Source: Candidatus Krumholzibacteriia bacterium
GTDB taxonomy: Bacteria > Krumholzibacteriota > Krumholzibacteriia > JAJRXK01
Assembly: GCA_041484665.1 (NCBI GenBank)
Contig: JBGPIA010000001.1
Coordinates: 608,001 to 672,000, forward strand
Length of the DNA: 64,000 nt
Reading direction: 5' to 3'
The notes under the pieces are model-generated. The model was not told the origin of the DNA. It made no database searches and saw only the letters and a program-made list of their open reading frames with translations. This document shows positions 1 through 64,000 of this stretch, one piece after another. The translations under genes were made by a program, and so were the position numbers. Position 1 is the first letter of the stretch; the number at the start of each line of letters is the position of its first letter.

Positions 1-1672
1 CACGGTGGACGAGGGCTCCAACTGGCTCGCCACCACCGACGTCACCCCGGAACACGACGGGATGCGGGTGGCGGCCGGCAAGGCGTCCGCGGCATTCTCG
101 GGCGACCCGGTGGTCATCGACACGCTGCGCCGCCTGCGCGCCCAGAGCGCGCAGCTCGACGCCCTCACCGTGCGCCAGCTCGAGAAGGCCTGGCTGGACG
201 CCGCGGAGGCGCCCGGGACCATCCCCGACGTCGTCAACGCCCGCATCGAGGCCGAGTCGCGCCAGAGCAGCACGCTCGACAGCTTCGAGTTCTGCCTGGA
301 GCGCAACGCCGAAGGCAGCTGCGTCAAGGTGCTCACCGCCAACCAGATCGACGATCTGCTGCTGAAGAGCCGCGACCTGGCCGAGCGCCAGCGGGTCTGG
401 GAAGCGAGCAAGGAGAGCGGCAAGGCCCTCAAGCCCGGACTGATCCAGCTGCAGAAGCTGCGCAACGCGGTCGCCAAGGAGATGGGATACGACTCCTTCT
501 TCGCGCTGCAGGTGGCCGACTACGGCATGACCGTGCCCGAGATGATGGCGATGCTCGACCAGTGGCTGCAGGATCTGCAACCTCTCTACGTGGAGCTGCA
601 CACGTGGGCCAAGTACAGCCTCGCCAAGCGCTACAACCAGCCCGTGCCCAAGAGCATTCCCGCCCACTGGCTGGGCAACCGCTGGTCGCAGAGCTGGCCG
701 GGGCTGGTGGACGCGGTCGACCTCGACGCGCTGTTCAAGGACAAGAGCCCCGAGCAGATCGTGAAGATGGGAGAGAGCTTCTACGTGTCGATGGGCTTTC
801 CCAGCCTGCCGCCGACCTTCTGGGAGCGCAGCGATCTCTATCCCGTCGACCCCAAGAGCGGCCGCAAGAAGAACACGCACGCCAGCGCATGGCACATCGA
901 CCTCGATCACGACGTGCGTTCGCTGATGAGCGTGGAGAGCAATGCCGAGTGGTTCGGCACGGTCCACCACGAGCTGGGGCACATCTACTATTACCTGTCC
1001 TACACCCGGCCCGAGGTGCCCGTGCTGCTGCGCGCTGGCGCCAACCGTGGCTTCCACGAGGGGATCGGCGAGCAGATCACCATCGCCGCGTTCCAGGCGC
1101 CGTATCTCCGGCAGGTCGGCATCCTGCCCGAGGGCTACAAGGTCGATCCCATCCTGTGGCTCTTGAACGAGGCGCTGACCGAGACCGTGACGTTCCTGCC
1201 ATGGGCCGCCGGCACCATGAGCCACTGGGAGCATGACCTCTACGAGGAGAATCTCTCCCCCGAGCAGTGGAACAAGCGCTGGTGGGAGTACGTGGCGAAG
1301 TACCAGGGCGTCGAGCCGCCAGCGCAGCGCGCTGGCGAGGAGCTCTGCGACCCCGCGACTAAGACCCACGTCAACGACGACCCGGCGCAGTATTACGACT
1401 ACGCCCTGGCGACCGTGCTGAAGTACCAGCTCCACAACCAAATCGCCAAACAGATCCTCAAGCAGCCGGCGACCAGTTGCAGCTACTACGGCAGCAAGGA
1501 AACGGGGACCTTCTTGCGGTCGATCCTGGAGAAGGGCGCCACGCAGGACTGGCGCAAGGTGCTGGTTGAGGCCACCGGTGAGCCGCTCTCGACGCGGGCG
1601 ATGATGGAGTACTTCCAGCCCCTGTACGAATGGCTGCAGAAGGAGAACAAGGGCAGGCAGAAGGGGTGGTAG
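1..1672 (+). CDS. M2 family zinc metallopeptidase (peptidyl-dipeptidase A / ACE-like), 5'-truncated by the window
   Basis: HHELGHIYY (HExxH) and downstream GANRGFHEGIGE, plus HASAW and WWEYVAKYQGVEPP, typical of ACE-family peptidases. Confidence 0.92.
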   Translation, partial: TVDEGSNWLATTDVTPEHDGMRVAAGKASAAFSGDPVVIDTLRRLRAQSAQLDALTVRQLEKAWLDAAEAPGTIPDVVNARIEAESRQSSTLDSFEFCLERNAEGSCVKVLTANQIDDLLLKSRDLAERQRVWEASKESGKALKPGLIQLQKLRNAVAKEMGYDSFFALQVADYGMTVPEMMAMLDQWLQDLQPLYVELHTWAKYSLAKRYNQPVPKSIPAHWLGNRWSQSWPGLVDAVDLDALFKDKSPEQIVKMGESFYVSMGFPSLPPTFWERSDLYPVDPKSGRKKNTHASAWHIDLDHDVRSLMSVESNAEWFGTVHHELGHIYYYLSYTRPEVPVLLRAGANRGFHEGIGEQITIAAFQAPYLRQVGILPEGYKVDPILWLLNEALTETVTFLPWAAGTMSHWEHDLYEENLSPEQWNKRWWEYVAKYQGVEPPAQRAGEELCDPATKTHVNDDPAQYYDYALATVLKYQLHNQIAKQILKQPATSCSYYGSKETGTFLRSILEKGATQDWRKVLVEATGEPLSTRAMMEYFQPLYEWLQKENKGRQKGW

Positions 1673-1935
1673 CGGGCGGCCCTCCTGGACCGGCGTTCCG
1701 GACGCTCGCGAGGGAGGCGAGCGCTGGCAGAACGGCGTGCCCCCAGCGATCCACGCAGGCTGCGTCCACGATGTGCACCAGACGCTGATCGCTCGTCAGT
1801 TGAGGCGTTGAGCCGGGTAGACTCCCGCGTCCCGGGTGCAAAGCCCAGCCAGCCTGCTCGCCGGGCGGCCGCTCGAGGGCCAAGCTCGCCCCCCGCGTCC
1901 GATCCGCGCCGTCGACGATCTCGGCCCGCCCCCCC

Positions 1936-1964
1936 TTGCATTTGTGTCTCATCTACACTATCGT
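1936..1964 (+). promoter_or_regulatory. sigma70-type promoter overlapped by a candidate NrtR operator
   Basis: TTGCAT (1936-1941), 17-nt spacer, TATCGT (1959-1964); dyad GTGT-N7-ACAC at 1944-1958 fits the NrtR GT-N7-AC core. Confidence 0.65.
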
Positions 1965-1971
1965 TTGTGTC

Positions 1972-2706
1972 GTGCCTACACCGACTGACAGCCACAGGAC
2001 CGAGGGTCCGACGACCCTCGTGGACTCCCACCACCTCCCGGACCTGCCGGTCACGGTGGATACCGTGATCCTCACGGTGCTGGAGGGGGCGCTGCAGGTC
2101 CTGTTGGTGCGCCGCCTGGATGACCCGTTCGCGGGCCTCTGGGCGCTGCCGGGGGGGTTCGTGAGGCGAGAGGAGCCACTGGAGGAGGCGGCGCTGCGCG
2201 AGTTGCGGGAGGCCACCGGCACGACCGATGTCTATCTGGAGCAGCTCTACACCTTCGGTGCGCCGGGCCGCGACACGCGCGGGCGCGTAGTCAGCGTGGC
2301 CTACGTGGCGCTGGTGGCGGCCGACAGGGTGCCCCTGGCTCCCCACCGCTTGGAAGCCGAGGCGCGCTGGTGGCCGGTGTATGCGCTGCCGCCCATGGCC
2401 TTCGACCACGGCCCGATGATCGATGTCGCTCTGCGCCGGGTGCGAACGAAGCTGGAGTACACGACGATCGGCTTCCAGCTCGTGCCATCGACCTTCAGTC
2501 TGGTCGAGCTGCAGTCGATCTACGAGGTGGTGCTCGGGCGCGGCCTCGACAAGCGCAACTTCCGGCGCAAGCTGCGCCTGCTGGGGCTGGTCGAGCCCAC
2601 GCAGCAGCGCCGCGCCGAGGGCCCGGGCCGCCCGGCGATGCTGTACCGCTTCCCGAGGGTGGACTTCGTCAACCTGCGGGACCGCGGGATCCACGTCCCG
2701 TTCTAG
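1972..2706 (+). CDS. nrtR: NrtR-family Nudix-related transcriptional regulator
   Basis: WALPGGFV...AALRELREATG Nudix box, YLEQLYTFG, C-terminal wHTH (LDKRNFRRKL...GRPAMLYRF); directly upstream of nadA; GTG start at 1972 inferred. Confidence 0.88.
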   Translation: MPTPTDSHRTEGPTTLVDSHHLPDLPVTVDTVILTVLEGALQVLLVRRLDDPFAGLWALPGGFVRREEPLEEAALRELREATGTTDVYLEQLYTFGAPGRDTRGRVVSVAYVALVAADRVPLAPHRLEAEARWWPVYALPPMAFDHGPMIDVALRRVRTKLEYTTIGFQLVPSTFSLVELQSIYEVVLGRGLDKRNFRRKLRLLGLVEPTQQRRAEGPGRPAMLYRFPRVDFVNLRDRGIHVPF

Positions 2707-2744
2707 CCCCTCCCTGCGAGGCCCCTGTGAGCGAGGAACTTGAA

Positions 2745-3881
2745 GTGAGCACGACCTACACCCCCCTGCCCGACTCGATCACGTCCCTGCCGGCGGAGGA
2801 CCTCCAGGCCCGGATCGTCGCGGCCCGACGCCTGCTGGGCAAGGAGCTCGTGATCCTGGGCCACCACTACCAGGCCGACGATGTGATCCGCCACGCTGAC
2901 TGCACCGGGGACAGCTTCAAGCTGGCGCAGCACGCGGCGGCGCAGAAGCACTCGCCGTACGTGATCATGTGCGGCGTGCATTTCATGGCCGAGAGCGCCG
3001 ACATCCTCACCAGCGACCGGCAGACGGTGATCTTGCCGGACCTGGCGGCTGGCTGCTCCATGGCCGACATGGCTGACATCGACGACGTCGAGGAGGCGTG
3101 GGACCTGCTGAACGCGCTGGGCGCGGGCGGGATCGTGCCCATCACCTACATCAATTCCAGCGCGGCCATCAAGGACTTCTGCGGCCGCCACGGCGGCGTG
3201 GTGTGCACCAGCAGCAATGCGGCGAAGGTGCTCACCTGGGCCTTCGAGCGCGGTGAGCGGGCGATGTTCATCCCCGACCAGCACCTGGGTCGCAATACGG
3301 CTTACGCCATGGGCATTCCGCTGGAGCAGATGCCGCTGTGGGATCCCAAGGCCAGCAAGGGGGGCGCGAGCCCTGACGTCTACCGCCAAAGTAAGGTGAT
3401 CCTCTGGCGCGGTCACTGCAGCGTGCACGCCAAGTTCACCCTCGACGGCGTCGAGCGCATCCGCGCCGCCGATCCGGCCTTCAAGATTCTCGTGCACCCC
3501 GAGTGCAACTTCCAGGTCGTGCAGGCCGCCGATCTGGTCGGTTCCACGGAGTTCATCATCCGCGCTGTCGAGGGCGCTGCCGCAGGAGCGAAGTGGGCGA
3601 TCGGGACCGAGTTCCACCTGGTAAATCGCCTGGCGGACCAGCACCCCGAGCAGACGATCGTGAGCTTGGCGGGGATCCAGTGCGCCTGCGCCACGATGTA
3701 CCGCATCGACCCGCCCCACCTGCTATGGGCGCTGGAGAACCTGGCGCGGGGCCAGGTCGTGAACCCCATCCACGTCCGCAAGGATGTGGCCGAGGGCGCG
3801 CGCCTGGCGCTCGACCGCATGCTCGCCTTGCGCGGCGACGGGGCGGTTGGCAAGGCGAAGCTGGCAATGGCGCCGGCCTAG
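2745..3881 (+). CDS. nadA: Quinolinate synthase A
   Basis: ILGHHYQ, CGVHFMAESA, AGCSMAD, YINSSA, GHCSVH, HPEC, CACATM motifs; GTG start after a GAGGA SD (2727 is an alternative). Confidence 0.95.
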   Translation: MSTTYTPLPDSITSLPAEDLQARIVAARRLLGKELVILGHHYQADDVIRHADCTGDSFKLAQHAAAQKHSPYVIMCGVHFMAESADILTSDRQTVILPDLAAGCSMADMADIDDVEEAWDLLNALGAGGIVPITYINSSAAIKDFCGRHGGVVCTSSNAAKVLTWAFERGERAMFIPDQHLGRNTAYAMGIPLEQMPLWDPKASKGGASPDVYRQSKVILWRGHCSVHAKFTLDGVERIRAADPAFKILVHPECNFQVVQAADLVGSTEFIIRAVEGAAAGAKWAIGTEFHLVNRLADQHPEQTIVSLAGIQCACATMYRIDPPHLLWALENLARGQVVNPIHVRKDVAEGARLALDRMLALRGDGAVGKAKLAMAPA

Positions 3882-4206
3882 TTGCACCACCGGCCGCAGC
3901 GGGCCGCCTTGCCATCCGCATCCTGACCGGCCCCTGTGGCGCCCGGGGCGGATCGCCGGTACGTCGCTGACGGCGGCCTCCCGCAACCCGGGCGGCGCTG
4001 CGCACGTATCGCTTGCCGACCGCGAGCCGGTGGACTTCCTTTGCGATCGCCTGACCTGGGGCGACCAGCGGCGCCGGTCACAACCACAGACTGCATCCAG
4101 CGGCCCCCGCGCTTCCACCCGCCCCGCCCCGGATGGTAAGCTGCCAGTTCCCCGCACTGGCACTCGCGACCGCTGCCAGCCGCCCCTTATTCCCGCCGGA
4201 GGATCC

Positions 4207-6996
4207 ATGATCCGCAGATTCCCGAGAGCGATGGCCGCCCTGGCCATCGCCTGCCTGGGGCTCTGGCCCGCCGTCTCGGTCCACGCCGACGACGCCACCG
4301 CCAAGTCCAAGCTCCCCGAATTCAAGACCGAGACCTTCACGCTCTCCAACGGACTACAGGTGATCCTGCACGAGGACCACAGCACGCCCATCGCCGCGGT
4401 CGACATCTGGTACCACGTGGGCAGCAAGAACGAGCGCAGAGGTCGCACCGGCTTCGCCCACCTCTTCGAGCACATGATGTTCCAGGGGAGCCAGCACAAC
4501 GAGGACGAGTACTTCGGCCCCATCCAGGAGGCGGGCGGCACCCTCAACGGCTCCACGAACGAGGACCGGACCAATTACTGGGAGGTCGTGCCAAGCAACT
4601 ACCTCGAGCGCGCGCTGATGGTGGAGGCCGACCGCATGGGCTGGCTGTTGCCGGCCATGACCAAGGAAAAGCTCAGCAATCAGCAGGAGGTCGTGCGCAA
4701 CGAGCGCCGGCAGAGCGGGGAGAACCAGCCCTACGGCGTCTTCTTCCTGCAGCTCAATGAGCTCATCTACCCCCCCGAGCATCCCTACGGCCACAGCGTC
4801 ATCGGAAGCCACGAGGACCTCGAGGCGGCGAGCCTGGAGGACGTGAAGGACTTCTTCCGCACCTATTACACGCCGTGCAACGCAACGCTGTGCATCGGCG
4901 GCGACATCGATCCCAAGCAGGCCCGCGCGTGGGCGGAGAGGTACTTCGGGCCGATCGCCCCGGGCAAGCCCGTCCAGCAGCTCGACCGCTGGGTCCCCGA
5001 TTGGACGGCCGACCGCCGCGTGACCATGGAGGACCGCGTGCAGCTGCCGCGGGTGTACTGCGTGTGGCACTCCCCGGCCTCGTACGACGACGGGGACGCC
5101 GCCCTCAGCCTGCTCGCCCGCATCCTGAGCGATGGGAAGGGCAGCCGCTTGTACAACCGGCTGGTCTACACCGAGCAGATCGCCCAGGACGTGCGCGCGA
5201 GTCAAAACTCGTCACAGCTGGCCAGCACGTTCATCGTGTCGGCCACCGCCAAGCCGCAGCAGACCCCGCAGGCGATCGAAGCGGCGCTGCAGGAGGAGAT
5301 CGCGCGCCTGCTGGACAAGGGCGTGACCGGCGATGAGCTGCAGCGCGCCAAGTCCTCTTTCGAGCGCGAGTTCATCGACGGCTGGGCGCGGGTCGGCAGC
5401 TTCGGCGGCCGCGTCGATCGCTTCAACGAGTACAACCACTACGTCGGACGGCCCGACTACATGCGGCAGGATTTCGACCGCCACATGCGCCTGAGCGTGG
5501 CCGACGTCAACGCCGCGGCAAGGCGCTGGCTGGCCAAGGGTCACCTGATTGCCCAGGTCGTCCCCTTCGGCAAGCCCGCCGAGTCCAAGGACACGGCCGA
5601 CCGCACCCGCATCCCGGGGGCGAACGGCCCCGACCCGGTGCTGGCGCTGCCGAAGATGCAGCGCGAGACCCTGTCCAACGGGCTCACGCTGCTGCTGATG
5701 GAGCAGCACGAGATCCCCGTCGTGCAGTTCAACATGGTATTCCGCGCAGGCAGCGCGGCCGATCCGGTTGGCCTCGCGGGTCTGGCCGCCTTCACGGCCG
5801 ACATGCTCGATGAGGGTACCAAGACGCGCAGCGCAGTTGCGATCAGCGAGGCCGCGCGCGAGCTGGGCGCCGATCTCACGATCGCGTCGAGCTGGGATGG
5901 GATCACGGCGTCCATCGGCTCGCTGCGCAAGAACATGGATGGCGCGCTGGCGCTCCTCTCCGACGTCGTGCGCAACCCGGCCTTCGACCCCAAAGAGGCT
6001 CAGCGCGTGCGCACGACGCGCCAGACGCAGTACCTCCAGAGCAAGGACAATCCCAATGCGCTGGCGAACCGCATCGGGGCCAGGGCCGTCTTCCCCGCGA
6101 GCCACCCCTACTCCTTCACGGAGATGGGCACCGACAAGACGCTCGCGGCGATCGCGCCCGCGGCGATGCGCGACTTCTACGCGAAGGACCTGGTGCCCGC
6201 CAATGCCACGCTGATCGCCGTCGGCGACCTGACGATGGCCGACCTGAAGAAGAGCGCCGTGGAGGCCATGGGCGCGTGGACGGGCGGGCCCGCGCCCAGC
6301 GTGAATGTCCCGGATGCCCCTGCACTTTCCGGCATCAAGCTGGTGCTGGTGGACAAGCCCGGCGCGACGCAGAGCATCGTCATCTTGGGTCAGCTCGGAG
6401 TGGCGCGCGGCAACCCGGACGAATACGCGATCCGGGTCATGAATCAGTCCCTGGGCGGGCAGTTCATGAGCCGCATCAACCTCAACCTGCGCGAGGACAA
6501 GGGTTACACCTACGGAGCGCGCTCGTTCTTCGACATGCGACGCACGCCGGGCCCGTTCATCGCGACCGCCGCGGTCCAAACCGAGGTGACCGCCCTGGCG
6601 GTCACGGAGTTCATGAAGGAGCTGCGCGACGTCCACGGAGCGCGGCCGCTGAGCGACAAGGAGCTGCAGGACGCCCGCGCCTCGCTCACGTTGGGCTTCG
6701 CACGGCAGTTCGAGACGGCGTCCGACCTGGCGAATCGCCTGACCGATCTGGTGCTCTACAACCTGCCAGCGGACCACTTCGAGACGTTCGTGCCGAAGGT
6801 CCAGGCCGTCTCCCTGGAGCAGGCGAACCATGCCGGCCGCGACTACGTCCACCCGGACAAGCTGGCCGTGGTCGTGGTGGGCGACCTGTCGAGGATCGAG
6901 AAGGACCTGCTGGCGCTGCAACTGGGGCCGGTGGAGTACCGCGATCTGGACGGCAACCTGATGGAGCGGCCGCAGCTCAGCAGCCTGGGGCAGTAG
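4207..6996 (+). CDS. M16 (pitrilysin/PqqL-like) zinc protease, secreted, two-module
   Basis: Signal peptide; GFAHLFEHMMFQGS (HxxEH); second module with NLREDKGYTYG. Confidence 0.93.
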   Translation: MIRRFPRAMAALAIACLGLWPAVSVHADDATAKSKLPEFKTETFTLSNGLQVILHEDHSTPIAAVDIWYHVGSKNERRGRTGFAHLFEHMMFQGSQHNEDEYFGPIQEAGGTLNGSTNEDRTNYWEVVPSNYLERALMVEADRMGWLLPAMTKEKLSNQQEVVRNERRQSGENQPYGVFFLQLNELIYPPEHPYGHSVIGSHEDLEAASLEDVKDFFRTYYTPCNATLCIGGDIDPKQARAWAERYFGPIAPGKPVQQLDRWVPDWTADRRVTMEDRVQLPRVYCVWHSPASYDDGDAALSLLARILSDGKGSRLYNRLVYTEQIAQDVRASQNSSQLASTFIVSATAKPQQTPQAIEAALQEEIARLLDKGVTGDELQRAKSSFEREFIDGWARVGSFGGRVDRFNEYNHYVGRPDYMRQDFDRHMRLSVADVNAAARRWLAKGHLIAQVVPFGKPAESKDTADRTRIPGANGPDPVLALPKMQRETLSNGLTLLLMEQHEIPVVQFNMVFRAGSAADPVGLAGLAAFTADMLDEGTKTRSAVAISEAARELGADLTIASSWDGITASIGSLRKNMDGALALLSDVVRNPAFDPKEAQRVRTTRQTQYLQSKDNPNALANRIGARAVFPASHPYSFTEMGTDKTLAAIAPAAMRDFYAKDLVPANATLIAVGDLTMADLKKSAVEAMGAWTGGPAPSVNVPDAPALSGIKLVLVDKPGATQSIVILGQLGVARGNPDEYAIRVMNQSLGGQFMSRINLNLREDKGYTYGARSFFDMRRTPGPFIATAAVQTEVTALAVTEFMKELRDVHGARPLSDKELQDARASLTLGFARQFETASDLANRLTDLVLYNLPADHFETFVPKVQAVSLEQANHAGRDYVHPDKLAVVVVGDLSRIEKDLLALQLGPVEYRDLDGNLMERPQLSSLGQ

Positions 6997-7038
6997 GCTC
7001 GATCGGCACGGCGCGCCTCGCGCGCCCGGCGTCGACGA

Positions 7039-7073
7039 GAGCGGCCCGGATCGCAACGCGAGCCGGGCCGCTC
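7039..7073. terminator. GC-rich hairpin between convergent genes (probable bidirectional terminator)
   Basis: GAGCGGCCCGG...CCGGGCCGCTC 11-bp inverted repeat with inner TCGC/GCGA stem. Confidence 0.6.
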
Positions 7074-7270
7074 GTCATCATATCCCACGCCATCGTACCT
7101 CCGCCGCCTGGCCCGGGTTGCGCAATGCCACCCGCTGGGGCCTGCAGCTACTGGCCATCTTTACCGTGGTGTGCCAGCACGCGGGCGAAGCACCAGATCG
7201 TCAGGCCCCACACGAAGCCGACCGACAGCACCATGAAGATCCACCCTCCTGCCTGCACGGCGGCGTCCTC

Positions 7271-8845
7271 CTAGTCGTTGGGGGGGTACTTGCCGTCGAG
7301 ATCCAGATCCAGCTCGCGCCAGCGCAGCTCGCCGCGCCGCGTCATCACCAGGAACACGAGCCAGGTGACCGCGATCACGGCCACCGACCCGACGGCCACC
7401 CGGTTGCTGGAGAGGTTCCGGACGTAGCCCGGGAGGCTCTGGATGCAGAAACCCACCAGCACCACCAGCAGGTACAGGGGCGAGACGTACTTCATGATGA
7501 ACATGAAGATGCGGGGGATGCGGATGAGCGCCCCGGTGTGCGCCTCCTCCCATCCCCGCTTGATGCCGAACACCCACGCGAACGTGATGATCTGCACGGC
7601 CGCCATCGCGAACACGAGGAACGTCCCGACCCAGAAATCGATGGTGTCGAGTGCCGTCAGCCCCTGGCTGAAGAAGATCACGAACAGCGAGCCGAGCAAC
7701 GCCATCACGCCAAGGACGGCCGCAGCCTTCTTGCGATCCCATCCCATCGCTTCGCCCAGGAAGGCCAGGACCGGCTGGAGCATCGACAGCGAGCTGGTGA
7801 TTGCCGCCAGGAACAACATGAGAAACCAGACAGCGCCGATGAAGCGCCCAAACGAGCCCATGTACTGGAACACAACCGGCAGCGTGTTGAAGCCTAGCCC
7901 GAACGTGCCACCCACCGCGGCGGTGGCCCCCAGGAACACGAACGCCGCCGGGATCGTGATCAGGCCGCCGAACCCCACCTCGAACAGCTCGTTGGTCGCC
8001 GACGCCGTCAGGCCCGAGAGCACGACATCGTCCTTCTTCCCGAGGTAGGCCGCGTAGTTGATGATCACGCCGAAACCCACCGAGAGCGTGAAGAAGATCT
8101 GCCCGCCCGCGGCGAGCCAGGTGGCGAAGTGGGTGAGCTCGTGGAAGTTGGGATTCCACATGAAACCGAGCCCATTCAGGACGCTGCGCCCGGACCCGGC
8201 CAGGGGCGTCCCCAGCGTGAGCACTCGCCCGAGCACGATCAAGGCGCATACCGCCATGGTAGGCATCGCGGCCGAGCAGAACGCCTCGATCCCCTTGGAG
8301 AGGCCGCGATAGATCAGCCAGAAGTTCAAAGCCCCGGTGATGATCCAGAACACGAAGGTGGGATGGATGCCGTGCAACAGGAGCCCATTGGCGTCCGTCG
8401 CGGCGACCCTTGTGAACAACGCCTGGGACGCCTGGACGTAGCCCGACGGATCGCTGCCGAGATGCACGCCGCCCACCAGGTACTCGAAGAAGTATCGCAG
8501 GCACCAGGCCTCGACCAGCGCGTAGTAGTAGAACACGGCGAGCGGAATCAGCAGCCCGAGCGTTCCGATGTAGCGGGTCACGCGGCCGCGGCCGATCACC
8601 CCCAGGATCGCGGGCGCGGACCGGAATCCCTTGCGTCCTCCGTAGCGCCCCATGGTCCACTCGGCCCAGCAGATGGGGATACCGAGCAGGAACAGCGCAC
8701 AGAAGTACGGGATCATGAACGCCCCGCCGCCGTGCTGGGCCGCCTGCCCGGGAAAGCGCAGGAAATTGCCCAAACCGACGGCCGAGCCTGCCACCGCCAG
8801 GATCACGCCCAGGCGGCTGCCCCACTGCTCCTTCTGCTGCGCCAT
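7271..8845 (-). CDS. Sodium-dependent transporter, NSS/SNF (LeuT-like) family
   Basis: WGSRLGVILAVAGSAVGLGNFLRFP, GGGAFMIPY, QIFFTLSVGFG; many TM helices. Confidence 0.95.
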   Translation of the reverse strand: MAQQKEQWGSRLGVILAVAGSAVGLGNFLRFPGQAAQHGGGAFMIPYFCALFLLGIPICWAEWTMGRYGGRKGFRSAPAILGVIGRGRVTRYIGTLGLLIPLAVFYYYALVEAWCLRYFFEYLVGGVHLGSDPSGYVQASQALFTRVAATDANGLLLHGIHPTFVFWIITGALNFWLIYRGLSKGIEAFCSAAMPTMAVCALIVLGRVLTLGTPLAGSGRSVLNGLGFMWNPNFHELTHFATWLAAGGQIFFTLSVGFGVIINYAAYLGKKDDVVLSGLTASATNELFEVGFGGLITIPAAFVFLGATAAVGGTFGLGFNTLPVVFQYMGSFGRFIGAVWFLMLFLAAITSSLSMLQPVLAFLGEAMGWDRKKAAAVLGVMALLGSLFVIFFSQGLTALDTIDFWVGTFLVFAMAAVQIITFAWVFGIKRGWEEAHTGALIRIPRIFMFIMKYVSPLYLLVVLVGFCIQSLPGYVRNLSSNRVAVGSVAVIAVTWLVFLVMTRRGELRWRELDLDLDGKYPPND

Positions 8846-8927
8846 GCCGAAGGCTTCCTGCGCGACGGGGAGGTCAGACGTTAACACACGCGTTGCGGGC
8901 CGCAGAAGGGGTGAAGTTCGCGGGCGC

Positions 8928-10076
8928 TCAACGTGCCGCGCCGCTGAGACGCTGCGCCTTCTCCTGCAGGCTGGCCAGCAGGTCGTCGAAGCTCTTCGCG
9001 AACTTGTCGACACCGTCGCGCAGGAGCAGCTCGGTGATCTCGTCCATGTCGAGCCCTAAGGCCGCGAGTTTGCGGAAGAGGGTGATTGCCCAGTCGGCGT
9101 CCTGCAGCACGCGGTCGGGCGCGGGTTGGCCGTGATCGCGGTAAGCAGCGATGGTGGCGGTAGGCATGGTGTTGACCGTGTCGCGGCCGATGAGGGTCTC
9201 CACGTACATCACGTCGGAGTATGCTTTGTCCTTCGTGCTAGTGCTGGCCCACAGCGGGCGCTGGACGCGGGCGCCTTTGGCGACCAGGGTCTTCCAGCGC
9301 TTGCCGGAGAAGATCCGCAGGAAATTCTGGTAGGCCTGGCGGGCGTTGGCGATGGCAGCCTTGCCGCGCAGCGCTTGGGCCAAGTCGGTCCCGGTGGCAT
9401 CCAGCCGAGCGTCCACCAGCGAGTCGACGCGGCTGACGAAGAAGCTCGCCACCGAAGCGATGCGATCCACCGGCTGGTCGCGTCGCACGCGCTCCTCCAG
9501 CGCGTCCAGGTAGGCCAGCATGACGTCCTCGTGCGCGCGCTGGGCGAAGAGCAGCGTGACGTTCACGTTCAGGCCCGCTGTCAGGCACTCACGGATGGCC
9601 GGCAGCCCTTGCGCTGTCCCGGGAATCTTGATCATCAGATTCGGACAGCCGACACGCTGCCAGAGCGCCTTCGCCTGCGCCACCGTCGCTGCGGCGTCGT
9701 AGGCCAGGTGCGGATCGACCTCCAGGCTGACGAAGCCGTCGCCGCCTTCCGACTCGTCGTAGACGGGTCGCAGGACCGCGCAGGCGTCCTTGATGTCGAG
9801 GACGGCGAGCTCCCAGAAAATCTCCGCGGGCCGCTTTCCCTCGCCTGCGAGTCGGACGATGGCCGCATCGTAGTCGTCGCTGCGGGCAATCGCCTCGTGG
9901 AAGATCGTAGGGTTGCTCGTGATGCCCCGCACGCCGTCCTCGTCGCGCATCCGCTTCAGCTCGCCCTTGTCCAGGGCGTGACGGGAGAGCGAGTCCCACC
10001 AGAAGGACTGGCCGTGATCGTGCAGTCGGCGCAGGGGGTTGTCGGCGACGGATCGACGGCTCTGGTCTGCGCTCAT
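8928..10076 (-). CDS. tal: Transaldolase (long type)
   Basis: GITSNPTIF, VSLEVDP, NLMIKIPGT, NVNVTLLF, ASFFVSRVD, RPLWASTSTK; ATGA overlap with rpiB. Confidence 0.95.
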   Translation of the reverse strand: MSADQSRRSVADNPLRRLHDHGQSFWWDSLSRHALDKGELKRMRDEDGVRGITSNPTIFHEAIARSDDYDAAIVRLAGEGKRPAEIFWELAVLDIKDACAVLRPVYDESEGGDGFVSLEVDPHLAYDAAATVAQAKALWQRVGCPNLMIKIPGTAQGLPAIRECLTAGLNVNVTLLFAQRAHEDVMLAYLDALEERVRRDQPVDRIASVASFFVSRVDSLVDARLDATGTDLAQALRGKAAIANARQAYQNFLRIFSGKRWKTLVAKGARVQRPLWASTSTKDKAYSDVMYVETLIGRDTVNTMPTATIAAYRDHGQPAPDRVLQDADWAITLFRKLAALGLDMDEITELLLRDGVDKFAKSFDDLLASLQEKAQRLSGAAR

Positions 10077-10543
10077 GGTTTGCTCTCCGGGAATGGTTGC
10101 TGGGTCTGCTCCAGACGGGCGATCTTGGCCATCCGGCGGGCGTGGCGCTCCTCGCCGGTGAAGCGCGCGCCAAGGAAGGCGTGCACCAGCTCCAAGACGA
10201 CGGCGCTGCCGACGATGCGCCCGCCCAGGCAGAGCACGTTCAGGTCGTCGTGCTCCACGCCCTGGTGCGCGCTGTAGGTATCGTGACAGACGCAGGCTCG
10301 GATACCGCGGATCTTGTTGGCTGCCACCGCCGCGCCCACACCGCTGCCACAGAGGATCACGCCTCGCTCCGCGCGGCGGTCCAGCATCGCTTGCGCCACG
10401 GCGGAGACGTAGTCGGGATAGTCGACGGGATCGATTGAATGGGTGCCGCAATCGACAGGCTCGTGTCCGCCAGCGCGGAGTGCGTCCAGCACCGCAGCCT
10501 TGAGCGGGTACCCGGCGTGATCGCAGCCGATGGCCACGCGCAT
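10073..10543 (-). CDS. rpiB: Ribose-5-phosphate isomerase B
   Basis: IGCDHAG, VDYPDY, ILCGSGVG, ANKIRGIRA, NVLCLGGR. Confidence 0.95.
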   Translation of the reverse strand: MRVAIGCDHAGYPLKAAVLDALRAGGHEPVDCGTHSIDPVDYPDYVSAVAQAMLDRRAERGVILCGSGVGAAVAANKIRGIRACVCHDTYSAHQGVEHDDLNVLCLGGRIVGSAVVLELVHAFLGARFTGEERHARRMAKIARLEQTQQPFPESKP

Positions 10544-10743
10544 GGAAGCTGGCCCCCTGCGCGGCCGGCGGCCGCGATCCAGAAGTGGGCGCGGCCGGTC
10601 CGCGGCGAGACAGTAGGCCTCAGTCTACGGGCTCGCCCCGCGGGCGGCAACCCAAGCAGTGCGGCCTCGCCGCCGGGCGGCGAGCGGGGTAGACTGATCG
10701 CCGCCGCGCCCGGCGCCGGGGCGGCTCCACACGGGAGGTATCG

Positions 10744-12165
10744 ATGTCCGCGTGGCCGCGCATGCTTCCGTTCCCCGCTCCCCGCCGCTCATGCGCTGCG
10801 CTCGTGGCGGCGCTGTTTCTGGCGGCGGCAAGCGTTTCCTGCGCGCCCCGACGCTCCGTGGGCACCTCCGCACGCGTGGGCACGACTCAAGGCGCCGGCG
10901 CCACCTCGGGCATGGGCAGCGCGCCGGATGCCGGCGGGGCGACGACTTCAGGCACGGCCGCGAGCCCGGGCTCCGCCGCGAAGTCCGGCAGCGGATCGGC
11001 CGGGGACCGCACGGGACCGGCGGCGCTGGCCGTGGAGCTCGTGGAGACCTTCCCAGTGGAAACGAGCCTCGATCACCCCGACGTCCGCGAGGCGTACCAG
11101 GTCTGGCTGGAGATGATCCGCAGCGCGACGCGCACGCTCGACATCGCCGAGTTCTATGTGAACACGGAGCCGGGCAGCCGCCTGGAGCCAATCGTGCAGG
11201 CTGTCGAGGATGCCGCCGCGCGCGCCGTACGCGTGCGAGTGCTCGCGGACGCGAAGTTCTACAAGACGTACCCGCAGACCCTGGAACGCCTGGCATCCCG
11301 CGCGGGCATCACCGTCCGGCGGTTCGACGTCGGGGCGCTCACGGGTGGCGTGCTCCACGCCAAGTACTTCCTGGTGGATGGGCGCGAGGTCTACCTGGGC
11401 AGCCAGAATTTCGACTGGCGCTCGCTGGAGCATATCGAGGAGGTGGGGGTGCGCGTGCGGGTCCCCGAGGTGGCGCGCACGCTGCAGGAAGTGTTCGACA
11501 TGGACTGGGTGCTGGCCGGAGGGAGTCGGGACCGTCCCCACCGGCTGCAGCCTCGCGGCGCAAGCGGCGGGACGATGGTGCTGGAAGGGCAGGATACTCT
11601 CCGCGTGCGCGCGGTGGGCAGCCCGCACGGCTGGCTGCCCGATGAGGCGCTCTGGGACCTGCCCCAGCTGGTGGCGCTCATCGACAGCGCGAGAAGCTCC
11701 GTGCGCGCGCAGCTGTACTCGTACAAGACTGTGGGCCACGACCACGACTACTTCGATGCCCTCGAGGCGGCGCTGCGGCGAGCGGCTGCGCGTGGCGTCG
11801 CGGTGCAGCTGCTGATGGCGGACTGGTGCAAGCGCAAGGGCACGATCGAGGGATTGCAGAGTCTGCAGTCGGTCCCGGGAATCGACGTGCGGCTGGTGAC
11901 GATCCCGCAGCACAGCGGCGGCTTCATCCCATTCGCGCGAGTGACACACGCCAAGTACCTGACGGTCGATGCGCGGCGCTGCTGGGTCGGGACAGACAAC
12001 TGGGAGAAGGAGTACTTCTATCAGAGCCGCAACGTGGGCGTGATCGTCGAGGGCGCCTCGTTCGCCGGGCAGCTGGACCGCTTCTTCGACGACAACTGGC
12101 GCTCCTCCTACGCCTACGAGGTCGATCCCTGCAAGGTCTATGAGGTCCCGCGGATCGGGGAGTGA
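10744..12165 (+). CDS. Phospholipase D-family protein (two HKD motifs), exported/lipoprotein
   Basis: LHAKYFLVD...LGSQNFDWRS and THAKYLTVD...GTDNW; hydrophobic leader followed by a Gly/Ser/Ala linker. Confidence 0.9.
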   Translation: MSAWPRMLPFPAPRRSCAALVAALFLAAASVSCAPRRSVGTSARVGTTQGAGATSGMGSAPDAGGATTSGTAASPGSAAKSGSGSAGDRTGPAALAVELVETFPVETSLDHPDVREAYQVWLEMIRSATRTLDIAEFYVNTEPGSRLEPIVQAVEDAAARAVRVRVLADAKFYKTYPQTLERLASRAGITVRRFDVGALTGGVLHAKYFLVDGREVYLGSQNFDWRSLEHIEEVGVRVRVPEVARTLQEVFDMDWVLAGGSRDRPHRLQPRGASGGTMVLEGQDTLRVRAVGSPHGWLPDEALWDLPQLVALIDSARSSVRAQLYSYKTVGHDHDYFDALEAALRRAAARGVAVQLLMADWCKRKGTIEGLQSLQSVPGIDVRLVTIPQHSGGFIPFARVTHAKYLTVDARRCWVGTDNWEKEYFYQSRNVGVIVEGASFAGQLDRFFDDNWRSSYAYEVDPCKVYEVPRIGE

Positions 12166-12213
12166 ATGCGATGGCGCGTGGACGCGCGCCGCTCGCGATA
12201 GAGGAGACCGAGC

Positions 12214-13122
12214 ATGAAGAAGTTCCTGATCGGCTGCGGCATCGTCGCGCTGGTCCTCGTGGGCCTGGGCATTGGGGCGACGATGCTGACCGTGCACTAC
12301 GTCAAACGCAGTGTCGGCGACACCAAGCGGCTGAAGTCGGTGCAGACGCAGCTCACGGCGCAGTACGGCCGGCGGGAGGACTACGCTCCCGCCGCCGACT
12401 GGCGTCTGGATCCGCAGCGACTGGAGCGCTTCCTGGGTGTGCGGGAGGATTTCGCGCGCAGCGCGGCGCCGTTCTCGGAGCGGCTGGGGGAACTGCTGGA
12501 GAAAGCCAATGCCGCCAAGGACGAGGCCAAGCCGCGCGGCGTGCTGGAGAAGCTCCGCTTCGGCTTTGCGATGGCCCGCGGAGGGCTGGGGCTGGCCAAC
12601 GCCGGGCTGGCCGCCGCCACCCAGCGCGACTCCCTGCTGCTCGCCGCCGAGATGGGCGAGGGCGAGGACCTGTACCTGTTCTGCCTGACCGCCTTCGCCT
12701 GGCTGGACTGGAACCCGATGCAGGATCCCGGCGCGCGCGACTTCCAACAGTTCACCCGTCTCAAGCGCCGTGACTTCGACCAGATTGTCGAGGAGTACCA
12801 GGACGCGTGTCGCAGCTTCTTCCTCAAGAGCCTGCAGGGGCAGTGCTCGGCGTTGCAGGCCAAGGCCGGGCGCACCCCTGAGGACGAAGCACTGCTCAAG
12901 CAGTTGCTCGACGCAGTTGAGAGATCGCGCCAGGAGCGCTCCCACTTCCCGCTGCAGGGAGCCCTGACGCCGCAGCAATTAGCGGTGCTCGCGCCCTACG
13001 AGCAGCGCGTGCGGGCGATCCTGCCGTCGACCTCACAGCAGGTATTGCTGGAGGCGCTCGCCGTCACGAAGCGGTTCGAGACCGAGCATGGACACCTGCG
13101 CGTCGATGACCGCGATCCCTGA
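12214..13122 (+). CDS. Hypothetical membrane-anchored protein
   Basis: GAGGAG SD, MKKFLIGCG + one TM helix, host-like codon usage. Confidence 0.75.
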   Translation: MKKFLIGCGIVALVLVGLGIGATMLTVHYVKRSVGDTKRLKSVQTQLTAQYGRREDYAPAADWRLDPQRLERFLGVREDFARSAAPFSERLGELLEKANAAKDEAKPRGVLEKLRFGFAMARGGLGLANAGLAAATQRDSLLLAAEMGEGEDLYLFCLTAFAWLDWNPMQDPGARDFQQFTRLKRRDFDQIVEEYQDACRSFFLKSLQGQCSALQAKAGRTPEDEALLKQLLDAVERSRQERSHFPLQGALTPQQLAVLAPYEQRVRAILPSTSQQVLLEALAVTKRFETEHGHLRVDDRDP

Positions 13123-13957
13123 GCGGCGACCAGCTAGGGGCGCAAGCGTGCACCGGCGGTGCGGACCCGCCTGCGGGGCGCTGTTGGCCCTGGGCCTGCG
13201 TGCCGGCCTGACGCTCTGCGCATGCTTGGCGCTCTGCGCGTGCCAGAGCGACGGCGGCCGCGCGCGCGCCCCGTCCAGTGCCGCCCATCGCCGCGGCGCG
13301 ACCGGCAATGCAGTGATCGCTGGGGTCGTCTCGTTCCACGGCACGCTGCCGCCACCACCGCAGCACGCGCGTCCGACCGAGTGCCCGTCCCCCGCGCAGC
13401 AACCCCCGGACCCGGGGCTGCTCCTCTCGCCGGACGGCGGAGTCGGCGGCGCCTTCGTCTGGATCAAGGCTGGCCTGCCGCCCGGGGAGTACGCCGTGCC
13501 GCAGGAGCCCGTGGTGCTCGGTCAGGCGGCCTGCGAGTTCTCCCCGCGCGTTTTCGGGCTGCGCGTGGGGCAGACACTGCGCCTGGCCGCCGGGGATGGT
13601 GGCGCGCACCACGTGCACGCCTGGCGCGAGGCGAGCCCGCTGTTCGACGTGCAACTCCGCGGTGGCGATGGGTCGGCGCAACGCACGATCGGTGAGGGCG
13701 CGGTGATGGCGCGCCTCACCTGCGATCAGCACCCCTGGGCGCGCGCCTACGCCGGCATCGTGAATCACCCGTACTTCGCCGTGACGGCGAAGAACGGCAG
13801 CTATACGATCCCGAGCCTGCCGGGCGGCACGTTTACGGTGGAGGTCTGGCAGGAGCGGATCGGGCAGGTCAACCGCCAGGTGACCCTCGACGACGGCGTG
13901 CTGGCCGTGGTGGACTTCGAGCTGCAGACGATCGGCGCGCCGGACGCGCGGCGCTGA
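13106..13957 (+). CDS. Lipoprotein with cupredoxin-like and carboxypeptidase-regulatory-like domains
   Basis: Lipobox-like LALCAC; CEFSPRV, HHVH, CDQHPW, HPYFAVT..NGSYTIPSLPGG.F.VEVWQE; paralog of 15194-16054; start uncertain. Confidence 0.75.
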   Translation: MTAIPERRPARGASVHRRCGPACGALLALGLRAGLTLCACLALCACQSDGGRARAPSSAAHRRGATGNAVIAGVVSFHGTLPPPPQHARPTECPSPAQQPPDPGLLLSPDGGVGGAFVWIKAGLPPGEYAVPQEPVVLGQAACEFSPRVFGLRVGQTLRLAAGDGGAHHVHAWREASPLFDVQLRGGDGSAQRTIGEGAVMARLTCDQHPWARAYAGIVNHPYFAVTAKNGSYTIPSLPGGTFTVEVWQERIGQVNRQVTLDDGVLAVVDFELQTIGAPDARR

Positions 13958-14255
13958 GCCGGCGGAGCGGGTGGCCGCCGCGGGGAGCGAGCGCGCCGCG
14001 CAGGCGCCGCAAAGGGCCGCCACCCAGGCGCCACGGCAAGCGGCCGCGCGAAGCCGCGGCGCAAGCGTGGCACATCGCCACGGCGCGACGCGACGCTGCT
14101 GCGCTGTGCTGCAACGCTCTGGTGCAGCGCGGCACGGGTCCCGGCCGGTAGTGCGCACGCGATCCATGGTTGACGAAGCGACTCTTTGGAGCTACGGCTT
14201 TCTGCAGCCCCGCTGCGGCGGGGCATCAACGAGACCCAAGCGGAGGAGTGTGTCG

Positions 14256-15002
14256 ATGGAGATCCTTCAGTCTCTGTTCCGGTGGATCCACGTGGTTGCT
14301 GGCACCCTGTGGATCGGCCACCTCTACTTCTTCAACTGGGTGAACGCCAACTTCGCCGCCACCATGGACGGCGAGACGAAGAAAAAGGTCGTACCCGAGC
14401 TGATGCCCCGTGCGCTCTACTTCTTCCGCTGGGGAGCCGCGTGGACGTGGATCACCGGCCTGCTGTTGCTGCTGCTCGTGTACTACCACGGCGGGATCAT
14501 GTTCAACCCGATCGGCGCATGGGGGCCGCGCGCGATCGTGGCGCTCGTGCTTGTTTTCCCAGGGGTGTACATCTACGAGATCCTGGTGAAGACCATCCTG
14601 AAGAACCCGAAGGTCACCTTCTGGGGTGGCTGGATCCTCGCGTCGTTGGTGGTGTACTTCTTCGCCGACATCGCCCACCTCAGCTACCGCTCCTACGCCA
14701 TCCACCTGGGCGCTATGTTCGGATCGTTCATGGCGTTCAACGTCTGGTACCGCATCTGGCCGGCGCAGCGCAAGATCATCGCGGCGGTCAAGGCGGGCCA
14801 GGCGCCCGACGCAGCGGTCGTGGCGCTGGCCGGAACGCGCTCGAAGCACAACACCTACATGAGCGTGCCGCTGGTCTTTGCCATGGTGAGCCAGCACGCC
14901 ACCTGGGCCGCCAAGCCGGGCTATGTCTCGGCGGTGATCCTGGTGGGCTGGGCCGTGACGTTCTGGATCTACGGCAAGGCGAAGACGGTGAAGGGCTTCT
15001 GA
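14256..15002 (+). CDS. puuD: Urate hydroxylase PuuD-like membrane protein (no cytochrome c domain)
   Basis: FRWIHVVAGTLWIG..YFFNW, MAFNVWYRIWPAQRKI, RSKHNTYMSVP; GGAGGAG SD. Confidence 0.85.
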   Translation: MEILQSLFRWIHVVAGTLWIGHLYFFNWVNANFAATMDGETKKKVVPELMPRALYFFRWGAAWTWITGLLLLLLVYYHGGIMFNPIGAWGPRAIVALVLVFPGVYIYEILVKTILKNPKVTFWGGWILASLVVYFFADIAHLSYRSYAIHLGAMFGSFMAFNVWYRIWPAQRKIIAAVKAGQAPDAAVVALAGTRSKHNTYMSVPLVFAMVSQHATWAAKPGYVSAVILVGWAVTFWIYGKAKTVKGF

Positions 15003-15047
15003 ACCAGGCCGCTCTGCTGCGCGCGGTGCACCGCGCGGGCGATCGAC

Positions 15048-15075
15048 GAAGGCCCCTCCGCAGAGAGGGGCCTTC
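15048..15075. terminator. Intrinsic terminator-like hairpin between convergent genes
   Basis: GAAGGCCCCTC-CGCAGA-GAGGGGCCTTC, perfect 11-bp stem. Confidence 0.7.
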
Positions 15076-15193
15076 TGCTTGCGGCCACGGCATGCGAGCT
15101 GCGGGAGGAGTGCCAAGGTGACGGTGGCCCCGCCGGCGGACACGCCACGGCGAGCGAGGCGCGGGCGGGCGCAGCAGCGCAGCGCGCTGGGAC

Positions 15194-16054
15194 TCAGGGG
15201 CCTCCGTAGACGATCGGCGGAAGCTGCAGCTGCTGCTGCGGCGTCAGGGTGACCTGCAGCTCCTTGGCACCCAGCACTTCGTGCCAGACGGCCAGCGTGT
15301 AGTCGCCCGGCGGCAGTCCGGTGAGGTGGAAGCTGCCGTCCTCGCCGGTCACGGTGAAGAATGGGTGCGCGATCACGCCGATCCAGGCCTTCATCCACGG
15401 GTGTACGTCGCAGACGACTGGAATCATCACCTCGGGGCGGTCGAAAGTGATGTCGCGGTTGCTGCCCTTGCTGGGAAGGGCCAGGTTGCGGTCCCGGTTG
15501 AGCGCGGGTTTGGCGTGGACGTTGTGCAGGATCTCATCACTGTTGAGGATCTTCAGCGGCTGCCCCACCTGCACCGCGACGATGCGCGGCGTGAACAAGC
15601 AGCCGGCCTGATCCAGCACCACCGGGTCCTTGCGCGGCTCGAACCGGAAACCCGCCAGCCCGTCCTTGATCCAGACCAGCGCTGAGGCGAGCTTCCCGTT
15701 CTTCACGCGGACCTTCTCCTCCACGGGCGGTTGCCCGTGCTGGTGGCCGCACCAGGCTTCGCTGCGCATGTTCACCGGCTGCTCCGCAGGCGGGGTGCCC
15801 GCCAACTCAACGACCCCCATGAGCGTCGCGACGGTCGCGGGATCCACGGTCTTGGCCTGCGTCGCGGGCTGGGTGGCGGCCGACGCGGCGGGCTGGCCGC
15901 CGGGTTGAGCGGCCGGCGTGCCGCCCGCCGGTCGCTGCTGCGTCGTACCGGACTGCTCGCCGGAGCAGCCCGCCGCCAGTGGCAGCGTGAGAAGCAGCAC
16001 CAGCAGGAGCGCGAGCCGACCCAGCCGATGCTGCGTCACGAGTCGAAGCGTCAT
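15194..16054 (-). CDS. Lipoprotein with cupredoxin-like and carboxypeptidase-regulatory-like domains
   Basis: Lipobox LAAGC; LDQAGCLFTPR, NSDEILHNVH, CDVHPWM, HPFFTVTGEDGSFHLTGLPPGDYTLAVWHE. Confidence 0.85.
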   Translation of the reverse strand: MTLRLVTQHRLGRLALLLVLLLTLPLAAGCSGEQSGTTQQRPAGGTPAAQPGGQPAASAATQPATQAKTVDPATVATLMGVVELAGTPPAEQPVNMRSEAWCGHQHGQPPVEEKVRVKNGKLASALVWIKDGLAGFRFEPRKDPVVLDQAGCLFTPRIVAVQVGQPLKILNSDEILHNVHAKPALNRDRNLALPSKGSNRDITFDRPEVMIPVVCDVHPWMKAWIGVIAHPFFTVTGEDGSFHLTGLPPGDYTLAVWHEVLGAKELQVTLTPQQQLQLPPIVYGGP

Positions 16055-16368
16055 GTCCCGGAAGCCTCCGGTTGTGCGGGTGTGGCGTATGCGGGGCAGC
16101 GATTCGCGGACGTACGCGCGCGGAGGTGCGCACGCGGGTACGTGGGTACGTAGACACGCAGGCGGCCCGGCGCAGACGATACACGGGCCGGCCGAGCTCC
16201 GCTACCGGGCACGGCCGCGGCGACTCGCCGTCCTGGCGCAGGGCCGGTGTGATCGGCTACAGTGCCCTGCAACCGATCGTTCCCCCCCGGCGGGGGTGCG
16301 CGTTCGGAAACCCCGGGGAGCGTTGCGCCCTGGGCAGCGACCGAGGGCCGACCTTGCCAGCGGGGATC

Positions 16369-17634
16369 ATGCAGACCGCTCATCAGATCACACGCGACGA
16401 GCTCGTGGCGAAGCTGCGCGACCCCTCGCATCTCTTGCTGGACGTGCTCCCCCGTGAGTCCTTCGAGAGCAGCCACATCTTTGGCGCGGTGAGCCTGCCC
16501 CTGGCGGAGATCCCGTCGCGCGCACGTGCCGTCGCGCCCGATCTCGCGCGGCGGATCTCCGTCTACTGTGGCGGGCCGACCTGACCGCTGGGCGAGCGGG
16601 CCGTGGGCCTGCTGGGTGAGCTGGGATACCACGACGTGCGGCACTACGTGGGCGGCCTGGAGGATTGGACGAAGAGCAATCTTCCGCTGGAAGGGTCCCA
16701 TACCGTGGGGGCGCGCGCGGCCGGCGCCGGCGCGACACGACGAGCCGCGCCGGGAGTCCCCATGGCCAAGCTCCGGCGAGGGCTGCGCGGCGGCCGCTTC
16801 CTGGCCGTACTCACCGAGAGCTCGTTCGGCGGACTGTTCGGCCTGTGGATCCTCGTCGTCGCCGCCTTCGGGCTGCTGTACTGGCTGCTCGGGCTGTGGG
16901 GCGCCCCAGCGATGGCGCAGGCCGGTGCTCCGGTCCGATCGGATCTGCGCGGACTCGGCACCGCGATCTACTTCAGCTTCGTCACCGCCACCTCGGTCGG
17001 CTTCGGGGACGTGGTGCCGCTGGGACTGGGGCGTCTGGTCGCCGTCGTGGAGGCCGGTCTGGAGCTGCTGGTGTTCGGCTGCGTGGTCTCCAAGCTGGTG
17101 AGCAGCCGTCAAGAGCTGCTGACCGAGGAGATCCACCGCATTTCCTTCGAGGACCGCCTGGGTCGCGTGCGCACCAACCTCCACCTCGTCCTCTCGGAGC
17201 TGCAGGCCATCGCGCTGGCACGTGCGGCGGCCGCCAATGCGCCCGCCACCACGGGCGTCGCGCGCGCCGTGACCGCCGCCGCCACCAGCACCGCCCCCTC
17301 CGATCGCCTGTTGCCGCGCGTAGAAAGCCTGGCGATGGTCTTCCTCGGTGAGCTGCGCACCGTCCACGATCTGCTCTACCGCCCGCAGCAGCGTCCGGAC
17401 GATCAAGTTCTCGAGGGGTTGCTGGCAAGCGTCGCAGCGAACCTCCGCGAGCTGCGCGACCTCTCCGCATGGCTGCGCGAGTCCACCCAGGCTACGGCAA
17501 CCCTCAACGGGACCGCTGCGTCCATCGCGCGCCTCGCCGCGGAGATCTGCGGCGAGTGCACGCCGCGCCAGCACGTGCCCGAGGTGAAGTTGTGGATGGA
17601 CCGGATCCAGGAGATCGCCCAGCGGATCTCGTAA
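16369..17634 (+). CDS. Probable selenoprotein: rhodanese domain (CxxxxU) fused to a 2-TM potassium-channel domain; TGA 16582-16584 read as Sec
   Basis: ORFs 16072-16584 and 16603-17634 are in the same frame, separated only by one TGA; rhodanese motifs lie on both sides (LLDVLPRESF..SHIFGAVSLP / YCGGPT* / LGYHDVRHYVGGLEDW); pore motif YFSFVTATSVGFGDVVP. Confidence 0.8.
16585..16624 (+). promoter_or_regulatory. Candidate bacterial SECIS element
   Basis: Stem AGCGGGCC/GGCCUGCU (16595-16613) with a G-starting apical loop 18 nt after the UGA; lower helix CCGCU/AGC(U)GG. Confidence 0.65.
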
Positions 17635-17691
17635 AAGGGCGATCGCCGGAACGCTGGCGTTGCGCCCGCGGTCGGGCGGAGCGCCGGGCGC

Positions 17692-18858
17692 CTACGCCTG
17701 TCGCAAGAGCTGCGCGATCGGCTCGCGCGAGGCCGACCAGGCTGGTGCGAAGCCGCCGATCACACCGGTGAGCACGGCGAGCAGGATCCCGCCCACCAGC
17801 ACGCCGGGCGTGGTGCGCAGCGAGAAACTGATCTCGCTGAAGGTCAGGAAGTTGGTGGTGCCGGTGGTATAGGCGTTCAGCGGCAGCGAGAGCACCGCTC
17901 CGACCGCACCGGCCAAGAGCCCGATCAGGGCCGCCTCCGTCACGAAGGCCCCCAGGATGCTGCGGCGACGGAAGCCCAGCGCGCGTAGCGTCCCGATCTC
18001 CGTGGCCCGGGCCGAGACCGACGCGTACATCGTGTTGGCCGCGGCGAAACAGGCGCCAAATCCCATCATGATGCCCAGCAGGTTCCCCATGACTACGAAT
18101 TGCCTACCGGTGGCGCGCGTCTGGCTGGCGTAGTACTCCGGCTCCAACAGCGGCTGCAGATGCAGGCGCTGATCGCCCGCGATGCTCGCGGCCAGTGCCT
18201 GGGCGCCCTGCGCCGATGCCGCCCGCAGCAGGCTCGAAGAGCAGACGGTCTCTCGCCGGAAGGCGTTGCCGAAATCCTCCCGCGCCCCCCAGACTTCCGA
18301 GGCAAAGCTCCCGCCCCCGGCGTCGAACAGCCCGACCACCTTGAAACCCAGGCGGCCGAAGGTCACCTCACGCCCGAGCTGCAGTTCGGGGAAGCGCGAG
18401 GCGAGCGACTTACCCACGATCACTTCTCCGGCGCCAGGTCGGAAGTTGTGCCCCTCCACGATCCGCAGCCGCGGCCGCACGAGAAACGCCTCGGGACCGA
18501 CCCCGCGCAGCGCCACGTTGCTCTCGCTGCCGTTGGCCCGCTTGAGGATCTGCAGGATCACGAGCTCGCCCGAAGCCAGCACGTTGCCGTCCGCCGCGTG
18601 GGCGATGCCCGGCATCGCCGCCATCTCGCGGTGGCGCTCCAGGGGAAAGTAGCTCTCGGACTCGCTGCGTGCGCCGTCACGGAGCACGATCACGTTGCGC
18701 GGGTCCCCGCTGCTGCCAAACGCCAGCCTCAGCCCGGCCGCCAGCGACAACACGCCGATATAGACCAGCACGACCATCGCGATCGAGGCGATGGTCATGA
18801 GCGTGGTCCCGCGGCGCACGAACAGGCTGCGGAAGTTGTACTTCATGGGGATGTTCAT
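17692..18858 (-). CDS. ABC exporter permease (MacB/FtsX family)
   Basis: NTMYASVSARATEIGTLRALGFRRRSI; ATGA-coupled to the upstream permease. Confidence 0.92.
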   Translation of the reverse strand: MNIPMKYNFRSLFVRRGTTLMTIASIAMVVLVYIGVLSLAAGLRLAFGSSGDPRNVIVLRDGARSESESYFPLERHREMAAMPGIAHAADGNVLASGELVILQILKRANGSESNVALRGVGPEAFLVRPRLRIVEGHNFRPGAGEVIVGKSLASRFPELQLGREVTFGRLGFKVVGLFDAGGGSFASEVWGAREDFGNAFRRETVCSSSLLRAASAQGAQALAASIAGDQRLHLQPLLEPEYYASQTRATGRQFVVMGNLLGIMMGFGACFAAANTMYASVSARATEIGTLRALGFRRRSILGAFVTEAALIGLLAGAVGAVLSLPLNAYTTGTTNFLTFSEISFSLRTTPGVLVGGILLAVLTGVIGGFAPAWSASREPIAQLLRQA

Positions 18859-20003
18859 GCCACCCTCCGCAGGCCGTCGACGATGCGCAGGCGCGCTGCC
18901 TGGAACGCGGGGAACCAACCGGCGGTGGCGCCGATCAGAAGCGAGAGGCCCACGCCCGACCACAGGGCTCCAGGGGTCAGCCGCAGCGTGCCGAACAGCG
19001 GGAACACATCCCGCATTGCCTTGGCGATGCCGGGCATGATGCTGGCGGCGATCGCCATGCCGATCAGGCCTCCCATCAGGCCGACCACCACGGCCTCGGC
19101 GAGCACCATCCACACGACCTGCCCGCGCCCGAAGCCCAGCGTTTTGAGCACTGCCACCTCCGTGGTCCGCTCGCGCGCGGCCATCGCCATGGTGTTCGCC
19201 GTGATGAAGAGGATCGAGATCACGATGGCCAAGCCGATCGCCCCGAACATCAGCTTGATGTTGCCCAGCATCTCCACGAACGAGAGCCGAAACGCCGCCT
19301 CGGTCTCGGCGCGGACCTGCGCCTGCGAGTTCTCGAACATCTTCTCGGCGGCGGCCACCACGGTGGGGAGGTTCAGCGCCGAGTCCAGCAGCAGCCAGAA
19401 CGCCCCCACCTCGCCGGGGTTGCCCAGCGCTTCCTCGAGATACTTCCGGTGGAAGAGGATCTTCTGCTCCTGCGAAGGCGCGCCGGGGTCGGAGAAGATC
19501 CCGCGCAGCGTGAGGTTGAGATTCACGGGGTAGATGTCCCCCTTGATGAAGATCTGGTCGCCGATCTTCCAGCGATACTTGTCGGCCAGGGCCTGGCCAG
19601 CCAGGAAGCCTCCGCGATCCGCCTGCCACGCCTCCCTCTGCGGGTCGGCGATCTGATACTCCGGAAAGACGCCCAGCACCGTTTCGGGGTCGCTGGCAAA
19701 GCGGGCGAAGAAGTTCTCGGGCCGGTCGTTCTTGTAGACCCCCTGGAACCAGGTCAAAGGAGTGATGGCCTGCACGTGGGGCAGCGTCTGCAAGCGCTGC
19801 AGGTAGGACTCGGGCAGCGAGAATGTGAGCGAGATCGCGTTGCGTACCACCACGCGGTTCTCCTGGGAACCCTCGGCGCGCTCCATGGCCGCCAGCATCG
19901 AGAGCAGCATCGACAGCAGCAACAGCGCGAGGCTCACGCTGCCCATGGTCAGGAAGGTGCGCCGCTTGTTGCGCAGCAGGTTGCGCCAGGCCAGTTTGCC
20001 CAT
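18855..20003 (-). CDS. ABC exporter permease (MacB/FtsX family)
   Basis: [38 protein letters not shown]. Confidence 0.92.
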
Positions 20004-20132
20004 CACGGTCTCCTCGGGGCTACCGGTGGCTCTACCCGCGGTGCGGCCGCGTTCCACCGTAGGTCGAACAGCCGTTCGCCGCCGCTCGCGCGTCGAGATC
20101 GCGGCGGTCCAAGCGCGGATCCACCCCTGGCT

Positions 20133-20873
20133 CTACCCGACCCGCTCCAGCGTTCCTTTGTCCAGGTGCAGGGCATGGCTGGCGCGCTCGGCCGCGCGCG
20201 GATCGTGGGTCACCATCAAGATCGTCTTGCCGAACTCCTGGTTGAGCTGGACGAGCAGGTCGAGCACCTCGTGTGCGCTGTGGGCGTCCAGGTCGCCAGT
20301 CGGCTCGTCGGCCAACAGCAGCGTCGGGTCGGTCACGATGGCGCGGGCGATGGCCACGCGTTGCTCCTGCCCGCCGGAGAGCTGGCGCGGATAGTGATCC
20401 ATGCGGTCGGCCAGCCCCACCACCCGCAGCGCTGTCTCGACCTTGAGCTTGCGCTCGCCCTTGCTCAGTCGCGCGAGCTTGAGCGGCAGCTCCACGTTCT
20501 CGCGCGCGGTGAGCACCGGGATCAGGTTGTAGAACTGGAAGATGAAGCCCACGTTGCGATGGCGCCAGGGCGCCAGCTCGCTCTCGCTCAGCTGCGTGAT
20601 GTCCTGGCCACCGATCTCGATGGACCCTTCGCTCGGCTTGTCGATGCCTGCGATGAGGTTCAGCAGTGTGGTCTTCCCAGAGCCCGACGGGCCCATCAGC
20701 GCGATGAAATCGCCGCTGGCCACCTCCAGCTCGAGACCCTTGAGCACCTCGATCTCGAAGTTGTCGCGCCGGTAGGCCTTGCCCAGCCCGCGGATCTTCA
20801 CCACGGTCGCGCCCCGGGCAATCGCTTCGCTCTGGCTGGTCATCGACTGCGGCATGTCCGTCCGTTGCGCCAT
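20133..20873 (-). CDS. ABC exporter ATP-binding protein (LolD/MacB-like)
   Basis: [38 protein letters not shown]. Confidence 0.95.
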
Positions 20874-20932
20874 GGCCGTCCTTTCCACCGTGTCCGTTCG
20901 CCGGGTTCCTGCGTGCTATCCTGCCGCCGTGC

Positions 20933-22165
20933 TCACGTCCGCACGCGACGGCCATCGCGCAGGGACTCCAGGTTGACCTGCACGATCGTCTCGCCGCCGC
21001 GCAGCCCCGACAAGACCTCCACCTGATCCCCTGCGGCAGCGCCGACGGTGACCGCCAGCTTGCGCAGCCGGCCCCCCTGCACCACGAACACGAAGGCGTC
21101 CTGCCCCTCCATGCGCACGGCGCTGCGCGTAACTACGATTTTTGCCTGCGCCGCAAGCTGCTCGGTGCGCGTGCCCTCCTCCAGGAAGGTCACCGTCGAG
21201 CTCATGTCGGGCACCAGGCGCGCGTCACGGTCGTCGATGGTGACCTTGACCTGCACGACAGCGCGCTGGCGGTCGGCCGTCGGCACGATCTGGCGCAGCC
21301 GGCCATGATAGCTGACGCCGGGAACGGCATCGACGCCGATCGTCGCCGGTTGGCCCAGCTTCAGCCGCGCGATGTAGCTCTCGTTGATGTCAGCCTCGAC
21401 CTCCAGGCTTCCGAGATCGGCGATGCGCACGATCGATCCGCTGGACTGCTGCGACGTGAAGCCCCCGGGTGCGACCATCTCCCCCACCTCGATGTTCTTG
21501 TCGACGATCACGCCGGAGATGGGGGCCGTTACGACCGTATAGGTCAGGCGGGCCCTTGCTGCCGCCAGCGCAGCCTCAGCGGTACCGAGCTGGGCGCGGG
21601 TGACGTCGAGCCGGGTGCTCGCCGCGTCGTAGTTCGCCTGTGCTCCCACGCCGCTGTCCAGCAGCCCCTGCTGGCGGCCGGCTTCCCGCTGGGCGTCGGC
21701 GACCTGGGCCTGCGCCTCGGCCACCCGCGCCTCCGCCTCCCGCACGGCGGCCTTGAGGTCGTCGCTGTCGAGGACGGCGATCACGTCGCCCGCCTTGACC
21801 GCATCGCCCTCGTCGACCCGTAGCTCCACCACGCGGCCGATGATCTTGGCGCCCACGGCGGCGCGGGTGCGGGCGTAGGTGTAGCCGGTGGCGGTCAAGA
21901 CCGTGGAGGCCTGGGTCGGCGTGATCACCTGGGCGGAGGTGGTCTCCACGCGTGGCAAAAGCCACGGCAAAGGCAACAGCCACGCCCCCGCCAGCAGCAC
22001 GGCTAGCATAACCAGGGCGATCATCCACGGGCGCACGGCCCGCCGCGGGCGGCGCACCACACCTGGGGTCTGCGCCGTGTGGCGGTTCATCCGCAGCGCC
22101 GAGAGATCGGGCCGCGTCGTCTGGCCGGACGCGGGCTCTGGCTGGGCAGTCGGCGGGCCGTCCAA
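20933..22165 (-). CDS. Efflux periplasmic adaptor (membrane fusion protein, MacA-like)
   Basis: DLSALRM + TM, VDEGDAVKAGDVIA lipoyl half-motif, APISGVIV; start uncertain (TTG 22165 or ATG 22090). Confidence 0.9.
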   Translation of the reverse strand: MDGPPTAQPEPASGQTTRPDLSALRMNRHTAQTPGVVRRPRRAVRPWMIALVMLAVLLAGAWLLPLPWLLPRVETTSAQVITPTQASTVLTATGYTYARTRAAVGAKIIGRVVELRVDEGDAVKAGDVIAVLDSDDLKAAVREAEARVAEAQAQVADAQREAGRQQGLLDSGVGAQANYDAASTRLDVTRAQLGTAEAALAAARARLTYTVVTAPISGVIVDKNIEVGEMVAPGGFTSQQSSGSIVRIADLGSLEVEADINESYIARLKLGQPATIGVDAVPGVSYHGRLRQIVPTADRQRAVVQVKVTIDDRDARLVPDMSSTVTFLEEGTRTEQLAAQAKIVVTRSAVRMEGQDAFVFVVQGGRLRKLAVTVGAAAGDQVEVLSGLRGGETIVQVNLESLRDGRRVRT

Positions 22166-22506
22166 CGCTTGGCTCCGGGGCAGGGGGCAACTCGGCCGTG
22201 CGCGCGAGCGGGCGCAGGGCCACGGCTGCGATCGGGGACCCACAGGATAGCGCGGCGGGCGCGGGGCACCAACCCGGAATGCCCCTGGACCTGCTGGAGC
22301 AAGATGCTACCCTGATGTGCTGGTCCCGGGCGTACTTAGTTTGAGGCCGTTGTGCCGGAACGGCCCCGCACTGCGTGTGGGCGCTGCGCCCAAACCGTCC
22401 CGCACCGGCGCCTCGGGCTCCAAGGAAGCCCCTCATCCCATCCATGAGCGCAACCGTCGAACCGCTGCGTCCGCTCCCGACGACATCCCGATCTGCTGGA
22501 GGGCCC

Positions 22507-23211
22507 ATGAGCAGGGTGACCGCCCTGTCCCGCTCGTCCATCGGCCTGAAGGTCACGATGGCCATGACCGGCATCGTGCTCGTGCTGTTCGTGATCGTGC
22601 ACATGCTGGGCAACCTGAAGATCTTCTTGCCCGCGCACCGCGATGCGGCCGGCGCACTGGTGCCGGCCCTGGACGTATACGGGGAGTTCCTGCGCAACGC
22701 CGGCGCGCCGGTCTTCCCCCACGGCGCGGCCTTGTGGATCTTCCGGCTGGTGTTGTTGACCTGTGTGGTACTCCACGTCTCTGCCGCGGTCGTCCTGACG
22801 CGCATGGACTGGACAGCGCGTCCGGTGCGGTACAAGCAACAGACCCACCAGGGCTCCACCTACGCGTCGCGCACGCAGCGCTGGGGCGGCCTGATCGTCG
22901 GCCTGTTCGTGGTCTACCACATCCTCCATTTCACCACGGGTACGGTCCACCCGCACTTCGAGCCCGGCCACGTGCGCGCCAACGTGATCGCGGGCTTCAA
23001 CGTCTGGCCCGTCTCCATCGCCTATATCGTGGCGATGGTAGCGCTGGGGCTGCATCTCTACCACGGCGTCTGGAGCATCTTCCAGACCCTGGGCGTAAGC
23101 CACCCGCGCTGGAACGTCTGGCGGCGGAGGCTGGCAGCAGCGATTGCGCTGATCGTCGCGCTGGGCAACATCTCCATCCCGGTGGCCGTGCTCACCGGCA
23201 TCGTCCACTAG
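22507..23211 (+). CDS. sdhC: Succinate dehydrogenase/fumarate reductase cytochrome b558 subunit
   Basis: SSIGLKVTMAMTG, HMLGNL, LHLYHG.WS.FQTLG; five TMs; upstream of sdhA. Confidence 0.92.
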   Translation: MSRVTALSRSSIGLKVTMAMTGIVLVLFVIVHMLGNLKIFLPAHRDAAGALVPALDVYGEFLRNAGAPVFPHGAALWIFRLVLLTCVVLHVSAAVVLTRMDWTARPVRYKQQTHQGSTYASRTQRWGGLIVGLFVVYHILHFTTGTVHPHFEPGHVRANVIAGFNVWPVSIAYIVAMVALGLHLYHGVWSIFQTLGVSHPRWNVWRRRLAAAIALIVALGNISIPVAVLTGIVH

Positions 23212-23232
23212 GGCGCCAAGAGGCAGGGCACC

Positions 23233-25146
<1,914 letters not shown>

Positions 25147-25262
25147 ACCGCGGCGCGCGGCAGCCACCGGGGCGAAACGGGCTTTGGGCACGCAAGGAAG
25201 CCGCACGCAGGCCGAGAACAACACGAGCCACGGGCAGACAAGAGATACGGCTGGAGCGACCC

Positions 25263-26009
25263 ATGGATCTGACCCTGCACATCTGGCGGCAGACGGGCCC
25301 CGACGCCAAGGGGCTATTCGTGGAGTACCACGCGGGGGACGTCTCCCCGGACATGTCGTTCCTGGAGATGCTCGACGCCCTCAACGAGCAGCTGATCGAC
25401 AAGGGTGAGGAGCCTGTCGCGTTCGATCACGACTGCCGCGAGGGGATCTGCGGCATGTGCAGCCTGGTCATCAACGGCCGGCCGCATGGTCCCAAGCAGG
25501 AGACCACGACCTGCCAGCTGCACATGCGCAACTACAAGCAGGGCGACGTGATCTGGGTGGAGCCCTGGCGCGCGAAGCCGTTTCCGGTCATCCGGGACCT
25601 GGTGGTGGACCGTACCGCGCTGGACCGGATCATGCACGTGGGCGGGTTCATCTCGGTGGGCACGGGCTGTGCGCCCGACGCCAACGCCATCCCCATCCGC
25701 AAGGAGCACGCCGACAGAGCGATGGACGCCGCGGCCTGCATTGGCTGCGGCGCGTGCGTGGCGGCCTGCCCCAACGCCTCGGCGATGCTGTTCACCGCCG
25801 CCAAGGTCTCGCACCTGGGGTTGCTGCCGCAGGGCCAGCCCGAGCGCCACGAACGCGTCGCGAAGATGGTGGCGCAGATGGATGCGGAAGGATTCGGCGG
25901 CTGCACAAACCACGCCGAGTGCGAAGCGGCCTGCCCCAAGGCCATCAGCATCGAGTTCATCGCGCGCATGAACCGCGACCTGATGAAGGCGACGCTGGTG
26001 CTGCGCTAA
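25263..26009 (+). CDS. sdhB: Succinate dehydrogenase/fumarate reductase Fe-S subunit
   Basis: [32 protein letters not shown]. Confidence 0.96.
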
Positions 26010-26100
26010 CATCAGCGCCCAGGCGCTCCACGTGCGCCCGGCTCGGACGGACAGATCGTCCTGGTTGGTCTCAGTCGGTGGAACTCCGCCCCCGTTGATC

Positions 26101-26574
26101 TCAGCCGGATTGCGCGGCGTCTGGGCCGGTCTCACTGGGACCACGGCCGGTCTCGATCTGCCCCGGACCCTGCGGAGCGGTCCCCTCTGCTGCAGACACC
26201 CGTGCGGGCATCACCGGGTCGCCCCCCAGCCGCCGGTTGACCTTCTCCACGATCCGCTCCACCTGGCGCTGATGGCCAAACCAGAAGCCGAAGAACAGCA
26301 TCATCAGCAGCGGGTACTCCACGGCGTAGGGCGCGCGCAGCAGGATTGCCCACAAGAGCCCGATCCAGCACAACGACCCCATCCAGATGTGGATCATCGC
26401 CAGCCAATCCGTGCGGTCCCACGGGTTGCTCGTGCTCGGCCAGAAGGTGAAGTGCTGGCGGTTCGGCAGTGCGTGCTCGGTCCTCATCTCGTGCCAGGTC
26501 CCGTAGACGCCGCCGCCGACGCCGAGCAGCGTCCCGGCGATGCCGCCGATCAGTCCGAGTGTGCCACCGTCCAT
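26101..26574 (-). CDS. Small hypothetical membrane protein (about 3 TMs)
   Basis: GAAGGAGG SD before MDGGTLGLIGG; hydrophobic segments. Confidence 0.7.
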   Translation of the reverse strand: MDGGTLGLIGGIAGTLLGVGGGVYGTWHEMRTEHALPNRQHFTFWPSTSNPWDRTDWLAMIHIWMGSLCWIGLLWAILLRAPYAVEYPLLMMLFFGFWFGHQRQVERIVEKVNRRLGGDPVMPARVSAAEGTAPQGPGQIETGRGPSETGPDAAQSG

Positions 26575-26802
26575 GGATCCTCCTTCGGTCCGCAGGCCCA
26601 GGGGCTTGCGGCGCGGCCAGGGCCACGAGGGGCGCATGCGGGCCCGGCGAGTTGACACGGACCTAGGCCGGGCCTGTAGGATGTCCGCACCCCGGCACTG
26701 GCAAGGAGCGTTCCCGTGCTCGTTTTTCTGGCGGCCTGCGACCGATGGCGGCGAATCGTTCCCGATCGTGGCTTGTCGCGCGCTCTGCGGCGGCTTTCCT
26801 GG

Positions 26803-28017
26803 ATGCTGCTCGCGCTTTTGCTGGCGCCAGGCGCCTCGCCCGCGCGCGCCGACCGAAACCACGACCACGGCGGGCCCAGCCCCCAGGCTGGCGCCCTTCG
26901 CCACCCACAGCTCGCCGTGCAGAGCGACGGCACGGTCGTGGCGATGTGGGGAGTGCCGTCCGCCAGTCACGGCGACGGCGGGGACCTGTACATCGCCCGT
27001 TGGCTGCGCGGTGACCGGTTGGGACCCGCGACCCGGATCAATGACGCACCAGGCTCGGTCGTGCTCATGGCCTTCGACGAGATCCGCCCATCGATCGCCA
27101 CGGGGTTCGCGGGACAGATCGCCGTCGCCTGGACCGATACGGCAGGCGATGTGCGCGTTGCCATCGGCCGCGACAGCGCGATCTGCTACGCGCCTTCGAT
27201 CCGTCTGAACCAGGACGCCGGCAAGGCGCGGCAGGCCTTCGCTGTCGTGACCTTCGACCGGGCCGGCGGGCTCCATGCCGCCTGGCTCGACGGGCGGCGA
27301 GCCAAGCCCGGCGAGGAGGAGCCCTGTGACCTGTTCTACGCGCGCGTTGCGGACGGCCGCGCCAGCGAGCAGGATGTGAGTGCTGCCCACTCGGCGTCCG
27401 TCTGCAGCTGTTGCCGCCCGTGGATCGGGCTCGACGCGCAGGGCCAGGTCGAGATCCTCTTCCGCAACACGACGCCCGAGGGTTACCGCGACATCTTCCG
27501 TACGCACCTGGGGGCCAGCGGGACCTTCTCCAGGCCCGAGCCGGTGGGCCCACCCCTGTGGAAGATCCGTGGTTGTCCCGCGGCCGGAGCGGTCGAGGCA
27601 GGCGGCAGCGTCGTCTGGCGCGACGGGTCCAGCGGGCGCATGCGATTGCTGCAGGACCGGGGCGGACAAGCCCCCATCGAGATTGCGGTCGCCGCCGCGG
27701 ACAGCGCCGTGGAGAGCCGCGCGGACAGCGACGTGGGCGGCGACACCGGCAACACTCGGCACAGCGCCCCGCGCTGGGCTCCAACCCGCTCGGCGCGCGG
27801 CGTCGCATCGCGCGGCGGCGTGCTGGCCGCACTGCTCGCCCAAGGCGAGCCGGCGCCACGCCTGCTGGTGCGCACCCAGGGCGAGTGGCGCGCGGCCGCC
27901 GTGGAACTGCCAACGTGGTGCGTCAGCGCTGCGTCGTTGGACAGCCTGGTCCTGTGCGCCGGGGTCGGTGCGGGCGGGCTGAAGCTCCAAGCCCTGCCCT
28001 GGGCTGAGCGCCGCTAA
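26803..28017 (+). CDS. Exported sialidase/BNR-like beta-propeller protein with CxCC and W-x3-GCP motifs
   Basis: Signal peptide, His-rich N-terminus (NHDHG), AAWLDGR, VCSCCRP, FRN...RDI, WKIRGCP; start uncertain. Confidence 0.7.
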   Translation: MLLALLLAPGASPARADRNHDHGGPSPQAGALRHPQLAVQSDGTVVAMWGVPSASHGDGGDLYIARWLRGDRLGPATRINDAPGSVVLMAFDEIRPSIATGFAGQIAVAWTDTAGDVRVAIGRDSAICYAPSIRLNQDAGKARQAFAVVTFDRAGGLHAAWLDGRRAKPGEEEPCDLFYARVADGRASEQDVSAAHSASVCSCCRPWIGLDAQGQVEILFRNTTPEGYRDIFRTHLGASGTFSRPEPVGPPLWKIRGCPAAGAVEAGGSVVWRDGSSGRMRLLQDRGGQAPIEIAVAAADSAVESRADSDVGGDTGNTRHSAPRWAPTRSARGVASRGGVLAALLAQGEPAPRLLVRTQGEWRAAAVELPTWCVSAASLDSLVLCAGVGAGGLKLQALPWAERR

Positions 28018-29900
28018 CGCGCCAGCACGATCTTGCCGCTGATGACGTCGCCGGCGCTCTCCACCCTCACCGTGTAGACGCCGCTGGCGACGGTCCGGCC
28101 GCTCTGGTCGGCTCCGTCCCAGACCACCTGGTGCAGACCCGCTTGGAGCGCGCCGTCGAGCAGCCGGCGCACATGGCGCCCCGCTACATCGAACACCTCG
28201 GCACGCACAGAGCCTGGCCGCGCCAGCGCGAAGCGGATCGCCGTGCGCGGATTGGAGGGGTTCGGCACGATGTCCACCAGGCCGATCGCGCGTCCGCCCG
28301 CGGGCTGCGGCGGCGGCGGCGTGGGCCCGGGCTCCACGCCCGTCCTCGCCACTACTGCCTGCACCGCCTTGAACGCGTTCACCTTCTTGCCGATCGGTTG
28401 GTCATAGGGAACGACGTCGCCGTTGTCGATGATGACCTGCGCAAGCTGCTGCGGGCTCAGGGACGGCACCTGCGATTTGACCAGCGCGCAGACCCCGGCA
28501 GCCAGTGGGCAGGCCATCGAGGTTCCGTCGGCCAGCATGTACGGGCTCACCCCGTCCCAGCCGAAGAACAGGATGTAGAAGAGCTGCGACAGGAAATCGA
28601 TCTCATAGTTCTGGCAGATCGAGGACAGGATCTGCGAGCCCGGCGCTCCCGCGTCGACCCACGGGCCGAAGTTGGAGAAGTCGGCGCGCGCGTTGGTTTC
28701 GTCGGTGGCCCCCACGGCCAGCACGCCATTGCTCGCCGCTGGATAGCTCAGTGTGCTCGTGACGTCATTGCCCGCGGCGGCGACGCACAGCACCCCGGAC
28801 GCCGTCGCGTCATCGACCAGCGTTTGGAAGAACTCGGGCACACCCGGATCGCCGGGCGCCCCGAAGCTCATCGACAGCACGTCGGCATGCATGTCCGAGG
28901 CGTACACGAATGCCGCGGCGACCGCCGCGTCCGGAATCTCGCCGGTGACCGGGTCGCTGACCTTCAGCGCCATGATCGAGCAACCCCAGCTCGCGCCGGC
29001 GCCGCCCTCGCCGTTGTTCGTGACGGCGGAGGCGATCCCGGCCACGTGCGTCCCGTGGAAGCCGATGTCCAGCCCCAGTGTGGGATCGATGGTGGGCTCC
29101 GGCAGCGGCACGCTGTCGTTGCCGCCGAAGTCCCAGCCGAACACGTCGTCGATAAACCCGTTGCCGTCGTCGTCGACGCCGTTGTCGGGGATCTCGCCGG
29201 GGTTCGTCCAGATCGTCGCCGCCAGATCCGGATGCGTGTAGTCCACGCCCGTGTCCATGATGGCGATGGTCGTCGTCCTCGCCCCCCGCGCCAGGTCCCA
29301 GGCCTCCGGGAGATGGATGTCAGCGCCGCCGGGTGAGTGGATGTGCCACTGCTGGGGCACCAGCGGGTCGTTGGGGATGGTGCTCAGCACGCGCACGTAG
29401 TAGTTGGGAATGACGGCGCGGAAGAGTCCGGTGGCGCGCAGCTCGGACGCGGCCGCCTCCGGGTCGAAGTCCGGTCTGCTGCTGAGCAGCTCGAGGTAGC
29501 GCCGGTGCAGGGCCTTGGCCGGCTCGGCCTGGTACAGATAGGCGAAGCGATCGAGACCGTGCTTCTGGAGGATGGCTGCGACCGGGCCGCTGTCCGCTTT
29601 CAGCGTCCCGCCGGACAGCGGGGTGAGCGGCGTGTCCTCACGCAGGATCGCCAGCACCTCTCCCGGCGCGTAGCGCGGCGGCACGGCCGTCGTGCGCGCT
29701 CGCGCAGCGGCAGCCAGCTGAGGAGGCAGGGCGGCGAGCATCCGCTCGCGCAGCGAACGCGAGCCAACGCTGCCGGCGGTCGCGGCGGCTGCGCTGTCGC
29801 GCGGGGACGCGCCACCCCGCAGCGAGGCATTGGCCCGCGGGGGCGCGCAGACGACGGCACAGACCGCGGCACACACGAGCAGGAGCGATGGGCGCTTCAT
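28014..29900 (-). CDS. S8 (subtilisin-like) serine protease with C-terminal FlgD-Ig/T9SS-like domain
   Basis: IAIMDTG, FHGTHVAG, AAAGN, GTSMACP; DNGVDDDGNGFIDD insert; PNPSNPRTAIRF...WDG.D..G..VASGVY. Confidence 0.93.
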   Translation of the reverse strand: MKRPSLLLVCAAVCAVVCAPPRANASLRGGASPRDSAAAATAGSVGSRSLRERMLAALPPQLAAAARARTTAVPPRYAPGEVLAILREDTPLTPLSGGTLKADSGPVAAILQKHGLDRFAYLYQAEPAKALHRRYLELLSSRPDFDPEAAASELRATGLFRAVIPNYYVRVLSTIPNDPLVPQQWHIHSPGGADIHLPEAWDLARGARTTTIAIMDTGVDYTHPDLAATIWTNPGEIPDNGVDDDGNGFIDDVFGWDFGGNDSVPLPEPTIDPTLGLDIGFHGTHVAGIASAVTNNGEGGAGASWGCSIMALKVSDPVTGEIPDAAVAAAFVYASDMHADVLSMSFGAPGDPGVPEFFQTLVDDATASGVLCVAAAGNDVTSTLSYPAASNGVLAVGATDETNARADFSNFGPWVDAGAPGSQILSSICQNYEIDFLSQLFYILFFGWDGVSPYMLADGTSMACPLAAGVCALVKSQVPSLSPQQLAQVIIDNGDVVPYDQPIGKKVNAFKAVQAVVARTGVEPGPTPPPPQPAGGRAIGLVDIVPNPSNPRTAIRFALARPGSVRAEVFDVAGRHVRRLLDGALQAGLHQVVWDGADQSGRTVASGVYTVRVESAGDVISGKIVLAR

Positions 29901-30034
29901 CGGGGACCTTCCCTGGGGGTTGCAGCCTCTGCGTTGGGGGCCTGGCGGTGCGGCCGTCTCGGTGCCAGCGACATCCGTCCCGGGCTTCGCCTTGCCGGGC
30001 CTTTCTGTGCTGGGCGTCTCCTGCGCGGCCTCTC

Positions 30035-31480
30035 CTATTGTAGCGCGTGGCGGCCCGTCCTGTCCGGACGAGCGGACGCCCGGGCGGCGCCGGCAGCCTT
30101 GGGTGGGGCCGGACGGGCGCGGTACTTCTCCCAGAGTCGGGTGTGGCGGCTCTCGAGTGAGACCTCCTTGCCGCCGATCCACATGCGCAGCACGCGGGTG
30201 CGGATGTCGAGTAGGTCGCCGTCGGTGGCGATCAGGTGCGCCTGCTTGCCCGGCTCGATGCTTCCCATGCGCTCTGCGACTCCGAGGATCTCGGCGGGCG
30301 TGAGTGTGACCGCCCGCAACGCAGCGTCCGCGGGCAGGCCGAAGGCGACCGACATTCCGGCCAGGTCGGGGAGGTTTCGTACGCCTGCCGCCGCGAAGGC
30401 GCCCGCGCCGCTGGCGATCGCGACCTTCACGCCGGCTGCCTGCAGGCGCCCCGCCAGGCCGTAGTTGGCATCGTAGGGGTCGGTGTCGCGTCCGGGCAGT
30501 CCGGTGACGCCGTCGATGATCACCGGGACGCCGGCGTGCGCCAGACGCGGGGCGACGTGGTCCGCCTCGCGGCCGCCCGCCAGCACCATGCGCAGGTCGT
30601 GTCGGGCGCACCAGTCGAGAGCCGCGCCGATCTCGCGCTCGCCGTCGGCGTGGATCATCACCGGGATCTCTTTGCGCAGCACCGGCCCCCAGGCGTCGTA
30701 GCGGAGGTCCTCGTCATGACGCTCGGTGTCCTTCTGCCCCATCGTCGCGCGCGCCTGGGCGTAGGCCCGCGCCTCGTCCACCAGCTGGTCGAGGTGCCGC
30801 AGGCGCTCGGCGCGTTGCTCGAGCTGCTTCTTGATTGGAATCTGCGCCTGCGGCGAGCGATCGAGCTGCATGGACGGCCAGCCGACGTGGAGCGCCACGG
30901 GGCCTTTGACCAGCATGGTCTCCCAGGTCCAACCGTCGAGGGCGATCAGGCCGCTGGTGCCGCGCAGGAGCGCCCCGCCCGGCGCAACCAGCGCGTGCGT
31001 GATGCCGCCCGCGCGCGCAACGGGAATCAGCTCGGAGTCGGGGTTGACGGCAGCATAGGCCCGCAGGTGCGGGTTGAGGTCGCCGATATCGCCCACGTCG
31101 TTGGTCGCCGCGACCGCCGCGACCTCCGTGAGGCCCAGCGACGTCATGGCGTCGATCATGCCCGGGTAGAGCCGCAGGCCGTGCAGGTCGATACGCACAG
31201 CCCCCGGCGGGACCGTCGTGGAGGCGGCTGGCCCGACGGCGGCGATGGCGCCGTCGTCGCCGATCACCACCACCCCCGGATCGTGCACGGCGCCGCTGAC
31301 CGTGATGACCGTCGCGCCCACCAGCGCTTGGGCCGCCTGCGCATCGCCCGGGCTCGCGCCGCCGATGGCGAGCGCCGCCAGGGCCAGCGCGGCGAGCCCG
31401 AGCGCCGCGAGGTGGCGAGCCCTGGTCCGCTGCAAGCAGCGAGGAGCGCCCCAGCTGCCCGATTCGAACGCTTGCATCAC
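30035..31480 (-). CDS. Amidohydrolase-family protein (lacks HxH; probable partner subunit)
   Basis: LYPGMIDAMTSLG, ALRAVTLTPAEILG...GSIEPGKQA; GTGA overlap with the upstream amidohydrolase. Confidence 0.85.
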   Translation of the reverse strand: MMQAFESGSWGAPRCLQRTRARHLAALGLAALALAALAIGGASPGDAQAAQALVGATVITVSGAVHDPGVVVIGDDGAIAAVGPAASTTVPPGAVRIDLHGLRLYPGMIDAMTSLGLTEVAAVAATNDVGDIGDLNPHLRAYAAVNPDSELIPVARAGGITHALVAPGGALLRGTSGLIALDGWTWETMLVKGPVALHVGWPSMQLDRSPQAQIPIKKQLEQRAERLRHLDQLVDEARAYAQARATMGQKDTERHDEDLRYDAWGPVLRKEIPVMIHADGEREIGAALDWCARHDLRMVLAGGREADHVAPRLAHAGVPVIIDGVTGLPGRDTDPYDANYGLAGRLQAAGVKVAIASGAGAFAAAGVRNLPDLAGMSVAFGLPADAALRAVTLTPAEILGVAERMGSIEPGKQAHLIATDGDLLDIRTRVLRMWIGGKEVSLESRHTRLWEKYRARPAPPKAAGAARASARPDRTGRHALQ

Positions 31481-34413
31481 TTTCCCTCCTCGCGGGAGCC
31501 GCCACTCAGGTCGCCACGAGCGTCTCCGCGAGCTTCGGCGCGCATGTCATCGCGCAGGTCGCCGTGCAGGTCCGCGGCGTCTAGGCAGCCACGGCCGTGG
31601 CCGTCCCAGCGCAGCTCCTCCGGTGGATGGTACGGATCGCGGGATGCCGACCGGTCGCCCGGTCGAGTGCCGGCCGCGCCGCTGGCAGCCCCCGCGGCTC
31701 CGCCTGAGCGATCCGCGGCCGCCTTCGCGGCCTCTTTCGCCTTGGCGAGCAATGCGTCGTACTCGGCGCCCAGGCGAGCACGGATTTGCGCGTCGGCCGC
31801 GCGATCGAAGTACTGCTTGCCCTCGATCCAGGTCTGCTCGCAGACCGTGCTGGCGGCCAACGGACTCCCCGACCAGATGACGAAGTCCGCGTCCTTGCCC
31901 GGCTCCAGCGAGCCCATGCGCGCGTCGATGGCCAGCTGCTTCGCCGGGTTGAGCGTCACGAAGCGCAGAGCGTCCTCTTCGCTCGTGCCGCCGTACTTCA
32001 CGGCCTTGGCAGCCTCCCAGTTGAGGCGTCGTGCCAGGTCGGGGCTGTCGCTGTTGAACGACACCACCACGCCGCGTTGGTTCATGATCGTCCCGTTGTA
32101 GGGAATGGCATCGTACACCTCGAATTTGTAGGCCCACCAATCGGAGAACGATGAAGCCCCGGCGCCGTGGGCGGCGATCTCGTCGGCGACCTTGTACCCC
32201 TCCAGCACGTGCTGGAACGTTCCGATCTTCACGCCGAACTGCTCCATCAGGCGGATCAGCATCAGGATCTCGTCCTGCCGGTAGCTGTGACAGTGGATCT
32301 TGCGCGTGCCGGCCAGGACCTCGGCCAGAGCCTCGAGCTGCAGATCGCGTCGTGGCGGCACGCCCTTGCCCTTGCGGACCGTGCGCAACTCGTCCCAGGC
32401 GCGTTGGTAGTCGGCGGCGGCCGCGAAACGCTCGCGGATCACTTGCTCTACGCCCATGCGCGTGCCCGGGAAGCGCCCCTGCGCACCAGGGGGGGCGTTG
32501 GAGCGTTTGGGATTCTCCCCCAGCGCGAGCTTGATGCCCGCCGGCGCGCCGTCGAGCTTCAGCTCCTCGGGCCCCGCACCCCAGCGCAGCTTGATCACCT
32601 GGTTCTGCCCGCCGATGGCGTTGGCCGAACCGTGCAGGAGGTTGGCGCACGTCAAGCCGCCAGCCAGCTCCAAGTAGATGTTGCGCGTCTCGCTGTTGAC
32701 CACGTCGGCGATGCGCACCTCGGCGGTGCACGAGTGGGTAGCCTCGTTGACGTCGCCCACGATTGCGGCGTGGCTGTGGCAGTCGATCAGCCCGGGCGTC
32801 AGCTGCTTGCCCGACGCGTCGATCACGAGTGCGTCGGCGGGCGCGGCGATCCCGCTGCCCACCTGCACGATCTTGCCCCCGCGCGCCAGCAGGTCGGCCT
32901 GCGTGAGCGTCCCCTGCGGGCCGCAGGTCCACACGCGGGCGTTGCGCACCAGCACCGCGGGCGGTGCCTGCAGCGGCCCGCGGTCGGCGAACGGCTCGCG
33001 CGCCACGCGGGCAGCGGGCGGCTTCTTGTCGGCCTGCGCTCCGCCGGCGGGCTGATCGCCGGGCTTCTGCGCATCCTGCTTCTGCTCGTCCTGCTCGCTG
33101 CGCGGCGGGCTGGGGTAGCAAGCGCCATCGATCCACACCGAATCCACGCGCACGTCGTCGTCCAGCAGCGCGCCGGCGAGCACGGTGAGGTTGGCGATCC
33201 GGCCGGCCTCGCTCGTGCCCAGGCGGTCTTGCACCCGGTAGATCTGGGCGGGCACGGTGGTCAGCGCTGCCAGCGCCAGATCGTGGGTCAGCCCGCGATC
33301 GCGCGCGGCGCGCAGCTTCTTCCAGAAATCGCCGCGGTCCTTGAGACCCTGCGTGGTGAGGGCGAACGGCAAGCCCAGTCTGGCCACCAGCGCCGGGTTC
33401 TCCGCGGACCAGTCCCAGGCGCGCAGCTCGTCGAGGGAGATCTGCACCCAGTCGGCGTCCTGATCGACGCGCGGCACATCGGGAAACGTAAGCGGCAGGA
33501 TCAACGGAACCCGGACCGCGCGGATGAGATCGGGGCGCCGCCACTCCTCGCCCGTGGAGACCAGCACCGGATCCACCCCCAGCTCGCGGCAAACGCGCGC
33601 CGCGCGGTCCTCCATCAGCACGCCTGAGGCTGCCAGCAGCACCGGCAGAGCGCGCGACACGACCGGCTGCAGCGCCTCCAGCGCGGGATCGTACTGCGGC
33701 CGCTCGCGGGTGCCGGGATGCTGCGCGTAGTCGGCCTGGTCGTCGTGGTAGTGGCGCGCGTCGAGCATCATCTGCCGGAAGCACGCGATCGCGCCCATCG
33801 TCGATCCCGGATAGCTGCGGGAGTCCTCTCCGGCGGGCTCGAACGCGGCCGCCATGGCGATGTCGGCGGCAATCACTGCCTCATTCGGCGGGACGTCTGC
33901 CAGCCCGGCCAGGGCCGCCGTCCCGCGCACCGCCCCCGGCGCCGGCACGAAGCACGCCGCGGTGTACCCGAGCCCGCGCAGCTCGCGCCGCAGTTCGATT
34001 GCGGGAGCGAGTCCCACCACCGCGCGGCGCTCGGGGCGGACGCGCGAATACGCGGCGCTGGGGCCCGCGACGCCGGGATCGGAGTCGCTGCCGTCGGGGC
34101 GGGCGGCCTCCTTGTCCTCGTCGTAGGCGCGCTCCAGGTAGGGCTCGATGAAGCCCGCGTACACGGTGAGCCCCTTGCCGTCCCACAGGCGCGCATCGGG
34201 GGGGATCGCCACGCGGTCCGCCGGCCCCACCGCGCTGATGCGGCCATCGCGCATGACGATCGTGCCGGGATCGACCGTCCGGCCCGGCGCGACCACCACC
34301 TTCGCGCCGCGCAGCGCGTGGACGCGCGGAGGCCCGGCATGGGCGTGCGCGGCCGTCCCGATGGAAATGCCCACGAGAAGTGCCGCCGCGGCCGGCGCGC
34401 CGGCCCGGTGCAT
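31477..34413 (-). CDS. Double-domain amidohydrolase-family protein, exported
   Basis: C-terminal domain with TPGLIDCHSH, HCHSYRQDE, FQHVLEGYKVA, FSDWWAYK; N-terminal domain degenerate; start 34413 or 34449. Confidence 0.88.
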   Translation of the reverse strand: MHRAGAPAAAALLVGISIGTAAHAHAGPPRVHALRGAKVVVAPGRTVDPGTIVMRDGRISAVGPADRVAIPPDARLWDGKGLTVYAGFIEPYLERAYDEDKEAARPDGSDSDPGVAGPSAAYSRVRPERRAVVGLAPAIELRRELRGLGYTAACFVPAPGAVRGTAALAGLADVPPNEAVIAADIAMAAAFEPAGEDSRSYPGSTMGAIACFRQMMLDARHYHDDQADYAQHPGTRERPQYDPALEALQPVVSRALPVLLAASGVLMEDRAARVCRELGVDPVLVSTGEEWRRPDLIRAVRVPLILPLTFPDVPRVDQDADWVQISLDELRAWDWSAENPALVARLGLPFALTTQGLKDRGDFWKKLRAARDRGLTHDLALAALTTVPAQIYRVQDRLGTSEAGRIANLTVLAGALLDDDVRVDSVWIDGACYPSPPRSEQDEQKQDAQKPGDQPAGGAQADKKPPAARVAREPFADRGPLQAPPAVLVRNARVWTCGPQGTLTQADLLARGGKIVQVGSGIAAPADALVIDASGKQLTPGLIDCHSHAAIVGDVNEATHSCTAEVRIADVVNSETRNIYLELAGGLTCANLLHGSANAIGGQNQVIKLRWGAGPEELKLDGAPAGIKLALGENPKRSNAPPGAQGRFPGTRMGVEQVIRERFAAAADYQRAWDELRTVRKGKGVPPRRDLQLEALAEVLAGTRKIHCHSYRQDEILMLIRLMEQFGVKIGTFQHVLEGYKVADEIAAHGAGASSFSDWWAYKFEVYDAIPYNGTIMNQRGVVVSFNSDSPDLARRLNWEAAKAVKYGGTSEEDALRFVTLNPAKQLAIDARMGSLEPGKDADFVIWSGSPLAASTVCEQTWIEGKQYFDRAADAQIRARLGAEYDALLAKAKEAAKAAADRSGGAAGAASGAAGTRPGDRSASRDPYHPPEELRWDGHGRGCLDAADLHGDLRDDMRAEARGDARGDLSGGSREEGK

Positions 34414-34626
34414 CAGAAGTAGCCCGCAGGAGAGTCTGGTGGAGGACACGGAACACCACCCCGATGTGCTCTGGAGGGTTGTGTGAAGGAGCCCGGGCGC
34501 GGGGGATGAGGGTGGCCCAGGCGACGGCGACGAGCATACCGGCGGAGGTGGCAGCGCGGCAACGCCTGGGATCGTCACTGCGCCCTTGCCGGAAAGGCCC
34601 GCGCGCGGTTCCCTGGCAGGGAGGTC

Positions 34627-35526
34627 ATGGGGATTGAACCAGTCATCATCGCCCATCGCGGCGCTTGTGCACGCGCGCCCGAGAACACCCTCGAGGCGTT
34701 CCGGCTCGCGGTCGAGCAGGACGGAGCGCAGGGGCTGGAGCTCGACGTGCAGCGCACGCGCGATGGCATGGTGGTGGTCCTGCACGACGAGACGCTCGAG
34801 CGCACGACCGACGGCGCTGGGCCGGTTGCCCAACTCGACTGGTCCGCGGCGCGCGCGCTCGATGCTGGCTATCGTTTCCAACTGCAGCCCCAGGCCAGCA
34901 GTGGGGAGTTCCCCTGGCGCAGGCGCGGTGTGCGCATCCCGGCGCTGCGCGAGGTGCTCGAGCAGTTCCCGGCGATCTGGATTTCGATCGACCTCAAGCG
35001 CGGCGACCCGCGAACGGAGCGGGCGGTGGTGGCACTCGTGCGCGAGCTGAGCGCCCACGACCGCGTGGTGGTTGGAGCCGAGGCGCACGCGGCCGCGCTG
35101 CGCCTGCGCGCGCTCGCCCCCGAGCTCGCAAGCTTCTTTAGCCGCCACGAGGCGCAGCGCTTCTACCTCCGGCATCGGCTGCGCTGGTGGCGTGGGTACC
35201 GGGCGCCCGCGCGCTCGCTGCAGATTCCGGCGCGTTTCCGCGGGCTCGATCTGGGGGCGATCCGGTTGATCGCGGACGCCCACCGCCTCGCGGTGGCCGT
35301 ACGCTACTGGACGGTGAACGACGAAGGCGAGATGGCGCGGTTGCTGGCCCTGGGGGCCGACGGGATCATCACCGACGACCCCGCCCGGCTGCGGGCGGTG
35401 ATCGGCCGCATGCAGCGCAGAGCGCCGCCCAAAGTGGCAGGCGGGACGCCGCCCGCGGCATCCGGGCGGGATTCGATGGCGGGGCTGGGTCCGGTGACGC
35501 AGCAGAGCCCGCCGGCGGATGCTTAG
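34627..35526 (+). CDS. Glycerophosphodiester phosphodiesterase
   Basis: IIAHRGA..APENTLEAF, ELDVQRTRDG..VVLHD, WTVND, DGIITDDP. Confidence 0.93.
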   Translation: MGIEPVIIAHRGACARAPENTLEAFRLAVEQDGAQGLELDVQRTRDGMVVVLHDETLERTTDGAGPVAQLDWSAARALDAGYRFQLQPQASSGEFPWRRRGVRIPALREVLEQFPAIWISIDLKRGDPRTERAVVALVRELSAHDRVVVGAEAHAAALRLRALAPELASFFSRHEAQRFYLRHRLRWWRGYRAPARSLQIPARFRGLDLGAIRLIADAHRLAVAVRYWTVNDEGEMARLLALGADGIITDDPARLRAVIGRMQRRAPPKVAGGTPPAASGRDSMAGLGPVTQQSPPADA

Positions 35527-38330
35527 CGCACCACGACGAAACGGCCGATCACGCGGTCGAAGGCCGTGTCGTTCGACTCCACGGCGAAGAGATAGATGCC
35601 GCTGGTGATCTCCCGCCCACCGCCCGAGATCAGGTTCCAGGAGAGCGAGCCGTTGCCGGCCGTTCCGTCGTGCCACAGCTCGGCCACGAGGTCGCCGGAC
35701 AGGGTGAAGATGCGCACGCGGTTGCGCGCGAGCGGGAGGTTGCGGAACTCGATGCGCACGCCCGTGGGATCGCCCGGCGCTGGGTGGACCTGGTAGAACT
35801 CGGCGAGCGCCTCGCGCGTGGCGGGGTTGGGAACGACGTAGACGTTGGAACCGTGGCGGGCGCGGTCCTGCGCCGACTGCGCTTGCGAGCGGGGAATCGC
35901 GAAGTGGAAGTTCCCCTGGGGATCGCCGGCGAGACCCGGACCGAGCGGCTGCGCGCCGGACTGCGGGTCCAGCTCGAAGTCCGTGCCCGTGACCGAGTAG
36001 AAGTACCAGCGTCCGTCGTGCACCTCGCGGTCCACGTACTCGAGGAACCCGCCCCCCTTCTTGTGGACGAACAACGTGTCGAGCTGGTCGTAACAGCACT
36101 CCCAATCCTGCAGGGCGGCGTAGCGCTCGCCCAGCGGCGTCAGCGTGCCCAGCTCGTCGCGGTAGCGGATGTGGTGCCCGGCCGGCAGGGCCGGGTTCTC
36201 CGCGACGATGCGGTCCAGCAGGACGTTGAGATCGGCGAAGCGCGCCGCCTCCGGCGACCCTTCGCGCAGAACGCGCGGCGTGTAGCGGATGGCCTCCAGC
36301 CCGGTATTGGGTCCCAGCGGCAGCTTGTAGACCTGCGTTTCTCCGCTGGAAAGCTGCCGCCGGAAGAGGAAGGAGTCCACCACATCGAACCCCGCGATCA
36401 GCCGCCACTGACGCGACGCCGGGCCGTTGGCGATCGACGACCCCACGGGCCGCGTCCAGTTGTCCGCGCGCCAGACCTGATATCCCTCGAAGTCCACCAG
36501 GCCCCGGCGCGGGTCCTTGCGCGACTCGTCAGCATCGTCCCAGTACACGTGCACCCGGTCGTGGGTCTCCCACAGCCGCAGCCCCGGCGCGAGAGGCGCG
36601 ACGTTGGTGAGCCACGGCACGTGGAACTCGCGGCCCCCGACGCCCGTGCAGCCGGCGAGCGAGTCCTCGGGGGCCCCCATGCCGTCCTGCCAACACTCCT
36701 GCGCCCCCCGCAACTGCTGCAACGCACAGTCGTTGTCGATGTAGACGCAGCCGCGCGCGTCAAGATCCTCCGCGGTCACCAACTGGGGCAAGATGGGCGG
36801 GCTCACGAGGCTGTCGCCGCAGTCCCGGTCCAAACTGAAGATCGGGTTGAGCGGGCCAGGCGGGCCCAGGTCGGACATGCAGACCTTTGTCTCACGCCCC
36901 ATGAGGCCCGTCGACGGGTCGTTGTCGCGGTCAAACCAGGCACCGTAGAACGTGAGGGCGGCCTCGGCCGCGTTGCGTTGGAGTCCGTCCAGCCCCGCGC
37001 CCACCACGATGGCAGCCTGCACGTGGATCTCGGTGCCCGGCCGCAGCGGCGTGAATGGGCCGGTCGAGATCAGGAAGGCGTAATCGGCAGCCTGGCTGGG
37101 ATCGGTCGGGTACCGGTCGATCTGGTCGTTGGACAGGAAATAGTAGCGTTCATAGTCGCCGTAGTCCGCGCTCCAGTCGAACGGAGACCTTATTGGGAAG
37201 AGCTGAAAGCTGCGCACCCGCGCCGTGCGCGGCGCGCGCTCGCCCGAGGGGTCGGTGTTGTGCCCCAGGAACATGACGCCGATGTATCCCCCGGCGCGTC
37301 CGCTGTCGCCGTCGGCGTCGTACATATAGCCCATCGAGAGCGGCACCCAGCTTCCGTCCGGCGCGCGCACGCGCCCCTGCCAGAAGCCCGGCAGATCGTC
37401 GTCGCTGATGTTCGCGCGGGAGCGTGGGCCGATGTCGCAGTCGGAGAAAAGGCCAACGTAGACGCCCTGCAGGATCTCGGTACCGACGTTGCGGATCGTG
37501 AACTCGAAGCCGACGAAATCGTCGGCGTCGTCGTTCTCCCACTGGTAGCTGTCCTGGACGACCTGCAGGCCGAGCGGCTCGTGGTCGGGACGGAGCTGGC
37601 GGAGCGCTGGCCAGTCGTCGCGCATCTCGCAGCGGAAGTGCTGGTGGCTGATGGCGGCGTAGTCCTCATCGATACGGCCATCGAGATCGTCATCGAGCCC
37701 GTTCCTGGGATCCTCGTTCACGCGGCCGTCGCCGTCGTCGTCCTCGCCGGGCTCCGGGTAGCGCAGCCCGTTGGGCTCGCCCTCACGCATGCGGTAGATC
37801 GTGTCCAGGGGATCGTCGGGGTTGGAGATCAGCTCCGTGGCGTACTGGCCGGTCGTGACGTACGGAAGGCCGTTCTTCAGCGCCCCAACCCACAGCCCGG
37901 CCGCCCACAGGTAGTCCACGCCGCTGCCCGCCGGCCACATGGCCGAGGGCGCGTTCGAATAGGAAGCGTGTAACGTGGGTCGGGAGCCGATCAGCCCCCA
38001 GTTCGTGATGTTGAGCTGCAGCTCGCCGACGTTGTGCACGAAGGAGCCGTCGATGATTTGGATGCCGCGTTCGTCGGCGGGTTGGACATCCGCTTTCCCG
38101 CGAAGATCCCAGGCCGCGTGGACCGCCGCGGCCGGAGCCAGGCCGATCAGGGCGCTCAGGGCCCAAAGAGCCCAGCCGGCCCAGGCTGAGATGACGGGAA
38201 AGCGCGCGGGAACGCGGGGGCGTTGATGGAGCGAGGCGCGACTGGCATAGAGCTGCGCATCACACGGCGCTGGACGCAGCGGACCCGTCTCCACCGACCG
38301 CAGCGGGTCACCGGGGGAACGCGGCAGCAC
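35523..38330 (-). CDS. Large secreted Cys/Asp-rich protein with T9SS-like C-terminal domain
   Basis: Signal-like segment, VHNVG..ITNWG, DDDGDGRVNED/DDDLDGRIDED Ca-binding-like repeats, DFEGYQVWR, VYVVPNP...IFTLSGDLV...SGIYLF...GRFVVVR; start uncertain. Confidence 0.8.
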   Translation of the reverse strand: MLPRSPGDPLRSVETGPLRPAPCDAQLYASRASLHQRPRVPARFPVISAWAGWALWALSALIGLAPAAAVHAAWDLRGKADVQPADERGIQIIDGSFVHNVGELQLNITNWGLIGSRPTLHASYSNAPSAMWPAGSGVDYLWAAGLWVGALKNGLPYVTTGQYATELISNPDDPLDTIYRMREGEPNGLRYPEPGEDDDGDGRVNEDPRNGLDDDLDGRIDEDYAAISHQHFRCEMRDDWPALRQLRPDHEPLGLQVVQDSYQWENDDADDFVGFEFTIRNVGTEILQGVYVGLFSDCDIGPRSRANISDDDLPGFWQGRVRAPDGSWVPLSMGYMYDADGDSGRAGGYIGVMFLGHNTDPSGERAPRTARVRSFQLFPIRSPFDWSADYGDYERYYFLSNDQIDRYPTDPSQAADYAFLISTGPFTPLRPGTEIHVQAAIVVGAGLDGLQRNAAEAALTFYGAWFDRDNDPSTGLMGRETKVCMSDLGPPGPLNPIFSLDRDCGDSLVSPPILPQLVTAEDLDARGCVYIDNDCALQQLRGAQECWQDGMGAPEDSLAGCTGVGGREFHVPWLTNVAPLAPGLRLWETHDRVHVYWDDADESRKDPRRGLVDFEGYQVWRADNWTRPVGSSIANGPASRQWRLIAGFDVVDSFLFRRQLSSGETQVYKLPLGPNTGLEAIRYTPRVLREGSPEAARFADLNVLLDRIVAENPALPAGHHIRYRDELGTLTPLGERYAALQDWECCYDQLDTLFVHKKGGGFLEYVDREVHDGRWYFYSVTGTDFELDPQSGAQPLGPGLAGDPQGNFHFAIPRSQAQSAQDRARHGSNVYVVPNPATREALAEFYQVHPAPGDPTGVRIEFRNLPLARNRVRIFTLSGDLVAELWHDGTAGNGSLSWNLISGGGREITSGIYLFAVESNDTAFDRVIGRFVVVR

Positions 38331-38699
38331 CGCCTCACCCCGCTTCGACGTGGGAGCCTTGGACCGTGCTCAATATGGGGCCCGGGCGGGCGCCGGGCAA
38401 GAGCAGTTGGGGTCGAGCGGCCAGCCTGCGCACGTGCGCCCCAGGCGTTGCCACGCCCGTAGAATGCTGTGGAGGGAACGCCGTCGGGACAGGTACGCTG
38501 CGACGTGACGGCAGGTGCGTGCCGTCGCACACGGCCGCCGTTGGGCGGCCGTCGCGCATCGCGCAGGCACAGGGGACTGCGGCGTGGACGGAATCCTCCA
38601 GCCACGATCGCACGCGACCCCACGTGCGGCACTCGGTGGGTGACGGACTGCAGCGACCAGGTGGGCGGCCGAGTGGAAACGCAGGCGACCCCGCGCGGG

Positions 38700-40367
38700 A
38701 TGCGCGCGCCGTTTCGGCATCGCGACTTCCGCTTCCTCGTGGCGGGCCAGGCCATCTCGCAGACGGGCGACTGGCTCTACAACGTCGCGCTGCTGGTGCT
38801 GGTGTTGCGGATGACGCACTCCCCCACGTGGGTCGCCGCCGCCGGCATCGTGCGATTGCTACCGTACGTGGTGTTCGGGACGTTGGGCGGTCTGATCGCA
38901 GACCGCTACCCACGCAAGCGCGTGATGGTCGTGGCGGATCTGGCGCGGGCCGGGCTGATGGGGCTGCTCGTCGTCGTGGCCCTCACGTCGGGGTCGGCAG
39001 CGCTGGCGATCCTGCTGGCCGGCGCCTCGACCATGTTCTCGGTGGCCTACCACCCGGCCGAGGATGCCGCGCTCCCGCTGCTCGTGGAGGAGGACGAGCT
39101 CTCGGCGGCGAACTCGATCACGTCCACCATCCAGAACCTGTGTGTCGCTCTGGGTCCGGCAGTTGGCGGCGTGCTGCTGATGCTGGGGTCGCCTGCCATG
39201 GCGTTCGCGGTGAACGCCGTGACGTTTCTCGGGTCCGCCGTGGCGATCTCGCAAATCAAGACGGAGCTGGGGCCCTCCGCTGGCGCTTCCGACGCGCCCG
39301 ACAGGAAGTCGCCCACCACGTGGATGCGCATCCGCGAGGGAATCGAGCCGGTCCGATCCTCGGCGGGCGTCCTGGTGCTGGTCGTGGCGTGGGGTGCCAA
39401 CGGGTTCCTGGACGGCGCGCAGATCGTGCTGTTCGCCCTGCTGGCAACCGGCCGGCTGGGGATCGGCGAGGGGGGAATGTCGTTCCTCTATGCCGCGCTG
39501 GGCGTAGGCGGGGTCCTCGCGGCGGGCCTCGCGCACCGGGCCGCCAGCCGCCCGCGGCAGGGACTCGCGCTCGCGATGGCGACGTTTGCCACGGCGTTCG
39601 CGTTCGCCGGGCTCGCGTTCACGCGCACACCGGCTCTGGCCTACGTGCTGGCCGCCATCGACGGCGCGGCCACGATCGTGCTGGACGTGCTCGTCGTCAC
39701 GTCGATCCAGCGGATGCTGGGCAACGAGGTCATGGGGCGGGCGCTCGGGGCGGTGGACTCCCTGGTGGTAGGCCTGGTCCTCGCTGGATCGGTGGTGACG
39801 CCTCCGATCGTGGCAGTGGCCGGTGTGCGGGCGGCGGTGTTGGTGTCCAGCACGCTCGTGGCGTCGGTCGGCATGCTGCTGCTCGTGCGGGCTCGGGCGA
39901 TCGACCAGCGCGCCGCCGCGCGTGTCGAGCGGCTGGCGCCGCGGGTCAAGCTCCTGGACTCACTCGATATCTTCATCGGCGCGTCGCGCGCGACGTTGGA
40001 GGCCTTGGCCGAGGAATTGACGAGGGTATCTGCGCCCGCCGGCACGGTGGTGATCCGCGAGGGCGACGAGCCCGACGACCTGTTCGTGGTGGGCTCCGGG
40101 CAGCTGTTGGTGACGACCGTGGGCCGCGGCCGCGTGGGTGAGCTGAAGGCGGGCGAGTACTTCGGCGAAATCGGCCTGCTGCACAGGATCCCTCGGACCG
40201 CGACCGTCACGGCTTCGACTGACTGCGAGCTGTACCGGATGCGCGGCGAGAGCTTCCTGCGCTTGGTGAACGAAGGCGGGTCGCAGTCCTCGAGCCTCTT
40301 GAGCAACCTGCAGTCTCGGCTCGCGAGCACGCGCGCAGCGCGCCGTGCGGAGCCGGCCGCGCCGTGA
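38700..40367 (+). CDS. MFS transporter fused to C-terminal cyclic-nucleotide-binding domain
   Basis: GGLIADRYPRKRVM (MFS motif A), about 12 TMs, VIREGDEPDDLFVV.SG...YFGEIGLL..IPRTATV. Confidence 0.9.
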   Translation: MRAPFRHRDFRFLVAGQAISQTGDWLYNVALLVLVLRMTHSPTWVAAAGIVRLLPYVVFGTLGGLIADRYPRKRVMVVADLARAGLMGLLVVVALTSGSAALAILLAGASTMFSVAYHPAEDAALPLLVEEDELSAANSITSTIQNLCVALGPAVGGVLLMLGSPAMAFAVNAVTFLGSAVAISQIKTELGPSAGASDAPDRKSPTTWMRIREGIEPVRSSAGVLVLVVAWGANGFLDGAQIVLFALLATGRLGIGEGGMSFLYAALGVGGVLAAGLAHRAASRPRQGLALAMATFATAFAFAGLAFTRTPALAYVLAAIDGAATIVLDVLVVTSIQRMLGNEVMGRALGAVDSLVVGLVLAGSVVTPPIVAVAGVRAAVLVSSTLVASVGMLLLVRARAIDQRAAARVERLAPRVKLLDSLDIFIGASRATLEALAEELTRVSAPAGTVVIREGDEPDDLFVVGSGQLLVTTVGRGRVGELKAGEYFGEIGLLHRIPRTATVTASTDCELYRMRGESFLRLVNEGGSQSSSLLSNLQSRLASTRAARRAEPAAP

Positions 40368-40373
40368 GCCCGC

Positions 40374-42635
40374 TCAGCCACCCAGCCGGTAGCTCGCGAA
40401 CATGGCCAGCGCGCGGCTGGCGCGGTCGATCTTGCGGTAGACCGGGATGCCGGCGCGCTGCAGCAGCAGCACACTGGGGTCGTACAGGCGCCCGCTGTCG
40501 ATGGCGAACACCAGGGGTTTGCGCGTCAGCCGTGAGACCCGGATCAGCTCGCCGGGCAGCGAGTGCATGGCGAACACGTTTTCCTCGTGGATGCCGACGG
40601 GATCGGGCGCGAGGATATCCAGTCCCGGCGTCGCCGGGATCGCGGACACGATCAGCAGGTCCACCTCGGGAGCCGCGGCCACGATCTGGACCGCCTCGAT
40701 CAGGTGCGCGGTATCGGCCATGGGGGTGGCGTCCACCGGGTTGCCCGCGTGGGCGATCTCCGGCAGCACCTCGCGCAGGGCCTTGCGCGTGGCAGCGCTG
40801 AATTGCGCCAGCTCCAGCGTGTACAGATGGTCGCTGACCGCACCCGCCTCGAAGCCGGCGTTGGTCACCACGCCCACCCGGCGCCCGGTCACCTCGCGAT
40901 CCTCGAGCATGGAGAGGGCCTTGGTGGCGTCCTCGAACATATTGAGCGTCTCACACACCAGCGCGCCCGCCTCGGTCAGCAACGCGCGCGCGATGTCGTA
41001 GTCACCCGCCATCGACGCCGTGTGGCTGGCCGCCGCCTGCGCGCCGCCGGCCGTCTTGCCCGCCTTGTAGACGACCACGCCATGCCCCGCCGTGCGCGCC
41101 CGTCGCACCAGCGACAGGAACCGTTGTCCCTCGCCGGGCTGGAACCCCTCCACGTAGAAGGCAAGCACGCGCGCTTGCGGCTCGTGCTGGAGGTAGTACT
41201 CGAAGAAGTCGCAGGCCGTGACATCCATCTCGTTGCCGTAACTGATGGAAGCGCGCGGGAAGATCACGCCATCGAGGTTGCTGGTGAAGCTGACCAGATA
41301 GGCGCCCGACTGGCTGACCGCCGCGAGATTGCTGCCAGGCGCCGCGTGGAACGGCAGCTTGTAGGAGGGCAGGAAGAAGGTGTTGTACTCGTCCTTGCTG
41401 ACAATCCCAAGGCAATTGCCTCCCACCAGGATCACGCCGCCGTCCGCCCGTTCGCGCGAGGCCTGCACGGTGGCCTGGATCCGCTCGGCAAGCTGCTTGC
41501 GGCCGGTCTCGGCGAAGCCGCCCGGGATCAGGATGATCGAGCGCGCCTTGCCGTGGTCCACCAGCCCCTGGATCGCGGCTCCCGCCTGCTCGGCGGGAAT
41601 CGAGACCACCGCCAGATCGACGGTCTCGGGGAGGTCGGCGATGGTGCGCACACACGGGATGTTTTCGATGCGCTCGGCGCTGGGATGCACGGCGTACAGG
41701 TGGCCGTAGGCGATCCCCTCCGACTGCTTGAGATTGCGCAGGATGATCCGACCGGCGTTGAGCGACTTGTTCGACGCCCCGCACACCGCGGCGCTGCGCG
41801 GGTGCAATAGGCGTGCGATGGTGGCGATCGGCCGCGGTGGGCGCGGCGCGGACGGTGGCGGCGCGAGCTTCGCCAGCGCGTCGAGGGCCACCAGCTTGCC
41901 GCCGGACGGCACGATCGGGTTGATTTCCAGCTCTTCCAGCCATGGCTCGTCGCCTTCGGGCGCGAGCGCGCCCAGCGCCGCCAGCGCTGACAGCGCCGAT
42001 GCCAGGGCCGAGCGCTCGACGGGCGCCTTGCGGTACACGCGGCTGGGTTTCAGCGCCAGCTGGCCGAACGGCGTCGCCTCCAGCGCTTCCATCGCGTGCT
42101 GCGCGTCGAAGTCGTGGGCGCTGAATAACAGCCGCGAGGCCCCGCCCGAGAGGCCCGCATACCATTCCGTGAGAAGCCCCCCCATCCCGAACACGAGCAC
42201 CGGGCCAAAGGCAGAGTCACGGCGAAAGCTGAGCAGGAATTCGCTGCCGGGCACCTGCGGCTGCAGATCGACCTTGGCCACCACCAGCACGCCGTGGATC
42301 TCGGCGTCGGGCCGCTTGTCGGCCACCACGCGCAGCATGTCGGCCATCTGCGACTGGATGGCCGCCACGTCGTTCGCCGCCACGCGCACGCCGCCCGCCT
42401 CCGTCTTGTGCGGGATCTGCGGCGAAACCACCTTCAGCACCACTTCCTTGCCAGCCAGGGCTGCAGGCAGGTCGTCAGGCACCTTCGCGCCGCGGGCCAC
42501 GAAACGGTGCGGCGACGTGGCAATCCCCGCGGCCTGCAGCACTGCGTAGGCCTCGTGCTCCAGCAGGATCGTGCGCCCCTCTTGGATCGCGGGGCGCAGC
42601 AGCCTGCGGATCGTGTCGACGGAAGGGGTGGGCAT
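40374..42635 (-). CDS. Acetate/acyl-CoA ligase (ADP-forming), fused beta-alpha order
   Basis: N-terminal ATP-grasp (VLKVVSPQIPHKTEAGGV, ELEINP), then CoA-binding (DLAVVSIPA, GGFAE, GGNCLG) and ASHTAS phospho-His; AGGAG SD. Confidence 0.9.
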   Translation of the reverse strand: MPTPSVDTIRRLLRPAIQEGRTILLEHEAYAVLQAAGIATSPHRFVARGAKVPDDLPAALAGKEVVLKVVSPQIPHKTEAGGVRVAANDVAAIQSQMADMLRVVADKRPDAEIHGVLVVAKVDLQPQVPGSEFLLSFRRDSAFGPVLVFGMGGLLTEWYAGLSGGASRLLFSAHDFDAQHAMEALEATPFGQLALKPSRVYRKAPVERSALASALSALAALGALAPEGDEPWLEELEINPIVPSGGKLVALDALAKLAPPPSAPRPPRPIATIARLLHPRSAAVCGASNKSLNAGRIILRNLKQSEGIAYGHLYAVHPSAERIENIPCVRTIADLPETVDLAVVSIPAEQAGAAIQGLVDHGKARSIILIPGGFAETGRKQLAERIQATVQASRERADGGVILVGGNCLGIVSKDEYNTFFLPSYKLPFHAAPGSNLAAVSQSGAYLVSFTSNLDGVIFPRASISYGNEMDVTACDFFEYYLQHEPQARVLAFYVEGFQPGEGQRFLSLVRRARTAGHGVVVYKAGKTAGGAQAAASHTASMAGDYDIARALLTEAGALVCETLNMFEDATKALSMLEDREVTGRRVGVVTNAGFEAGAVSDHLYTLELAQFSAATRKALREVLPEIAHAGNPVDATPMADTAHLIEAVQIVAAAPEVDLLIVSAIPATPGLDILAPDPVGIHEENVFAMHSLPGELIRVSRLTRKPLVFAIDSGRLYDPSVLLLQRAGIPVYRKIDRASRALAMFASYRLGG

Positions 42636-42901
42636 CGGGGTGGCTCCTGAGGACTTCTGGTTGGGCTGGGGCTGGGGTGCGCGGGTGGACTGGCGGGTAC
42701 GTTTGTGCTTGGACTGGTGGTTGGAGCGGCGGGTGGAGTCCGTCACGCCCGCCGAACTCCTGGCACTCACGCCGCTTCTGCCGATCACGGACGCAAACAT
42801 GGCAGTTGAGCCACACCGATACAAGGGGTCTCGGGCCGTATCCCCGGGGCGCCCGCGCGCAGGACGGGCTAGCTGCAACCGCATGTGATAGAGTCGATTG
42901 C

Positions 42902-45865
42902 ATGGCACAGCGCTCTGCGGCCTGCCTGGTCGCCCTCTCCTCCCTGCTGAGGGCAGCCGCCGCACCCCATGACACGCGCACTCGCTTCGAGGCCGCAATC
43001 TCCGCGGCCGACCAGACCTATGCCACCACCACCGGAGACACGAAGCGCTCGATCACCCTGCTGGACTCGCTGGTCGCCGACGCGCGCAGCGGGGGCGACT
43101 CCGCCCTCGTACTGCTGGCCGTCTCGGCACGCGGCCGGCAACTGGCCGGCGTCGGCGAGGCGGCGCGCGCCGAAACCGACCTGCGCGCCGCGCTGCGATT
43201 GTCCAGCGCGGCGCGCGATACCCTGCTGCAGTGCAAGGCGCTGCGCTGGCTGGGGTTGGCCATCGCCACGCAGTCGCGCATCGCCGAGTCCGCCTCCTAT
43301 TACACCGAGCTGTTGCGCCTGTCGCTCGCGCGCAAGGACCGACTCTACGAAGGCTACGGCTATTTCGGCCTCGCATACGTCGATCTGTGCGGCGGCAACA
43401 CCGAGGCGGCGCGCCGCGGCTACGAGCGTGCGATCGCCATTTTCCGCGAGCTGGGCCGCACCCGCGACGAGCTCTACGTGCTGGTGGGGATGGGCAGGCT
43501 GCTCGGGGAGGTCGGAGACCTGGAGGCCGCCCGGCGGTGTTTTCTCACCATCGTCGAGCGTGGCCGGCAGGTGGGGGCGCTCCAACCGCAGGTCGAGGCC
43601 CTGAACAATCTGGCCCTGCTCGAGCAGACCATCGGCGACCCCGGCCTCGCCCTGCAGCATTTTCGCGAAGCCTACGGGCTGTCCCGCGCGACGTCGAACA
43701 CCGATGACATGATCATGGCCCGGATCAATATCACAAGTGCCCTGACCCAGCTCGGCCACTTCGACGCCGCCGTTGCGGTGCTGGACTCCGCACTGCAGGT
43801 CTGCCGCGACCAGCACTACGTGGAGAAGGAGGCGTGGGTCCTCGACTACTTTGCAGACTTGAGGCGGCAACAAGGCCGGCCGAGGGAAGCGGAAGGGCTC
43901 TACCGCGCCGCGCTGGCGCTGGGCGGCGCGGTCCCGCCGCCTGTACAAGAGACAACTGTGCTGGGACTGGTGGAGAGCATGGGCGACTCCGTGGCTGCGC
44001 TGGCGACGCTGCGGCAGCACGCGGCCCGGCTGCGCCCGTTTCTCGCTTCGGGCAGAGCCGACCTCTTCGAATGCGAAGAGGGCATCCTGCTCCAGCGTCT
44101 GCGGCGGCACGCGCAAGCCCTGCGTCTGCTGCTGGCGGCGGATCGCGTGGCGCGGCGCACTGGCGCCATCACTGACCGTCTGCGGCCGCTCGTGCACGCG
44201 GCAGAGTGCTGGCGCGCTCTGGGACGACCCGACAGCGCGCTGATCGCGCTGCGGGGCGCCGAGCAGGTGTGGGAGACGCAGCGCGGGCTGCCCCGCGATC
44301 CACAATGGCGCGAGCTGCGCGGAACGCTGGCGCGGCAGTTCTACGGAAGCATGGCCGAGCTGCTGCTGGCCTACCCCCCTGAGCTGCCGCCCCAGGCGCG
44401 CACGCGGCGGGCGTTCGACGCGCTGCAGAAGTTCAAGGCACGCTCCCTGCTCGAGCGCATGACCGGCCCTGGCCTGGCCGCGGGCCACGTTCCGTTACCC
44501 GAGCAGCTGTCGATCCGCACCCTGGCACAAGTCCAGGACGCGGTGCTCGGCGACGGCGAGCTTCTCCTCGATTTCTTCGTCTCCACGGACGCCTCGTTCC
44601 TGTTTGCCGTGACGCGCAGCGAGTGCCGCGCGATCCGGCTGGTCGATGGGCCCGCGCTGGAGACCGCCGTCGCGCTCGCGCGCGACCTGTGGGCGACCGC
44701 GCCGCCGGAGCGCGCGCCCGCCGAGCAGGAGCCGCTCCGGCAAGCCGGGGTCGCGCTCGCGCGCATGCTGCTGGGCGAGGTGAGCGATCTCGTGCGCGCC
44801 AGCCGGCGCGTGATCGTCGCGCCCGATGGTCCGCTCAACCTCGTCGCCTTCGGCGCGCTGCCGGCGCCACGGATGGGGTCCAGCGGATCCGCGTCCGCCA
44901 CCAGATCCGCGGCCCTGGAGGTGGCCAGCCCGGTTTCCCTGCTGCGTGACCGCGAGCTCTGGAGCGTTCCCTCGGCGACCGTGCTCGCGCAGCTGCGGGC
45001 CCGACCAATGGGCGCGGCCGGTGACGTGCACGGACACAACGCGCCCGCCGTGCCGCCGGCGCCGGATCGCATCTTTGCCTGCGCACTCGGCGCGACCGCC
45101 GCCGGCCGCGCGCTACCCGGCGCGGTCGGAGAGGTCCGCTGGCTCGCGCGCCGCTATCGCGGAGTGGATCTCGCCCTGGACGATTTTAGCCGAGGCGGGC
45201 AGGCGCTCGTCGAGGCGCTGCCGGGGCACCGGGTCGTGCATCTGGCGACGCACACCGTGGTCGATGATCAGCGCCCCTGGAACTCCGGGCTGTTCCTCGG
45301 TTCGACCCGTGGCGGCGCCGTGGACGCCTACCTGCGCGCCAGCGAGATCGCCGAGCTGAGGCTTTCGGCCGATCTCTGCGTGCTGTCCGGCTGCGAGTCG
45401 GCGGGCGGCCGCGTACTGTCGGGCGAGGGTGTGCAGGGGCTCTGCGGCGCCTTCCTCAGCGCTGGGGTCCCGGCCGTGCTCGCGACGCTGTGGCCGGTCG
45501 ATGACCGCTCGACGGCGCGCATCGTGCGCGAGTTCTATTGCGCACTTGGCCGCGGCGGCAGCGCCGCCGAGGCGCTGCGCCGCGCGCAGCTCACCGTGGC
45601 CACGGACCCGCGCACGAGCCATCCGTTCTTCTGGGCGGGGTTCGTCCTGACCGGCGACGGCATGGCGCACGTGCGGCTGGCGCGCCGAGTCCCGCCCGCG
45701 GCCCCGGCTTGCGTGGCCGGCGCAGCCCTGGTGGCGATCGTGGCGCTGGCCCGTGCCCGACGTCGACGTCGTGCCCGGCGCAACGCGCGCGACCGGGTGT
45801 TGGCGTCCGCGCCGCTTCGTCGCGCCACCCTGTCCGACGCCGGCGCCACCGAGATCCGTCCGTGA
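42902..45865 (+). CDS. TPR + CHAT (caspase-like) protease with C-terminal TM anchor
   Basis: TPR-like repeats (EALNNLALL), IVAPDGPLNLVAF.AL, VVHLATHT, LCVLSGCESAGG, LATLWPVDD, HPFFWAGFVLTGD, then TM + RRRRR. Confidence 0.9.
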   Translation: MAQRSAACLVALSSLLRAAAAPHDTRTRFEAAISAADQTYATTTGDTKRSITLLDSLVADARSGGDSALVLLAVSARGRQLAGVGEAARAETDLRAALRLSSAARDTLLQCKALRWLGLAIATQSRIAESASYYTELLRLSLARKDRLYEGYGYFGLAYVDLCGGNTEAARRGYERAIAIFRELGRTRDELYVLVGMGRLLGEVGDLEAARRCFLTIVERGRQVGALQPQVEALNNLALLEQTIGDPGLALQHFREAYGLSRATSNTDDMIMARINITSALTQLGHFDAAVAVLDSALQVCRDQHYVEKEAWVLDYFADLRRQQGRPREAEGLYRAALALGGAVPPPVQETTVLGLVESMGDSVAALATLRQHAARLRPFLASGRADLFECEEGILLQRLRRHAQALRLLLAADRVARRTGAITDRLRPLVHAAECWRALGRPDSALIALRGAEQVWETQRGLPRDPQWRELRGTLARQFYGSMAELLLAYPPELPPQARTRRAFDALQKFKARSLLERMTGPGLAAGHVPLPEQLSIRTLAQVQDAVLGDGELLLDFFVSTDASFLFAVTRSECRAIRLVDGPALETAVALARDLWATAPPERAPAEQEPLRQAGVALARMLLGEVSDLVRASRRVIVAPDGPLNLVAFGALPAPRMGSSGSASATRSAALEVASPVSLLRDRELWSVPSATVLAQLRARPMGAAGDVHGHNAPAVPPAPDRIFACALGATAAGRALPGAVGEVRWLARRYRGVDLALDDFSRGGQALVEALPGHRVVHLATHTVVDDQRPWNSGLFLGSTRGGAVDAYLRASEIAELRLSADLCVLSGCESAGGRVLSGEGVQGLCGAFLSAGVPAVLATLWPVDDRSTARIVREFYCALGRGGSAAEALRRAQLTVATDPRTSHPFFWAGFVLTGDGMAHVRLARRVPPAAPACVAGAALVAIVALARARRRRRARRNARDRVLASAPLRRATLSDAGATEIRP

Positions 45866-45889
45866 CGAATCCGGCGATGAGGTCTCTCT
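45862..45889 (+). promoter_or_regulatory. Candidate ECF-sigma promoter, copy 1 (autoregulatory, near-leaderless)
   Basis: GTGA-N16-GTCTCTCT ending 4 nt before the sigma ATG; same motif at 47391 and 49493. Confidence 0.65.
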
Positions 45890-45893
45890 GACC

Positions 45894-46505
45894 ATGGACG
45901 CGGACGACCGTGCCGGGGCCGTGTCGGGGCTGACCGACGACGAGCTGGTCCAGCTCGCCGTACGCGAGACCCAAGCCGGTGGTGGCGGACCGGCCGCCGG
46001 CGAGCTCTTGAGCCGCTACCAGCTGCGAGTCTATCGGTGGTGCCGCCGCTATGCGCGCGACCACGAGCGGGCGCTCGACCTCAGCCAGGACGTCCTGCTG
46101 CTCGCGTACCGCGCGCTGGGCTCCTTCGAAGGGAGGGCGCCGTTTTCGGCCTGGCTGTTCACCATTACGCGACGTCGCTGCATCCGGGCCATGCGGCCCG
46201 TGAGCATGCTGCGTTACGACGACGCCGAGCTGGAGCTGATCCCCGACGACCGCCCTGGAGCCGACCGTGCCCTGGAGGACGAGGATGAGCTGCAGCGCAT
46301 GATGGAGCTCGTGCGCAGTTGCCTCGACCCGGTAGAGCAGAAGGCGCTGATGATGCGCTGCATGGAGCGCATCCCGGTGGATGAGATCACGCAGCTTCTG
46401 GGAATCGCAGCGGCATCGGGCGCGCGCGGCGTCCTGCAGCAGGCACGTCGCAAGCTGCGCGCGGCATCGCACGAGGATGACGCTGGAGACGGGAGAACCC
46501 CATGA
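45894..46505 (+). CDS. ECF-family RNA polymerase sigma factor
   Basis: TDDELV, ALDLSQDVLL.AYRALGSFEGRAPFSAWLFTI (region 2), region 4 EITQLLGI...ARRKLR. Confidence 0.9.
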   Translation: MDADDRAGAVSGLTDDELVQLAVRETQAGGGGPAAGELLSRYQLRVYRWCRRYARDHERALDLSQDVLLLAYRALGSFEGRAPFSAWLFTITRRRCIRAMRPVSMLRYDDAELELIPDDRPGADRALEDEDELQRMMELVRSCLDPVEQKALMMRCMERIPVDEITQLLGIAAASGARGVLQQARRKLRAASHEDDAGDGRTP

Positions 46506-47278
46506 GCGAACGATGCCTGACCGTCGAGGAATTGGCGGTGGCCCTGCAGCAGTCGGAGACGAGCCCAGGGCGCCGCCATCTCGCCGGGTGTCCGCGCTGC
46601 CAATCGGTCCTGATGTCCTACCGGGAGTTCCTCGAGCCCACCGCGACGCTCCCCGAGGGGGAGCTGCGGGAGGCCAACGCCAGGTTGCAGGAGCAGCTGG
46701 AGAAGCAGCTCGCTCTGGCCGGGCAGCCGGCGGGGCCGGCGGGGCGCTCGACAGCGGCACGACGCCCGCGTACGCACCGCGCGTGGCGCGACCGCCTCCC
46801 TGGCTGGCGCACGCTGCGCCCCGCGTGGACCGTGGCGCTCGGTGCGCTGGCCGTCGTGGCCGTGATCGCTGCGATCGAGCTCGCGCCCGACCGTTCGCGC
46901 CCGATCGTGTTGCGCGAGCAGGGAGAGCAGCGCGGAGTTCCCACGGGACTTCCGGCGCTGCTCCCAGTCGAGCCCGCGCCGGACGGAGGCTTGACGATTC
47001 GCTGGCAGCCGGTGTCCGGGGCAGATTCCTACGAGGTGCGGGTCTACTCCACGCAGCTGCAGGAGGTCGCACGCCTGGGCCCCGTGAGCGGGACCTCGTT
47101 CCTCTTGCGCCGCGCCGCGCTTCCCGCCGCGGCGGCGCCGGCCGGCGCGCCCGCGGGCACGTCGGCGGGCACGTCCGCCGCGGCGGCGCAGGACACCTTC
47201 CTGGTGCGCGTGGCCGCGCAGCGCGGCGGGGCGCAAATCGGCCTCTCCCACGTGACGAGTGTTCGACTGACGCGCTGA
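46502..47278 (+). CDS. Zinc-finger (ZAS-type) transmembrane anti-sigma factor
   Basis: ATGA overlap with the sigma gene; C...HLAGCPRC (HxxxCxxC); one TM; extracytoplasmic beta domain (IRWQPVSGADSYEVRVY). Confidence 0.85.
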   Translation: MSERCLTVEELAVALQQSETSPGRRHLAGCPRCQSVLMSYREFLEPTATLPEGELREANARLQEQLEKQLALAGQPAGPAGRSTAARRPRTHRAWRDRLPGWRTLRPAWTVALGALAVVAVIAAIELAPDRSRPIVLREQGEQRGVPTGLPALLPVEPAPDGGLTIRWQPVSGADSYEVRVYSTQLQEVARLGPVSGTSFLLRRAALPAAAAPAGAPAGTSAGTSAAAAQDTFLVRVAAQRGGAQIGLSHVTSVRLTR

Positions 47279-47389
47279 GCGGAACCCACCGTACGCTTCC
47301 CTCCACGCGCGGTCGCCTGTACGTGAGCCGCGATCGACGTGAACTCCCGTGCGCGTCGGCGTGCGCCGGGGTGCGCCCCATCGGCATGG

Positions 47390-47420
47390 TGTGATCCAGC
47401 GCCGACCGCTGTCTCTCTTC
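47390..47420 (+). promoter_or_regulatory. Candidate ECF-sigma promoter, copy 2
   Basis: TGTGA-N16-GTCTCTCTTC about 100 nt upstream of ATG 47518. Confidence 0.65.
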
Positions 47421-47517
47421 GAGCAGAGCCGCCGATCCGCATGCTCCTCATCCCCACGCACGGTCCAGGAACGGCGTCACTCCCGGGCCTGCGACCGACC
47501 CCACAGGAGGGTCAATC

Positions 47518-49434
47518 ATGACTTGGCATTTCTCATCGTCTCCGGCCGCGCTGCGAGCTGTGCTCTCGGCGGTGGCCAGCTTGCTCCTCGCGCTCGATCC
47601 CGCCGGCATCGTTGCGGCCGGATCGCCGCCCAGCGCGGGGCCCGGCGCGCCGGCCCCCGGCAGTGCACGCATTGCCAGCAGCCCGCTCCCCAGGCTCGGG
47701 GTCGCGCCCAAGTCGGCCCCGCCCTCCGGCTTCACCTACCAGGGCCAGCTGCGCAACGGGCTCGGCGTGGTCAGTGGGCCGTGCGATCTCCAATTCTCGC
47801 TGTTCGATGCGCCGGCTGCGGGCGCTCAAGTTGGCACCACCCAGACCAGGCTCGGCGTCACCGTGGACAACGGGGTCTTGACCGTCCAGCTCGACTTCGG
47901 GGCCGGCGCGTTCCAAGGCGACGCGCGGTGGCTGGAAATCGCGGTGCGGTCTCCGTCGGGAGGCGGAAGCTACACCACGCTCACGCCGCGGCAGGCGGTG
48001 ACGGCTGCTCCACAGGCCCTGACGCTGCGCCCCGGCGCGCAGATTCGCACCGCCAGCGAGCCAATCGGGCTCACGGTGAGCGCGTCGGACGTCGCGTGGG
48101 TCGCCCCGGTCGGCGTGATGGCGACCGGCGGCACCAGCACGAATACGTTCCCGGGACAGCCTACCGGTGTGTTCGGTGAATCCGCCAACGGCACCGGGCT
48201 CCTGGGGTACAGCCAGAACGGGATCGCCATCGTGGGTCAATCCGATCTGAACGACGGCGTGCAGGGCATCAGCCAGGGCTCCAACGGGGTGTCCGGCTTC
48301 TCGGCAAAGGTCGGGGCGAGCGGCGTGTACGGCGAGAACAGCGCCGGTGGATACGGAGTCGCTGGACGCGCGTCCGGGAGCGGCATCGGCGTGTTCGGCG
48401 AAAACTTCGACTCCAACGGCTGGGCAGGGCGTTTCAACGGCAGGACGCTGATGAGTGGCGACCAGACTGTGCTCGGAAACCAGATCATCACATTCGACCA
48501 ATCAATTGCCGGTAGCCAGGACGTTGCCGGCGGCCAAACCGTAAGTGGCCCGCTGTCCGCGATGAGCGATGTCAGCGTAGGGGGCAACCAGTCGTTCGGC
48601 TCCGTGACGCGGCAGATGCTGAATCTGTGGGGGACCCAATACGGCGTCGGTGTCCAGAACGCCACCTTCTATTCCCGCAGCGGGGGCGCGTACGCCTGGT
48701 ACCAAGGGGGTACGCACAGCAACAGCCCCAATGACCCCGGACTGGGCGGGATCCCGCTCATGAACCTCAGTGCCAGCGGCAGGCTCAGCACGCTCAGCGG
48801 AATGACCGGTGGCACGCCGACCCCCGGCCAGAGCGGCGTGAGCGGCTCCAACACGGCGGCCTTCGACGCGTCCTTCGGTTCGGCGGGCGTGCTCGGCACG
48901 AGCACCCAAAATGTCGGCGTGATCGCCCAGAGCTCGAACTTCCGCCCCTTCATGGCGTTCGGCAGCAATCTGCTGGATCCAAAGTTCTACATCGAGAACA
49001 ACGGAAACGTGCGCGCCGACGGGACCTTCTCCTCACCGGCGGCCGACTTCGCCGAGATGATGCCGGCCGGTGAAGTCCTCGAGCCCGGCGACGTGCTGGC
49101 GATCGGAGCCGACGGCGCGCTCGTCCGCTCCCGCGCGCCATACCAGCGCAGCGTGGTCGGCGTGTACTCGACCAAGCCGGCGTTCCTCGGCGGATCGCAG
49201 GAAGGTGGCAGGACCGCGGGGCAGGTGCCCCTCGCGGTCGTCGGCATTGTGCCGGTGAAGGTCACGGCTTCCAATGGCCCGATCCGGCCGGGGGACCTGC
49301 TCGTGGCCTCCTCCAGCCCGGGGCGCGCCATGCGCGCCGATGACGCTCCATCCATCGGATCGGTGATCGGCAAGGCGCTACAGCGTCTGGACGACGGCGC
49401 CGGGACAATCCAGGTCGTCATCATGCTCCAGTAG
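47518..49434 (+). CDS. Exported fibre-like protein (FTYQG N-domain, Gly-rich beta repeats, C-terminal peptidase-G2-like chaperone), paralog 1
   Basis: Signal-like N-terminus, GFTYQGQL, GVxG repeats, ADFAE...GDVLAIG...VGVYSTKP...GIVPVKV...GDLLVAS...IGKAL; AGGAGG SD. Confidence 0.8.
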   Translation: MTWHFSSSPAALRAVLSAVASLLLALDPAGIVAAGSPPSAGPGAPAPGSARIASSPLPRLGVAPKSAPPSGFTYQGQLRNGLGVVSGPCDLQFSLFDAPAAGAQVGTTQTRLGVTVDNGVLTVQLDFGAGAFQGDARWLEIAVRSPSGGGSYTTLTPRQAVTAAPQALTLRPGAQIRTASEPIGLTVSASDVAWVAPVGVMATGGTSTNTFPGQPTGVFGESANGTGLLGYSQNGIAIVGQSDLNDGVQGISQGSNGVSGFSAKVGASGVYGENSAGGYGVAGRASGSGIGVFGENFDSNGWAGRFNGRTLMSGDQTVLGNQIITFDQSIAGSQDVAGGQTVSGPLSAMSDVSVGGNQSFGSVTRQMLNLWGTQYGVGVQNATFYSRSGGAYAWYQGGTHSNSPNDPGLGGIPLMNLSASGRLSTLSGMTGGTPTPGQSGVSGSNTAAFDASFGSAGVLGTSTQNVGVIAQSSNFRPFMAFGSNLLDPKFYIENNGNVRADGTFSSPAADFAEMMPAGEVLEPGDVLAIGADGALVRSRAPYQRSVVGVYSTKPAFLGGSQEGGRTAGQVPLAVVGIVPVKVTASNGPIRPGDLLVASSSPGRAMRADDAPSIGSVIGKALQRLDDGAGTIQVVIMLQ

Positions 49435-49491
49435 GCGCTCCCGGCCGCCCGCCAGCGCGTGGCCGGCTTGGCGCGACGGGTCGTTCGGATT

Positions 49492-49522
49492 TGTGACGTG
49501 GCGTCGCTGGGCGTCTCCCTTC
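49492..49522 (+). promoter_or_regulatory. Candidate ECF-sigma promoter, copy 3
   Basis: TGTGA-N16-GTCTCCCTTC about 120 nt upstream of ATG 49644. Confidence 0.65.
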
Positions 49523-49643
49523 CGTCAGCCGGGCAATCCGCTCGATCGGCGGCTCGATCCCCGCGGGCCGGGGGTCTCCCGCCTCTGGCCCGTCACCCTG
49601 GCGCCATCGTTGCGGCGCCTCGCGCCAACCAGGAGGGCTCAGC

Positions 49644-51596
49644 ATGATCCGTCCCACCCGACTCCATCCGGCCGCGCGCCTGCGGCCGAGTCCTTTCAGT
49701 CTCCGCTCGCTCGAGCGCGCGGCGGGCGTCGCGCTCGTCGCCCGTATCGCGCTCGTCGCGTCCGTCACGTTCGTCGCGGCTCTCGCGCTGGTTGCGAACA
49801 TCGCCTCCGCGGCGGGCCCCGCGCACAACGGCGGGCCACAGGGAAGCTCCGCGGGCGGCAGCCCGCGCATGGTCAGCGGCCCCATCCCCGCGGGCGCCGC
49901 GACGATCCAGAGCGCCCTGGGCACGGGCTTCACCTATCAGGGCCAGCTGCGCAATGGTCAGGGTGCCGTGAGCGGTCCGTGCGACTTCCAGTTCTCGCTG
50001 TTCGACGCGCTGACGGCCGGCACGCAGATCGGCTCGACGCAGACGAAAAGCGCTGTGACCGTGGAAAACGGTGTCTTCACCGTGCAGCTCGACTTCGGGA
50101 ACACTGCCTTCACCGGCGATGCGCGCTGGCTGCAGATCGCGCTCCGTTCGCCGGCGGGAGGCGGCGCCTACACCGCGCTCGCCCCTCGCCAGCCCGTCAC
50201 GTCCGCCCCCGAGGCGCTCACGCTGCGGCCCGGCGCGACGATCCAGACCGTTACCGAGCCCGTCGGCGCGACCGTCAGCGCCTCGAACATCGCATGGGCG
50301 AATCCAGTGGCTCTCCGCGCCATCGGCGGCACCGCGACGAACCAGCTGCCGGCCATGCCAACCGGTGTCTATGGCGAGTCCGCCACGGGCGTGGGCGTAT
50401 TCGGCAACAGCACGCAGAGCTACGGGGTGCTCGGCAACTCGGACGCGCAGACCGCCGTCCAGGGGAACAGCATCAACAGCAACGGCGTCGCCGGGATGAG
50501 CTCCAACCCCATTGCCAGCGGCGTGTATGGTGAAAACCTGGCGGGTGGGTTCGGCGTGGCCGGGCGTGCGTCGCAGTTCGGAACGGCCGTGCTGGGCGAT
50601 AACACCGGCGGCGGGCGAGCCGGCCAGTTCAATGGCACCGTCGACGTCAGCGGCGACCAGAGCATCGGCGGCAATCTCAGTTTCGGAGCCGCCAGGCGCC
50701 AGATGCTCAACCTCTGGGGAACGCAGTACGGCATCGGCGTGCAGGACCTCACGCAGTACTACCGGACCGACGGCGGGGCCGGCTTCGCCTGGCACCAGGG
50801 TGGCTCGCACAGCAACACGCAGAACGATCCCGGATCCGGCGGAAGGACGGTCATGACGCTCGACGCGAACGGGCAGCTCAACGTTCCGCTGGGCGGGCTG
50901 AACGCAACCGATGCCAGCGACTATGGCGTGCGCGGAGCTGGTGGCGTCGGCGGGGTATTCGGCTCCACGGCCAATCTCTCCGGAGCGGGAGTCTTCGGCA
51001 TCAACACCTCTGGGGGCGGGAGCTCGTCGGCGGGCGTCTTCGGGCAGGGCAACAACGCGCCCGGGGTGGTCGGCCAGAGCTTCACCTCGCGCCCGTTCGT
51101 CGGGTACGGATCGAATCTGAACGACCCGGTCTTCTACGTCGACAATGCGGGATCCGTACACGCCGACGGGACCTACACGTCGCCGGCCGCGGACTTCGCC
51201 GAGCTGCTCCCCGCCGACGATGGGTTGGAGCCAGGTGACGTGCTCGCGATCGGGGACGACGGCAGACTGCTCCAAAGTGTGCAGCCGTACCAGACCAGCG
51301 TCGTTGGTGTATACTCGGCCAAGCCCGCCTTCCTCGGCGGGAAGCGCGATGTTGCCCAGGGCGTGGGCGGTCCGCAGGCGGACCAAGTTCCGCTGGCGGT
51401 GATCGGAATCGTCCCGGTCAAGGTCACCTCCGCCAACGGACCCATCAAGCCTGGAGACCTGCTGGTGGCGTCGTCGACGCCCGGCCGCGCGATGCGCGCC
51501 GACGTCAACCCGCCCAATGGAACGGTCATCGGAAAGGCGCTCGGACGGCTGGACGACGGAGCCGGCACGATCCAGGTCGTCATCATGCTGCAATAG
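49644..51596 (+). CDS. Exported fibre-like protein, paralog 2
   Basis: Same architecture as 47518-49434; identical C-terminus RLDDGAGTIQVVIMLQ; AGGAGG SD. Confidence 0.8.
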   Translation: MIRPTRLHPAARLRPSPFSLRSLERAAGVALVARIALVASVTFVAALALVANIASAAGPAHNGGPQGSSAGGSPRMVSGPIPAGAATIQSALGTGFTYQGQLRNGQGAVSGPCDFQFSLFDALTAGTQIGSTQTKSAVTVENGVFTVQLDFGNTAFTGDARWLQIALRSPAGGGAYTALAPRQPVTSAPEALTLRPGATIQTVTEPVGATVSASNIAWANPVALRAIGGTATNQLPAMPTGVYGESATGVGVFGNSTQSYGVLGNSDAQTAVQGNSINSNGVAGMSSNPIASGVYGENLAGGFGVAGRASQFGTAVLGDNTGGGRAGQFNGTVDVSGDQSIGGNLSFGAARRQMLNLWGTQYGIGVQDLTQYYRTDGGAGFAWHQGGSHSNTQNDPGSGGRTVMTLDANGQLNVPLGGLNATDASDYGVRGAGGVGGVFGSTANLSGAGVFGINTSGGGSSSAGVFGQGNNAPGVVGQSFTSRPFVGYGSNLNDPVFYVDNAGSVHADGTYTSPAADFAELLPADDGLEPGDVLAIGDDGRLLQSVQPYQTSVVGVYSAKPAFLGGKRDVAQGVGGPQADQVPLAVIGIVPVKVTSANGPIKPGDLLVASSTPGRAMRADVNPPNGTVIGKALGRLDDGAGTIQVVIMLQ

Positions 51597-51606
51597 GAGG
51601 ACCGCA

Positions 51607-52218
51607 ATGCGAACCACGAGACTCCAACGCAGGAGCCCCCGCCCGCCGCTCCTCGCGCTGGCGGGGGCGGCCACGGCGATCGCCCTCGCCACGGCCGCGC
51701 CGGCCTTCGCGCAAACCGGCGGCGGGTACGATCTCACCTGGAACACCATCGACGGCGGCGGAGCGACCTTCAGCACCGGCGGCGGCTTCACCTTGGGCGG
51801 CACGATCGGCCAGCCCGATGCGGGGCTGTTGACCGGCGGGTCGTTCACGCTGCGCGGCGGCTTCTGGGGCGGCGGTCCGGTCGCCACGGGCGTGCCCGAG
51901 CCGGGCGACCGGCCCGGGAACGACCAGCCCGCGCTCCCGCTGGTCCAGCGCCTCTACCCCAATGTCCCCAATCCATTCAACCCGCGGACGGCCATCGCGT
52001 TTGACCTCCCTCATCCCAGCTCGGTTCGGCTGGAGATCTTCAATCTGCGCGGCGAGCTGGTGCGCACGCTGGTGCGCGAGGACCGCGCCCCCGGTCATCA
52101 CACGGTGATCTGGGAGGGAAACGACGACGGCGGACGAGCGGTGGCCAGCGGCTCGTACATCCTTCGCCTATCCACCCAGGAGGGGGTCCACCGGGAGAAG
52201 GTCATCCTGGTCCGTTGA
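51607..52218 (+). CDS. Small exported protein: 'W.TIDGGG...GTIGQPDAG...GGFW' module plus FlgD-Ig/T9SS-like domain
   Basis: AGGAGG SD; signal peptide AFA-Q; PNPFNPRTAIAFDL...W.G.DD.GR.VASGSY. Confidence 0.85.
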   Translation: MRTTRLQRRSPRPPLLALAGAATAIALATAAPAFAQTGGGYDLTWNTIDGGGATFSTGGGFTLGGTIGQPDAGLLTGGSFTLRGGFWGGGPVATGVPEPGDRPGNDQPALPLVQRLYPNVPNPFNPRTAIAFDLPHPSSVRLEIFNLRGELVRTLVREDRAPGHHTVIWEGNDDGGRAVASGSYILRLSTQEGVHREKVILVR

Positions 52219-52490
52219 CCTGACCTTTGTAGGCGTACGCGGGCGGGCGGCGCGTCTGCCGCCGCCCTCCACGTCCCCTCCCCGTACGGGGTGGCCCGCC
52301 CTCCAGCCGGCAAGAAGTTCCCACCCGCCCCGTGCAGCGCTGCCGCGGATGCCCGCGGTGCCCCTCGACCCATCCCGAACTGGCGGTCCGGTACGGGCAG
52401 CCCTGACCGTGTCTTGACATCCCGCTCGGGCTGCGGCCTATTGAAATCCCCCTCGACGGCCGCTGTGGTTGAGCGGCACGTCGTTTGCCC

Positions 52491-53510
52491 ATGCCCGCTG
52501 CGATGCCCGTCACACTGCCGGCCCCTCGGCGCGCGGCGCGCGCTGGCGCCATCGCCCTGCTGCTGGCGACGGGGGTAGGCTGTGGCCGGCCGCCGGACCT
52601 GCCTCTGCGCATCGGAATCAATCCGTGGCCCGGGTACGAGCTGCTCTACCTCGCCGCGGAGAAGGGCTTTTTCGAGCAAGAAGGCGTCAAGGTCCGCCTC
52701 GTGGAATACACGTCGCTGGGCGACACGCGCCGCGCCTTCGAGCTCGGCCGGCTGGATGGCATGACCTGCACCCTCATCGAGCTCAGCGAGGTGCGCCGGC
52801 GAACGCCGCTCTCTCCCAGCGCGGTGCTCGTGCTGGATAACTCCATGGGTGCCGATGTCCTGCTGGCCGGGCCGGGTACGGCATCGGTGGAGCAGCTGCG
52901 CGGGCGTCGCGTCGGGGTGGAGACGGGATCGCTGGGGGTCTACCTCCTGGTGCGGGCGCTGGAGATGTACGGCCTGCGCATGGAGGACGTGGTGCTCGTC
53001 GCCAGCGACCCCCCCAGCATGGGTGCTGACTTCGCCGGCGGAACGCTGGACGCCATCGTGTCCTACCCACCGTACGCCACCGAGATCCTGCGCGACGGCC
53101 GGGCGCATGTGCTGTTCAGCAGCGCCCAGATCCCGGGCGAGGTCGTCGACGTCCTCGCGGTTGACGCCGCTGCGGCTGCGCACCGCGCCCGCGAGCTTAC
53201 CGGCGTGATTCGCGCCTGGGAGCGGGCGCGGGTCTACGCCACCGAGCACGCCGACGAGACGCAGCGCCGCATGGCCGAGCGCGAGCGCGTCTCACCCGAG
53301 GAATTGCGCGCATCGCTGGCCGCGATCCGCATCCTCCCGCTGGCGGAGCAGCCCCCGCTCTTCGCGCCGGGCGCTGCGCTGCAACAGATCTTCGCGCGCC
53401 TGCAGGCGGTCATGCGCGCGACGGGCCAGGACAGCCTGCCTGCCGCTTCCCGCGACGGCGGACCCGCCGTTTTCATCTCCGAACCGCTCGACTCGGCCCT
53501 GCAGCGATGA
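52491..53510 (+). CDS. Periplasmic substrate-binding lipoprotein (NMT1/SsuA-like)
   Basis: Lipobox GVGC, INPWPGYELLYLA.EKGFF, DNSMGAD, FSSAQIPGEVVDVL; ATGA overlap with the kinase. Confidence 0.88.
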   Translation: MPAAMPVTLPAPRRAARAGAIALLLATGVGCGRPPDLPLRIGINPWPGYELLYLAAEKGFFEQEGVKVRLVEYTSLGDTRRAFELGRLDGMTCTLIELSEVRRRTPLSPSAVLVLDNSMGADVLLAGPGTASVEQLRGRRVGVETGSLGVYLLVRALEMYGLRMEDVVLVASDPPSMGADFAGGTLDAIVSYPPYATEILRDGRAHVLFSSAQIPGEVVDVLAVDAAAAAHRARELTGVIRAWERARVYATEHADETQRRMAERERVSPEELRASLAAIRILPLAEQPPLFAPGAALQQIFARLQAVMRATGQDSLPAASRDGGPAVFISEPLDSALQR

Positions 53511-56500
53511 TCGTGCTGCCCCGCATCCGGAGATTCTGCGGATCGTTGGGCTGCCGACTGCTGTTTCCACTAATCGTGCTGGGGTCGGCCGTGGCCGTGC
53601 TGGCCGGCCTGACGGGGCACCGCATGCTGGTGCGGCAGGCGGATCTCCAGCTCGAGCGCCGCGCGAGCGCCGTGGCCGACGCGGTGGTCTATAGCCTGAA
53701 CACCGTGGACAAGTACTCGGAGTTCACCCGCTTCGTCAGCTTCTTGGCCGGCGAGCGCGACATCGAGGCGGTGGTCGTGACCGGCGGCAGCCCGCCGCGG
53801 GTGATCGCCTCGAACAAGGCGGAGTGGAACGGCCGGCTGCTCTCCGACCCGCCGCGCGAGCAGGTGGGGGCCCACCTGTTCGGCGATCTCGCCACCCGTC
53901 CGACCGCGGCGCATCGCCACGACGAGACGGGCATGTACCTGTACAGCAGGGCCTTCGCGCTCCACGATCCTGGGCCGCGCGGCATCGAGCTGACGTCGGG
54001 CATCGTTGCGGTCGAGCTGGCCGCCGACGCGACGGTCGGCCCGGTCACGCGCACCTTTGGCGGGTTGACGGCCCTGCTGCTGGTGGGGATCCTGGTGTTG
54101 TCGCTGATCGTCTACGCCTCCCTGCACCGGCAGGTCCTGAAGCCTACGACTGCCATCCGGCGCGCCATGGAGCGCCGCGCCGCGGGCGATGCGTCCGTCT
54201 ACGCGCCGGTGACCGGCGCGCCGGAGATCGGGGACGTTGCCCGTTCGCTGAATTCCATGCTCGATGCGCTGCGCCAGAGCAGCGAGCGCCTCGAGCTGAT
54301 CGTGCGGGCCACGCGCGACGGGATCTACGACTGGGACATTCCCAGCGGCCGCATCATGCGCAACGAAGTCTACGGCGATGCCTTCGGCGGCGGGAATCCC
54401 GTCCCTACGGACCTGGATTGGTGGCGCGAGCGCGTCCACCCGGAGGACCGGCCGGGCATCGAGGCGAGCCTGCAGGCGGCTCTGTCAGGCCAGGCGCGCG
54501 TGTGGTCCAACGATTACCGCTTCCGCCGCGAGTCGGGCGAGTATGCCTTCGTCCTGGACCGGGGCTTCATCGCGCGCGGACCGGCCGGCGAACCCCAGCG
54601 CATGATCGGCGCGATGACCGACATCACAGCCTGGCGGCAGGCAGAGCAGGAGCGCGACCGTTTCTTCACGCTCTCCCTGGACATCCTCTGCCTCGTCGGG
54701 CTCGACGGCTACTTCAAGCGCGTGAACCCCGCCTTCGAGCGGATGCTCGGCTACACCGGCGACGAGCTCTTGTCCAGACCGTTCGTCGAGTTCGTGCACC
54801 CCGAGGACCTCGAGTTGACACGGCGCGAGTTCGCGAAGCTGGCCGGCGGTACCGAGGTCCGCGCCTTCGAGAACCGTTACGTCTGCAAGGATGGTTCCTA
54901 CCGCTGGCTCAGCTGGTCCTGCCCACCGCCCCCGCCTGGCGAGACGGTCGTGTACGCGGTCGCGCGCGACGTCACCGATCGCAAGCTCGTGGAGAACTTC
55001 CTGCTGCGCACGCGGACCCTGCTGCAGTCATTCGTGGAGCAGACGCCTGCTGCGGTCGCGATGCTCGACAAGGACCTGCGCTATCTGGCGGTGAGCAAGC
55101 GCTGGATGGAGGACTACAAGCTCCCCTATGCCAACCTGCTCGGACGCCATCACTACGAGGTCTTTCCCGAGATCGGCGCGAACGTAGATTGGCAGGAGGT
55201 CTACCAGCGCTGCCTTAAGGGGGAGGTGCAGCGGCGCGAGGAGGATCGTTTCGTGCGGGCGGACGGCACCGAGACCTGGCTGCGCTGGGAGGTCCGCCCT
55301 TGGCTCGAGGAGGACGGCGCAATCGGCGGTCTGATCATGTTCACCGAGGACATCACCGCCCGCAAGCACGCCGAGCAGGCCCTGCAGCTGAGCGAGCAGC
55401 GCTGGCAGTTCGCGCTGGAGGGCTCCGGCGACGGTGTCTGGGACTGGGACGTTGCGGCCAGTCGGGTGTTCTACTCCAGGCGCTGGAAGGAGATGCTCGG
55501 ATACGACGAGCATGACGTCGGGGACGGGCTAACGGAGTGGGAGTCGCGCGTCCATCCGGACGACAAGGCGCGCGTGATGGGCGAGATCGAGCGCCACTTC
55601 CGCGGCGAGACGGCGCAGTACGTGGCCGAGCACCGCGTGCTGTGCAAGGACGGCAGCTTCAAATGGGTGCTGGATCGTGGCAAGGTCATGGGGCGCGGGC
55701 CGGACGGACGTCCGCTGCGCGTGGTCGGTACGCACACCGACATTACCCTACGGCGCCTGGCCGAGCAGGCCCTGCGCGACGCCAAGGAGGCCGCCGAAGC
55801 GGCGAACCTGGCCAAGAGCGAGTTCCTGGCCAGCATGAGCCACGAGATCCGCACGCCGATGAATGGCGTGATGGGAACCCTTGCGCTGCTGCTGGACTCG
55901 CCGCTCAGCGCGGAGCAGCACGAGCTGGCGGAGATGGGGCTGCGCTCGGGCCAGTCGCTCATGACCACGATCAACGAGATCCTCGACTTCTCCAAGATCG
56001 AAGCCGGGCGACTCACGCTGGAAGCGATCCCCTTCGATCTCGGCCAGCTCGTGGAGGAGACGGTACAGCTGCTGGCCCGCCCCGCGGAGCAGAAGCGGCT
56101 CGAGCTCGTCCTGCAGATGGCCCAAGACGTGCCCCGGCGTCTGGTGGGTGACCCGGCACGGATCCGTCAGGTGCTCAACAACCTCATCGGCAATGCCGTC
56201 AAGTTCACCGAGCGCGGACACGTCTGCGTGCAGGTCAGCTGCGAGTCGCCGCGGGCGGGGCGGCCGATCGTGCGCTTTGCGGTGCAGGACACGGGGATCG
56301 GAGTCCCGCAGGACAAGCTCTCGATCATCTTCGACAAGTTCACGCAGGCCGATTCCTCAACGACGCGCCGCTATGGCGGCACCGGCCTGGGTCTGGCGAT
56401 CTGCAAGCTGCTCGTCGAGCTGATGGACGGCCAGATCGGGGTGGTGAGTGATCCGGGCAAGGGCTCGACCTTCTGGTTCGGCCTGCCGGTGACTCCCTCG

Positions 56501-57526
56501 GCCGACGCCGTGCCATGGCGTCCGCCCGATCTGGAGGGCAAGCGGGTGTTGATCGCGGCGCCCCAGCCCGTCGTGCGCCGCGCCCTGTGCGACACCCTCG
56601 AAGGGCTGGGGGCGCAGGCGCAGGAGGCGCAGAGCGCGGAGGCGGCTCTGGAGCTGCTCCGCGCCGCGCACGCAGCGGGCCGCGCGATCGAGCTATTGCT
56701 GCTCGATGAGGACCTTCCCGATGGCTCGGCGCGCGAGATCCTCGCCGCGGTGCAGGGCGGCGCCCGGGTCGGGCAGCCGGCGGTGTTGGCGCTCTACCGG
56801 CTTTCGTCGGGCGGCGACGCGCCCGCGCCGCCGCAGCGCGGCGTCTACGGCCGCCTCTCCAAGCCGGTGCTGCCCGCCCGCCTGGCGGAAGCGCTCGAGC
56901 AGTTCCGACCGGACCCGATCGGGCAGCGCCAGGCGACCCTGACCCAGACGGCGGACTCCGCCGCCGGCCGCGTGCGCGCGAGCGCGCAGCCGCACCGATC
57001 ACTGCCACAGGCGCGGATCCTGGTCGCCGAAGACAATGCGGTGAACCAGAAGGTGGCGGCGAAGATGCTCGAACGTCTCGGTTGCCACGCGGACGTCGCC
57101 GCTGACGGGCGGGAGGCCCTGCGCCGTGCGGCCGAGACGCGCTACGACCTGCTGCTCATGGACTGCCAGATGCCCGACGTCGATGGTTACGAGGCGACCC
57201 GGCAGATCCGCAGCCGCGAGGCGCTCGCGCTGCGCGCCACGCCGCTTGCGCCCAACGGCCGGCACGCCGCGGGTGACCGGGCACCTGGTTCCTGCGTGAT
57301 CGTAGCCATGACGGCACATGCCATGCCCGGCGACCGCGAGCGCGCGCTCGCCGCCGGCATGGACGACTATCTGCCCAAGCCGGTCACGCTGGACAAGCTG
57401 CGCGAGATCCTCACGCGCTGGCTGCCCGGACGGATGCCGGATCCGATCGAAGCGGCGCACCTCGACCCGGTCCAAGTCGGCGGCCCCACGCGCACGGGGG
57501 ACCCGACTGGTTACGTCGGAAAGTAA
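53507..57526 (+). CDS. Hybrid sensor histidine kinase (TM-HAMP-4xPAS-HisKA-HATPase-REC-REC)
   Basis: [37 protein letters not shown]; final receiver ILVAEDN...LMDCQMP..DG...KPV. Confidence 0.95.
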
Positions 57527-58095
57527 TCGGGGGCGCTGCCCGGCTTCCACTTGATGTTGCAGCCGATGGAGGGGACCTGCTCTGCGGGCGGCCGCCGGCC
57601 AGCCAGCAACGCATCGGCGACGGCGCGCAGGTCCCGCCCGTGGGGCTTCTGCGGTGGCGTCTGCTGCGGGCGGGTCTCGTCGAAACGCCCGCGGTAGACC
57701 AGGCGATGTGCCGCGTCGAACAGGTAGAAGTCGGGCGTACACGCTGCACGATAGGCCTTGGCGACCTCCTGGCTGTCGTCGAACAGGTACGCGAAGACGT
57801 ACCCGCGCCCGGCCTTCTCCTCCTTCATCTTCGCAGGGCCGTCCTGCGGGAAGGCGGCGATGTCATTGCTGCTGATGCCGACGATGGAGAGGCCCTTTTT
57901 CTGGTACTCACGCGCGAAAGCGGCCAGCTCGCCGGCGAGGTGCTGGACGAATGGGCAGTGATTGCACAGGAAGATCACCAGCAGCGGCTGCCCATTGAAG
58001 TCGGACAACCGGACGCTCTTTCCGTCGGTGTCCGGCAGTTGGAAATCGGGAGCCGCGGTGCCCAGCGGCAACATCGTAGAGTTGACAGCAACCAT
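57511..58095 (-). CDS. Thioredoxin-like redoxin (AhpC/TSA family)
   Basis: APDFQLPD, FLCNHCPFV, YRAACTPDF, YRGRFD, PSIGCNIKWK. Confidence 0.93.
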   Translation of the reverse strand: MVAVNSTMLPLGTAAPDFQLPDTDGKSVRLSDFNGQPLLVIFLCNHCPFVQHLAGELAAFAREYQKKGLSIVGISSNDIAAFPQDGPAKMKEEKAGRGYVFAYLFDDSQEVAKAYRAACTPDFYLFDAAHRLVYRGRFDETRPQQTPPQKPHGRDLRAVADALLAGRRPPAEQVPSIGCNIKWKPGSAPDYFPT

Positions 58096-58225
58096 GGAGC
58101 CTCCTCGTTGCGGTGCGGTCCACGGCAGAATGCTAGCGCAGTCAAGCTCGACAAGCCATCGCCTGCGGGCCGATCATGGCAGCGCGGGCGCGAGGGCCGG
58201 GCGGGTTCGAACGGGGGGCGGGAGC

Positions 58226-59680
58226 ATGACCGTCGATGGATTGCCCAAGGGCACCGAACCGGCTGCGCGCGTGGTGCGCGCGGCAGGAGTGGGCCCGGCA
58301 CGGCGGCGCGGCAGCCGGTTCGCCGTCGCATCGGTGTGTGCGGTGCTGGCCTGCGCTGCGCCGGGTGCCTTGGCCGCGAAACCCACGGTGGCTGGCTCGG
58401 CTGGGCATGCGGCGCCCGGGGACGCGCCGACCACCGAGGAGACCGCCGCCAAGGGAGAGGTGATTTCGGCGATGCTGATCACCGGCGCGCGCGTCCTGGC
58501 CGAGGACGCCGCTGGGTGGCGCGAAGGCGTGGCGGTGCTCGTGCGGGGCGCCACCATCGAGCAGGTTGCACCGCAGAGCCAGCTGCAGGCGCAGGTTCCT
58601 GCGGAGGTGCCGCGCGTGGCGGCCGATGGCCTCTACCTGCTGCCGGGGCTGATGGATCTCCACACCCATCTGCTGCTGCACCCCTACGACGAGACGCCCT
58701 GGAACGACCAGGTGCTCAAGGAGCCGCTCGAGCTGCGCACCATCCGCGCGGTCAACGCCGCGCGCGCGACGCTCGAGGCGGGCTTCACGACCATCCGTGA
58801 CCTGGGAACCGAGGGCGCGGGCTTCGCCGATGTGGCGCTGCGCAGCGCCGTAGCGTCGGGGATGATCGCGGGCCCGCGGATCCTTGCCGCGACCCGAGCC
58901 ATCGTCGCAACCGGTTGCTACGGCCCGTCCGGCTTCGATCCGCGCTGGCCGGTCCCCAAAGGCGCCCAGGAGGCCGACGGCGTAGACGGTGTGCGCAAGG
59001 CCGTGCGCGAGCAGATCGCCGCCGGAGCCGACTGGGTGAAGTTCTACGCCGACTACCGGCGGACCCCGTCGGGCGACGCCACACCCAGCTTCTCGCTCCC
59101 GGAAATGCAGGCCATGGTGGACGAGGCGCGCTCCGCCGGCCTGCCCGTGGCCGCGCACGCGACGACGGACGAGGGGATCCGCCGCGCCGTGCTGGCCGGC
59201 GTCGCCACCATCGAGCACGGCAACGGCGCCTCAACGGCAGTGTTGCAGCTGATGCGAGAGCACGGCGTCGTCCTGTGCCCGACGCTGGCCGCCTCCGAGG
59301 CGTTGGCGCGCTACGCCGGGTGGAAACCCGGCGACGCGGAGCCTGCGCGCCTGCGCCAATCACGGGAGATGTTCGCGCGGGCGCTGCAGGCAGGCGTGAA
59401 GCTTGCCTGTGGCAGCGATGCGGGTGTCTTCGCCCACGGCGCCAACGCGCGCGAGCTGGAGCTCATGGTGGAAGGCGGCCTGCCGCGCGCCGAAGCGCTG
59501 CGCGCGGCGACCGTCGATGCCGCTGCGGTGATCGGACGCGCGAAGGACCTGGGGCGCGTGGCGCCGGGCTTCGTGGCGGACCTGATCGCCACCCGCAACG
59601 ATCCGCTGCAGGACATCGCGGCGCTGCGCGGGCCCGTGCTGGTCATCAAGGATGGGCATAGCGTCGTAGACCGGCGCTGA
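58226..59680 (+). CDS. Amidohydrolase (Xaa-Pro dipeptidase/imidazolonepropionase-like), exported
   Basis: LPGLMDLHTHL, GFTTIRDLG, GADWVK, VAAHA, TIEHG, GSDAG. Confidence 0.92.
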   Translation: MTVDGLPKGTEPAARVVRAAGVGPARRRGSRFAVASVCAVLACAAPGALAAKPTVAGSAGHAAPGDAPTTEETAAKGEVISAMLITGARVLAEDAAGWREGVAVLVRGATIEQVAPQSQLQAQVPAEVPRVAADGLYLLPGLMDLHTHLLLHPYDETPWNDQVLKEPLELRTIRAVNAARATLEAGFTTIRDLGTEGAGFADVALRSAVASGMIAGPRILAATRAIVATGCYGPSGFDPRWPVPKGAQEADGVDGVRKAVREQIAAGADWVKFYADYRRTPSGDATPSFSLPEMQAMVDEARSAGLPVAAHATTDEGIRRAVLAGVATIEHGNGASTAVLQLMREHGVVLCPTLAASEALARYAGWKPGDAEPARLRQSREMFARALQAGVKLACGSDAGVFAHGANARELELMVEGGLPRAEALRAATVDAAAVIGRAKDLGRVAPGFVADLIATRNDPLQDIAALRGPVLVIKDGHSVVDRR

Positions 59681-60362
59681 GTCCGGTCCCGCCCAGGCAG
59701 CTACAGAGCGCATCTCCCCTCACATCGTCGCCGCGCCGTCGGCCGCCCGCAGCCACGTCGGCGTCACAGAATCGGACTGCCACCGCGCCGGCCAGCCTCC
59801 CGCTACAGCCGCTTCCGCTGCTGCATATCCAACACGGAAACCGACGCTACTGCTTGGCTTCACGCACGCTGCCGCAGCAGCGATTCCGCAACCGCGGTGT
59901 TGGCAACGCGATGCCGCCTGGCACGACGGCTGCGAGTGCGGCTGCGCGTTCGCGGTCAACGCGCGACGCGCAGAGGTGAGGACAGCGGCGCATGGCCAGC
60001 GGCGCAGCCGCGTGTCGGCCCACCTACGATGTGCTGCCCGCCGACGTGGATGACGACGGCTCCCTTCACATCTCCGCTGCCCAAGGAGGGATCGTGACCG
60101 ATCCGACAGTGACCGTTCTCACGCAGTCAATGTTCGTCAACGCTAGTTCCGAGCGATTCTCCGATGTCACCTCCACGTGTCCCGGCGCCAGCGCGTTCCA
60201 CGCGCCGATCAGCGCGAGCCACTGGTTCCAAGGCGGAGGCCAGCGTCCCAACCGGGATGCGGCGGCGTCCCACAACCACGCATTCGCGGGCACGGACAAG
60301 CGGGAAATGCTCAACGCCCTGACGTCGCTCGCCACTGCGGCGCGAGCGCCCGCGGTGCGGCC

Positions 60363-61472
60363 GTGAAGCTGCCGCGCTTTGCACGCTGGGTCGGGCGCCC
60401 CGAGATCGGAGCCTTGGTGGCTAGCCTAGCGGCCACCGCCGTGATCCTCGCGCTTCACTATCGCACGCCACCCGGCGCTTTCGACGTGCACAACCTCCTG
60501 CGCAGGCTTTTCTATGTGCCGGTCGTCACGGCTGGAATCGTCGCAGGAGTGCGAGGAGGCTTGCTCACCGCTGTCGTCGCGAGCGTTGCCTACCTGCCGC
60601 ACCTGCTGCAACTCGCGCGCGCCGGCCAGCCGCCGCTGGATCACGCCCTCGAGCTGATCCTGCTGCTGGTGATCGGCGGCCTGGTGGGAGGATTCGCCGA
60701 CGCCAGCAGACGTGCCCGCGCAGCGGCCGCGGAGCGCGGGCGCCTGGCCGCGCTGGGGGAGGTCGGTGTGGGCTTCATCGCCCAGGTGGAAGGGCCGCTC
60801 GCGGCGGTCGAGGGGCAGGTCGAGACGCTGAGCTTCTTGGCCGACCGCGACGCGAATCTCGCCATGCGGACGTCTGTGGAGATGATCCGAGGCGAGGTCC
60901 GTCGGGCTCGGCGTTTCCTGCTTGATTTGCGCGACCTGGCGCGGAGAACAGAGGGGCGGGTGGGGACGGTGAATCTCTCCGCCCTCCTGGGGGGGATCGT
61001 CGAGGACCTGGCTGCCGATCCACACTCCCCGTTGGACGCCGGCCTGCCGGTCCGACTGGCCACCCTGCCGAGCCAAGCCCTGATCCGGGGCAGTCGGGCC
61101 ACGCTAGCCTATTCGCTCCGGGCCCTGCTGCAGGGCCTGCTCTCCTTCCTTCCCCGGTCCGGCCATCTCGCCATCGCCCTGGTCGCGGACGCTCACACGG
61201 TCATCATGACGCTCACCGCCGACGGGGGACGAAGTTCGCTGCCGGACCTCCGCGACGCGCTCGGCACCGCCTTCGGGCCCGCACCGAGCGATTACAAGTT
61301 CAAACAAGCATTGTGCTTGCACCTGCTCGCGGCCGAGGGCGTGCAGATTGGCGTCCTCCGCCCGTCCAGCACGGTCGCGGTCGTCACACTTCGGTTCCAC
61401 TCAGAGCTACGCCTCGCAACGACGCTCGTCCATCGGCAGGAGCCAGGTCGGCGGCGACTTGAGCGGACGTAA
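60363..61472 (+). CDS. Degenerate sensor-histidine-kinase-like membrane protein (pseudokinase)
   Basis: HNLLRRLFYVPV..AG...G.RGGL...YLPH membrane sensor domain; H-box region reads LAALGEVGVGFIAQVEGPL without His; no N/G boxes. Confidence 0.7.
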   Translation: MKLPRFARWVGRPEIGALVASLAATAVILALHYRTPPGAFDVHNLLRRLFYVPVVTAGIVAGVRGGLLTAVVASVAYLPHLLQLARAGQPPLDHALELILLLVIGGLVGGFADASRRARAAAAERGRLAALGEVGVGFIAQVEGPLAAVEGQVETLSFLADRDANLAMRTSVEMIRGEVRRARRFLLDLRDLARRTEGRVGTVNLSALLGGIVEDLAADPHSPLDAGLPVRLATLPSQALIRGSRATLAYSLRALLQGLLSFLPRSGHLAIALVADAHTVIMTLTADGGRSSLPDLRDALGTAFGPAPSDYKFKQALCLHLLAAEGVQIGVLRPSSTVAVVTLRFHSELRLATTLVHRQEPGRRRLERT

Positions 61473-61529
61473 CTCGGCAGGACCAGCCAGCTCGCTGGCA
61501 TCCCGGGGTCGGTCCGCTTCTCCAGTGGG

Positions 61530-61858
61530 GCGTCGAGCCATCCGAGATAGGCCATCAGCCGGTCGAGCCACCGGTCGCACGGATCGGTGTCCATCGAGGG
61601 CACGAGCGGCTCGTCGCGCGATGAAATAGCGGACACCTTTGGGTCCGCAGACGACGTTCCCGCCATGGGCTGCGCCTCAGAACGCCCTGAGGAGAAAGCG
61701 GACAGGTTTGGGTCCGCACCCGCGAACTGCAGCGGCGGTAGGGTGGGCGGCGGCGTCCAACCCAGCCGCCGGAGGGTCTTGCGAACGGCCTTCTCGCTGA
61801 CGCCCGGTTGGACGGCGATCTGGCGGTTGGACAGTCCGCGTGCCTCGCAACGGCTCAC
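61530..61858 (-). mobile_element. Probable transposase fragment (HTH region)
   Basis: GLSNRQIA...GVSEKAVRKTLRRLGW HTH, ADPNLSA/ADPKVSA repeat, DPCDRWLDRL; abruptly joined to the desaturase; family assignment from memory, not searched. Confidence 0.5.
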
Positions 61859-61859
61859 C

Positions 61860-62337
61860 TGGTGCCGGCGAGCTCAGCAGCGCCAACGGCACGTACGGCG
61901 CGCTCCTGTAGATGACGACTTCCATCCAGTGGAAGCGCAGGTTGCCCGCCCAGTCGAGCACCTCGATGCTGTGGTGCACCTGGTGGAAGCGCCACAGCCA
62001 GGGCACGCGGTGCAGCAGGTTATGCACGCTCCACTGGATGAGATCGAGCACGATCAGCGCGACCAGGAACTGCATCAGCGGCGGCCAGCCCGACACCAGG
62101 CCGCGCTGCAGCGCCTGCTGGGCCTGGCTCAGCCCCGAGACGCTGGGCGGACCCAGCGGGGACCCGGGAACGCTGCAGCGCCCCAGCAGCACGCCCAGAG
62201 AAGTACCCGTTGAGCGCAACGTAGGCCAGGTCCAGCAGCCAGGCGCGGCGCAGCACGGGCTGCGGGTTCCAGGGGCGCAGGCGCTCCAGCGCCACGAACA
62301 GGGCGCAGAGGATCAGCAGCCAGTGGACGTATTGCAT
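61860..62337 (-). pseudogene. Sterol desaturase/fatty-acid hydroxylase pseudogene (frameshifted, 3'-truncated)
   Basis: LERLRPW...DLAY..NGYF in one frame; LGVLLG...HNLLH..PWLWRFHQVHHS...RFHW in another (shift near 62199); third His box missing. Confidence 0.8.
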
Positions 62338-62629
62338 GGCATCCGTCGGCGCAGGGTACCACGGCGTGCACGGCAGGGCACACGTCGGGCGCCGGCGGCG
62401 GGACGGGAGCCGCGTGCGCCCACGCCGGCGCGGTGTCGGCCTGGCCGCCGCGCCCACCGCGGCGCATGGCATACATCACAGAATCAGAGGCGCGTCGCAC
62501 ATGTTCGCCGATCTACCGTGAACGGCGAGCTGCTGCACATGCAGCACCCCGACGGCCGTGGGTGCTCGACTTCACACAGCCGTCGGCGGCGTCGATCCTA
62601 CAAGTGCAGTGCTGGCAAGATGATGTTGC

Positions 62630-62646
62630 CTGGCACGAGCGCTGCA
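62630..62646 (+). promoter_or_regulatory. Candidate sigma54 (-24/-12) promoter
   Basis: CTGGCACGAGCGCTGCA has GG-N10-GC and one mismatch to YTGGCACG-N4-TTGCW; about 80 nt upstream of ATG 62728. Confidence 0.55.
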
Positions 62647-62727
62647 GCCGAGATCCGCGTCCGCGGCGACTGTTGCTACGGAAGCGCGCCGGAAAACATC
62701 ACACGGGAAAAGTAGGGAGGGGAGCCC

Positions 62728-63255
62728 ATGCGTCGAGTCGAACTGTGGGCCGCGATCGTCCTTCTCCAAGCCGCTGCCCTCGCGGCCGGGTGCGGAGGCG
62801 ATGATGGAGTGAACGCGGGACAAACCGCTGCTTCACCGGGCCAGGTGCTGCATCAGTCACTCGAGAGTCGCGAGGTGGCCCACCACCAGGCAGCGGTCCA
62901 GGCCACGGACCCGCTCGTTCTCCGCACCGAGACCGCGCGCTACGCCGCGGACATGGACTCCGTCATAAACGGCGTCATGATGGCGACGTGTGGGCAGACG
63001 GGCAGCTCCGGGATGATGGGGATGATGGTCGGCGAAATGGATTCGATGCACGTCGTGATGGGCGAGATAAGAGATTCCGTCCACACGCACCGCGCTCGCA
63101 TGGACACTCTCTCTACGCTCGTCGGGATGCGCGAGGAATGTGAGCAGCACTACGGGGCGATGATGCAGATGATGGATCGGATCGACGGCCATATGCCAGG
63201 CGGTGGAGACCAAGAACCCCCGCCGGATGACGGGCACGGACGCCACCATCCGTAG
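62728..63255 (+). CDS. Met/His-rich lipoprotein (putative Cu/Ag-binding)
   Basis: GGGAGG SD, lipobox LAAGC, GMMGMMVGEMDSMH, AMMQMMD, C-terminal HGRHHP. Confidence 0.75.
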   Translation: MRRVELWAAIVLLQAAALAAGCGGDDGVNAGQTAASPGQVLHQSLESREVAHHQAAVQATDPLVLRTETARYAADMDSVINGVMMATCGQTGSSGMMGMMVGEMDSMHVVMGEIRDSVHTHRARMDTLSTLVGMREECEQHYGAMMQMMDRIDGHMPGGGDQEPPPDDGHGRHHP

Positions 63256-63336
63256 GCGATCGGGCTCATCGCCGCGGAGGAATCGACAGGGCGGTGCGCG
63301 CCCCGGTGCACTGCCACCGGCTGTCAGGAGAATGCC

Positions 63337-63834
63337 ATGAAGTGCCCAACCTGTGGCCGCGAGATTGGCCGGACCAACCGCTTCTGCGCCGGGTGCGGCG
63401 CGCCCGTCTCGTCGCGCACGCTCACCGCCCGTCCAAACCACCGCATGTTGGCCGGCATTGGCGCGTTCCTGTTCCTTGCGGTCGGATTCGGGCTCGCGCA
63501 GCTCCGCGGGAGCTCTGCGGCACACCCGCCGTGGAACGGCGCGGCACCCGCGCGCTTGCCGGCCCAGGCGCGGCCGGTCGATTCGACGGTCTTGGCGATC
63601 GCCGAACAATTCGACTGTCCTTGCGGCACTTGCCGCGACCCCCTGGCGACGTGCGCATGTGAGCAGCAGAACGGCGCGGTCGAGGTCAAGCAGTTCATCG
63701 CCCACAAGCTCGCCGAGGGCCACCCGAAATCCCACATCGTTGAGCTGGTTAACCAGAAGTACGGCGGTCTGAAGGAGGCGGGGAGTCGCGCCGCGATTCC
63801 TGAGCGGATTCTTTGCATTGGGGGTAAGACATGA
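63337..63834 (+). CDS. Zinc-ribbon + TM + CcmH/NrfF-like Cys-rich domain protein
   Basis: CPTC...FCAGCG, one TM, IAEQFDCPCGTC..LATCAC...I..KLAEG.....IVE....KYG. Confidence 0.7.
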   Translation: MKCPTCGREIGRTNRFCAGCGAPVSSRTLTARPNHRMLAGIGAFLFLAVGFGLAQLRGSSAAHPPWNGAAPARLPAQARPVDSTVLAIAEQFDCPCGTCRDPLATCACEQQNGAVEVKQFIAHKLAEGHPKSHIVELVNQKYGGLKEAGSRAAIPERILCIGGKT

Positions 63835-64000
63835 AGAATGCGGTTGTTGGTGCCACTCTCGCGGCCGCCGTCGGTCGCCGCCCTCTCCGCCAAGTCGAGG
63901 GCCGGCCGTACCACGGTGTCCCTCGGGGAGCCCTCGTGCTTTCGCTGATGCTCTGGATGGCACTGCATGATACGCCGCGCGTGCTGGCTGCCAGCGCGTA
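63831..64000 (+). CDS. Start of an exported protein, truncated by the window end
   Basis: ATGA overlap with the previous stop; frame open to the end with a signal-like hydrophobic stretch. Confidence 0.55.
   Translation, partial: MKNAVVGATLAAAVGRRPLRQVEGRPYHGVPRGALVLSLMLWMALHDTPRVLAASA

Follow-up and report, generated by a model that had tools for sequence, protein, structure and literature searches.

The window, by which we mean the whole 64,000-nucleotide stretch of Candidatus Krumholzibacteriia DNA analysed here, carries on its forward strand a gene (Table 1) that translation with table 11 splits into two ORFs, at 16072-16584 and 16603-17634. Translating the plus frame from ATG 16369 to the closing TAA gave a single internal stop, TGA 16582-16584 at codon 72, flanked by the residues ISVYC67-GGPT-U72-PLGERAVGLLGELGYHDVRHYVGGLEDW, which bears out an earlier sequence-only reading of the locus as one frame of 421 codons broken by one TGA and by no further stop. 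Pfam searches matched Rhodanese (residues 8-102) and Ion_trans_2 (residues 174-245) on the single read-through protein. Because the upstream ORF alone covers positions 1-70 of the 102-position PF00581 profile and the read-through protein covers positions 1-101, the rhodanese domain runs across the TGA, and the claim that the fold continues intact past this codon held. The start codon is less certain, in that TTG 16354, which has GAGGG six bases on its 5' side, may be used as an alternative to ATG 16369. A long antisense ORF (16051-17574, 507 codons) had no Pfam match, and a promoter and terminator scan of 16000-17800 returned no promoter-like site and one terminator-like site (minus strand, inside the gene), a result that is uninformative in this G+C-rich DNA. 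Neighbouring genes in the window (Urate_ox_N, a CarboxypepD_reg-like protein, MacB/FtsX and HlyD) show no link to the gene. ORFs lying within 3.5 kb of the gene in 85 related loci were collected and clustered; among these loci no neighbour was conserved across clades, each recurrent family (at most 18 loci) being found in one clade of close contigs. The stretch is carried by 24 listed sequencing runs, among which there is no RNA run.

Table 1. Coordinates of the gene, its putative selenocysteine signals and the domains of the predicted protein (positions in the window)
Feature	Position	Strand	Basis or remark
Whole CDS	16369..17634	+	421 codons + TAA 17632-17634; TGA 16582-16584 read as Sec
Rhodanese domain, residues 8-102	16390..16674	+	PF00581 48.5 bits (cut-off 22.2); fold matches
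Cys67 codon TGT	16567..16569	+	Canonical catalytic-cysteine position of rhodanese
Predicted Sec72 codon TGA	16582..16584	+	Five residues after Cys67 (C-G-G-P-T-U); column conserved
Candidate SECIS-type hairpin, AGCGGGCC-GUG-GGCCUGCU	16595..16613	+	Folding energy, pairing, frozen synonymous sites
Hairpin family core	16596-16601 / 16607-16612	+	6-bp stem, loop 16602-16606
Arg-rich disordered linker, residues 112-132	16702..16764	+	pLDDT <50 in the AlphaFold2 model
Pore module, residues 153-245 (TM1, pore helix, filter, TM2)	16825..17103	+	PF07885 43.3 bits (cut-off 22.5)
Selectivity filter T206-A-T-S-V-G-F-G-D214	16984..17010	+	Read from sequence
Helical C-terminal cytoplasmic domain, residues 247-421, continuous with TM2	17107..17631	+	Model pLDDT 91.7, pTM 0.86
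CxxC motif C394-G-E-C397	17548..17559	+	Invariant

The genome was searched for selA, selB, selD and tRNA-Sec, and all were found: selA scored 454.9 bits, selB 353.3 and selD 333, each above its cut-off, and ARAGORN reported a tRNA-SeC(tca). The selD gene of this genome itself has an in-frame TGA, and a gene for a thioredoxin-like UxxC protein lies elsewhere in the genome. TGA serves as the ordinary stop in four of the five neighbouring genes that have Pfam support, and it is therefore not reassigned genome-wide.

Counts for codon 72 were taken from one alignment column together with a strict motif pattern. Across the 85 loci, the window's included, this column held TGA in 79, Cys in 5 and Ser in 1, a share of Sec forms that is biased, since the loci had been selected for scoring highest against an alignment with a Sec form at its head; there were no additional in-frame stops in any of them. 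The other 84 loci, at 43-56% identity, had TGA at the column in 78 cases, and by this comparison of sequences the read-through frame is more than a product of chance. The sequence-only reading had expected Sec to align with Cys, and this pairing was recovered, with Cys at the aligned position in homologs and TGA recurrent in orthologs; its statement that many single-domain rhodaneses carry YCxxxxC was likewise true of the relatives examined (YCRGPYC in L015 and L016). On the family tree the Sec and Cys forms are interleaved, with at least 15 changes between them, 9 of which are forced by well-supported branches. Position 72 in 44 natural full-length database proteins was Cys in 34 and Ser in 10, so the second chalcogen is dispensable in some lineages. 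The Cys-form orthologs are continuous natural proteins, and the gene has the features by which a selenoprotein gene is recognised, namely homology downstream of an in-frame TGA and Cys at the aligned position. Contigs from four other sequencing runs are identical at the TGA site, with no differing letter, which speaks against an assembly error. We consider TGA 16582-16584 to be almost certainly decoded as selenocysteine, on the strength of these sequence comparisons.

Downstream of the TGA, the short hairpin of Table 1 folded with an energy of -13.1 kcal/mol (z -3.05), and a Cys ortholog folded in the same way gave no such hairpin. All six core pairs were formed in 69 of 79 TGA loci versus 1 of 6 non-TGA loci, and the loop follows the pattern N-G-U-N-N, with GU at loop positions 2-3 in 74 of the 79. 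Over 72 distinct sequences, 96.8% of 432 hairpin cells were paired, compared with 26-53% when the partner columns were slid. Entropy at third codon positions was 0.10-0.35 bits at four stem wobble sites as against 1.1-1.9 bits elsewhere; as judged from these alignments, the sites at which synonymous variation is frozen are precisely those of the stem. At codon +4, G was retained in 97% of sequences despite a variable amino acid. Covariation is thin, with compensatory double changes in only 4 cells, which belong to 2 pairs, and part of the stem conservation is at the protein level, because the stem also encodes the conserved residues Q-A-V-G-L-L. Constraints on bacterial SECIS elements given in a figure legend (PMC13188914, Fig. 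2 legend) are a loop of 3-9 nt, a stem of 4-16 bp, G in the first two loop positions, a spacing of 16-37 nt and an MFE of -7.5 kcal/mol or lower; the values here are a stem of 6-8 bp, a UGA-to-loop distance of 17 nt and the MFE stated above, and the hairpin agrees with the published constraints. An Rfam scan of 16500-16700 returned nothing near any gathering score, and the wider fold of 16575-16660 reached a z of only -0.48, the short hairpin alone standing out.

Profile and fold both identify residues 8-102 as a rhodanese homology domain (PF00581). The best fold matches were 3nhv (Z 17.0, rmsd 3.6, 115 aligned) and 6mxv (Z 16.8, rmsd 1.9, 108 aligned), and the rhodanese domain of YgaP was also among them (5hbl, Z 13.7, rmsd 2.3, 103 aligned). 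Y66 and C67 are invariant in 79/79 aligned proteins, and in the alignment C67 falls on the Cys of the YC found in solved rhodaneses. Rhodaneses that are active sulfurtransferases combine the catalytic Cys with a six-residue loop bearing basic or hydroxyl residues (CRxGx[R/T]). The loop CGGPTU has none of the basic residues of these active enzymes and can be aligned with solved rhodaneses only if a 2-residue gap is opened in their sequences, so a persulfide on Cys67 is not assured. The linker that follows the domain varies in length in the alignments.

In the AlphaFold2 model the pore module has helices at 153-176 and 193-208 and another that starts at 220, and its fold matches are K+ channel pores (5v4s, Z 11.7; 6cjq, Z 11.4). 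Residues 206-217 read TATSVGFGDVVP, and G211, G213 and D214 of the filter TSVGFGD are invariant in 79/79 proteins. Profile, layout of helices and filter, and filter conservation all agree with a K+ channel pore (PF07885), and the protein is probably a K+-type channel with predicted conduction. For the C-terminal domain, the Pfam search found no family, the best Foldseek hit had an E-value of 0.11, and VIA-align gave as its top match a de novo designed helical bundle (Z 11.9); since such matches are within the range of any helical bundle, we claim neither a known nor a new fold for it. C394 and C397 are invariant in the 79/79 aligned proteins and in 119/119 family members of a larger set, and distant relatives that have no rhodanese domain carry the CxxC in 3 of 24 cases. 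A complex prediction between rhodanese and C-terminal domains, made with natural Cys-form proteins and an alignment headed by P0003, gave a score of 0.13, with the mark at 0.32, which counts neither for nor against contact between them.

The fusion of rhodanese and channel, which the earlier reading proposed to look for in other genomes, is present in hundreds of database proteins. The family, which numbers at least 439 metagenome loci and 211 cluster representatives, occurs commonly in bacteria of soils and sediments. One relative, P0168, has the same layout of rhodanese, C-terminal domain and CxxC and adds a C-terminal AhpC/TSA peroxiredoxin (PF00578, E 2.8e-25); P0167 shares the start of the peroxiredoxin domain before its contig ends. 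In these fused relatives the filter is degenerate (SSSYGD) and Ion_trans_2 has no match, and on these sequence features they may not be channels. Longer fused forms were sought among proteins of 738-2105 aa, with no hit at E <= 1e-20, which is weak evidence.

Our literature searches found no published description of a family of rhodanese-channel selenoproteins, in agreement with the initial remark that no bacterial seleno-ion-channel had been described, and the family was absent from the selenoprotein catalogues searched. The catalogued selenoproteins, in the portions of these sources available to us, are mostly redox enzymes, together with some transporter subunits or transporter-associated proteins, and include no ion channel; in the available text of the review PMC13188914, 'channel', 'potassium', 'PF07885' and 'CxxxxU' each have 0 occurrences. 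The nearest catalogued protein is TsoB (rhodanese/DsbD fusion-like, NCBIfam NF045694; listed as 'rhodanese-like form 5', UxxxxU, in the available part of PMC13188914), which likewise joins a rhodanese to a membrane protein and in which, as here, Sec ends a five-residue-spaced pair in the active-site loop. Its rhodanese region was the best match among selenoprotein-specific HMMs (residues 7-118 versus model positions 46-167, E 9e-8), but a score of 30.6 bits against the NF045694 cut-off of 805 excludes the present protein from TsoB. The two also differ in that the first position of the pair is Cys here, leaving one Sec only, in that the membrane part is a K+ pore rather than the DsbD-like electron-transfer domain of TsoB, and in the CxxC-bearing helical domain, which is not reported for TsoB. 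Rhodanese-like selenoprotein forms 1-4 (UxxS, UxxG, CxU/NF041203 and UxxG; PMC13188914, PMC9312934, as excerpted) share the rhodanese fold and have Sec within the active-site loop or beside it. As their motifs read in these excerpts, forms 1, 2 and 4 place Sec where the catalytic Cys would be and form 3 places it at +2, whereas the present protein keeps the catalytic-position Cys and has Sec at +5; none of the four is given there with a channel. The NF041203 score was 24.7 bits (cut-off 115), and with its CxxxxU motif and HMM scores below the cut-offs the protein falls outside the catalogued rhodanese selenoprotein forms 1-5.

Closest in architecture are the Cys-form members of the same family (P0013, P0005 and P0003 of genome G021), which share its layout over their full length (41-54% identity), including a CX4C loop, the filter and the CxxC. 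Their annotation goes no further than 'rhodanese-like domain-containing protein' or 'rhodanese-related sulfurtransferase', and within the literature searches made they are uncharacterised; full-length members in the database differ from the window's protein in having Cys (34/44) or Ser (10/44) instead of Sec. YgaP of E. coli resembles it as a membrane-anchored cytoplasmic rhodanese, but we take YgaP to be mounted on two transmembrane helices that do not form a P-loop pore, and to have neither Sec nor a CxxC domain. Coupling of a cytoplasmic sensor to a K+ pathway is familiar from glutathione-gated KefB/KefC efflux and from the Kv-beta oxidoreductase subunits. The cyclic-nucleotide-gated channels SthK and LliK are alike in this respect and in their pores, which are the 6cjq and 5v4s matches above. 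The sensors of all these systems are not homologous to the rhodanese sensor here: Pfam found no KTN/RCK, aldo-keto reductase or cNMP domain in the protein, and its only results were Rhodanese, Ion_trans_2 and a sub-threshold Ion_trans, which places it outside the Kef-type or RCK-regulated proteins, whose marks are a KTN/RCK (TrkA) regulatory domain or a membrane domain of the Na_H exchanger type.

The best overall explanation, and one that we regard as somewhat probable, is a Sec-decoded K+ channel with a rhodanese sensor that is gated, as the earlier reading also proposed, by a redox or sulfane-sulfur switch. Sequence comparison shows one gene, in which SelB and tRNA-Sec almost certainly decode UGA-72, guided by the hairpin that begins 12 nt after the codon. 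The predicted product, of 45 kDa, consists of a cytoplasmic rhodanese domain with its Cys67-Gly-Gly-Pro-Thr-Sec72 loop, a flexible linker, a two-helix K+ pore with TSVGFGD, and a C-terminal half in which a long helix extending TM2 leads into a helical bundle with the invariant Cys394-x-x-Cys397. It is presumably a tetramer, as are other channels of the same pore type, and would therefore hold four rhodanese domains and four C-terminal bundles beneath the cytoplasmic gate. Sec72 would be a low-pKa selenolate at the end of a loop cradling the sulfur of Cys67, where its reaction partner would be peroxide, an electrophile or a persulfide on Cys67, and the outcome either a Cys67-Sec72 selenenylsulfide or a bridge that takes in an extra sulfur. 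The change of bond would move the gate, possibly being relayed to or reset by the CxxC, and the movement would couple the redox or sulfane-sulfur state of the cell to K+ flux and membrane potential. The identity of the signal is less secure than the channel itself, and we put a redox or sulfane-sulfur switch, with the gating that we infer from it, at slightly under an even chance; a redox role is made more likely by the invariant C-terminal CxxC and by the peroxiredoxin-fused relative. More tentatively still, the protein could be the first selenoprotein ion channel, with a gate driven by a reversible Cys67-Sec72 selenenylsulfide or its sulfur-bridged version and with the CxxC reading out or resetting that state.

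An unlikely but serious alternative keeps the selenoprotein channel and changes the signal, which would be a soft metal or metalloid (e.g. Hg, Cu, Cd, As(III), or selenite/tellurite products) bound by Cys67, Sec72 and the CxxC. Each subunit does have four conserved soft ligands (C67, U72, C394, C397), and a 2026 review, in the part available to us, states that the Sec of several transporter-associated selenoproteins may be a metal ligand and ties most such proteins to Hg or As resistance. In 8 loci an ArsR-type HTH joined to a methyltransferase is encoded close to the gene, and the database protein P0008 has an N-terminal methyltransferase; however, the ArsR neighbour is found in one clade only, so the synteny may reflect shared ancestry, and the window has no metal-resistance neighbour. 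The only informative domain fusion, moreover, is to a peroxiredoxin and not to a metal-binding domain, and no model brings the four ligands together.

We think it improbable that the selenoprotein is instead a working, membrane-tethered sulfur or selenium transferase whose pore anchors it or lets a product through. A comparable role has reportedly been proposed for the membrane-bound rhodanese YgaP, and the fold matches include the rhodanese domain of that protein. Cys67, at the catalytic position, is invariant, and the peroxiredoxin-fused relatives have lost the K+ filter while keeping the remaining architecture. Against this, the invariance of G211, G213 and D214 in all 79 proteins argues for selection on ion conduction, and the active-site loop is devoid of the basic residues of active sulfurtransferases.

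It is very doubtful that the TGA is a real stop separating a 71-residue rhodanese fragment from a channel that starts at GTG 16603. Those are exactly the two ORFs that table 11 yields, and short forms are annotated for 75 of the best 120 database proteins. Yet 74 of the 75 short proteins begin at projected residues 74-104, within the rhodanese domain, as is expected from a restart after a Sec codon, and an upstream product would break off within the active-site loop, with only 70 of 102 profile positions. The Cys-form orthologs, for their part, run on without a break, and conservation extends to the TGA column, the hairpin and the frozen wobble sites alike. A nonsense mutation in a pseudogene, a sequencing or assembly error, or a TGA read as a residue other than Sec is scarcely credible: although L100, with a second TGA where others have Gly, shows that errors or decay occur in such metagenome contigs, the same TGA stands in 78 of 84 other loci and unchanged in the contigs of four other runs, TGA ends four of the five neighbouring genes with Pfam support, and the aligned residue in homologs is Cys.

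Gene callers split most members of the family, the short form making up 75 of the best 120 database entries and 35 of 46 complete cluster representatives; soil selenoproteomes are therefore under-counted, and these channels go under the wrong label of short 'potassium channel family proteins'. With a channel that carries selenium in its sensor domain, selenium biology would reach into electrical and osmotic signalling, and the Sec, Cys and Ser forms would constitute a natural and genetically tractable series in which to ask what makes a sensor use selenium over sulfur. If the proposed selenenylsulfide gate is correct, many soil and sediment bacteria would have a direct route from peroxide or sulfane-sulfur signals to K+ flux and membrane potential, and selenium would have been chosen for its speed and reversibility.

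Direct reading of the plus strand gave a single frame of 421 codons from ATG 16369 to TAA 17632-17634, in which the TGA at 16582-16584 (codon 72) is the sole internal stop, as the sequence-only reading had described; ORF calling with translation table 11 splits this frame into 16072-16584 and 16603-17634. The read-through protein was matched by Pfam to a rhodanese domain at residues 8-102 (48.5 bits, cut-off 22.2; profile positions 1-101 of 102) and to an Ion_trans_2 pore at residues 174-245 (43.3 bits, cut-off 22.5), which bears out a rhodanese that continues past the TGA into a two-transmembrane (2-TM) channel. Because the upstream ORF by itself matches the rhodanese profile up to position 70 only, the domain crosses the TGA. 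An antisense ORF of 507 codons (16051-17574, minus strand) has no Pfam match and is taken to be a spurious ORF of the type typical for G+C-rich DNA. Nearby, 17692-20057 on the minus strand is taken up by a pair of long, overlapping ORFs (17692-19629 and 18855-20057). Both have MacB_PCD and FtsX domains, and they represent either a tandem pair of MacB-type permease genes whose ORFs are over-extended or a single gene with a frameshift.

Full-length orthologs were present in two of 61 related genomes examined: that of genome G011 (50% identical) has TGA in the same column (VYCGGPTUPVG), and that of genome G021 (54% identical) has Cys there (LYCGGPTCPLS). TGA was also present in two more genome contigs. 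A metagenome scan confirmed 439 relatives, of which the best 80 were compared together with the window's own locus and four genome loci. TGA stands at codon 72 in 79 of these 85 loci, a Cys codon (TGT or TGC) in five and a Ser codon in one. This Sec share is biased upward, since the 80 metagenome loci were the top matches to an alignment with a Sec form at its head; stops other than TGA were found in none of the 85. The expected alignment of the TGA with Cys in homologs and its recurrence in orthologs were thus both observed. The sequence across the TGA was also confirmed, since contigs of four other sediment-metagenome runs (four study codes, possibly one campaign) have zero differing letters over 16300-17015 or more. 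On the comparative evidence, codon 72 almost certainly encodes selenocysteine. One locus (L100:502-1695, plus strand) has a second in-frame TGA at residue 229, which is Gly (GGA-type codon) in every other member; this TGA probably reflects faulty sequencing or a copy in decay.

The family shares a putative hairpin after the TGA in which nt 15-20, numbered from the U of UGA, are paired to nt 26-31 (GCAGGC/GCCUGC) around a five-base loop N-G-U-N-N. All six stem pairs are formed in 69 of the 79 TGA loci as against one of the six loci without TGA, loop positions 2-3 are GU in 74 of the 79, and folding gave no equivalent hairpin in the Cys ortholog of G021. In a set of 72 distinct sequences, pairing holds in 96.8% of 432 cells and drops to 26-53% if the 3' partners are shifted by 1-3 columns. 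Compensatory double changes occur in just 4 cells, from 2 pairs, so classical covariation support is thin. Synonymous-site freezing argues more strongly for the predicted hairpin: in 75 distinct segments, third-position entropy at codons +4, +5, +8 and +9, whose third positions are exactly the wobble bases of the stem, is 0.18, 0.35, 0.35 and 0.10 bits, and that at other codons is 1.1-1.9 bits, invariant residues included (T-1 1.74, G+24 1.79). At codon +4, G is kept in 97% of sequences even though the encoded residue varies (Glu in just 43%). We take the hairpin to resemble the Escherichia coli fdhF element in its GGUC-type loop and spacing. With a spacing of 17 nt, the window form lies within all the bacterial SECIS limits given in the Fig. 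2 legend of PMC13188914 (loop 3-9 nt, stem 4-16 bp, spacing 16-37 nt, G in the first two loop positions, and MFE -7.5 or lower).

The source genome (G000, in which the window spans C1:608001-672000) was searched for Sec machinery, as had been proposed, and holds the complete set: selA, selB, selD and tRNA-SeC(tca). Given the in-frame TGA in its gene, the selD product is probably itself a Sec-containing selenophosphate synthetase. TGA terminates 4 of the 5 neighbouring genes having Pfam support, so it is not reassigned genome-wide. Each of the three other Sec-form genomes has selA, as does G021, whose ortholog is of the Cys form; in G209, the genome of locus L033, selA lies in four consecutive pieces in different frames (C31:12015-13352, minus strand), which look like assembly frameshift errors rather than gene loss. 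A further candidate selenoprotein is encoded in G000 outside the window (C1:901174-901536, minus strand; locus L116), a thioredoxin-like protein that has a signal peptide and the UxxC motif WAPWUHTC and matches Pfam Thioredoxin_7 (E 4e-13) when U is read as C.

A word-indexed protein search, in which 8000 candidates were scored, gave 1046 relatives at E <= 1e-5. The best 120 of these comprise 45 full-length proteins (about 385-450 aa, rhodanese plus Ion_trans_2), so that the same fusion exists elsewhere as anticipated, and 75 short ones (264-349 aa, Ion_trans_2 only). Residue 1 of 74 of the 75 short proteins projects to residues 74-104, inside the rhodanese and just past codon 72, as expected if a gene caller resumed downstream of a Sec codon. 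One full-length member, P0008 (634 aa), carries a UbiE-like SAM methyltransferase N-terminal to the rhodanese, which may be a genuine fusion or may reflect two genes that the gene caller joined; with P0008 excluded, the 44 natural full-length proteins aligned have Cys (34) or Ser (10) at position 72. A profile searched without filters against 1.84 billion cluster representatives returned 211 at E <= 1e-30, and the best 150 of these include 46 complete matches (counted by eye), 35 starting in the rhodanese tail at their own first four residues and 11 full length. In a maximum-likelihood tree of 79 members built with loop columns excluded, the Sec forms are intermixed with the Cys forms (a minimum of 15 changes, 9 of them forced by starred branches) and the Ser forms split into two groups.

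Few species-representative genomes have the gene: it is present in 3 of 208 from its own phylum (G000 included) and in one out of 401 that were sampled in the phylum to which locus L032 belongs. Names in the source records of database members include Acidobacteria, Vicinamibacterales, NC10, Eisenbacteria and 'Deltaproteobacteria' MAGs. The same helical C-terminal tail occurs, without the rhodanese, in a wider set of 2-TM K+ channels (P0209-P0266). From the cluster-representative search table we hand-picked 24 distant relatives with pore and helical tail only (match beginning in their first 30 residues, at profile positions 44-72, and extending to position 292 or further), and the CxxC motif of the tail occurs in 3 of them (P0209, P0248 and P0251). 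Because the wider set shares the tail without the rhodanese, with CxxC in just those 3 of 24, the rhodanese seems to have been attached to a channel core that is older.

Features of the read-through gene, its product, the Sec machinery and neighbouring genes (window numbering for nucleotides unless a genome or locus is named; G000, source genome)
Feature	Location	Strand	Remarks
Start candidate ATG	16369	+	GGGGA just 2 bases upstream
Start candidate TTG	16354	+	GAGGG 6 bases upstream
Hairpin, window form	16595-16613	+	8-bp stem, GUG loop; -13.1 kcal/mol, z -3.05
HlyD-type adaptor	20933-22243		
Rhodanese fold	residues 1-110		AlphaFold2 model
Disordered Arg-rich linker	residues 112-132		AlphaFold2 model
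Helices	residues 133-150		AlphaFold2 model
TM1	residues 153-176		AlphaFold2 model
Pore helix	residues 193-208		AlphaFold2 model
Filter	T206-A-T-S-V-G-F-G-D214		AlphaFold2 model
TM2	from residue 220		AlphaFold2 model; single helix onward to about residue 290
Four further helices	up to residue 420		AlphaFold2 model
selA	G000		454.9 bits
selB	G000		353.3 bits
selD	G000:C10:74937-75869	+	locus L009; 333 bits; one in-frame TGA
tRNA-SeC(tca)	G000		present
Clade neighbour genes, example contig	L094:7921-9183 and L094:6784-7764	+	counterparts in related loci

The protein was modelled with AlphaFold2 from a 79-row alignment (mean pLDDT 89.2, pTM 0.62), and comparison shows the combination of rhodanese, pore and helical C-terminal domain. 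The rhodanese part matched 6mxv (Foldseek, E 2e-6) and, by VIA-align, 3nhv (Z 17.0), 6mxv (Z 16.8), the persulfide dioxygenase-rhodanese fusion 5ve4 (Z 16.2) and YgaP (5hbl, Z 13.7); pore residues 149-251 aligned with LliK 5v4s (Z 11.7), SthK 6cjq (Z 11.4) and hERG 8io4 (Z 11.7). Modelled alone, the C-terminal domain reached pLDDT 91.7 and pTM 0.86; it has no Pfam family, and fold searches gave no informative match. Given the positive linker and the established usual topology of 2-TM K+ channels, it and the rhodanese are predicted to be cytoplasmic. The active-site loop reads C-G-G-P-T-U, with position 72 in sixth place; the solved rhodaneses aligned are gapped by 2 residues just past this loop, and all lack a second Cys in the position-72 region. 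Residues invariant in 79 of 79 sequences include Y66, C67, G211, G213, D214, C394 and C397, and the last two, which form the CxxC, are invariant wherever the rhodanese is present (119 of 119).

We propose that the protein would form a tetrameric K+ channel whose rhodanese loop acts as a chalcogen switch: the U72 selenolate would react with an oxidant, an electrophile or a C67 persulfide to give an Se-S or Se-S-S link, and the long TM2 helix together with the C-terminal bundle would relay this change to the gate, the CxxC serving as partner or resetting dithiol. The main rival is a metal or metalloid sensor made of the same four soft ligands (C67, U72, C394 and C397). The distribution of the CxxC favours a redox role, as does P0168 (565 aa), which has the same rhodanese (YCVSSAC), helical domain and CxxC (LCGTCS) followed by a C-terminal AhpC/TSA peroxiredoxin (PF00578, E 2.8e-25; Redoxin, E 7.6e-15). 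P0167 (455 aa) begins the same AhpC/TSA domain and ends within it. Since both proteins have a degenerate K+ filter (SSSYGD) and no Ion_trans_2 match, they may have lost conduction and represent a non-conducting redox branch. Limiting the switch are Ser at position 72 in 10 of the 44 full-length forms, the absence of basic residues from the C-G-G-P-T-U loop and the lack of a functional neighbour gene conserved across clades. A tethered enzyme along YgaP lines is a weaker rival to the redox switch than the metal sensor. Synteny limited to one contig clade places an ArsR-type HTH fused to a SAM methyltransferase (8 loci) and a formamidopyrimidine-DNA glycosylase (10 loci) within a few kb of the channel gene.

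The available text of a May 2026 prokaryotic selenoproteome review (PMC13188914) catalogues five rhodanese-like forms (UxxS, UxxG, CxU, UxxG and TsoB UxxxxU) and several transporter-associated selenoproteins, and mentions channel, potassium, PF07885 and CxxxxU zero times each; nor is a rhodanese-channel selenoprotein mentioned in the available text of a 2022 review (PMC9312934) or an algal selenoproteome paper (PMC7539508). Among the papers listed by full-text searches, none was relevant to a rhodanese/K+-channel selenoprotein, a bacterial rhodanese/K+-channel fusion or a selenoprotein ion channel, although survey supplementary tables might still list the protein, and NCBIfam has no model for such a family. 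Within the literature text searched, the earlier remark that no bacterial seleno-ion-channel has been described therefore stands. The best selenoprotein-specific NCBIfam matches were TsoB (30.6 bits, cut-off 805) and NF041203 (24.7 bits, cut-off 115), and because these scores are far below the cut-offs, the protein lies outside all catalogued rhodanese Sec forms. TsoB is likewise a rhodanese selenoprotein joined to a membrane module, but the studied protein is not a member. Overall the analysis supports the Sec-rhodanese/channel reading. On comparative grounds, the rhodanese-channel proteins make up a genuine and widespread selenoprotein family, most of it mis-annotated. The family in effect adds a sixth Sec form to the five catalogued for rhodaneses and, in the literature searched, would be the first selenoprotein with an ion-channel pore.

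Follow-up and report, generated by a model that had tools for sequence, protein, structure and literature searches.

Three copies of a bipartite motif as predicted promoters of a local ECF sigma factor and its likely surface-protein genes in a Krumholzibacteriia bacterium

The window analysed here is a stretch of 64,000 nt from a Candidatus Krumholzibacteriia bacterium (assembly GCA_041484665.1, contig JBGPIA010000001.1, positions 608,001 to 672,000). It contains a signalling cassette consisting of a TPR-CHAT protease, a sigma factor of the ECF type and a predicted anti-sigma factor, followed by three genes for secreted proteins. Three copies of one bipartite motif lie between these genes:

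42902..45865, + strand: TPR-CHAT caspase-like protease, 987 aa (CHAT E 7e-53); upstream of site 1 and hence outside its control
45862..45889, + strand: site 1, predicted autoregulatory ECF promoter; -35 GTGAC 45862-45866, G(-14) 45882, -10 core CTCT 45884-45887 (-12 to -9 in RpoE numbering), sigma ATG 6 nt past the core
45894..46505, + strand: ECF sigma factor, 203 aa (TIGR02937 75 bits, cut-off 42.9)
46502..47278, + strand: predicted anti-sigma factor, 258 aa; zinc-type N-domain (C5/H26/C30/C33), membrane helix 106-126, fibronectin-III domain
47391..47418, + strand: site 2, a promoter predicted for fibre gene 1; GTGAT 47391-47395, G(-14) 47411, core CTCT 47413-47416, predicted start ~47423, leader ~95 nt, AGGAGG 47505-47510
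47518..49434, + strand: target 1, secreted protein, 638 aa; beta-sandwich at the N-terminus, Gly-rich repeats, Peptidase_G2-like domain at the C-terminus
49493..49520, + strand: site 3, a promoter predicted for fibre gene 2 together with the FlgD-tail gene; GTGAC 49493-49497, G(-14) 49513, core CTCC 49515-49518, predicted start ~49525, leader ~120 nt, AGGAGG 49631-49636
49644..51596, + strand: target 2, 650 aa, 55% identical to its paralogue target 1
51607..52218, + strand: small secreted protein that carries a FlgD-Ig/T9SS-like tail, 10 nt past target 2

The TPR-CHAT protein has a hydrophobic N-terminus, a C-terminal membrane helix and an Arg-rich tail, and is predicted to be anchored in the membrane and located outside the cytoplasm. 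Its His784/Cys831 dyad is intact, as it is in 37 of 37 loci where it was aligned; in 11 of 46 loci, a full-length CHAT gene on the strand of the sigma is missing from the examined flank. The profile of the sigma factor matches solved ECF sigmas (group 4), and several close paralogues in the same genome (C36, C46, C1:83777 and C15) share its -35 recognition helix. Among 73 anti-sigma factors of the family the predicted zinc ligands are well conserved (C5 in 67, H26 in 63, C30 and C33 in 69 each), a single membrane helix is found in 72, and Arg138 is present in all 73. Arg138 is situated in a disordered linker, modelled with low confidence, beside the membrane helix and outside the membrane. We consider it very likely that the 46502 protein holds the sigma factor at the membrane.

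The two targets had been termed fibre genes in the sequence-only reading. The basis for this name is a language-model search, which relates their C-terminal domain to Peptidase_G2 (0.93; 22 of 30 hits in this family), and this domain carries a near-invariant D-x-A-E motif. However, the Pfam Peptidase_G2 model matches none of 85 family members at E 0.05, no match was found in Pfam, PHROGs or PDB sequences, and NCBIfam returned two sub-threshold rows only; one further database match was discarded as a low-complexity Gly match. Fold searches (Foldseek best E 0.005, VIA best Z 7.5) span the N-terminal beta-sandwich only, and the monomer model has pLDDT <50 across most of the middle. The targets are likely trimeric fibres. 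The 51607 gene is probably co-transcribed with target 2, and a homologue of it lies within 2 kb of a fibre gene in all four other loci that have one.

The window contains exactly three matches to the pattern GTGA-N16-GTCTCYCT, all of them on the + strand, and the same three sites are its sole matches in the 5.45 Mb genome; none of 100 shuffled windows contained any match. Seventeen other spacer lengths between 8 and 25 gave six matches genome-wide, 0 or 1 per length. The copies are placed relative to the genes as first reported: the sigma ATG follows the end of site 1 by 4 nt, the ATG at 47518 follows that of site 2 by 99 nt and the ATG at 49644 follows that of site 3 by 123 nt. Degenerate copies with up to two mismatches do not exceed chance in the window (9 vs 7.4 expected). 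Because the pattern was derived from the three sites themselves, its exact-match counts are flattering, and the independent test is a matrix trained on other genomes only, with the window excluded. This window-free matrix ranks the three sites 1, 4 and 5 among ~10.9 million strand positions of the genome; ranks 2 and 3 fall within ORFs, and in upstream intergenic DNA the top three hits are the three sites. A separate scan placed site 2 at rank 1 and site 3 at rank 7; the window-free matrix gives them ranks 1 and 4. Among other fibre or anchor paralogues in the genome, none of nine upstream regions had a motif score above 8.6.

A related two-box motif is found upstream of 32 of 46 orthologous sigma genes (2.5 expected) and of 41 of 53 in a held-out set (3.7 expected); the records are metagenome-assembled, related loci are not independent of one another, and 3 of 11 relative loci from later sampling duplicated earlier ones and were not recounted. 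The exact pattern of the window occurs in 0 of 46 orthologues and is private to its lineage. The family, found in Eisenbacteria, Krumholzibacteriota and Latescibacterota, has the pattern GTGA-N16-G-N-[G/C]TCY-N6-start. An in-frame start codon follows GTGA at 28 nt in 19 of 34 sites that have a start in range (window included) and in 14 of 31 such held-out sites, the same distance as in the window. In 23 other loci, the density of additional sites upstream of genes (26 in 94,983 nt) is 41 times that within genes (8 in 1,204,235 nt). These extra sites precede neighbouring secreted-protein genes, and 12 of 26 target genes encode a FlgD tail, compared with 50 of 524 genes overall.

Another reading takes the sites for by-products, with site 1 a stop codon, site 2 a weak terminator and site 3 a relic of duplication. 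The TGA of site 1 (45863-45865) indeed doubles as the CHAT stop codon, likewise in 9 of 41 orthologous sites, site 2 had been flagged as terminator-like and the fibre genes are duplicates. However, the TGA differs from the CHAT stop in the remaining 32 of 41 sites, the two fibre leaders share little beyond the motif except the ribosome-binding region, and chance is ruled out by the held-out sigmas together with the window-free ranks. This explanation is largely refuted, and we give it hardly any credence, the least of all those considered here. A single duplication may nevertheless have given rise to both site 2 and site 3. A hairpin or terminator was also rejected, as no site folds better than its shuffles (z -0.3, 0.4 and 0.6). 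Only marginally more credible, and very improbable, is an operator of another DNA-binding regulator without promoter function. The partial GAC...GTC symmetry in sites 1 and 3 would fit such an operator, but GTGAT, the reading of 32 of 40 orthologous sites, breaks it, and both the fixed distance to the start codon and the covariation with the residue by which the sigma reads the -10 box fit a sigma promoter.

Reading the sites as promoters requires a decision on the register of the -10 box. The sequence-only reading described a -35/-10 pair with a 16-nt spacer; its GTCT register after 16 nt gives way to G-N-CTCY, with the core 18 nt past GTGA, which is, judged by sequence comparison, most likely the -10 box in the window. 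We initially favoured a shortening of the spacer from 18 to 16 nt, by which the GTCT box of the family would be retained in a promoter of the same sigma factor. GTCT does stand at 16 nt in all three sites, a matrix built on G-type sites scores them best at spacer 16, and family members with spacers of 17 and 19 exist. Shortening was abandoned once the sites were anchored on GTGA alone: among 14 sites of sigmas with Arg or His at residue 94, only 8 carry the T that a shortened spacer would demand, whereas all 14 have G at position 17 and 12 have C at position 19. The distance from GTGA to ATG stays at 28 nt and the sigma2-sigma4 linker has its usual length, both of which argue against a shorter spacer. 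Under the published substitution table (PMC7776599) the revised register is better than the GTCT register for 12 Arg98 sites (-29.9 vs -37.2) and for the three sites of the window (-7.4 vs -9.5). We therefore regard the shortened spacer as improbable, although it is the least improbable of the alternatives. In the spacer concordance (18 of 25 vs 9.5 expected, p 1e-4), genuine spacer classes are confounded with the C-core class, so that it does not serve as a clean spacer test. Linker length was dismissed as a driver of spacer change, being ~49 residues in all classes. One site in another locus (L084) combines ATGA at -35 with a CTCT core, its anchor having been reassigned after the data were seen.

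In the revised register, and as the sequences are read here, the window's lineage has kept the spacer, while its -12 base has gone from G to C alongside an Arg in the position of RpoE Asn84. Arg94 and Arg98 of the sigma factor occupy the positions of RpoE Asn80 and Asn84, and the residue at Asn84 is reported to set the -13/-12 bases (Todor et al. 2020, PMC7776599). The change from G to C is as predicted by the published mutagenesis table, in which the Arg column is diffuse and its SDs are large. When 88 sigma/promoter pairs were compared with the measured Asn84 substitutions (Dataset S3), a fit was seen at positions 18/19 past GTGA only: the log-likelihood is -170 vs -212 for permuted pairs, none of 3000 permutations reached this fit, and seven other offsets gave p 0.17-0.99. 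The natural pairs of the family agree with the table (Asn/Ser/Thr/Asp with G, Arg with C, Ala/Tyr/Cys with CA); what differs from that work is that the switch seen here is natural and lies inside one family from uncultured phyla. Residue 94 as sole determinant performed worse than residue 98, and C at -12 is seen only where residue 80 is also non-Asn. There are exceptions. In the paralogue C36 the -12 base is G or A in spite of Arg98 (with Asn94), in L128 it is A, and L042 is ambiguous; L105 has Ser98 in the multiple alignment and hence is no Arg98 exception. On a quick tree the switch falls in three places; a single clade is not rejected (p-AU 0.55), and we do not claim a convergent origin since a single one is compatible with this test. 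Whether the switch from G to C helps to insulate this cassette from paralogous cassettes of the same genome is, in our judgement, an even bet; since Arg98 occurs without C at -12 in C36 and L128, Arg98 alone does not force C, which leaves insulation from C36 uncertain.

The paralogues also raise the question of which sigma factor reads the sites. They could be real ECF promoters read by C36, C46, C1:83777 or C15, all close paralogues with the same -35 recognition helix, of which C36 also has Arg98. We hold this to be quite unlikely: none of the three copies is farther than 3.7 kb from the local sigma gene and the genome has no others, C36 and C46 are each accompanied by G-type sites of their own, and across genomes C at -12 accompanies the residues of the local sigma. 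Every sequence test run (conservation before orthologues, extra sites and window-free ranks) supports the earlier proposal of a cognate promoter of the 45894 sigma that links the cassette to the two fibre genes. From these comparisons we are highly confident that the three sites are working promoters of the 45894 sigma; the overall explanation, in which they are the -35/-10 promoters read by it, is somewhat less certain and still very probable.

We propose that the 45894 sigma would transcribe its own gene and that of the anti-sigma factor, the two likely fibre genes and the FlgD-tail partner; anti-sigma and FlgD-tail genes are probably, and one distal gene possibly, part of the regulon. The 28-nt distance from GTGA to the start codon supports the proposal that the sigma transcript is leaderless or nearly so. 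RpoE numbering puts +1 at 45896, 2 nt inside the sigma ATG, and a leaderless transcript thus needs a start 2 nt earlier. In response to an outside signal, the separate TPR-CHAT protein might cut the linker of the anti-sigma factor, probably after Arg138, which is a candidate because of its invariance, the position of the linker beside the membrane helix and the cutting of separases after Arg (PMC11506125). An intramembrane protease would then complete the degradation and free the sigma factor, and positive feedback via site 1 would turn on the surface proteins. As one chain, these steps seem to us about evenly balanced between right and wrong. More tentatively, and with somewhat less than even confidence, we speculate that the cassette represents a portable three-gene module of uncultured FCB-group phyla, in which a membrane-anchored, caspase-like TPR-CHAT protein with a gene of its own acts in trans as site-1 protease and cuts a zinc anti-sigma factor after an invariant juxtamembrane Arg, each copy activates the adjoining surface proteins, and paralogues are kept apart by single-base changes at -12 that follow the known sigma code.

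An autoregulated ECF sigma factor with a local regulon is an ordinary, already known type of circuit. Literature searches found no account of this family or its promoter, which the ECF classification supplement and Datasets S1-S2 of PMC7776599 may list. For an ECF family of three phyla, the analysis provides a consensus of the promoter, delimits a small regulon and predicts how activation may proceed, and a natural specificity switch obeying a laboratory-derived code makes these sigmas candidate orthogonal switches.

As far as the accounts drawn on here describe it, DdvS/DdvA of Myxococcus xanthus (PMC6061681, PMC11506125) is similar in that its ECF sigma is autoregulated and controls a small local regulon, marked by a bipartite motif (GTAA-n16-CGT) in a few copies, and in that its single-pass anti-sigma factor combines a CHCC zinc domain with an extracytoplasmic TPR-CHAT, which has a His-Cys dyad and has been proposed to act as site-1 protease. 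Dependence on CarD-CarG is a further trait of that system. In DdvA, however, TPR-CHAT is the outer domain of the anti-sigma factor itself, while here the two are separate genes (42902-45865 and 46502-47278), the protease is predicted to be anchored in the membrane by its own C-terminal helix, and the anti-sigma factor has fibronectin-III as its outer domain. The motif differs as well (GTGA here, and TC rather than CG at -13/-12), and the DdvS regulon comprises CBASS/CRISPR-Cas, compared with secreted fibre-like and FlgD-tail proteins. By analogy, the cassette resembles a split DdvA. This two-protein system with its candidate cut site would allow one to ask whether an extracytoplasmic CHAT opens the degradation of an anti-sigma factor, as proposed for DdvA; with protease and substrate separate, and with a predicted cut site and a reporter promoter, the question becomes directly testable.

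In the Type III-E system Csx29/Csx30/CASP-sigma (PMC10028731), a TPR-CHAT protease cuts a separate anti-sigma-like protein and thereby relieves an ECF-like sigma, for which three binding motifs in its own locus are described. Cas7-11 and target RNA act as the trigger of that protease, whereas both partners here are predicted outward-facing membrane proteins, and with 10.1 bits on the Csx29 model (cut-off 300) the CHAT protein of the window is not Csx29. ECF54 (PMC7826278) is also encoded near a TPR-CHAT gene and has a predicted -10 of CTCC, matching CTCY here. According to the portion of that classification used here, it is 100% actinobacterial and without putative anti-sigma, has a carboxypeptidase-regulatory-like domain at +1, where the window has a zinc-type single-pass anti-sigma candidate, subtilases nearby, and GTATCAG at -35 in contrast to GTGAY. 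The same source gives ECF11 and ECF22 promoters with similar -35 boxes (GTGATC and TGTGATTTT, respectively), which differ from the sites of the window in their -10 boxes (CGTA and GCGAAT) and in their anti-sigma factors (ChrR-type and with four membrane helices).

The three copies of GTGA-N16-GTCTCYCT that the sequence-only reading had reported were confirmed on the + strand at 45862 (site 1), 47391 (site 2) and 49493 (site 3), and they are the sole copies in the 5,449,360-base genome. 100 shuffles contained 0 copies and 17 other spacer lengths gave 6 genome matches altogether. Site 1 lies before the ECF sigma gene and sites 2 and 3 lie before two long secreted targets:

42902-45865, +, TPR-CHAT protein, 987 aa
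45894-46505, +, ECF sigma
46502-47278, +, 258-aa protein (predicted anti-sigma) without Pfam match
47518-49434, +, secreted target protein 1, paralogue of target 2
49644-51596, +, secreted target protein 2, 55% identical to target 1
51607-52218, +, small FlgD-Ig-tail protein

Because the pattern was derived from the three sites, tests independent of those sites were sought. When a matrix derived from 40 orthologous sigma sites was run with the apparent gap of 16 nt, site 2 was genome rank 1 and site 3 rank 7. A matrix from 13 sites of other genomes whose sigma carries Arg at residue 98 (local-sigma numbering) placed the window's sites at ranks 1, 4 and 5; ranks 2 and 3 fall inside ORFs, and by our own gene calls the three sites are the top matches in upstream intergenic DNA of the genome. 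Nine regions lying upstream of other fibre/anchor paralogues in the genome all stayed at or below a score of 8.6, and the regulon is therefore local. A candidate distal member is found at G000:C1:96070 (+), a C-type site of score 16.0 lacking the -14 G; it lies about 240 nt upstream of a 1031-aa FlgD-tail gene, and such upstream regions make up 0.5% of positions. Judged from sequence, the motif copies are most likely genuine promoters, of a type already known. A hairpin, a terminator, a stop codon or a duplication relic as source of the sites fail to account for them. At site 1 the TGA doubles as the CHAT stop codon; among 41 orthologous sites it does so in 9 and does not in 32. A common ancestor of sites 2 and 3 is possible.

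Conservation was assessed in 46 of 80 loci with sigmas of at least 42% identity, leaving out 4 Acidobacteria-type and 30 distant loci. The exact pattern of the sequence-only reading occurred in 0/46, and a relaxed pattern, chosen after inspection of these loci, in 32/46 against 2.5 expected. In a hold-out of 56 of 80 metagenome loci, 53 of them with sufficient upstream sequence, the pattern was fixed in advance and the motif was found in 41/53 (3.7 expected). Enrichment upstream of genes, which the earlier reading had proposed to check, was borne out in the 46 loci, where extra sites scoring at least 16 numbered 26 over 94,983 nt upstream of genes versus 8 over 1,204,235 nt within genes (23 loci). 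Genes downstream of these sites more often had a FlgD tail (12/26 versus 50/524 overall) and a hydrophobic N-terminus (20/26 versus 207/524); a few were plainly non-secreted. A Pfam scan of 12 of these 26 downstream genes found FlgD tails together with FG-GAP, RCC1, SBBP and CARDB repeats, two genes being without match. Fibre homologues were present in 4 of the 46 loci; L032 and L038 have a site directly upstream of the gene, and L033 has a weaker one. At two other loci (L006:11294 and L010:4293) a strong site lies downstream of the anti-sigma gene and 200-240 nt upstream of a putative leucyl-tRNA synthetase gene; this spot may hold a small RNA or a target that has been lost.

The box GTGA-16 nt-GTCTC, as first described, is exact in the three window copies, but its register most likely needs correction. 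The gap from GTGA to GTCY is mostly 18 nt in orthologues and 16 in the window. Anchoring on GTGA the 14 sites whose sigma has Arg or His at residue 94 (the window's three among them) gave G at position 17 in 14/14, T at position 18 in 8/14, and C, T and C at positions 19-21 in 12/14, 12/14 and 13/14; with Asn94 sigmas, position 19 was G in 39/56. In both residue-94 groups, as in the window, the in-frame start is found 28 nt downstream of GTGA (19/34 in the first set, 14/31 in the hold-out). From the anchored bases and this constant start distance it follows that the spacer is unchanged relative to the family and that the -10 core now begins, at position 19, with C in place of G. We consider this correction well supported.

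Alignment to solved RpoE-type sigmas places residues 94 and 98 at the positions of Asn80 and Asn84. Of the alignment columns, residue 98 discriminates best between C and G cores (Arg with C 7/8, Asn/Ser/Asp/Thr with G 34/35), three rows with A being left out and four other columns scoring close behind. All substitutions at RpoE Asn84 were measured by Todor et al. (PMC7776599); after summing over -13, the values for Arg in that table are 0.49 (C) and 0.18 (G), and those for Asn/Ser/Thr/Asp 0.72-0.81 (G). For 88 sigma/promoter pairs from other genomes, only positions 18/19 fitted these values (logL -170 versus -212 permuted, 0/3000; other offsets p 0.17-0.99) in a permutation of residues that ignores kinship and with an Arg column that is diffuse. 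Position 19 therefore corresponds to -12. Exceptions to the pairing of Arg98 with C are a paralogous sigma on contig C36 (Arg98 and Asn94, with G or A), L128 (A) and the ambiguous L042; C cores occurred only where residue 94 is also non-Asn. A single origin of the switch from G to C is compatible with the data (p-AU 0.55, quick tree of 50/107 rows). A small clade (L009, L016, L136) with Ala/Tyr/Cys at residue 98 carries CA at -13/-12, a dinucleotide that the published table ranks first or close to first for them, and by its sequences is a second natural switch. In L050, L085 and L099, with Tyr at residue 94, A replaces T at -11 in 5/5 sites; A at -11 is also seen in three Asn94 sigmas (L004, L089, L135). 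By RpoE numbering, +1 would be 45896, within the sigma ATG; conservation of the ATG position points to a transcript start at or just before 45894.

Of the signalling proteins, CHAT retains both His784 and Cys831 in 37/37 loci where aligned. A hydrophobic N-terminus is present in 47 of 50 full-length members and a membrane helix at the C-terminus in 46, so that the protease most likely faces outwards. Across the 46 loci, the CHAT gene is located ahead of sigma in 26, behind the anti-sigma in 8 and in another place in 1; the remaining 11 lack it or have a broken copy on the sigma's strand. The 258-aa protein combines a C/H/C/C motif with a fibronectin-III outer domain, and 72/73 members have a single membrane helix. 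Arg138, present in 73/73, is located in a low-confidence linker with a VLR-G consensus, 12 residues past the helix. DdvA combines the same parts in a single chain, and its authors suggest, as an unproven model, that a membrane-near linker is cut by CHAT ahead of RseP; they also point out that separases cut after Arg (PMC11506125). By analogy, the separately encoded CHAT would cut the anti-sigma linker in trans, for which we infer Arg138 as candidate cut site. Seven nt upstream of the CHAT ATG, an extended -10-like element TG-n-TAGAGT was seen by eye (42886-42904, +), which could direct leaderless housekeeping transcription of CHAT, sigma and anti-sigma; a consensus scan requiring both hexamers gave no match in this region.

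The targets are likely fibres. They have 1303 homologues, the named ones mostly hypothetical proteins of Chloroflexota, and in the model the N-terminal beta-sandwich and a beta domain at the C-terminus are confident, with a Gly-rich middle between them without resolved structure. In a language-model search the C-terminal domain resembles chaperone domains of Peptidase_G2 (0.93; 22/30 matches), a link without confirmation from Pfam or fold searches of the targets; a D-x-A-E motif is conserved in 84-85 of 85 family members. Chaperone domains of the Peptidase_G2 type cap trimeric fibres and self-cleave off.

The system around these promoters seems to be an undescribed variant, and our literature search found no paper on this CHAT-linked sigma family. 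In the accessible parts of the sources, DdvS has four local promoters, GTAA-n16-CGT (PMC6061681), and CASP-sigma three motifs within its own locus (PMC10028731); the local system works like both but belongs to neither. As far as the available text of PMC7826278 goes, ECF54 resembles it in having a CHAT neighbour and CTCC as the -10 box, but its phylum, +1 gene and -35 box are different, and ECF11 and ECF22 have only the -35 box in common with the local motif. Caspase/ECF neighbourhoods of another type appear in the available part of PMC8195603. Named homologues of the sigma belong to Ca. Eisenbacteria, Krumholzibacteriota and Latescibacterota.

In the whole genome, 36 matches to sigma region-2 and 24 to CHAT were counted, several of which form pairs. 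Two paralogous CHAT-sigma-anti-sigma cassettes (G000:C36:5774-10120 and G000:C46/C49, contigs that are probably adjacent because their ends overlap) each have their own site and another before a divergent secreted gene, the divergent proteins being one family. That a paralogous sigma of the genome reads the window's three sites is very improbable. Other related loci include a 489-aa ORF that seemingly joins a sigma of this family to its anti-sigma (G000:C15:73272-74738, -), a pair of sigma and anti-sigma genes next to a 76-aa CHAT remnant (G000:C1:83347-85219) and an anti-sigma without called sigma (G000:C10:18149-19006, -). Directly downstream of the regulon, an NMT1-like binding protein overlaps a 1339-aa HAMP/PAS hybrid histidine kinase (52485-57526, +), with no motif copy upstream of the pair. 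At 38469-40367 (+) an MFS transporter carries a fused C-terminal cyclic-nucleotide-binding domain. FlgD-Ig-type tails occur in 197 of the 3988 genes that we called in the whole genome, a very large set of secreted proteins.
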